Source: Promethearchaeota archaeon | GTDB taxonomy: Archaea; Asgardarchaeota; Lokiarchaeia; Sigyniarchaeales; SOKP01 | Assembly: GCA_029838195.1 (NCBI GenBank) | Contig: JALGVJ010000039.1 | Coordinates: forward strand, 1 to 32,549 | Direction of reading: 5' to 3' | DNA length: 32,549 nt | Shown: positions 1 through 32,549 of the stretch, piece by piece | Numbering within the stretch: position 1 is the first letter of the stretch | How the letters are laid out: each line of letters opens with the position of its first letter | Made by a program: the position numbers and the translations under genes | The notes under the pieces: generated by a model | Told to the model about the DNA's origin: nothing | Database searches by the model: none | What the model saw: the letters and a program-made list of their open reading frames with translations, nothing else

Positions 1-117
1 AGGTAGAGATATACGTTTCCTTTAATTTTTTTTTTTACTAAATGGACCATTATATATAGTTAGTGTATACGACTATTTAAGCTTAGCGGTAAGGATCGTG
101 ACCATCACTTGACTCTC

Positions 118-168
118 CTTGTCATGAAGACTGATGGTTAGTGTACACGAGCATTTTTTCATGACAAG
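118..168. repeat. Perfect 11-bp inverted repeat CTTGTCATGAA / TTCATGACAAG
   Basis: Arms at 118-128 and 158-168, read directly. Confidence 0.7.
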
Positions 169-510
169 ATAATGAACTCGCATGAATGCTTCTCCAAATC
201 AAGAAACCCTAATTAAAGATGATATTTTACGGCTAATTAGGACAAGTAAAATAATGTCGGTTTGAATATCAAAGCTAATCCATGCTAAATTTTAAAAAAA
301 ATAATATCTTATAAAGTCAAGAATTTATTAAATTCATACTTGATTTTCTAATGAATTCTAATAAAATCATAGGGGATACTAAATTTAGATTTTAATTTTA
401 GCTATTCAACGTCTTTAATTTTTGAAATTAATTGATCTTTTAAAAAAAAGGGGTTTATAATCTAAAGAAAAATAAGGCTTCATTTTTTTTTTAATGCCTT
501 TTATAATTGG

Positions 511-2967
511 TTAGGAGCTTAGAGTATCGGAGACCTTAATTATTAATGGGCCTATATCCTTAGTCGTGATCCCCAATGTAATATCATATTTTTTTGAAAT
601 TAATTTTTCTCCTTCGATCAATATTGTTGCTTCATTACCTTTATTAAATTTTAAAGGGTTTTCTTCCGTAATTTCTTGCATCAAAATTTCATTTTCATTA
701 ATGATAATTTTAATAGATTCTGAATAAATTTTATCATTAATTTTTAATAAATCAAAAGCAGTAATAGTAACTGATGCTATAGGATTTTTAATCATGAATG
801 AAATCCCTTCTTTCGTGTTCTTAAGTGAATTTTTCTTATAAATTTTCTTGAGTATGAAGTTAGGAATTTTAAATCTTCTTGGTTCTTTTGAAGGTATTGC
901 TTTTTTCTGAACAAGTCTAAGTCTAGGTTTTTTTAGGATCAAGCGAGTTAGATAAGTAATTTTTTCTCCTTGTTTGAATTCCTTCTTTACATACCACCCT
1001 ACTTTTTGATGAAAACCTCTTCCTGTCGATGATTTATCGATGATTTTCCAAGTACCATCTGATAGTGGAGTTTCGATAATTTCTAAGGTTAGATTTCCAT
1101 AAGGCGTAATATATATAAGATTTTTATTTCTAATTTTAAATTTATATCCATAATCTACGCGAAAAGAAAGTCCGGGTGCGCCCATTAAAGAATAAACACC
1201 AGATTTAAAACAAGTTAATCGTGTCGCAATTAATAATCCATTTTTTTTTAACATATAACTTTGCACAACTTTAAAATTTCCATATTCAAGAGTTATTATA
1301 ATATTATCATCGCTTTCAAAATTTAACAAGCCTCTTCCGATTGGAACCACGATCTCCCCATCTTGAGAAACGATATCCGGTAAATCAGACGTAGACCATT
1401 GTTCTTCCATTAATGATTGTTCAAGAATTGGCAAAATAGAAGGTTTTCCTTGTAATCCTAACACAGCAAGTCCGGCAACTCCCGTGTTATGAACTCCGGA
1501 ATGAGGATAAGGAGAAATATCACTTCCGGCAAATATTACGAAATAGATATTTTTATTACTTATAGCTCCATATCGAGATTGGTGGAAGTCTACCTTTCCA
1601 TTTTTTTCCAATAATAAGGCATTTTCTTTCATCTTTGAAGGGATGAGAGGAAGTGCACGAATTAAAAAATAACCTGTAGTTGCATTATAGGGAGTTTGAC
1701 AATGGCTCCAACCAATTAATTTATCCGGATAAAAATTGAGTGCTGTAGGAAAATTGCCTTCTGGAAACTGATATTTCTTGATATAATTAAATATTAATTT
1801 TACCCCCCGATAATAAGTATTTGACAATCTTTTTTCGTTTTTAGCAACATAAAGAAAACTATATATCGCAGATATTGGATGATAAATATTATTTGCCGAA
1901 CGACCGATATAGGAACATTCGCCACCAGGAGTAGTGAGCGCGATTGAAAATTTTGCTCCATCGGTTATCATTTTCCATACTTCTTTTAAAGGTAAATAAT
2001 CATAACCACGACATAACCAGCTCAAAGCATAGATATGATACGTGATGTCATAGCTATCATAATACCCCCCGAAAAAATCTTTAGAATAAAAATTATCCTG
2101 AATTAATCCATCCTTAGTAATATTATTTTTTATTTTTTTAATATATTCTAAGGGTTTTTGTTTGAATTCTTCAGTAGGATCCTTAAAATATTTGTTACGT
2201 ACAGACCACCAAAAATATCGAAGAGCGAAAACATTAATTGGAGAATATCCCTCTGTATTTATCATTTTTTTATAAAATGATCTCCACTTTTCCAAATCTT
2301 CTTTTCTTACCTTATCAATCATGAATTCTTCCACCGTTTCGATGAATGCCGGATTCTTAAAATCAGTATGGCCAAAAGCATCCAACCGCATTGGCTTATA
2401 TTCTGGGTATGTCCGCATTATAAAATCTAATGCCATACTAGCTGCCTCAAGATATTTATCATCAGAAGTTTTTTCTGCCATCCATCCAAAAATATAAGCA
2501 GAATATGCATCAGCGTAGTACGTGCCTGCTACTTGAGGTTCATATAAGAAAGCTTCCATGTTAAGAAATTCTTCCCAAATCCCCCCACGATCATGGGCTT
2601 TTAATTCAAATCGCCCTTTTTCATTAATTCCCGTGAAATAAAAAGTAATACCCCCTTGTCCTCCCGATGGTTCATTTATTTTCCCATTGGGTACAATTCT
2701 AATGAAAGAGTCTTTTTTTAAAGGCCCCCACCACTTAAATTTTTCTGAACTGCGAAGATATAATTCATTTTTAGATCTTTTTATCTGCAGTGTAAAAGGA
2801 CCGGGATTCTTTCGAATAAATTCAAATTTGAGAGTGATTGTATTTTTATCTTCTATATAAAACTTAATATCTTCAGTTATGACTTGATATTTGTAAAGAT
2901 ATTTCCCTATTTTTATTATAATTTCTTCTATTTTTTTTTTTAATTTAGAACCTTGCATTTTTACCAT
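511..2967 (-). CDS. Large hypothetical protein (818 aa), probable alpha-toroid plus beta-sandwich carbohydrate-active-like enzyme with a small C-terminal beta domain
   Basis: Long ORF, last of three co-directional genes; overlaps the upstream ORF. Aromatic/His-rich helical middle (HTDFKNPAF, YHIYALSWL, YIGRSAN) followed by a beta-rich region. The C-terminal ~110 aa (IPNFILKKIYKKNSLKNT...GPLIIKVSD) look like a separate module. Function is inference only. Confidence 0.6.
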   Translation of the reverse strand: MVKMQGSKLKKKIEEIIIKIGKYLYKYQVITEDIKFYIEDKNTITLKFEFIRKNPGPFTLQIKRSKNELYLRSSEKFKWWGPLKKDSFIRIVPNGKINEPSGGQGGITFYFTGINEKGRFELKAHDRGGIWEEFLNMEAFLYEPQVAGTYYADAYSAYIFGWMAEKTSDDKYLEAASMALDFIMRTYPEYKPMRLDAFGHTDFKNPAFIETVEEFMIDKVRKEDLEKWRSFYKKMINTEGYSPINVFALRYFWWSVRNKYFKDPTEEFKQKPLEYIKKIKNNITKDGLIQDNFYSKDFFGGYYDSYDITYHIYALSWLCRGYDYLPLKEVWKMITDGAKFSIALTTPGGECSYIGRSANNIYHPISAIYSFLYVAKNEKRLSNTYYRGVKLIFNYIKKYQFPEGNFPTALNFYPDKLIGWSHCQTPYNATTGYFLIRALPLIPSKMKENALLLEKNGKVDFHQSRYGAISNKNIYFVIFAGSDISPYPHSGVHNTGVAGLAVLGLQGKPSILPILEQSLMEEQWSTSDLPDIVSQDGEIVVPIGRGLLNFESDDNIIITLEYGNFKVVQSYMLKKNGLLIATRLTCFKSGVYSLMGAPGLSFRVDYGYKFKIRNKNLIYITPYGNLTLEIIETPLSDGTWKIIDKSSTGRGFHQKVGWYVKKEFKQGEKITYLTRLILKKPRLRLVQKKAIPSKEPRRFKIPNFILKKIYKKNSLKNTKEGISFMIKNPIASVTITAFDLLKINDKIYSESIKIIINENEILMQEITEENPLKFNKGNEATILIEGEKLISKKYDITLGITTKDIGPLIIKVSDTLSS

Positions 2968-4285
2968 CCTGAAAATTTTTTAATTCATTTAAAATTGAAA
3001 GCGAGGTTTTTACAATTTTGGAACCGGCACTTTTTTCTAATCTACTAGTGTAAACGGTTCTATGGGTTTCATATCCTCCATATAGATAAGCCTTTTCTGT
3101 TGGAACATATCCATAATATCCGTTTGTTAAACTAGAAATTAAAGTTGTTGTAAATGGAGATTTCTTCTTAATCTCTAATCCGAATTCTACAAATAGCTCA
3201 CAGGGATTGCTTATAATAGCAACATCTCCAAGCCTAATTCCTTGTATCTCAATGTCACATGTCGAACCATATCCTCTTTTTTCGAGTTCTAGTTTTTCTA
3301 AATCGTACCTTCTTCGCGCAAGTTTCATTTCAATCTTAGATTCACCTCTACATCCATCCTCGCAGAAAGTCGATTCGGATTTACTTCTCTCTTTAATTTT
3401 AATATTTTTCGATTTTACTATAAGGAGGTTTTTTTTCATCGGTTTAAGCTTTTTGTAAGCGTAAATAACATTATTTGCTACTTTTTCTCCTATTTCTCGA
3501 GCAAGTTCAGTGCCAGAAATATTTTTTCGTTCAAATGGATCGTACCAAGCAACATTCCCGCAAGGTGCAGCAAGACAAGATACTGCCTTTACCGAAGGAA
3601 ACCTTGCTTGAATGAAATTTCCTATAGAACCAAATAAATCCCCATGGAAATAGCCTCCGAAACTACCCGTACAGTTATTATGACAAGCATAATTTACAAT
3701 AAATGAAATTGGGCCATTCATTTCGCTTTCTAAGATGATAAATTGAATTTTATCATCTATTGGCCCTTCAAATTGATAATTTAATTTCAAATCTGTCGGA
3801 AAATCATAAATTTTAATCCTCCCATCCGGTTTAATTAACCGGCGGTTAACTTCATAACCAGGTGATTGACAAGTTCCTTTTTTTATTTGAATAGGTTCAA
3901 GAGAGTTTATTGCTTTTCGAACGCCATTAATAATTTCATTTACCAAAAAATCAAGATATTCTGGTTGAGGAAATGCTCCTGATAAAAAAGATCTACACGT
4001 AGCAGGAGAAGTGTGATTGTGATTCGCAGCAATCATTATATTTTTTCCCGGTATTTTAAATTCTTTTTGGCATTCTTTTCTAATCCGTAATACTAAAGCA
4101 CGGTCTATAAATGTAATATCGGAAGAGATCAATAATGCTTCGATCTTAGAAAACTTAAACATAATAATTTGGCTAAAAATATTCGAATTTTCCTTTCCAA
4201 TTCTATATATTGCTCCATTATAATTTTGCATTTCGCATTTTGGTGTAATGTTTGAAGATGCCGCACCAGCTAATAATTTTTTCAT
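2945..4285 (-). CDS. Neutral/alkaline ceramidase-like (N-terminal domain) hydrolase
   Basis: Motifs AGAASSNITP, IMIAANHNHTSP, VNRR, GPID, VNYACH, PCELFVEFGLEIK, NGYYGYVPT..AY..GGYE typical of this family. Confidence 0.75.
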   Translation of the reverse strand: MKKLLAGAASSNITPKCEMQNYNGAIYRIGKENSNIFSQIIMFKFSKIEALLISSDITFIDRALVLRIRKECQKEFKIPGKNIMIAANHNHTSPATCRSFLSGAFPQPEYLDFLVNEIINGVRKAINSLEPIQIKKGTCQSPGYEVNRRLIKPDGRIKIYDFPTDLKLNYQFEGPIDDKIQFIILESEMNGPISFIVNYACHNNCTGSFGGYFHGDLFGSIGNFIQARFPSVKAVSCLAAPCGNVAWYDPFERKNISGTELAREIGEKVANNVIYAYKKLKPMKKNLLIVKSKNIKIKERSKSESTFCEDGCRGESKIEMKLARRRYDLEKLELEKRGYGSTCDIEIQGIRLGDVAIISNPCELFVEFGLEIKKKSPFTTTLISSLTNGYYGYVPTEKAYLYGGYETHRTVYTSRLEKSAGSKIVKTSLSILNELKNFQDGKNARF

Positions 4286-4306
4286 GTAAAAATTAATTTT
4301 ATTTTA

Positions 4307-5710
4307 TTATGGATTCTTAGAAAATGTTTTTCTTTTCTCATAATGTAGATTTTCTAATTCTTGCTTAATTTTTTCGTATTTTTCTTTATTGATCGGAAAT
4401 CGGAGCATGGCTAAAATTCCAAAAATCAAAGCAATTGAAGGGAAAATAAAAATCAGGATCCTAAGACCTAAAATAATTCGAGTTAAATCGCCTTTAGGAT
4501 TAAAAATAGTCCAACCAACCGTCGTGAACACCAAGCTTATTGAAAGAGCTATAGCAATAGTAGTCAATCTTGTTATCAAGGCTCCAATACTATAATAACT
4601 TGCCTCTCGTCGAATGCCCGTATTTATTTCATCTAAGTCAATAATGGCACCAATGGTCGGGTCTCTACAAAATAATAGTCCCGAAATTCCCAAACCTGCC
4701 ATAATGAATGTCATGATTGCCCCGGCTAGATCATAAATGAACATGAATGGTAATAAAGTAAGAATTAAAGAAAAAAATGCTAAAATTAATCCCAACTTCA
4801 CGCCAGTTTTTATTATTAAATATCGCCATAAGAACATGAACAAGGAAGCAGAAATAAAAGTCAATCCTAAAAGTAATGAGATAATCGTTGAATTTTTAAT
4901 ATTTAACACGAAACTACAATAAAGAGGAGCAATAGTCGGAAGCATGCCAATAACATACCAAGTTGCAAAATTGGCAATTAAATAGTATCTATATGCCTTG
5001 CTTTTAAACGTGATTATTAATGAATCTTTGAATGAAGGAGCTTTTTCCGGATCTTTTGAATATTCAATACGTTCTTTCAACCCGAATTTAATAAAAATTA
5101 GTGCAAATAATAAGGTTAAAATGGCCATGAATATACCTGCTTGAGCGTAATTTGTAATGTATTGAGGATCATCATATCGAGGTATAAAAAAACTTGGTGC
5201 TATCATTGCAAAAATTAAACCAATTATGTTAAAAATTTGCAAAATATTGTTAGCTTTTGCACGCTCCTCTAAATCTTGAAATATTTCAGGAAAAAGCGAT
5301 GTCTGGTTCATGCTATACATTGTATAAAAAAGATCAAATAAAATAATTATAATTAAAAAATATATAAATGTAATAATTGCAGATCCGAGTGGAGGTGTCC
5401 ATAATAATATTAAAATTAAGCATAAAGGACCGATTCCTCCAACAATATATGGTTTTCTCCTACCCCATTTAGATTTTGTCCTATCGGAAAGAACACCGAG
5501 AAGTGGATCATTAATCGCATTCCATATCGACCATAATATAAAGCCAATAGTGATTAAATTAACATTCAATCCGACTACAGAGTAATAAAAAGTAAAAATT
5601 AAAAACGTGAACATCTGATATGAAATCGTATCAGAAATGGTTGCAAAACTATAAAAAATAGCTTTTTTTGTGGAATAAGATTTTTCCGAATCAGTATTTT
5701 CTTTTTCCAT
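4307..5710 (-). CDS. MFS transporter, glycoside-pentoside-hexuronide (MelB-like) family
   Basis: About 12 hydrophobic segments; WNAINDPLLGVLSDRTKSKWGRRKPY and DLDEINTGIRREASY motifs. Confidence 0.92.
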   Translation of the reverse strand: MEKENTDSEKSYSTKKAIFYSFATISDTISYQMFTFLIFTFYYSVVGLNVNLITIGFILWSIWNAINDPLLGVLSDRTKSKWGRRKPYIVGGIGPLCLILILLWTPPLGSAIITFIYFLIIIILFDLFYTMYSMNQTSLFPEIFQDLEERAKANNILQIFNIIGLIFAMIAPSFFIPRYDDPQYITNYAQAGIFMAILTLLFALIFIKFGLKERIEYSKDPEKAPSFKDSLIITFKSKAYRYYLIANFATWYVIGMLPTIAPLYCSFVLNIKNSTIISLLLGLTFISASLFMFLWRYLIIKTGVKLGLILAFFSLILTLLPFMFIYDLAGAIMTFIMAGLGISGLLFCRDPTIGAIIDLDEINTGIRREASYYSIGALITRLTTIAIALSISLVFTTVGWTIFNPKGDLTRIILGLRILIFIFPSIALIFGILAMLRFPINKEKYEKIKQELENLHYEKRKTFSKNP

Positions 5711-6593
5711 TGGATCACAAATGTATATTAAGATGTTAAAAATTATAATTAATTTAATATTCCTCGATAATATGCATTATTATTTATAGTTTATGTATAA
5801 TTTTTTATTATTTCTATTATGAAATTTTTTGTAATCATTAAAAATAAAGAAATTTTTTAACAAAAATGAGATTTTTTTAATAAATTTTTAAGATTTATTC
5901 ATTAAACATTGATGTAAACATAAATTTAATGATGTTAATGGAACATTTTTCTTAATAATAAAAAAAATTCTGATGAAAAAAAAACATTTTTCACGGTTTT
6001 AATTATTTTTCTTTAATAATTTTAAAGTATAGTTAAAAAAACTTTAACTTTAAACTCTGACATTTTATCCGGCCTGTCGTTAAAGAAAATGTGCAATAGT
6101 AATGAAACATTATTTCGGAGAGAATATTCCCATATTAGATGATCTTAAAGCAAGAGCACTGAAACCCGGGCAGATTTCGAATGGTTGATGACCCTCGCCT
6201 CTTGTTACGTGCCACGACCGCATTCACCGCAATTAAACTCTCCTTAAGGAATGCCGTTCATACTCATCTTTTTTTGAATTCCCTTTCGCTGAAAGCTGTC
6301 CGCACACGCTCGTGAGGGAAAAAATCCCGTGCTTTTTTAATGAATGTCTAAATTGTCTTGTTTTTTATTTAATGGTCGCCCCTATCGACGATTAAAAGAT
6401 AAAAGATGAAACATCCTTCCAAACTTATTAATCTTTGGCTTATATCGTTTTTAATTAATATTCTGGGCTTTAAAAAAGCAAATCCATTTATTGAATAATA
6501 TTGAACAGAATTCAAGAAATTTAATTTTCTAATTAACATTATTATTTATAATTAACTAATTTTTAACTTGATTTTCTCTTCAATAAGCAAAAA

Positions 6594-7067
6594 ATGGCTC
6601 TTATAGAGGAAGATAAAGTACGAGATATTCCTGGATGGGAGAAAAATGCACCGGTGCCAATTTGCATGGGAGGAGATTATCGTGCATTGACTTTCTGTTG
6701 TAAACCAGGGTATTCATTGACATTTGAGTTCAAATGCCATCGTGATGAAACATTAAGGGAACTAGGGATGAATGGGGAGGAGTTCATTCGGATAAAAGAA
6801 GAGTTTTCACGGGAAAATGATTGGGACTCTGATTTGGTATGTTTTGGCTCCCTTTCGTATTGTTGCATGCGAAGAGGAGGATGTCCTCGTCGAGACATGG
6901 CATTAAAATTTCGATATCCTGATAAAAATAAAGAGGAAATAATGAAAATCTATTTCATGAAAAAGAAAGAATTATCCGAGCGAATCTTGAGAAGTGTAAA
7001 GGATGCTGAGGGAAGAGAAAAGGTTAAACCTTATTTAAGGTTATTTAAAGACTCATCTTTGGGATGA
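6594..7067 (+). CDS. Methanogenesis marker 9 domain protein (Cys-rich, stand-alone)
   Basis: W..AP..IC.GGD.RALTFCC, CFGSLSYCC and CP.RD.AL motifs recognised as marker-9 domain. Confidence 0.75.
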   Translation: MALIEEDKVRDIPGWEKNAPVPICMGGDYRALTFCCKPGYSLTFEFKCHRDETLRELGMNGEEFIRIKEEFSRENDWDSDLVCFGSLSYCCMRRGGCPRRDMALKFRYPDKNKEEIMKIYFMKKKELSERILRSVKDAEGREKVKPYLRLFKDSSLG

Positions 7068-7317
7068 GCAGCATTAAATTCGTTATTTAATGGTTTCTAC
7101 TTCATTCAATATTAAAGGTTTAATAAGAAGAGCGAGATTATTATTCCGTTAATATGTTTTTATATTTTATAAATTCGCTCTTTATAATCCATCAATAAAA
7201 TAAGGTTTTTCCTCCTTTAGAGGCATGGTTTTAAATTTCCTTTTTTTCTTTTGAATAATAGAAAGATTAAAATAGGACTTTTACTTACTCTTACTAAAGT
7301 AAAAGAATCGAATATCA

Positions 7318-7464
7318 ATGTTAGAACAAGTTCTACCGCATCAATTTAGAGACGACATCTATGTTGATAAGGTAATTACTAGCGATGAAAAAATTAAGAG
7401 CGAGGACAAGAAGATCATCATTAAAATATTATATGATGAATTACAATCGCTCATGTTCCATTAA
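7318..7464 (+). CDS. Possible small protein (48 aa, MLEQVLPHQFRDDIYVDK...LQSLMFH)
   Basis: ATG-to-TAA ORF read manually, protein-like composition, fills the gap before the hsp20 3' end; below the ORF track cutoff. Confidence 0.35.
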   Translation: MLEQVLPHQFRDDIYVDKVITSDEKIKSEDKKIIIKILYDELQSLMFH

Positions 7465-7522
7465 ATGCTCTTAATAAAGGAAATCCAAAAGACCTATTGT
7501 TCATTAATATTCTATAGTTAAT

Positions 7523-8167
7523 TTAATCTATCCTTATCTCTTTCTGCTGTTCTTGTTTCTTTTTCAATTTCACTTCGAGGATGCCATTTGTATACCGGGC
7601 CTTGGCATGATCTGAATTAATTTCTGCCGGTAAATCGATTTCTTTATAATAGTTCCTGCCATAGGAAGTAGAATCGGATTTCGTGGAGATTACCACGCTT
7701 TTAGAAGTAGCTTTTATCTGGATATCTTCCTTCGAAACGCCCGGCATTTCTGCAATGATAACAACCTCTTCTTTTCCATCAATCACTTCGACGAGCGGTT
7801 CTCGGATGGATTGAACTTCTGCCTCCTCTTCAGGTTCCATTTTAATGTTTCCGAATTTGCTCACGCGGGGTTTTCCATCCGGACCGAGCGTTATGTTGAA
7901 ACCAGTCATTATGGGTCCTTTAAATCCGAATTTATCCTTATTTTTAAGAAATTCTTTTTGAATTTCTTCTGGAGATAAATGTTGATAGTTTTCGGGCAGA
8001 TCATGTTTAATATTTTCAAAGATTTCCCTGAATATGCGTTGGAATTGCTTGGATTTGAATAATTTTTCGGGATTATTTAAGTATTTGAAAAAATCAAAAG
8101 GCGTGCGGAAAAGATCTTCTTCCTCATCATCCTCCTCATCAACATCATCTTCATGCTCGTGAGGAAT
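7523..8167 (-). CDS. hsp20: Archaeal small heat-shock protein Hsp20 (about 214 aa, probable ATT start)
   Basis: Alpha-crystallin domain (REPLVEV..AEMPGV.KEDI..ARYTNGILEVKL) and GPIMTGFNITLGPDGKP motif. The frame stays open from ATG 7909 up to 8170 with an acidic N-terminus. SD-like AGGAGTTGA lies 6 nt before ATT at 8167. Confidence 0.88.
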   Translation of the reverse strand: MPHEHEDDVDEEDDEEEDLFRTPFDFFKYLNNPEKLFKSKQFQRIFREIFENIKHDLPENYQHLSPEEIQKEFLKNKDKFGFKGPIMTGFNITLGPDGKPRVSKFGNIKMEPEEEAEVQSIREPLVEVIDGKEEVVIIAEMPGVSKEDIQIKATSKSVVISTKSDSTSYGRNYYKEIDLPAEINSDHAKARYTNGILEVKLKKKQEQQKEIRID

Positions 8168-8611
8168 GGCTCATCAACTCCTTTTTTTTCTTGCTCCTAT
8201 TCCTTATAAAATTGTTATTAGCTAAAAATTTTATCACGTGGGAAAATAAAAAAAAATACTTAGATTTTGAAATGATCTAATTAAAATAATTAGGGTTTCA
8301 AGAAAAAACACTTGTTTTTTATTCCACGTGTAGTGAGAATTTTCATGGCCATGAGAGTAACTTGATATTAAGTAAGTATTTGAAATATATAGGGCTGATT
8401 CCATATCAAAACGATGAGTAAATAAAGCGTTCGAAAGAAGAATGCAAATGAAGAAGAGAGAGGCACGTGATATAAGATGATTAAAAAGAGATTCAATAGC
8501 TTAAATAAGAATTTATTTAAATAAATCAGACATTTTGCACACTCATGATTCTTATAGGGGTATTCATTATGATTCTTAATTAATCAAAAATACACGTGAA
8601 AGAGTAATAAA

Positions 8612-10171
8612 ATGTATGTAGCAGCATTAGATTTGGGAACAACAGGCGGGCGAACCATGCTATATGATTTCTCCGGTACATTAATCGCAAGCGCATATCA
8701 AGAATGGAGTTCAATTTATCCATCTCCCGCATTTGTTGAGCAAGATGCGAATGCGTGGTGGGAAACCATTAAATTGACTTCTGAGGCGGCTTTGAAGAAG
8801 AGCGGAATCGATCCTTCCGAGGTGGTCTCTCTTTCCATTACCAACCAAAATTCTTGGAATTTCTCCGTGATTGGTTAAAGGGAAACCATTGTACCGGTTG
8901 ATAGAAAAGGCACGCCGCTTCATAATGCAATAGTGTGGCAAGATCGCAGGACAACAGAGCAAGTGGAATTCATTAAGAAAAAAGTAGGAATAGACAGGGT
9001 TTATAAAATTACGGGTTTAACGATTGATCCGTATTTTTCTGCCACAAAGATTCTTTGGTTTAAGGAAAAAAAACCCACCATTTATCAGAAAACACATAAA
9101 TTCTTGCTGGTATCCGACTATATCTTGTACAAACTAACAGGTAAATTTGTTTCGGATCATAGCAATCTGAGCCGGACCATGCTATTTGATATCAATAATC
9201 TCAAGTATTCAGACGAGATTGCTGCCGAATTAGAGTTAGATTTGGATAAAATGCCCGAACCCATGAAGTGTGGGGAGGAAATTGGAGAGATCATGAGTGA
9301 TGAAACGGCATTTGACAAGAAAACTTTAGTCATTACGGGAGCCGGAGATCAACAAGCGGCAGCCTTAGGCGTGGGAGTGAATGCCCCGGGCGAGATCAAG
9401 TGTACAACGGGTACGGGAAGCTTCATTTTGGCTTATTTAGAGAAACCCACGTTTGATCCTCAGAAAAGGGTATTATGCAGCTGCCATGCGATTCCCGGCA
9501 CGTGGGTTCAAGAAGCGAGCATTTTTACAACAGGAGCGGCGCTACGATGGTTTCGAGATCAAATTGGAACCGCTGAATGCTTGGAAGCAAAAGAAGGGCA
9601 AGATCCTTATGATATCATGACACGAAAAGCGGCGGAGTCCCCCATTGGAGCAAATGGACTGGTTTTTATCCCTCATTTAGTAGGTGCTGGAGCTCCTCAT
9701 TGGAATCCTTATTCAAGGGGAATATTATTCGGTTTATCACTGGGCCATCAAAGAAAAGATCTTTATCGGGCAGTACTCGAAGGTGTGGCGTTTGAAGTAA
9801 AGAAGAACATAGAGATTTTTAGGGAGTTAGGAATCAGGCCAGAAGAATTGAAGGTGACGGGAGGAGGCTCTCGTTCTGATTTATGGAACCAGATAATGGC
9901 AGACGTGTTGGGTATTACTTGTGTTAGAAACGTGATTGAAGAAGCCACCTCCTTGGGGGCAGCAATTTTAGCTGCGGCGGGTGCCGGGATTTTTCCGGAT
10001 ATTTCTAAAGCTGCCGATAATCTATGCAAGGTAGAAAAGAAATACGTGCCCAATCAAGGGCATCATGAGCTGTATGATAAATTGTATTATTTTTCGAAGG
10101 ATCTTTATACTTTATTAAATGAACACTCTGTTTACCGGAAAATTCATGACCTCAATCAAAAGGAGGAATAA
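8612..10171 (+). CDS. FGGY-family carbohydrate kinase (xylulo/glycerol kinase-like), two exons 8612-8848 and 8879-10171, 509 aa if spliced
   Basis: DLGTTGGR N-terminal motif; after removing 30 nt reads SITNQRETIVPVD..G.PLHNAIVWQDRR; also GAGDQQAA, TTGTGSF, GAGAPHW, GGGSRS. Both ORF-track fragments are in the same frame. Confidence 0.9.
8849..8878 (+). other. Candidate 30-nt BHB (tRNA-endonuclease type) mRNA intron
   Basis: Central helix AACC 8843-8846 pairs with GGTT 8873-8876; 3-nt bulges AAA 8847-8849 and AAA 8877-8879; intron hairpin 8850-8872; exon pairs CC/GG; in-frame TAA at 8876-8878. Confidence 0.78.
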
Positions 10172-10347
10172 AATAATAGATTTTTAATTTTTTAAATTTT
10201 TCTTTTCATTTTCAGTTTATTATAGGAAAACCACAATTTTATATAGATTAATTGTTATCTCTTAAAATAAGAAAAGATTAAATTTATTCAAGAAATTTAA
10301 ACATAATGATTTGAATCTTATTTGAATGAAAACAGTAGAGGAATCTC

Positions 10348-10986
10348 ATGATAAATTCAGAAGAACCTAATCCCGAACCCTCAAGATCACCGATGAAAAA
10401 GGATATTTACACGGAAACGCAAAAAAAGGTGGCAATGATTTTCTATATTGCCATTGTTATTTCTTGCATCATGACCATCGCAGGTTTAGTATACACCATT
10501 GCAGATCTCATCATGGCTGAGGGGAAATTAACACTTTTTCTCTCATTCAACATAGGATATCAAATTGCTATTGTTGGTGGCTTGCTAGCTGGACTTTTTC
10601 TCATTGTAATTCTATTTTTAGGCTTGTATAAAAAAGGCACGCAAGCAATTTTAAAGATAATTTTTAAGAAAATTGTAGTTGAAGAAAAATATCGCCATCG
10701 AATAGATGTTCAAATTGGCGCAGGAGGTTTATTGTTAAGCGTGATAGCAATTATTTTAGGCTTGGCAATTTCCATCATTTATGAGGTACTAATAGGTTCT
10801 TCAGATGCGACGAGTCCAACAATAGCAAATTTATTAAGCACGTTTTCTCAAGGTCAAGTCTTATTATTCATTTCAATAATAGTCTTTTCCTTCGTGGGCC
10901 TTTCCATTTTTATCGTTTATTTCTGGAATAACGGCTACTATTTAATCTTGAAACTTGTGGGTGGATTAGAGGAGGAAAAAAAATAA
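10348..10986 (+). CDS. Hypothetical membrane protein (about 4 TM, two-fold internal repeat)
   Basis: Four long hydrophobic segments; the halves end in LYKKGTQAILKII and FWNNGYYLILKLV. Confidence 0.75.
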   Translation: MINSEEPNPEPSRSPMKKDIYTETQKKVAMIFYIAIVISCIMTIAGLVYTIADLIMAEGKLTLFLSFNIGYQIAIVGGLLAGLFLIVILFLGLYKKGTQAILKIIFKKIVVEEKYRHRIDVQIGAGGLLLSVIAIILGLAISIIYEVLIGSSDATSPTIANLLSTFSQGQVLLFISIIVFSFVGLSIFIVYFWNNGYYLILKLVGGLEEEKK

Positions 10987-11130
10987 GGTAAGAAGGATTA
11001 TTCTTTTTTTTAGTTCTTGTTTTTGCGAGAGATTTAATTTAATAAATCATCTGCCCCATGGTCTTTAAATTTACTTTTTTTTTCCTCTATTTTAATTGCG
11101 ATAAAATCTCAAATAAATGGGAAAAGGTAA

Positions 11131-12657
11131 ATGTCAATAAAAGTGGGCACGGTATTCAATTTCAGCCAATTACCGGATGTTTCCAAATTTCCCTTCGTAA
11201 TAAATAAGTCGAATAAAAGATCCCCGGTAAGAAAGGGGCTGTTTGTTCACACGCATTCAGAAGAAGGATATTTGATTGGTGTAATAGAGAGAATTCTTCT
11301 TTTGAATGAGTATTTTTCTGATGCTCTCACGATAAAAGCCTATAATAATAATAACAATCCCAATATTTTGCGAGGGTTATTTCCCACTGAAGAATTTGAG
11401 TCAGCCATAGCAATAGTGAATTGTTTAGGGATTATAGAATTTGAGGAGGATGGAAAGGAAAAGAATATAAAAAAAATAAAAAGGATGAGTTATCCCGCTA
11501 CTCCTGGAGCGGGAGTTTTTCTAATTGAGGAAGAGATTCTTAATAGATTTTTAGGATTAGATCCTTTACACGGATTACACATTGGAAAGATCAAAGGTTC
11601 TACTCATGAAGTTAAAATTAACATGGATCGTTTACTGAACAAGCATTTTGCTATTCTTTCAATTTCGGGGGGAGGAAAAAGTTATTTAACATCTATTCTC
11701 ATAGAAGAGCTTCTTTCACGAGAAGAGGAATTAGGAACTCCTTCCATTATTTTAATAGATGTTCATGGTGAATATTCTTATTTAGAACAAATTCAAGCCC
11801 TGCAGGGAAAAGTTCATGTTCAAAATACATCATATTTTCAAATTGCCGTGCCAAAATTAAATGCATGGGGTTTTAAGAAATATCAAGATCAGATTTCTAA
11901 TGTTCAAGTTAGAGAACTTTCAAAATATCTTGAAAATATTAGAAAAGATAAGGAATTAAAAGGAACATTTTCCATTTCCCATATAATAGAACAAATTGAG
12001 AATGATCCGGGAGGTAATAAAAATACCAAGCAAGCATTAATTGGATGGCTAGAAGAATTGAACCGGTTAAATTTATTCGGAACACAAGAGAATCCGAACA
12101 TGAAGGAATTATTAAAACAAGGAGAGATCACGATTTTTTCCTTTCAACAAGAAATCAATTTGAGGAAAAAACAGATAATGTTAGATTATATCTGCAATCG
12201 CTTGTTTTATTTAAGGAGAGTGGATAAAATCCCCCCCTTTTTATTGATCATTGAGGAAGCGCATCAATTTTGTCCCGAAGCTGCTGAATCAAAGGCTATT
12301 TCCAAATCGATCATCGAAACCATCGCTCGAGAGGGGAGAAAATTCATGGCGTGTTTATGCTTGATTTCGCAACGTCCAAAAAAGCTAAGTACTACGGTGC
12401 TTTCTCAGTGTAATTCTAAAATGATTTTAAATATAAAAAACCCACATGATCTCAAGCATCTCATGGACAGTTCGGAAGCCATTACAAGAGAACACGCAAA
12501 TCTCATTTCGAGTCTTGGAGTAGGCGAGGTCTTACTCATGGGAAATGCGGTAAATCATCCCATATTTATCGAAGTAAGAGAGAGGAAATATCCCTCTTCG
12601 CTTGAATCCATATCTCTTTCCATAACCTGCGCCAAATGGACAAGGATGAACAATTAA
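11131..12657 (+). CDS. HerA/DUF87-family ATPase (helicase/translocase)
   Basis: HFAILSISGGGKS Walker A, IDVHGEY, IIEEAHQF Walker B, IAREGRKF, SQRP, LSQCN; N-terminal HAS-barrel-like region. Confidence 0.88.
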   Translation: MSIKVGTVFNFSQLPDVSKFPFVINKSNKRSPVRKGLFVHTHSEEGYLIGVIERILLLNEYFSDALTIKAYNNNNNPNILRGLFPTEEFESAIAIVNCLGIIEFEEDGKEKNIKKIKRMSYPATPGAGVFLIEEEILNRFLGLDPLHGLHIGKIKGSTHEVKINMDRLLNKHFAILSISGGGKSYLTSILIEELLSREEELGTPSIILIDVHGEYSYLEQIQALQGKVHVQNTSYFQIAVPKLNAWGFKKYQDQISNVQVRELSKYLENIRKDKELKGTFSISHIIEQIENDPGGNKNTKQALIGWLEELNRLNLFGTQENPNMKELLKQGEITIFSFQQEINLRKKQIMLDYICNRLFYLRRVDKIPPFLLIIEEAHQFCPEAAESKAISKSIIETIAREGRKFMACLCLISQRPKKLSTTVLSQCNSKMILNIKNPHDLKHLMDSSEAITREHANLISSLGVGEVLLMGNAVNHPIFIEVRERKYPSSLESISLSITCAKWTRMNN

Positions 12658-12929
12658 GTAATGTCTTCCAATACTTCCTCGCTAAGAGAAGGAGTATTCT
12701 TCTTTAAAACGATCATTTTTTTAGTATTAGAGACCCGAAACACGTTTATTATGTTCATGGCTTCCATTTTAAGGAAGATTTCCTCAAGTTGGATGCTCGT
12801 TATGGAAAATTCTTTTTTCAATAATTCTTCAAGCCTTTTATCAAGGATTTCTCCTTTATTTTTGACGAGAATGTCCACTATAGCATTCATTATGGGTTTT
12901 ATATTCCATCTAAATTCCATTTTAACCAA
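12654..12929 (-). CDS. Small hypothetical protein, winged-helix-like
   Basis: 91 aa directly downstream of and co-directional with cdc48; helix pattern then LKMEAMNIINV and a terminal beta hairpin. Alternative ATG start at 12920. Confidence 0.65.
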   Translation of the reverse strand: MVKMEFRWNIKPIMNAIVDILVKNKGEILDKRLEELLKKEFSITSIQLEEIFLKMEAMNIINVFRVSNTKKMIVLKKNTPSLSEEVLEDIT

Positions 12930-13041
12930 CCTTTTTACTTTTTTTTAATTATTTTTTATTCTTTTTTTTTCTATATTTAAGCTTAAATGAAAAAAAGTTT
13001 AAAAGCATAAAAGAGTAAGAAAAGTTGACCTTACTTCTTGA

Positions 13042-15279
13042 TCATACAAACAATCCTTCCTCTTTTTGTTTTTCAATCCGCCTTCTTTTTAATTTTTCAC
13101 TAAATTCTTCATACCATTTGATGATTTCCGGCGTGATTGATTTTGAAATCATTTTACTTGCTTCGATAAAATGGTCAAGACTGACCACTCTCGCCCGAAT
13201 ATTTTCCCTTAAGGCGTTCATGGCCGCTTCACGGCACCAAGATTCTATATCAGCTCCAGAAAAGCCTTCTGTCATATCAATTAAATCTTCTATTTTCAAA
13301 TTGGAGGCTAAGGGCATTTTGTCCGTGAAAATTTTTAAGATTTCTAATCGCCCTTCTCTGTCAGGAGGGGGAACGAGAAGGATTCTATCAATCCGTCCCG
13401 GCCGAATGAGGGCAGGATCTAAAATATCTGGTCGATTTGTTGCCGCAATCACCACGATATCCTTGTTAATTTCAAGGCCATCTAATTCCGTTAAAAATTG
13501 CGATAATACTTTTTCTGTTACGCCTGAATCTGACGTATATCGACCCCGACTCGGAGCAATTGAATCAAATTCATCAAAAAATATGATACAAGGCGCTGCC
13601 ATTTTTGCCTTCCGAAAGATTTCTCGAATTGCTTTTTCACTTTCTCCAACCCATTTGGACAGAAGTTCTGGTCCTTTAATGGATATGAAATTTGCCTTGC
13701 TCTCCGTTGCCACAGCCCTGGCTAATAGTGTTTTTCCACAGCCAGGTGGCCCATATAATAAAATTCCTTTAGGTGGCCGAATTCCCATGCGGTTAAATAT
13801 TTGCGGATTGGATAAGGGCCACTCCACCGCCTCTATTAATCGTTGCTTTAAATCATCCAAACCTCCGATTTGTTCCCATTTCACATTTGGAACTTCAACA
13901 AATACTTCTCTAATACCCGAAGGCATCACTTCTTTTAGAGCAACATCAAAATCTTCTTTTGTGACTTCTATTTCCTCCAGTAATTCAGGGTCTATTATTT
14001 CTGACTCCAAGTTAATCTTGGGAAGATACCGTCTAAGGGCGGACATCGCTGCTTCACGACAGACAGCGGATATATCCGCTCCCACAAAACCGTGCGTGAT
14101 TTTAGCATATTCTTTTAATGAAATTTTTTTATCTAATGGCATGTTTCTCGTATGAATTTGAAAGATCTCTAATCGCCCTTTCTCATTAGGGACTTTTATT
14201 TCTATTTCTCGATCAAATCGACCAGGTCTTCTGAGCGCTGAATCTAAACTATTAGGCCTATTAGTCGCTCCTATTACAATTACTCTTCCTCGAGAGTGCA
14301 ATCCATCCATGAGAGCCAATAACTGGGCAACCACCCTACGTTCTACTTCACCCGTGACAGTTTCCCGCTTGGGCGCAATGGCATCAATCTCATCAATGAA
14401 AATGATGGATGGACTTTTTTCTTCGGCTTCAATAAATATTTTTCGCAATTTTTTTTCAGATTCGCCATAAAACTTGCTCATTATTTCAGGTCCATTAATT
14501 GAAATAAAATGAGCTTCACTTTCATTAGCAACGGCTCGAGCCAGCAATGTTTTTCCACATCCCGGAGGACCTCTTAATAACACGCCTTTTGGAGGATCAA
14601 TGCCTAACCGTTTAAACAAGCTAGGATGTCGCAATGGTAATTCCACCATTTCTCGCACTTTCTGTATCTCTTTATCCAGACCTCCCACATCTTCATAGGT
14701 AACATAAGTTACACCTTTCTCTTCTTCTTCGGTGACGTATTCACTAATATGTAAGGCTGTTTCCGGTTTTATGATGCACACCCCTTTTGGTCGCAAGCTA
14801 ATTACTTTAAACGTGATTTCTCGACTAATACCAATGGAAATTAAGATGATATCATCGAGAGTAACCGGAAAATTATTCAATTTTCTCTTAACAAACGTCT
14901 CAAATCGCGGATTCGTGCGTATTCTCACGTTAGCCGGAGCCAATACAATAGAATGAGCGATATTGGCTTTAACTTTTCTAATTTCCACCGTATCATCTAT
15001 GCTGCAGCCAGTATTTTTTCTCAGGCGTGAATCAAATCGAACGATGCCTAACCCATTATCTTGAGGGTATGAAGGCCATGCAATGCCCGCGCTCTCTTTT
15101 TTACCCACGACAGCGATGACATCGCCCGTGTTAATGTTTAATTTTTCCATGGTTTTTGGATCGATTCGGATGATGTTTCTTCCGATATCCCTTTTTTTTG
15201 CTTTTTGTACCCGCAAGATCACCCTGGTATTATCATCAGCTCTTTTTTTTTCATTACTATTGCTGTCTTTTGAAGCCAT
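13042..15279 (-). CDS. cdc48: CDC48/VCP/VAT family AAA+ ATPase
   Basis: N-domain plus two AAA modules (GPPGCGKT twice, IFIDEID / IFFDEFD, RRPGRFDR / RPGRIDR). Confidence 0.97.
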   Translation of the reverse strand: MASKDSNSNEKKRADDNTRVILRVQKAKKRDIGRNIIRIDPKTMEKLNINTGDVIAVVGKKESAGIAWPSYPQDNGLGIVRFDSRLRKNTGCSIDDTVEIRKVKANIAHSIVLAPANVRIRTNPRFETFVKRKLNNFPVTLDDIILISIGISREITFKVISLRPKGVCIIKPETALHISEYVTEEEEKGVTYVTYEDVGGLDKEIQKVREMVELPLRHPSLFKRLGIDPPKGVLLRGPPGCGKTLLARAVANESEAHFISINGPEIMSKFYGESEKKLRKIFIEAEEKSPSIIFIDEIDAIAPKRETVTGEVERRVVAQLLALMDGLHSRGRVIVIGATNRPNSLDSALRRPGRFDREIEIKVPNEKGRLEIFQIHTRNMPLDKKISLKEYAKITHGFVGADISAVCREAAMSALRRYLPKINLESEIIDPELLEEIEVTKEDFDVALKEVMPSGIREVFVEVPNVKWEQIGGLDDLKQRLIEAVEWPLSNPQIFNRMGIRPPKGILLYGPPGCGKTLLARAVATESKANFISIKGPELLSKWVGESEKAIREIFRKAKMAAPCIIFFDEFDSIAPSRGRYTSDSGVTEKVLSQFLTELDGLEINKDIVVIAATNRPDILDPALIRPGRIDRILLVPPPDREGRLEILKIFTDKMPLASNLKIEDLIDMTEGFSGADIESWCREAAMNALRENIRARVVSLDHFIEASKMISKSITPEIIKWYEEFSEKLKRRRIEKQKEEGLFV

Positions 15280-15405
15280 GACTTATCGAATCTGAAAAAG
15301 ATGTAATTTTTATTATGGATAAATAAATAATGATCGTGTAAAAAATTTACTATTTCTTTCTTTTATGGCAATAATTTGTACATTTAAGAGAGCGTTCCAA
15401 TTTAA

Positions 15406-16458
15406 TTAACCATGAAAAAATTTATCCAATGTAAGCTGAGTAGAACTGGAGTCTAACTTTTTCAAGCGTTCCAATGCATTTTCTACCCGCTGTTTTGAGA
15501 AATCATGAACGTCTACCAATAATTCTATGACTTTATCATAATTTACCTTGTTCCATTTTAGGGAAGGATAATCTTTATTTATTTTAGGGTTCAAGAATAA
15601 ATCTCTTAATTGTTCGATGAGATCTGGGGTTAAATCCTTTAATTTTTCTTTTAATGAACTCTCATTTTTAATGATCTCTTCAAGGGAACCGTATTTTTTA
15701 ATTAAATCTAAGGCTTTATGTTGACCAATGCCCTTAATCCCGGGGAAAAAATCGGTGCCAATTAAAATTCCCATGTCTATGAGTTGTCTTCGAGTAATTT
15801 CGTGTTTTTCAAGGAATTTGGATAAGGAAATATATTCAATATCTAACGTTACAGTAGTTTGTTTAACTTTTTTACTCCTTCCGATGGCAAAATTTCGCAA
15901 TAATCTCTTTCCTCCAAACAATAGAGTATCATAATCTTGAGATGCACACGCCCATGCATCTCCTTTTTCCACTAAATAAGCGGATTGTGCTTCTCCTTCA
16001 GATTTTGCCTCGACGACGGGAATACCCATATAGGTGAGCAATTTTTTGCTTTCTTCAATCATATACGAGTCTAATTTTGACGTCATTTGCGCATATTTTT
16101 TTGCCTCTGCGAAATCTTCCTCATCTTGGGCCTTGAGCATTTTTTCTCTCGCTTCTTTTTTGATTTGCCTGCGTTCTTTTAGAGTTTCAAGTTTAAGGAT
16201 GGTAGGTTCTCCATCAAAAACGTAGATCGGTTTAATATTATATTCAATAAAATTTATCGTTCGATAGAATAAACCGGATAAATGAGAAGTGACGTTTCCC
16301 TTATAATCTTTCAAGGGAGTGCCATCATGCTGACGGATTATCGCTAAAAATTGATATATTGTATTAAAAGCATCTATGGCAATCTTGCGATTATTCAAAT
16401 TTTCGAAGGTAATGGGACGTTTTATTTCATTTACTAACTCATTTATTTTAATTCCCAT
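15406..16458 (-). CDS. fen: Flap endonuclease 1
   Basis: IAIDAFNTIYQFL, TSHLSGLFYRT, YVFDG, EGEAQ, SQDYDTLLFG, GTDF.PGIKGIG; C-terminal PIP box QLTLDKFF. Confidence 0.97.
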   Translation of the reverse strand: MGIKINELVNEIKRPITFENLNNRKIAIDAFNTIYQFLAIIRQHDGTPLKDYKGNVTSHLSGLFYRTINFIEYNIKPIYVFDGEPTILKLETLKERRQIKKEAREKMLKAQDEEDFAEAKKYAQMTSKLDSYMIEESKKLLTYMGIPVVEAKSEGEAQSAYLVEKGDAWACASQDYDTLLFGGKRLLRNFAIGRSKKVKQTTVTLDIEYISLSKFLEKHEITRRQLIDMGILIGTDFFPGIKGIGQHKALDLIKKYGSLEEIIKNESSLKEKLKDLTPDLIEQLRDLFLNPKINKDYPSLKWNKVNYDKVIELLVDVHDFSKQRVENALERLKKLDSSSTQLTLDKFFHG

Positions 16459-16665
16459 TTTAATATCGCCTCTTTAATAATCTCACCATACCATTAACGA
16501 TCAATGCAAGAGAATTTATAATTATAATCATTAAATTTTTAATTTCAAAGGATTTAAATTTATATTTTTAAACCTTACATGATAATTCAGGAATTAATTA
16601 TTTTTCTCACTCATTTTACCTTTCATAGAAAAAATCAGAAAATTTTCTGGTTGTTTGAATTCCAT

Positions 16666-17223
16666 TTAAATGGGCCTTCTTAAGATTCTCGAACCACAAA
16701 TTTCACATTTTTGCTTGAATAACTCTGGTTCATAAATAGTATTGCATACCGGACAATATGCTTGCCACGTGATTTTTTTTGATATTCCATTTTTTTTCAC
16801 GGAAGAAAAAGGAAGGTTCATGTGAATGCACACGTTTTCCATAGAATAATCATTTGTATAAAGAATCACGGGAAGTTCTTGCGTTTCCCTTAGTTCTAAG
16901 GTCAAGGCGAGAAGTTCTTTATCAGCTTGAGACAGGGCTTGGACATCTCCTGTTTTTTTAGAGTGCTCTTCAACCACTTGAAGGTATTTTTTAGAAGGTT
17001 CTTTAACATTTAATTTTTTGCCTAAAATAGCCGCTTGAAGAATGTTAAGGATGTTTCTATTTTTTTCCTTGTATTTTTCCACTTCAATTTCATCTATAAT
17101 AGAGGGCGTGGTAAAAAGAAGGGCCTCCATGAGATTAATATTTACTCCTAAAAAGAGCACGTTCGCATCCAAAACAAATATTTTATCCGCTTTCTTATTC
17201 TTCACGTGTTCTGGCTGAGGCAT
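16666..17223 (-). CDS. nob1: Nob1-type PIN-domain endoribonuclease with Zn ribbon
   Basis: VLDAN, TGD...LS.AD..LLAL, TNDYSMENV, C-terminal CPVC...CEICGS. Confidence 0.88.
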   Translation of the reverse strand: MPQPEHVKNKKADKIFVLDANVLFLGVNINLMEALLFTTPSIIDEIEVEKYKEKNRNILNILQAAILGKKLNVKEPSKKYLQVVEEHSKKTGDVQALSQADKELLALTLELRETQELPVILYTNDYSMENVCIHMNLPFSSVKKNGISKKITWQAYCPVCNTIYEPELFKQKCEICGSRILRRPI

Positions 17224-18130
17224 TTATGGGTGGCCCCCTATACGTGCCAATTATTTTTTTCCTTAATCTTTTAATATAATTTTCATCTAAGCTTCGAGAT
17301 AATCGAATGAATTGAACATGTGAATTCGCCTTTCTTATCTTGATAATAGTATTTGGTTGTAAAGCCTTAATGGTTTGTTGACCGTCTATGATAATTTTCG
17401 CTAAAATTCTAGGTCGTAATAATTTTATCCCAATTTCACTGTCTATGGGTAATACAATGGGTTTTAATCCGGAACGTGCGTAAGCATTAAGCGGCGTGAT
17501 TTGCATGATGTCTAACCGAGGACTGACAATTGCCCCTCCCGCACTTAAATTATAAGCCGTAGAACCTGTAGATGTAGATATGATCACTCCATCCAAATAA
17601 CTACGATTAAGAAATTGACCATTTACCTTGATAGAAATTTGCATTATTTTTGAGGCTTTCGATGATACAATTAGAATTTCATTTAATGCGTTATTCAATT
17701 TAATTTCTTTAGCATTCTTCTTGATAATATAGGCCGTAATTTTAGAGCATTTTTCTATAATATATTTTCCTTCCAAGACTTTTTCCAAATCGTTCAGAAC
17801 AGTTCTCTCATTCGATTCATCCAAAAATCCAACAGAACCAATGTTTACTCCAAAAATGGGGGGTGCATTCTTTTGATTTAATCCTTGAGCCACTCGAAGT
17901 AAAGTACCATCTCCTCCCACGGAAATCAAGAATTTAGTATTTTGAGAGGTCATCTCATTTAAATCTTTTCCATCTAAGGGAAAGATTTTAGGAGCTATCC
18001 GCGTTTCAAGAAAAACTCTTTCTTTTTTCTGTTTGATGAGATAATTATAAATCTTTTTCGTTAAATTTAATGCTCTATCGGAATCCATCCGGCATGCTAA
18101 GGCAATGGCTCTTTCATCCATGAATACCAA
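17195..18130 (-). CDS. nadK: NAD(+) kinase
   Basis: GGDGTLL, GVNIGSVGFL, ALNE, DGVIISTSTGSTAYNLSAGG. Start is TTG 18130 or ATG 18121. Confidence 0.93.
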   Translation of the reverse strand: MVFMDERAIALACRMDSDRALNLTKKIYNYLIKQKKERVFLETRIAPKIFPLDGKDLNEMTSQNTKFLISVGGDGTLLRVAQGLNQKNAPPIFGVNIGSVGFLDESNERTVLNDLEKVLEGKYIIEKCSKITAYIIKKNAKEIKLNNALNEILIVSSKASKIMQISIKVNGQFLNRSYLDGVIISTSTGSTAYNLSAGGAIVSPRLDIMQITPLNAYARSGLKPIVLPIDSEIGIKLLRPRILAKIIIDGQQTIKALQPNTIIKIRKANSHVQFIRLSRSLDENYIKRLRKKIIGTYRGPPINASARTREE

Positions 18131-18256
18131 AACTCATTAAGGAAATTTTATTAAACTTAATCTATTTAAAAAATATTCTCCTAAATAAAAATAAAAATTA
18201 TGCTTTATAATAAAAAAAGATCGGTATTTCTATTTTTTAATTACGCATGTCTCAAC

Positions 18257-18682
18257 TTACATGATAACACGATTAATTAAATTTTTTCCCGCAAGAGTCC
18301 AAAATTCAACTTGAGCAGAGGCCATTTTTGAAGGATTTGCCTGCAGTTCTTTTAATTTCTTTTTTAATTCCTCATTATCGGGCCACTGCACGTCAAAAGA
18401 GTCATAGGTATCTAAATTCATGAGGTTTATAACATTATCTTCAATATAATTAATTTGGGCATTACCTTTAATGATTTCCGGAACTTCCATCAAAGTACCA
18501 CTAGGGACGGTAATAGATCTTTTATTATTATCAAAAACACCGACGCACACAATTCTCACCTTCGCATGACCATGTTTCCCTGATTTACTTCTCTCGGAGC
18601 TTTTAATCACGCACGGTTCTCCATCTACCATGATGTAGCTCCCCGTTTTTAATTTTTGGACCTCTTCTCGTCTTATACTAAT
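18257..18682 (-). CDS. eif5a: Translation factor aIF5A/eIF5A (141 aa, probable ATT start)
   Basis: Hypusine-site motif SKSGKHGHAK. The in-frame extension upstream of ATG 18631 encodes SIRREEVQKLKTGSYI, the conserved aIF5A N-terminus. SD AGGTGA at 18689-18694. Confidence 0.93.
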   Translation of the reverse strand: MSIRREEVQKLKTGSYIMVDGEPCVIKSSERSKSGKHGHAKVRIVCVGVFDNNKRSITVPSGTLMEVPEIIKGNAQINYIEDNVINLMNLDTYDSFDVQWPDNEELKKKLKELQANPSKMASAQVEFWTLAGKNLINRVIM

Positions 18683-18817
18683 AATTCATCACCTATTAGT
18701 TAATTGTTCTGTTCTACTTTTTTAAATCCTTTATTATTATTGAATCTTTTCTAAAGAAAAAAATATTTAGCCTTCTATATATTAGATTAATAGAATAAAA
18801 AATAGAATGAATTTTTC

Positions 18818-20197
18818 ATGGTTCTCGAAAAGCTGGGAAGATCTTTAGATAATGCCATTAGAAAAATACGACGTTTACCAAAGGTGGATAAAGATGCAAT
18901 AAATGCATTAATTCAAGATTTACAGAGGGCATTATTATCTTCTGATGTGAAGGTAGAATTAGTTTTCCAGATGACTGAAAATATTAAAAAAGCAGCAATG
19001 GATACCCGTCTTCAGAAAGCAAAACGCAAGGATTTCATTATTAAATTAATTCACGATGAATTGATAAAAGTTTTAGGGGGGAAAAAAGCGCCTATTCGAA
19101 TTAAGCCAGGCAAAAAGAACGTGATTCTACTCGTGGGAATTCAAGGGTCGGGAAAAACAACCACGATTGGAAAATTAGCTCGTTATTACAAGGGTAAAGG
19201 GTGGAAAGTAGCTGTTTTAACCACGGATACATGGAGACCCGGAGCTTATGAACAGCTCTGTCAATTGGCAGAACCAATTGGAATAAAATGTTATGGAAAT
19301 CCAAAGGAGAAGAATACCTTGAAACTTGCGATAAAAGAGACTAAAAAAGCAATTCTTGACGGACATGATTTAATTATTGTAGATACTGCGGGCAGGCATA
19401 AAGAAGAGAAGGAATTAATGGAGGAAATGAAGCAATTAGAAAGAATCTTGAAGCCGAATGAAGTTATCTTGGTTATTGATGGAACATTAGGACAACAAGC
19501 CTATTCTCAAGCAGAAGAATTTGCTAAGGCTACCAATTTGGGGTCAATTATCGTTACTAAATTGGATGGAACGGCTAAAGGAGGGGGGGCATTATCCGCA
19601 TGTGCGGCTACTAATGTCCCGATAAGATTCATTGGAACGGGAGAAAAAATTGATGAGTTAGAAGAATTTGATCCTACTGCTTTTGTTGGAACTTTATTAG
19701 GGATTCCGAACATTGGTGCCTTAATTGAAAGAGTGCAAGAGGCAGAAGCCATGCCAGATCCTGAGACCGTTAAAAGAATGATGCACGGAAAATTTACTTT
19801 GGAAGATCTTTATCTTCAATTAAAATCCATAAAAAAAGTTGGCAAGTTCAAGCAAATACTTTCTATGATGGGAGGAGGCAACATTCCAGACGCTTTAAAA
19901 GAAGATGCTCAAAAACATTTAGATAAATGGGAAGTCGTTCTAAATTCTATGACGGAAGAAGAAAAAACAAATCCCAAAATCATTAAGAAATCCCGAAAGA
20001 GGAGGATTGCCATTGGCTCGGGAACGGATTATGCTATCATAAATAAAATGTTAGATCAATACAATCAAATGAAAAAAATGATTAAACAATTCATGCAATT
20101 GCGGCAGAAAGGGAAAAAGGGAATGCCATTAATGCCTGGGATGGGAAAAGGCGCTCAACAATTCATTAATAAGTTATCGAAAGAGTTTAAATTTTAA
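18818..20197 (+). CDS. srp54: Signal recognition particle protein SRP54
   Basis: [34 protein letters not shown], Met-rich M domain with [11 protein letters not shown]. Confidence 0.97.
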
Positions 20198-20236
20198 AAA
20201 CTTACCTCAATTATCGCATGAAAAAGCTGGATTAGT

Positions 20237-20902
20237 TTGGTTAATTTTTTATTAATCATTAAACGGATCGTTCCCTTTACGAAAAAAGATATTGATAAAG
20301 GCAATACACCATTAGAAATATATGATCTTTGCATGTCCCTTAAAGAGACCTTTTGTTTATCTTATGCAATTAGGAAATTAAATAATCTTTATCTATATTT
20401 TATCGAGGAATCTTTTTTCATTAGATTTAAAGGGGAACAATTAAGATATTTAGGTCCTGATGAGCGTTCTCAAGCCATATTATTAAATAAGGCAATAAAT
20501 TTATATCCTTCAATTTTAGAAGAAAAAAGAAATAATTGGAGGAAATCCACGCCTGGCATTCATGTGAAGAGAATTTCTGATTTTTTTGAAGAATTTAACG
20601 CTTTATTTGGTGAGATGATGAAATTCCTCATTCTAAAAAACATTCATTTAAAAGAAACGTCTATTAATTTAGAAAAAGAATTGGAGGAAATAACAAGGAA
20701 TTCACAAAAAGTTTTATTTATTTTGCCATTTCCTGAAGTGGAAGACGAATCGATGATTTTCATGAAAAAGCTGGAAAGGATTACACATGTAAAAATCCAT
20801 AAATTGTCTTTTTTAAGCAGAGTATCGGATAAAATTTTATATATTAATTATCAATGGGATTTAATAGAAGAAAAAACATGTAGAAATGGGGATCTTCAAT
20901 GA
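20237..20902 (+). CDS. TrmY-like (tRNA pseudouridine-54 N1-methyltransferase-like) SPOUT protein, divergent
   Basis: FCLSYAIRK, LRYLGPDERS.AILLNKA, STPGIHV motifs; TTG start; C-terminal SAM-binding motifs not recognisable. Confidence 0.65.
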   Translation: MVNFLLIIKRIVPFTKKDIDKGNTPLEIYDLCMSLKETFCLSYAIRKLNNLYLYFIEESFFIRFKGEQLRYLGPDERSQAILLNKAINLYPSILEEKRNNWRKSTPGIHVKRISDFFEEFNALFGEMMKFLILKNIHLKETSINLEKELEEITRNSQKVLFILPFPEVEDESMIFMKKLERITHVKIHKLSFLSRVSDKILYINYQWDLIEEKTCRNGDLQ

Positions 20903-22293
20903 TATTAAAAGATGCGAGAATTTTCATGAATGGATCTCTCAAGAAAGGTGCGATTTTAATTAATCAAGGTCTCATAGACGCGGTTAATTTGGAAAAAAAT
21001 CACCATGCGTTTTCTCTACTAAGAAAAAATAATCAAGATGGAAAGGAAATCGATTGTAAGGATAAGATTGTTCTTCCAGGTATCATAGACATTCATTCCC
21101 ATTTGAGAGATTTGGAACAAAAAGAAAAAGAAACTTTTGAAACGGGAACAAGAGCCGCCATATCAGCGGGAATTACTACGGTATTTAACATGCCAAATAC
21201 CAAGCCACCCGCTATCACTTCTGAAATTGTGGAAAAATGGATGAAAGCGGCAACTAAAAAAATACACGCAAACGTAGGATTTATAGCAGGCGTTCCGTGG
21301 GACATTAATCATGAAGAAATTATTAAAATGAAACAATTGGGCATCATGGGATTGAAAGTGTATCCTCATGCTCCTCTTAATGGAATTGATTGGACAATAG
21401 AAGAAAATCTTCAAAAAATCTTATTTTTATCAGCCCAACTCCGCTTACCGATATTTTTTCATCCCGCTTGGCCCAACAAGGAAAGACAAGAGAAAAAAAT
21501 CCAAGATTTCCTTTCTGAAGGCATGAATCTACTTGAGATACATGATAGATTGAACCCCGTTGAAAATGAAGTGAAATTTATCAATTTCCTATTAAAAAAT
21601 TACATAAAATTTGAAAAGGAAAATAAAGCCCAAGTAAAAGAGCTTCCCATCATTCACGTGTGCCATGTTAGTTCTATTGAGGGATATAAAGTATTAAAAG
21701 AAGTGATTAATGGTGCAGATAAAAGAAAAATATCATTTGAAGTCACTCCTCACCATCTCCTTCTTTCTAATAGAATAAAGATTTCTAAAGAAAGTTTTGG
21801 AAAGGTACTACCGCCCTTAAGGAATCCGGAACATCCTCAATTTCTTTTTAAGGAGTTTGCTGAAGGTAAGATTTCCCTTATAGGTACTGACCATGCTCCT
21901 CATCAATTAGAGGAAAAATCACGCGATTTTTTTAAAACACCTTCAGGTTTTCCCGGATTTGAAACTTATCCATTGGTTCTATTAGAAAAGGTGTTCTCTA
22001 ATCATTTTTCGCTGGATGCATTCGTGCGTGCTTCTTCTGAAAATCCAGCTAGAATCTTTGAATTGAAAAGAAAAGGATTCATAAAAGAAGGATTTGATGC
22101 GGATTTAATGATCTTCGAGAAAACAAAACCCTATCCTATAACTTGCCAAAATTTTCATACAAAAGCAAAATATTCGCCTTTTGAAAATTTTCGCACGTCT
22201 ATTAAAATTTGGAAGGTATTTTTACGGGGGAAAAAGGTCGATCCTACTGAATCTCAACCCCAAGGAAAAATAATAAAACCAATCCCTTCATAA
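20899..22293 (+). CDS. pyrC: Dihydroorotase (amidohydrolase superfamily)
   Basis: PGIIDIHSHLRD, NMPNTKP, HVCHVSS, EVTPHHL, PPLR, GTDHAPH, NPARIF, GFDADL; ATGA overlap with the upstream gene. Confidence 0.88.
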   Translation: MILKDARIFMNGSLKKGAILINQGLIDAVNLEKNHHAFSLLRKNNQDGKEIDCKDKIVLPGIIDIHSHLRDLEQKEKETFETGTRAAISAGITTVFNMPNTKPPAITSEIVEKWMKAATKKIHANVGFIAGVPWDINHEEIIKMKQLGIMGLKVYPHAPLNGIDWTIEENLQKILFLSAQLRLPIFFHPAWPNKERQEKKIQDFLSEGMNLLEIHDRLNPVENEVKFINFLLKNYIKFEKENKAQVKELPIIHVCHVSSIEGYKVLKEVINGADKRKISFEVTPHHLLLSNRIKISKESFGKVLPPLRNPEHPQFLFKEFAEGKISLIGTDHAPHQLEEKSRDFFKTPSGFPGFETYPLVLLEKVFSNHFSLDAFVRASSENPARIFELKRKGFIKEGFDADLMIFEKTKPYPITCQNFHTKAKYSPFENFRTSIKIWKVFLRGKKVDPTESQPQGKIIKPIPS

Positions 22294-22324
22294 TATAATA
22301 CAATTATTATCAAGGTAAATCGTG

Positions 22325-22972
22325 ATGTCTGAAAAAGAAGAAGAAAAATTCACGGTGGAAGATGGCAAAATGCTAATTAGATTTGCCAGAGAAAACATAG
22401 AATATTTCTTGAAAAATAATGTTAGGATGCCTGTTCCTCCTGAAATTAAAGAAAAATTCAATGAAAAGTATGGCGCCTTTGTCACGCTTAATAAATATCC
22501 CATTAAAGGAAATCCTTTGAGAGGTTGCATTGGATATATAGAACCAATTTATCCGCTCTATGATGTCGTGCATAAAGTCTCCATCAGTGCTGCTATAGAG
22601 GACCCCCGTTTTCCTTCGGTGACATTAGAAGAAATGAATAATATTGTCATCGAATTATCGATTTTAACCCCACCCAAATTAATTAAAATAACGGATCCTA
22701 AAGAATATTTAAATAAAATCGTTATTGGACGAGACGGTCTCATTGCAGAAAAAGGAATGAGAAGGGGGTTATTGTTACCTCAAGTTCCCGTTGAGCACGA
22801 CAGAAATTGGAGCGTGGAGCAATTTTTAAATTATACGTGTCAAAAAGCCTGGCTCCCCATGGATGCGTGGAAAGATCCATCCACGAAAATCTATTCTTTT
22901 CAAGCCATTTTATTTGAGGAAGTAACCCCAAGGGGAGAAGTTGTCAGAAAATATTTGAACAAACGAGAATGA
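22325..22972 (+). CDS. AMMECR1-domain protein
   Basis: GAFVTL, LRGCIG, AAIEDPRF, IELSILTPP, GLLLPQVP, CQKA motifs. Confidence 0.93.
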   Translation: MSEKEEEKFTVEDGKMLIRFARENIEYFLKNNVRMPVPPEIKEKFNEKYGAFVTLNKYPIKGNPLRGCIGYIEPIYPLYDVVHKVSISAAIEDPRFPSVTLEEMNNIVIELSILTPPKLIKITDPKEYLNKIVIGRDGLIAEKGMRRGLLLPQVPVEHDRNWSVEQFLNYTCQKAWLPMDAWKDPSTKIYSFQAILFEEVTPRGEVVRKYLNKRE

Positions 22973-23102
22973 TTCTTAAATCGGTTTTTTAGAAGCGAAA
23001 CTGATTCTCTTTTTTCTTTTTTAAATTAAACACAATTTATTTATATTCCTTGATCAAACTATTAATTACTATTTATCTAAATTATTAAATCATTTAATTC
23101 TC

Positions 23103-24614
23103 ATGTCAACGAGTAAAAAAATCATTAGTCTTGATTTCTCTTCTAAAAATATCAAAGTCGGATTAGTAACAGACCAATTAAAATTAATTGCTACAAGTTT
23201 TCAGCCATATACTTTAATAAATGAGGATGTAGATGGCTTTGCTAAACGATTTTCCATAGAGGAAATTTGGGACAAGATTCTTTTGGGAATGAAAACTGTC
23301 TTATCCTCTTCTAAGACCGACTCTAAGGAACTCATTGGAATCTCCTCTTGCGCCCAGCGAATGGCAGTGGTCTTTTTAGATAAAGATGGTAATGAATTAT
23401 ATGGTGGCCCCAATATCGATATAAGAGGAATAGATTCCGCTTATTTAATTGAAGATGAATTCACTGAAGAGGAACTGTTTAATATTACGGGGCATTTGCC
23501 TTCCATATTATTTTGCTTGGCACGCTTGCTATGGTTTAAAGAGGAAGAAGAAGAAACATATAGTAAAATTAATAAAATCTTAATGTTGGATGATTGGATC
23601 ATATATCGCCTCACGGGAACATTCTGCACGGATAAAACTTCTGCATCAGAATCTCAGCTTTTTGATGTTCAAAAAGGAGAATGGAGTTCTGAGATAATCG
23701 AAGCATTTAAATTCGAAAATGAGTGGTTTCCTCCCATTATGGATTCAGGAACTATCGTTGGAGAATTGAAAGAAGAAATATCAAAAAAAATAGGATTAGA
23801 AAGGAATCATCTTCCAGTCATAAAAAGTGGAGGAGATACCCAAGCTACTCTTTTAGGAATGGGAGCAATTGAGGAAGGTAATATTGGCCTTAGTTTAGGT
23901 ACCACAGCTCCCCTTCATTTAGTTGTTGATAAACCGATTTTAGATGCGGAATGTAACCATTGGCTCATGCATCACTCTATCAAGAATAAATGGATAATAG
24001 AGGCTAATGCGGGAAATACAGGCACGGTATATGATTGGTATAAAGATTGTTTTTTAAGAGAGCTAACAAATGACCCGGATGCGTTAATAGAAACTCATCT
24101 TAGAACCATGGATTTAACAGATGATTCCACCTTTGCTTTTTTGGGCCCTGAACTCATGAGAATAAAGGATCAAACCTCAATCAAAAGAGGCGTATTTTTA
24201 TTTCAAGCACCCGTGATGGTTGCTGAAACATTTACAAAACTTCCTAATTTTACTAAAGCCGTCATGGATAATATCGGATTTGGCATTCTTGAAAGTCATC
24301 AAGCCTTAAAAAAATTTAGTTCTGCGAAAATCGAAACTTTTTGTGCCGGGGGATTATCTCATTCCACAGAATTTTGTAAATTATTGGCAAATATATTAAA
24401 TACAGAACTGAAAGTACCCAAAATTAGAGATTCTGCTTTCATTGGAACCGCTATCAACACGTTAGTAGCTTTAGACCGATATAAAAATGAACGGGAGGTG
24501 GTAGATAAATTAATAGAACATGAAAGATTCCCGATAAATCTAGAACTGGCTGATAAATATCAAACGATCTATAAAGAATGGAAACGATTAAATGAAAAAA
24601 TTAGTGAATTTTAA
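23103..24614 (+). CDS. FGGY-family carbohydrate kinase (LsrK-like, divergent N-terminal motif)
   Basis: SSCAQR, PNIDIRG, ARLLWFK, DWIIYRLTG, GGDTQ, SLGTTAP, AGGLS. Confidence 0.85.
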   Translation: MSTSKKIISLDFSSKNIKVGLVTDQLKLIATSFQPYTLINEDVDGFAKRFSIEEIWDKILLGMKTVLSSSKTDSKELIGISSCAQRMAVVFLDKDGNELYGGPNIDIRGIDSAYLIEDEFTEEELFNITGHLPSILFCLARLLWFKEEEEETYSKINKILMLDDWIIYRLTGTFCTDKTSASESQLFDVQKGEWSSEIIEAFKFENEWFPPIMDSGTIVGELKEEISKKIGLERNHLPVIKSGGDTQATLLGMGAIEEGNIGLSLGTTAPLHLVVDKPILDAECNHWLMHHSIKNKWIIEANAGNTGTVYDWYKDCFLRELTNDPDALIETHLRTMDLTDDSTFAFLGPELMRIKDQTSIKRGVFLFQAPVMVAETFTKLPNFTKAVMDNIGFGILESHQALKKFSSAKIETFCAGGLSHSTEFCKLLANILNTELKVPKIRDSAFIGTAINTLVALDRYKNEREVVDKLIEHERFPINLELADKYQTIYKEWKRLNEKISEF

Positions 24615-24620
24615 GCTGAA

Positions 24621-24647
24621 CTCCCATGAAGGCCTATATCATGGGAG
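24621..24647 (+). promoter_or_regulatory. 9-bp stem hairpin just after the kinase stop (terminator or stability element)
   Basis: CTCCCATGA 24621-24629 pairs with TCATGGGAG 24639-24647; T run at about 24663-24669. Confidence 0.45.
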
Positions 24648-24774
24648 GGGTGTAATTCAAGGTTTTTTTAGCGTGCGAATTTCTTTAAAAAACATTTTAA
24701 TTTTAATTAAACCATTATTAATTAGTAAAAAACATGAATTTTAAAAAATAATAAAGAAGTTAGAGGGAATAAAA

Positions 24775-25122
24775 ATGAGTTTTACCTCGGTAGAAGATTG
24801 TTTGAAAGAGATTGAGAATAGATATAACAGCTCTGACAAAATCAAGAAAAAATTAAAAGATTATTCTGACCCGATTCAAATGACCTTTTTAGACACGGGA
24901 CGAAAAGCACTTCTTTTAATAAATAAAGATCATGGCATTGAAACGAAATTAGGAGAGGGAGATGAGAATGCCCCTGTAAAGATTGATTTTACTTCGGAAC
25001 AAGTAATGGTGGACATGTTCAATAAAAAAATTGGGGGGGTTAAAGCCTATTCTTCAGGAAAAATTAAGATCGTGCAAGGAAAAGCGAGAAATCTAATGAA
25101 ACTCAGGAGCATCATGTTTTAA
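24775..25122 (+). CDS. SCP2 (sterol carrier protein 2)-like lipid-binding domain protein
   Basis: 115 aa ending in DMFNKKIGGVKAYSSGKIKIVQG....LMKL, the SCP2 signature. Confidence 0.75.
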   Translation: MSFTSVEDCLKEIENRYNSSDKIKKKLKDYSDPIQMTFLDTGRKALLLINKDHGIETKLGEGDENAPVKIDFTSEQVMVDMFNKKIGGVKAYSSGKIKIVQGKARNLMKLRSIMF

Positions 25123-25206
25123 CCCAGCATTTAAATCCTTTTTTTTGAAAAGATTCATTCATTCAAAACTAAAATATTTTAATCAAGAGGAATAAGTCAA
25201 GTAATC

Positions 25207-26208
25207 ATGAAAGCTTACATAACAGCTTGTATTGAAGAAAAGAGTTTAGAAGAGCTGAAAAAACTGGTTGATGTTACTTATGAACCGTGGAGGGTTAAAA
25301 AAACCCTTTATTTTGATGTGGAGGAGCTCATGGAACAATTAGAAGGGCAAGATATTTTCATTACGGAAGTAGATGATTTAAAAAAAGAAGAATTTTTCGA
25401 AAAAACGAACGTGAAATTAGTTATTTCTTGTAGGGGAGATCCCTTTAACGTGAATTTAGAGGCTGCAACTAAAAACAACATTCCCGTTTTAAATACTCCC
25501 CTCCGAAATGTGGATGCTGTAGCTGAGCTAACCGTTGGACTAATGCTAGTGCTTGCTCGAAAGCTTCATGAAATAGACCGAGTTTTACATTCAGAATCAT
25601 TTGAAGTAATTGAATTTGAAGATTATCTGGATTATTTAAATCAATTCATTGGATTTGAATTAAAGGGGAAAACCATTGGAATTGTTGGTTTTGGACAAAT
25701 TGGAACCCGTGTAGCTGACCGGTTAAAGCCCTTTGGAGTGCAGTTTTTAATTCATGATCCCTTTGTACCCGATGATAAAATAAAGAGCTATGGTGAAAAA
25801 GTAGAATTAGATCGCTTAATGAAGGAATCCGATATCATTACCATTCATGTCATGGCCACGGATGAAAATGATAATCTAATTAATGAAGAGAGGATAAATA
25901 TGATGAAAAAAAATGCCTATTTAATAAATACTTCCAAGGGATCCTTAGTAGATTATGATGCGCTACACGAGGCCTTAAAGGAAAAGAGAATTGCAGGCGC
26001 CGCTTTAGATGTCTTTCCCATGGAGCCCGTAGATGAGGACAATGAATTTTTAGAATTAGATAACGTCATTGTGACTCCACATGTAGGAGGTAATACCCGT
26101 GAGATTTTTGCCAGGCAGGGAAAAATGATTGTTGAGGATATCAAATCATGGCTAAATGGAGAAATCCCCAAACATATTTTAAATCCAGAAGTATTTAATA
26201 AGAAGTGA
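25207..26208 (+). CDS. D-isomer-specific 2-hydroxyacid dehydrogenase
   Basis: NTP.RN..AVAE, GIVGFGQIG, LINTSKG, AALDVF..EP, VTPHVGG. Confidence 0.92.
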   Translation: MKAYITACIEEKSLEELKKLVDVTYEPWRVKKTLYFDVEELMEQLEGQDIFITEVDDLKKEEFFEKTNVKLVISCRGDPFNVNLEAATKNNIPVLNTPLRNVDAVAELTVGLMLVLARKLHEIDRVLHSESFEVIEFEDYLDYLNQFIGFELKGKTIGIVGFGQIGTRVADRLKPFGVQFLIHDPFVPDDKIKSYGEKVELDRLMKESDIITIHVMATDENDNLINEERINMMKKNAYLINTSKGSLVDYDALHEALKEKRIAGAALDVFPMEPVDEDNEFLELDNVIVTPHVGGNTREIFARQGKMIVEDIKSWLNGEIPKHILNPEVFNKK

Positions 26209-26214
26209 GGTTTA

Positions 26215-26880
26215 ATGAGTGAGAAAATATTGGAATTAAAAAAAGAGATTGTAAAGACTTGTTTAAAATTATTAGAAAAAGATCACGTCTTAGGGTCAGC
26301 AGGAAACGTGAGCGTGAGAGTACGCGAAGAAAATGAGGAACACGTGCTCATTACTCCCAGTGGCGTGAATTATACGATGATGGAACCAAAAGACGTATTA
26401 ACATTAAACATGGAAGGGCAAGTAATTGAAGGAGAACGAAATCCCTCTGTGGAAAAAGATTTACATCTTGGTATTTATAAAGCTAGAGATGATGTAGATG
26501 CCATTATTCATGCTCATAGTATTTATTCTACCGTTTTAAGCACGCTCAAGCTCTCAATTCCCCCGATTATTGAGGAGCTCATTCCCTACGTGGGCGGCGA
26601 AATCACTTGTGCGGAATATGGAGAGGCGGGAAGTGAAGAATTAGCTCAAAATGTTGTGGAGAGCTTGGGAGAAAAAAATGCGATACTATTACCCAATCAT
26701 GGAAATTTATGCTGTGGAAGCTCTTTAGAAGGCGCATTTACCGTTTTAGAATACCTTGAGAGAGGGGCAAAAATTTATTACATGGCACGAATAATTAAAG
26801 AACCGAATGTATTGCCTGAAGATACAGTTGAATTTGAAAAAGAAGTGTTTGAGGTATTTAAAGAATCTAAAAAGATATAA
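26215..26880 (+). CDS. Class II aldolase/adducin family (fuculose-1-phosphate aldolase-like)
   Basis: GNVSVR, ITPSG, PSVE..LH..IY, AIIHAHS, LLPNHG (Zn-binding His). Confidence 0.92.
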   Translation: MSEKILELKKEIVKTCLKLLEKDHVLGSAGNVSVRVREENEEHVLITPSGVNYTMMEPKDVLTLNMEGQVIEGERNPSVEKDLHLGIYKARDDVDAIIHAHSIYSTVLSTLKLSIPPIIEELIPYVGGEITCAEYGEAGSEELAQNVVESLGEKNAILLPNHGNLCCGSSLEGAFTVLEYLERGAKIYYMARIIKEPNVLPEDTVEFEKEVFEVFKESKKI

Positions 26881-27070
26881 TCTAATTTTTTTTTTCTTTA
26901 TTAAAATTTATTAATTCTAATTTGGTTAACAAAGATTGCCCGCGCTTTAAAAGTAAGAAAAGAATTCATGATAAATGTTTAAACCCCATTAATTAAAAGC
27001 GTGGTTCGCTTTTCTCAAATTTGTATTTTTTGAGATTTTTACCTAAAATTTATTAGCTTTTTCTTAAATT

Positions 27071-27379
27071 TTAAGCATTAAAAATTAAGTAGCAGGTTTG
27101 CGTGAATAAAAAAATTCCCATCAAAACAATTAAAATGAAAGAAAAAGTATAAAGTAAATCATGAATGCGAATAGCTTCCAAACTATAATATAATAAAACT
27201 TTTTTCAATGACAAGAGCAAATCATGAAGCGGAATGAGTAGAATAAAGTACTCTATCATTACAATAAAATTTACCAAGAGGTCAGCTGAAAAAACAATAA
27301 AAGTGAAATTAAGCAATAAAAAACCAAGAATTATAAGAATCTTCATGATGATTAGATTTATTACGATTACCATGGTCAT
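27071..27379 (-). CDS. Possible small membrane protein (uncertain, possibly frameshifted)
   Basis: 102-aa hydrophobic ORF in an AT-rich stretch; no recognised family. Confidence 0.35.
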   Translation of the reverse strand: MTMVIVINLIIMKILIILGFLLLNFTFIVFSADLLVNFIVMIEYFILLIPLHDLLLSLKKVLLYYSLEAIRIHDLLYTFSFILIVLMGIFLFTQTCYLIFNA

Positions 27380-27509
27380 TCATGATTTTTTTTTAATGTA
27401 TTTAAACTCCGAGGCACGTATAGAAAAATAATTAGATCCTCCTCTCGCCACGAAAAAAGAATAGAAAAAGTTTAAAATTTAAAGAAAAAAAGAGGTAAAT
27501 TGTATAATG

Positions 27510-27863
27510 TTATTTATAAAGGATACATGCGATAAGATTAAATTTCCAAGGCGCCTCTGAACCTTTATAGATAAGACTTTTAATATCTTCGGAAGGTTCC
27601 ATGTTGGCATGTTTTTTAAAAACATTCCAAGCAAGATCTCCAATTAAATCCCCATTTTCCATGATATCATCAAAATTTTCTTTCACGCCAGCCCAGAAAA
27701 TCCTTTTAGCATCCATGATTTCTTTCAATTGGACTAAATCCATTAAACCTTCTAATACAATATTTTCACTCACATTAGGAAAATACTCACTGAACTTTTT
27801 TGAAATTTCTTCAGGAGTTCCTAAATTTCTATCGTATAAGAAAGCGATTCCAATAGCTTTCAT
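27510..27863 (-). CDS. Hypothetical protein (117 aa)
   Basis: Protein-like composition; AGGTTGA SD-like motif just upstream of the ATG. Confidence 0.75.
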   Translation of the reverse strand: MKAIGIAFLYDRNLGTPEEISKKFSEYFPNVSENIVLEGLMDLVQLKEIMDAKRIFWAGVKENFDDIMENGDLIGDLAWNVFKKHANMEPSEDIKSLIYKGSEAPWKFNLIACILYK

Positions 27864-27948
27864 TAATTGTCAACCTTAAAAGGCCATGTTTTATGTTTAA
27901 CTATTTTTTCTTTATTTTATCCTTTAAGATTATATTTCATAAAATATT

Positions 27949-28506
27949 TCATTCAATGAGGGTTTTCCCTTCTTTTATCCAATCCATGAGTGTCTCTTTA
28001 GAAACACCTTCCAATTTTCCGATCTTTTTTTTTAAGATCGGTGGAACAGAGCATTTCGACGTCCATTATTCCCATGCGAATCAATTCTTTATTTAATTTC
28101 AATGTCATGCCGGTTAATGTCCATTAATGGGACGCCTTTTATTAAATTTTCCTCATGTTTACTCTTTTCAATTTTTTCAACTTCTTGCAAGGAACATCTT
28201 GCGATTACAATTCCAGCTAATCCCATGAGAATTTTGATTATTACTAATATTATTGGAGGAGATGAGAGAATAATTAGTTTTAATCAATTTCACGCCATTA
28301 ATGCTCCTCCTTGTCCGTTAAAGGTTATATATTATTAGACATGGTTAAATGAGAATCTTCTTCAATGAAAATTCCATCTCTTGAATTTCGCTACACCAAG
28401 ATCCGTTTAATTCTTGATTATTTTCCTTCTCTTTATATAATTTAAAGTCTTTATCACGATCCCGTTCAAATTTAGCTCCATTTTCATTATAAATCGTGGA
28501 AATCAT
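27949..28506 (-). pseudogene. Decayed gene: beta-helix-like repeat fragments followed by a helix-hairpin-helix-like C-terminus
   Basis: Manual translation gives fragments in changing frames: ITFNGQGG / NGVKLIKTNYSLISSNNISNNQNSHGI / EENLIKGVPLMDI / LNKELIRMGIMDVEMLCSTDLKK / KIGKLEGVSKETLMDWIKEGKTLIE*. One shift falls at an A9 run (28025-28033). Confidence 0.5.
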
Positions 28507-28768
28507 GAAAAAAAGAAGAAAATGAGTGTATTATAGAAAATGATGATTGCTTGATTTTTTTTTTTAAAAATCTTAATATTGTACTCTCTTATAAAATCAC
28601 TAAAAAAAACAATGATTAATTTATTTTCATGTGTTTAAAACTCCCTTAAATAATTTAAGAAGATATAAATTTCTAATAAATGTTTATTTTTTAAAAATGG
28701 ATAATTTTTACAATAAAGAACTAGTAATCTTATTTTAATTGCTTCAAATAAATAGCGTTCACACCATC

Positions 28769-29617
28769 ATGAAAATTATATATACAACCGATCTTCATGG
28801 AATAAAGTGGAAATACGAGAAAATCCTGGAACAAGCAATCAAACAACAAATTGACATGGTAATTAATGGGGGGGACATGTTACCCACGCAATCAAATTTT
28901 TTTAAGCAAGGAGATTTCATAAAGTATTTTCTTGATCCTCATTTTCATGAATACGAGGAGAATTCCATCTATTATTTAGGCATGCTCGGAAACGATGATC
29001 TAAAAGTTTTTGATAGATTATTTGAAGATACATGTAAAAAATACTCACATGTTCATTCCATAGCTCAAGAAAAAGTAAGAATAAAAGATTATGAAATTAT
29101 TGGCATGAATTTAGTTACCGACTTGCCTTTTGGCTTAAAAGATCGGGCTAGAAAAGATACAGATGATTTTCAATTTCCTAAGCAAATTGGAAAACAATAC
29201 GTCTCTAGTGATCATGGATTTATCAAAATTGAGAATTGGTTTGAACATGCAAATTCTCTACCTACCCTCGAAGAAGAGATGCAGAATTTAGTAAAACCAA
29301 TAAACATGAATAAAACTATATATATAATTCACATGCCACCAGCTCATTTAGGGCTTGATGTGTGTAATGATGGAAGAAGGATTGGCTCAAACGCAATCCA
29401 TGGTTTTTTAAAAAAAATGCAACCCCTTTTATCTTTACATGGGCACGTACATGAAAGCTACGATGTATCGAATCAATGGAAAAATAATATCAATAAAACC
29501 CCATGCATTCAGCCGGGACAATCTTCTTCTAAGGAAAATCACGTGATATACGTTTCCATCGATTTAGATGGGTTGAGATGTGAGAGAATAAGTTGCATGA
29601 GAGAAGATATAGCTTGA
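28769..29617 (+). CDS. Calcineurin-like metallophosphoesterase
   Basis: TDLHG, GGD, GNDD, HMPP, HGHVHES motifs; ATG 28769 is preferred over TTG 28739. Confidence 0.9.
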   Translation: MKIIYTTDLHGIKWKYEKILEQAIKQQIDMVINGGDMLPTQSNFFKQGDFIKYFLDPHFHEYEENSIYYLGMLGNDDLKVFDRLFEDTCKKYSHVHSIAQEKVRIKDYEIIGMNLVTDLPFGLKDRARKDTDDFQFPKQIGKQYVSSDHGFIKIENWFEHANSLPTLEEEMQNLVKPINMNKTIYIIHMPPAHLGLDVCNDGRRIGSNAIHGFLKKMQPLLSLHGHVHESYDVSNQWKNNINKTPCIQPGQSSSKENHVIYVSIDLDGLRCERISCMREDIA

Positions 29618-29714
29618 GAAAGCATACTCCCTCATTATGGTTTTTTTAATGAAATCAAGCATTAATGGAGGGTAATGAAAAGAAATTTATATTGGAAGTA
29701 TAAATGTATTTATT

Positions 29715-30194
29715 ATGGAAGGAAAAATCTTACATGGGTTCTATAGTAAATTATACGATAGGGAAGCTTTTAGCAAGTGGGATTTACCTGAAGGAATAAA
29801 AGAGCAATTAGAATTCGATGCTCATGAATATTTCTTCATCTCTACTTCACGAGAACATGATAAAGGGAAGGGACATGGACAAACCCATCTCCACATAAAT
29901 ATTTATCCAGTCGATAAGGATACCGTCTATTTATTAGAAGTCCAAACGAAAAAAGTCGAACCTGAACTCTTGTATGAGGTCTTAAGTCTTTTGAAAAAGG
30001 AGAATTATACCATCCTTACCTCTTCCGGATTTTGCACGGAGAAGGATATCTGCTTTTTTGGAGTGTGGTTTAGTTCAGAACAAGTAGATATTAATGTAAA
30101 TAAACTATTAGGCAGTATGCAGGAATTTAAAAAAGTAGAAGAAGTGAACATGGCTAAATTTTCTTGTGAAGGCTGTTTTAAAATTACCCCCTAA
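29715..30194 (+). CDS. Hypothetical protein, possible C-terminal ACT-like fold
   Basis: 159-aa ORF; beta-alpha-beta-beta-alpha-beta pattern in the C-terminal half; His cluster and several Cys. Confidence 0.65.
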   Translation: MEGKILHGFYSKLYDREAFSKWDLPEGIKEQLEFDAHEYFFISTSREHDKGKGHGQTHLHINIYPVDKDTVYLLEVQTKKVEPELLYEVLSLLKKENYTILTSSGFCTEKDICFFGVWFSSEQVDINVNKLLGSMQEFKKVEEVNMAKFSCEGCFKITP

Positions 30195-30217
30195 TTAAAA
30201 TGAGCCGGGATGATACG

Positions 30218-30634
30218 TCATTCCCAAAAGGCTTGTTTAAACTTATCAAGTACTTCATGTAATGAATCTTCAATCATATCTTTAAAATCAGTAAACACGC
30301 TAACATCATTATCCCAATCTTTTAAAACTGGTTTATATGTATCGAAAAATTTATTTGCGATTTTTTTTAACTCAGAGAGAACTTTTTTCTCTTTAACTTT
30401 TGGATTTGAACTCGCTATGAATAAAAATTCTCCTTCTTTTAAGATGATGAATCGTTTCTTACTCAATTCAAAGCTTGAAAGTCCTTCTTTATTTAACTCT
30501 TCCGAAAAAGAATTAATTGCGCTCATGAATCCGCCAAAAAGTTGGGAATCTAATTTCTCATCGAAAACTCTGGTAAACACCATTATTCCTGACTCGTTAT
30601 TCATGATCCATAAATCTTCGATAACTTTTGGCAT
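30218..30634 (-). CDS. Stand-alone longin-like domain protein (Asgard type)
   Basis: LWIMNNESGIMVF, DSQLFGGFMSAINSFSEEL, F...Y...LKDWDND...F..F pattern typical of Asgard longin-like domains. Confidence 0.72.
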   Translation of the reverse strand: MPKVIEDLWIMNNESGIMVFTRVFDEKLDSQLFGGFMSAINSFSEELNKEGLSSFELSKKRFIILKEGEFLFIASSNPKVKEKKVLSELKKIANKFFDTYKPVLKDWDNDVSVFTDFKDMIEDSLHEVLDKFKQAFWE

Positions 30635-30744
30635 ATATATCACTAATTGCTATCTGCATTATTAAAGAAAATATAAAAATTAACAATAAAAAGTTCATGC
30701 TTTTTCATATTTGAAAAGGTAAAGAAATAAAAAAAAACGAGGAT

Positions 30745-32220
30745 TTAGAGATCTTTAGTAATTCTCTTAGCTTCATTAATTCTGAGAACTTCGGGCATGA
30801 AAACGCGTATTAGCTTTTTATAGATTTTAACATTAGCTTTATCGGGAACGAATTCACTCTCAAATCGCACCATCTTTTCAATGGCATTTTCAATGGAAGA
30901 ATATTTCTTGAGACCCCATAAACCTAAAATCGCTGCTCCTAATGCCGCACCATCTTTATTTTCGGGGACCATTATTTTTTTCCCTAAAATATCTGCAAAG
31001 ATCTGTGCCCAGAAACTAGAATTCATGGCTCCTCCATCGGATTTAATCACCTCTACTTTAGCACCACCCATTGCTTCTAGCATTTGCAAGTACATTTGTG
31101 CAGATAAGGCAGCACTTTCCATGATCGCCCTCGAAAAATGAGCCCGCGTGTGATGCCAACCAAGTCCATGAATCGTGCCCTTTCGAAACACGTAAAGAGG
31201 AATGAAGAGTAATCCATTGCTCCCTGGCGGTGCTTGTTTCGCCTCTTCCGTTAGTATTTCATAGACGCTGGTATCTTTATCCTTGCATTGTTCAATTTGT
31301 AATTGAGAAAAATTTCTCGCATATGTTTGAAACATGGTACCTGTACCGGGCATGGTTCCTTCTATTACCCATTTTCCTTTAATTACATGGGGCAAGGAAA
31401 AGATGGGGACATCGCCTACTTGCTTAACAGGACCTTCTACAACGAGATCAACAAAAGTTCCTGTCCCCGTGGTGACTTTAGCTTCCCCCTTATTAATCAC
31501 ACCTAAACCTAAGGCCGAACATTGTTGGTCACCCCCACCTAACACGACGGGGATTCCTTTCTTTAATCCAGTTTCACTTGCTGCCTCACTTGTTAACTCT
31601 CCAATGATCTCTCCGGGAAAATGTAATTCGGGCCATAGTTCTACGGGAATTCCATATTCTTCAGCTAATTTTTCGTCCCATGTTAAGGTTTCCTTATTAA
31701 TTATACCATAAATCCCATTAGTCGGGTCGGTCACGCACGTATCTTTACCGCATAATTTCATATAAGTAAAAGTGTCGGGAAATATAATTTTCTGAGTCTT
31801 ATTAAAGAGATCCGGCTTATTTTTTTTGAACCAGAGTATTTTCGGGATCGAGCGCCGCAAGCCTCCTTCTTCTTGAAAACTTTTCATGTCCGTGACTTCC
31901 CGCTCATCCATCCATGTCAAGGCAGGATGCAAGATCTCGCCATTAGCGTCAATTATGGAACAGGTAGCTCGGTGAAAATCAGCACAAATTCCTATAACGT
32001 CCTCAGGATTTACTTTTTTAAGCGCTGAAATGCATGTATTTTTAATGGCATTCCACCAAATTTCAGGATCATGTTCAGAAATCCCTACCGGTTGAGGTGG
32101 TAGTTGATATTCCTCATAAGCTCGTGAAATTTCTTTTCCATCAAGGTCAAACAAGATGGTACGCGTTCCCGTTGTCCCGCAATCAAACACGCATATTAGT
32201 TCTGTCATTTTCTCATTCAA
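30745..32220 (-). CDS. FGGY-family carbohydrate kinase
   Basis: DCGTTGTR, TWMDER, PKILWFK, GGGDQQCS, TTGTGTF, DGGA, ALGAAILG. Start is TTG 32220 or ATG 32208. Confidence 0.92.
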   Translation of the reverse strand: MNEKMTELICVFDCGTTGTRTILFDLDGKEISRAYEEYQLPPQPVGISEHDPEIWWNAIKNTCISALKKVNPEDVIGICADFHRATCSIIDANGEILHPALTWMDEREVTDMKSFQEEGGLRRSIPKILWFKKNKPDLFNKTQKIIFPDTFTYMKLCGKDTCVTDPTNGIYGIINKETLTWDEKLAEEYGIPVELWPELHFPGEIIGELTSEAASETGLKKGIPVVLGGGDQQCSALGLGVINKGEAKVTTGTGTFVDLVVEGPVKQVGDVPIFSLPHVIKGKWVIEGTMPGTGTMFQTYARNFSQLQIEQCKDKDTSVYEILTEEAKQAPPGSNGLLFIPLYVFRKGTIHGLGWHHTRAHFSRAIMESAALSAQMYLQMLEAMGGAKVEVIKSDGGAMNSSFWAQIFADILGKKIMVPENKDGAALGAAILGLWGLKKYSSIENAIEKMVRFESEFVPDKANVKIYKKLIRVFMPEVLRINEAKRITKDL

Positions 32221-32410
32221 ATCAGGTTTTTTTGATCAAAAATTTTAAAATTCCTTGAAAAATATTGATTGTGACAAATAATGATTTTACCCTACTAATA
32301 TTTTAATTTTATTTTTCGGATTTTTCTATAAACAAGGTGAGGGTATTTTTAAGTTTATAATTTAGCTTGGTTTTTAAATTTTTTAGCTTTAAGGGCGACA
32401 AAAATCGATA

Positions 32411-32548
32411 TTATAGCAATCGCAGTTTTGTCGGCTCTCGCTTGTAATCCGGTAAAAGAATCTGAAATCCATCCTTTACGGCAACCTCGGGAAAAACCGA
32501 ATAAAAATCCACGCCCTTCGTCATGGTAAAAATGCGCGTCTTGCCGAT
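32411..32548 (-). CDS. Probable 3' end of a gene running in from beyond the window
   Basis: Open frame IGKTRIFTMTKGVDFYSVFPEV...TKLRLL* in GC-richer sequence; a second minus frame is also open, so the frame is uncertain. Confidence 0.35.
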   Translation of the reverse strand: MGKTRIFTMTKGVDFYSVFPEVAVKDGFQILLPDYKREPTKLRLL

Positions 32549-32549
32549 C

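What the first reader, a model, noticed from the sequence alone, without database searches (positions are those of the whole stretch)
8838..8890. Candidate bulge-helix-bulge intron in the mRNA of a sugar kinase (tRNA-type mRNA splicing in a probable Asgard archaeon)
Seen: the kinase frame reads ...S-I-T-N-Q, then 30 extra nt (AATTCTTGGAATTTCTCCGTGATTGGTTAA, ending in in-frame TAA), then resumes in the same frame with R-E-T-I-V-P-V-D. Removing the 30 nt restores TNQRET, a highly conserved FGGY/glycerol kinase motif. The two paralogues in this window (AQRMAVV, FHRATCS) have no insert there, and the gene shows no other lesion. The junctions fold as a textbook BHB: a 4-bp central helix AACC(8843-46)/GGUU(8873-76), 3-nt bulges AAA(8847-49) and AAA(8877-79) on opposite strands, exon pairs C8842-G8880 and C8841-G8881, and an imperfect intron hairpin (A8850-U8872, U8852-A8870, C8853-G8869, U8855-G8867, GGA8856-58/UCC8864-66). 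Established: the archaeal splicing endonuclease EndA cuts after the second nucleotide of each bulge and RtcB ligates. Here that means cuts after 8848 and 8878, exactly the 30-nt insert. The archaeal mRNA precedent I know is the crenarchaeal cbf5 intron, and eukaryotic XBP1 has a similarly short non-spliceosomal, RtcB-ligated intron. Inference: this metabolic gene needs EndA/RtcB splicing to be expressed, and annotation pipelines would miscall it a pseudogene.
Basis: partly seen in the sequence, partly recalled or inferred. Interest (0 to 1): 0.95.

Follow-up and report, generated by a model that had tools for sequence, protein, structure and literature searches.

The report
tRNA-type mini-intron in Asgard kinase gene
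A sugar-kinase gene of a Loki-type Asgard archaeon is interrupted by a 30-base hairpin shaped like the introns archaea cut out of tRNAs, so its mRNA very probably has to be cut and re-joined by the tRNA-splicing enzymes before it can be translated, which published work documents for only one other archaeal coding sequence (cbf5).

Summary
An FGGY (xylulokinase-like) gene, 8612-10171 (+), is broken only by 30 nt (8849-8878, in-frame TAA) between TNQ and RET. Pfam profile positions 1-78 and 79-245 meet exactly there.

The insert sits at the same site in 7 of about 125 orthologue-bearing Lokiarchaeial genomes and in 13 metagenome contigs, as 15 distinct sequences of 29, 30, 32 or 33 nt. The 29- and 32-nt forms rule out read-through. 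Every complete carrier gene has no other lesion, and dN/dS among carriers is 0.04-0.2.

The exon/intron 4-bp helix, the two AAA bulges and a 6-bp inner stem covary (96% of cells paired, 6 of 10 pairs with double changes). Cuts after the second bulge base remove exactly the insert. The genome encodes two EndA paralogues (alpha/beta type) and RtcB.

"Textbook BHB" is overstated. In this genome the inner stem is imperfect, the exon-side closure is weak, and the MFE z-score is -0.4, so the motif is the relaxed HBh' class.

No RNA data were available, so splicing itself is inferred. I verified a second such intron in dnaG of this genome. Earlier follow-ups in this scan reported the same kind of intron in other Asgard genomes, and I found no published Asgard case.

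The parts
8612..8848 (+). Exon 1 of the FGGY (xylulokinase-like) kinase, 79 codons ending ...SITNQ
   Evidence: ORF and translation. Pfam FGGY_N profile positions 1-78. Exon 1 is 237 nt in every complete orthologue.
8849..8878 (+). 30-nt intron with in-frame TAA at 8876-78. The boundaries can slide within the AAA/AAA repeats without changing the spliced product.
   Evidence: Absent at exactly this point in about 118 orthologues. Present as 29-33-nt variants in 7 genomes and 13 metagenome contigs.
8879..10171 (+). Exon 2 of the kinase (430 codons plus stop), starting RETIVPVD
   Evidence: Pfam FGGY_N 79-245 and FGGY_C. NCBIfam best hit XylB, from profile position 80.
8843..8846 (+). 5' strand of central helix H (AACC, exon 1: codons AAC CAa)
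   Evidence: Pairs with 8873-76. The C-G pair becomes U-A in the 9 of 15 aligned sequences that carry AAUC/GAUU, a synonymous Asn codon change compensated in the intron.
8873..8876 (+). 3' strand of central helix H (GGUU, last bases of the intron before the bulge)
   Evidence: Helix 1 is paired in 93% of cells.
8847..8849 (+). 5' bulge AAA. Predicted EndA cut after A8848.
   Evidence: Invariant AAA in all 15 variants. Flanked by H and the inner stem in the RNAalifold consensus. The cut rule (between the 2nd and 3rd bulge base) is taken from PMC2738675.
8877..8879 (+). 3' bulge AAA. Predicted EndA cut after A8878. A8879 is the first base of exon 2.
   Evidence: AAA in 14 of 15 variants and AAC in one.
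8850..8872 (+). Inner hairpin h' of the intron. It is imperfect in this genome (7 of 9 pairs, two U.U mismatches).
   Evidence: In the orthologues it is a clean 6-bp stem, with 5 of 6 pairs showing double changes and 97.7% of cells paired.
8821..8842 (+). 5'-exon bases that can close the 3' bulge.
   Evidence: RNAalifold consensus. The 3-bp helix is fully paired in 12/12 intron-bearing versus 7/16 intronless genes, and the 6-bp helix in 7/12 versus 1/16. The lineages are not independent, so this is suggestive only.
8880..8890 (+). 3'-exon partner bases of the possible outer (exon-exon) helices

Best explanation
The 30 nt at 8849-8878 are a bulge-helix-bulge intron of the relaxed HBh' class in the pre-mRNA of an FGGY sugar kinase of a Lokiarchaeial (Asgard) archaeon.

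In the transcript, the last exon-1 bases AACC (8843-46) pair with the intron's GGUU (8873-76). This central helix is flanked on opposite strands by the bulges AAA 8847-49 and AAA 8877-79. The intron body forms a hairpin stacked on the helix, and exon-exon pairs close the other side weakly.

The heteromeric (alpha-beta)2-type splicing endonuclease EndA encoded in this genome cuts after the second base of each bulge, that is after A8848 and A8878. RtcB joins the exons to read ...ACC AAC CAA|AGG GAA ACC (TNQ|RET), giving a 509-aa kinase, and probably circularises the 30-nt intron. Unspliced mRNA would yield only an 88-aa fragment.

Shown here: the insert, its conserved site, its covarying structure, the intact and selected host gene, and the presence of the enzymes. 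Inferred: cleavage, ligation and circularisation. Among lineages the intron is patchy. At least once it moved together with exon 1 by recombination.
For: 1. Exactly 30 surplus nt split Pfam FGGY_N between profile positions 78 and 79, and there is no other lesion.

2. The same site is interrupted in 7 of about 125 orthologue-bearing genomes of one family (genera g1, g6, g11, g2) and in 13 metagenome contigs from other studies. All other orthologues read TNQRET without a break. This excludes an assembly artefact.

3. The 15 distinct inserts measure 29, 30, 32 or 33 nt. The 29- and 32-nt forms shift the frame, so the insert cannot be translated through.

4. Every complete carrier gene has a 237-nt exon 1 and a roughly 1.3-kb exon 2 with no stop or frameshift. 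dN/dS among carriers is 0.04-0.2, while synonymous sites are near saturation between the intron types.

5. Covariation: 95.9% of cells are paired, against 27-63% when the 3' partners are slid by 1 to 3 columns. Six of 10 pairs show changes on both sides. No shuffle out of 500 reached the observed score. The change from C-G to U-A in the central helix couples a synonymous exon change to an intron change. RNAalifold finds the same helix, bulge and stem on its own.

6. The BHB cut rule applied to that covarying helix removes exactly the surplus bases.

7. Junction codons are fixed in carriers (ACC AAY CAA|AGR, with one CGA) but vary in intronless genes.

8. The genome encodes two roughly 200-aa EndA paralogues, each with N- and C-terminal domains, plus RtcB. 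Asgard EndA is reported as (alpha-beta)2 with the L1 loop tied to broad specificity (PMC5829648). The cbf5 mRNA introns also use unconventional BHBs cut by such an enzyme (PMC2738675).

9. A second coding-sequence intron of the same build, in dnaG, is present in this genome and in G001 and G014, and is absent from 9 relatives.
Against: There is no RNA-level evidence.

In this genome the motif is imperfect. The inner stem has two U.U mismatches. The MFE fold differs from the BHB register and is no more stable than shuffled sequence (z = -0.40).

The exon-side closure of the 3' bulge is only 2 bp here and 1 bp in the orthologues. Alternative exon-exon helices leave a 6-7-nt loop on the 5' strand, so the 3' cut site sits in an internal loop rather than a clean bulge.

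Four of the 15 variants have an A.C mismatch in the central helix.

My two genome-wide scans for further BHB-joined ORFs gave no excess over an opposite-strand control.
Confidence: 0.85

Rival explanations
1. Pseudogene: a small hairpin-forming insertion inactivated the kinase, and the gene is decaying.
For: There is an in-frame TAA after codon 88. The distribution among orthologues is patchy.
Against: Fifteen distinct insert variants all keep both exons complete, with no second lesion. dN/dS among carriers is 0.04-0.2, with synonymous sites near saturation. The insert itself keeps a covarying structure. The genome has no close second copy; the nearest paralogue is 42% identical.
Confidence: 0.03
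2. Translational bypass (ribosome hopping, as in phage T4 gene 60): the ribosome takes off at CAA, skips the hairpin and lands before AGG. No RNA cutting is involved.
For: A conserved hairpin directly follows the last sense codon. The frame-independent lengths of 29-33 nt would also fit hopping.
Against: Take-off and landing codons do not match: CAA versus UAA in 11 of 15 variants. No stop codon follows the take-off codon. From my own knowledge, no archaeal precedent exists. Hopping does not explain why 4 exon bases pair and covary with the intron's 3' end, or why 3-nt bulges sit at both junctions in the exact register of the EndA cut rule.
Confidence: 0.04
3. Split gene: the 88-aa N-terminal piece and a separately initiated C-terminal piece are made as two polypeptides that assemble.
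For: The first start codon listed in the exon-2 frame is GTG at 8933.
Against: That start would delete the conserved RETIVPVD...HNAIVWQD segment. The split lies inside the FGGY_N domain core. The 10 extra residues and the stop differ between variants, and the 29- and 32-nt forms change the tail. This reading does not explain the covarying exon/intron helix.
Confidence: 0.03

Closest known systems
cbf5 pre-mRNA intron of Crenarchaeota (Aeropyrum, Sulfolobales, Desulfurococcales; Watanabe 2002, Yoshinari 2006, Yokobori 2009 = PMC2738675)
   Same: It is a short intron inside a protein-coding sequence that must be removed for function. The BHB is unconventional or relaxed, with cuts between the 2nd and 3rd bulge bases. 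It is linked to a hetero-oligomeric EndA of broad specificity. Its phylogenetic distribution is patchy, with inferred losses.
   Different: The host gene is a metabolic FGGY kinase, not an RNA-modifying enzyme. The lineage is Asgard/Lokiarchaeia, not Crenarchaeota. The insertion site is unrelated. cbf5 splicing has been shown by cDNA and by in vitro cleavage, whereas here splicing is only inferred. Here exon 1 and the intron show recombinational transfer between genera.
Archaeal tRNA introns (hBHBh', HBh', hBH classes; Marck & Grosjean 2003), including the heavily interrupted tRNA genes of Asgard archaea (bioRxiv 10.64898/2026.10.13.758758)
   Same: The motif geometry is the same: a 4-bp helix that is half exon and half intron, with 3-nt bulges on opposite strands. 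The intron size is of the same order. The predicted enzymes are the same. The HBh' class is counted among recognised motif classes.
   Different: The substrate is an mRNA coding region, so the exon half of the motif must also encode TNQ|RET. No tRNA body is present to help recognition.
BHB intron in the 5' UTR of Haloferax volcanii HVO_1309 (PMC7714728)
   Same: It is an mRNA that is an EndA substrate, and the excised intron is circular.
   Different: That intron lies in an untranslated leader and does not interrupt the reading frame. The host is a euryarchaeon.
HAC1/XBP1 unconventional mRNA splicing in eukaryotes
   Same: Both involve a short (26-nt in XBP1) non-spliceosomal intron whose removal changes the reading frame or product. 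In animals the ligation is by RtcB (abstracts listed).
   Different: Cleavage there is by IRE1 at paired stem-loops, not by the tRNA endonuclease at a BHB. That pathway is stress-regulated, and no regulation is known here.

Membership tests
Archaeal BHB intron (EndA substrate) | A 4-bp central helix formed by the last 5'-exon bases and the 3' end of the intron | tested here: met
   AACC 8843-46 pairs with GGUU 8873-76. This arises in 0.9% of shuffled inserts. C-G changes to U-A in 9 of 15 variants. Four variants have an A.C at the outermost pair.
Archaeal BHB intron (EndA substrate) | Two 3-nt bulges on opposite strands, one on each side of the central helix | tested here: inconclusive
   The 5' bulge AAA is cleanly flanked by H and h' in the consensus. 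The 3' bulge AAA is followed by only 1-2 adjacent exon pairs, or by a 3-bp helix that leaves a 6-7-nt loop on the other strand. This is HBh'/bulge-helix-loop-like.
Archaeal BHB intron (EndA substrate) | Cutting after the 2nd base of each bulge yields the functional, in-frame junction | tested here: met
   Cuts after 8848 and 8878 remove 8849-8878 and restore TNQ|RET, which is Pfam profile 78|79. The same rule works for the 29-, 32- and 33-nt variants.
Archaeal BHB intron (EndA substrate) | A flanking helix h' (intron) or h (exon) of at least 2 contiguous pairs | tested here: met
   h' is 6 bp with 5 covarying pairs in the orthologues. In this genome h' has 7 of 9 pairs, but the first pair is isolated by a U.U mismatch. 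h is CC/GG, 2 bp.
Archaeal BHB intron (EndA substrate) | The host encodes a splicing endonuclease able to cut relaxed motifs, and an RtcB ligase | tested here: met
   Two roughly 200-aa EndA paralogues carry PF02778 and PF01974. One aligns to the catalytic half and one to the structural half of fused EndA models. RtcB scores 553 bits. The L1 specificity loop was not examined.
Archaeal BHB intron (EndA substrate) | A spliced RNA junction or circular intron is observed, or the transcript is cleaved in vitro | not testable with these tools
   No RNA run was listed for this DNA, and read laying was therefore not used.
cbf5-type archaeal pre-mRNA intron | A BHB intron interrupting a protein-coding frame, in a gene kept under purifying selection | tested here: met
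   The gene and the site differ from cbf5, so this is the same kind of intron but not a homologous one.
FGGY carbohydrate kinase (host gene) | FGGY_N and FGGY_C domains contiguous after removal of the insert | tested here: met
   The best NCBIfam model is XylB xylulokinase, at 316.6 bits for exon 2 alone, which is below the equivalog cut-off of 380. The substrate is therefore not assigned.

The most novel reading that the evidence does not exclude
This intron is one member of a lineage-wide population of EndA/RtcB-spliced micro-introns in Lokiarchaeial protein-coding genes. In this genome that population includes at least dnaG and probably TFE. The introns persist under selection and spread between genera by recombination that carries the flanking exon along. 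On this reading, Asgard archaea routinely splice mRNAs with the tRNA-splicing enzymes.
Probability: 0.55. Interest if true: 0.9.

Novelty: new member of a known kind. Interest (0 to 1): 0.75.

Why it matters
Protein-enzyme splicing of archaeal coding sequences is documented in the papers I could search only for cbf5 in Crenarchaeota. This would be a well-supported case in an ordinary metabolic gene of an Asgard archaeon, the group closest to eukaryotes.

The comparative evidence is unusually strong for such a short element: covariation that links an exon codon to the intron, and length variants that break the frame.

It matters in three ways:
- Annotation: genes like this may be called truncated or as pseudogenes, which would distort metabolic reconstructions of Asgard MAGs. 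I did not test this.
- RNA biology: it shows what EndA can recognise outside a tRNA.
- Evolution: it raises the question of how intervening sequences arise, persist and move in the archaeal relatives of eukaryotes.

It also gives a concrete, short substrate for in vitro tests.

Tried and rejected
RNA evidence: the look-up of sequencing runs (kind rna) listed no RNA holder for 8500-10200.

Genome-wide census of further BHB-split ORFs in G000, three attempts, none usable:
- BHB motif plus joined-ORF test gave 13167 same-strand against 12987 opposite-strand control hits, and 1911 against 1876 after a no-ATG filter.
- A relaxed inner stem, insert lengths of 18-60 nt and a folding-energy filter gave 610 against 611. 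The scan did recover the dnaG intron, but its inner-stem rule excludes the kinase intron itself.
- A requirement for a junction-spanning alignment to a paralogue gave 10 against 9 loci at the strictest setting.
These scans can neither count nor exclude other introns.

Other searches:
- Rfam found no family at 8700-9000.
- ARAGORN found no tRNA in the window.
- Short open frames in G103, G083, G059 and G086 turned out to be contig ends, not inserts.
- Six order-wide and five metagenome pattern hits were chance or upstream TNQ matches.

Rejected readings:
- An assembly artefact is excluded by the independent assemblies.
- A self-splicing intron is excluded because the element is far too small.
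- Stop-codon read-through is excluded by the 29- and 32-nt variants.
Full report
THE OBSERVATION

The window is contig C46 of a 4.5-Mb, 96.6%-complete assembly. An FGGY carbohydrate-kinase gene starts at 8612. It reads ...SLSITNQ (ACC AAC CAA, ending at 8848). Next come 30 nt (8849-8878) that end in an in-frame TAA. The gene then continues in the same frame as RETIVPVD..., open to 10171.

Pfam FGGY_N matches the first piece at profile positions 1-78 and the second at 79-245, followed by FGGY_C. The 30 nt are therefore surplus to the family, and the gene has no other lesion. The best NCBIfam model is xylulokinase XylB, starting at profile position 80. The two other FGGY genes in the window are uninterrupted at the equivalent motif.

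THE FOLD IN THIS GENOME

- AACC 8843-46 with GGUU 8873-76.
- AAA bulges at 8847-49 and 8877-79.
- C8842-G8880 and C8841-G8881.
- An inner hairpin with 7 of 9 pairs and two U.U mismatches.

The geometry is that of the archaeal motif. The central helix is half exon and half intron, the bulges lie on opposite strands, and the cuts fall after the second bulge base. PMC2738675 states this cut rule for cbf5.

With the insert shuffled, a 4/4 central helix in the required register occurs in 0.9% of trials. Together with at least 7/9 inner pairs it occurs in 0.015%.

Thermodynamically the region is ordinary: MFE -12.5 kcal/mol, z = -0.40. The MFE uses a 6-bp AACCAA/UUGGUU helix instead. "Textbook" is therefore too strong. 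On this sequence alone the case would be suggestive only.

COMPARATIVE EVIDENCE

This evidence carries the case. Searching 135 genomes of the same family found orthologues in 125. The frame stops at the same point in seven of them: G000 and G001 (genus g1), G017 and G052 (g6), G074 (g11), and G110 and G124 (g2).

A codon-level pattern search of the whole order (154 genomes) found these seven and no others. A scan of 185,579 species genomes, with a stricter pattern that fixes the bulge bases, returned the six carriers other than G000 and nothing else. Most of the record titles name Promethearchaeia/Promethearchaeota (Loki) MAGs.

A metagenome scan added 13 true hits from other studies. An assembly artefact is thus excluded.

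In all there are 15 distinct sequences, with inserts of 29, 30, 32 or 33 nt. The 29- and 32-nt forms shift the frame, so the insert cannot be a translated or read-through segment. Every complete carrier gene has a 237-nt exon 1 and a roughly 1.3-kb exon 2 without a second lesion. dN/dS between carriers is 0.04-0.2, while synonymous sites are close to saturation between the intron types. The carrier genes are functional.

STRUCTURE CONSERVATION

On the alignment of the 15 sequences (A1), I tested the structure "4-bp helix, 3-nt bulge, 6-bp inner stem":
- 95.9% of cells are paired, against 27-63% when the 3' partners are slid by 1-3 columns.
- Six of 10 pairs have changes on both sides.
- No shuffle out of 500 reached the observed covariation score.

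The most telling pair lies in the central helix. A synonymous change in the Asn codon (AAC to AAU) is matched by G to A in the intron. That is, an exon base covaries with an intron base, as a BHB requires.

RNAalifold, given no structure, returns the same helix, bulge and stem. Applying the cut rule to this covarying helix removes exactly the surplus bases in all length classes.

Carriers also fix the junction codons as ACC AAY CAA|AGR (one carrier has CGA). Intronless orthologues use ACA/ACT/ACC, CAA/CAG and AGR/CGN freely.

WEAK POINTS OF THE MOTIF

The exon-side closure of the 3' bulge is only 2 bp here and 1 bp in the other carriers.

RNAalifold proposes two alternatives. One is a 3-bp helix between the Ser codon and GRG (8833-35 with 8880-82). 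The other is a 6-bp exon-exon helix (8821-26 with 8885-90). The 3-bp helix is fully paired in 12/12 carriers against 7/16 intronless genes, and the 6-bp helix in 7/12 against 1/16. The carriers are only about five independent lineages, and most of these pairs are fixed by the amino acids encoded, so this is a hint and not proof.

With these helices the 3' cut site lies in a 3-nt side of an internal loop. That is the relaxed HBh'/bulge-helix-loop class. Four variants carry an A.C at the outer pair of the central helix.

ENZYMES

The genome encodes two roughly 200-aa EndA paralogues, each with the N-terminal and catalytic domains. One aligns to the catalytic half and the other to the structural half of fused EndA models. 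There is also a third, short EndA-like ORF, and RtcB.

Published work assigns Asgard archaea the (alpha-beta)2 EndA with the L1 loop associated with broad specificity (PMC5829648). It links archaeal pre-mRNA splicing to such hetero-oligomeric enzymes (PMC2738675). A 2026 preprint reports two EndA paralogues in most Asgard genomes and heavily interrupted tRNA genes. Consistent with that, ARAGORN recognises only 16 tRNA genes in this nearly complete genome.

EVOLUTION

On the protein tree the carriers are not one clade. Each groups with intronless members of its own genus, and well-supported branches force at least three gains or losses.

Exon 1 tells a different story from exon 2:
- In exon 1, G017 (g6) and G074 (g11) are each other's nearest sequence (84% against 72-73% for the next nearest) and cluster with 100% bootstrap.
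- In exon 2, G074 groups with intronless G020 (100%) and G017 with intronless G024 (89%).
- mg059 and mg069 share exon 2 (86% identical) but carry different intron types and different versions of exon 1.

The intron has therefore moved together with exon 1 by recombination at least once. The rest of the pattern needs precise losses or further transfers.

CONTEXT IN THIS GENOME AND IN THE SCAN

Earlier first-reader notes on this genome list further candidate coding-sequence BHB introns. I checked two of them.

dnaG (G000:C38:54987-55023, minus strand) is split between GAIFGQ and TEGLL by 37 nt. These have helix GGCC/GGCU, bulges AGA and AAA, and an inner stem. G001 has a 37-nt version and G014 a 35-nt version at the same site. 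Nine relatives read straight through.

The TFE gene (G000:C69:44487-44516, minus strand) has a 30-nt in-frame insert containing TGA. Three of 4 central pairs and 9 of 9 inner pairs can form. I did not compare TFE across relatives.

Follow-up reports of this scan describe the same kind of intron in other Asgard genomes (radA, EF-1alpha, EF-2, cbf5, fbp and others). Those are unchecked AI notes, and I do not use them as evidence.

My own attempts at a census failed: three scans gave no excess over an opposite-strand control.

RIVAL READINGS

- A pseudogene is contradicted by the intact, selected exons and the conserved insert structure.
- Ribosome hopping would tolerate any insert length and likes a hairpin. 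However, the take-off and landing codons do not match (CAA against UAA in 11 of 15 variants), and no stop follows the take-off codon. Hopping also does not explain exon/intron covariation in the EndA register.
- A two-polypeptide split would cut the FGGY_N core. It would also lose a conserved segment, because the first start codon listed in the exon-2 frame is 18 codons downstream.
- None of these is excluded outright without RNA or protein data. Together I give them about 10%.

WHAT IS KNOWN, AND NOVELTY

In the library I could search, coding-sequence BHB introns are described only for crenarchaeal cbf5, and a 5'-UTR intron for Haloferax HVO_1309. A 2020 paper states that cbf5 is the only other case, and a 2025 endonuclease paper cites only the cbf5 papers for protein-coding genes. 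The searches found no paper on Asgard mRNA introns. The library is incomplete, so this is "not found", not "does not exist".

I class the finding as a new member of a known kind. The mechanism is the same as in cbf5, in a new gene and a new lineage, with strong comparative support but no RNA-level proof.

Noticed in passing
G000:C38:54987-55023, minus strand (L072:1488-1524): dnaG is split between GAIFGQ and TEGLL by a 37-nt frameshifting insert with BHB geometry (helix GGCC/GGCU, bulges AGA and AAA, inner stem). G001 has 37 nt and G014 has 35 nt at the same site. Nine relatives read straight through. In about ten further relatives the open frame ends within about 15 codons of the junction, but I did not inspect them.
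   Followed up: yes
G000:C69:44487-44516, minus strand (L091:1612-1641): The TFE (TFIIE-alpha) gene carries a 30-nt in-frame insert with a TGA between RDKSTG and WFIY. Three of 4 central pairs and 9 of 9 inner-stem pairs can form in the BHB register. It was not compared across relatives.
   Followed up: partly
L005 (G017), L026 (G074), versus L004 (G024), L011 (G020): The kinase gene is mosaic. Exon 1 plus intron of G017 (genus g6) and G074 (g11) group together (84% identity, bootstrap 100). Their exon 2 sequences group with intronless sister species instead. This points to recombination with a breakpoint near the intron.
   Followed up: partly
whole genome G000: ARAGORN recognises only 16 tRNA genes in a 96.6%-complete genome, 8 of them with called introns and some calls implausibly long. 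This agrees with reports that Asgard tRNA genes are heavily interrupted by non-canonical introns (preprint).
   Followed up: no
G000:C53:22042-22209, minus strand (L024:1495-1812): A third, short (106-aa) ORF matches only part of the EndA catalytic domain (29 bits). It comes in addition to the two full-length EndA paralogues on C1 and C8.
   Followed up: no
window 23352 (+) and 31977 (-): Two further FGGY kinase paralogues lie in the same 32-kb window, in uninterrupted frames of 529 and 496 aa. The genome has at least six FGGY genes.
   Followed up: partly
L054 and L069 (metagenome contigs SDBV01034498.1, SDBV01108333.1): A distinct 29-nt intron type (AAGUUUUAGAG...CUGAUUAA) occupies the same kinase site. 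mg069 shares an 86%-identical exon 2 with mg059, which carries the 32-nt form of the other intron type. The intron and exon 1 therefore turn over faster than exon 2.
   Followed up: partly
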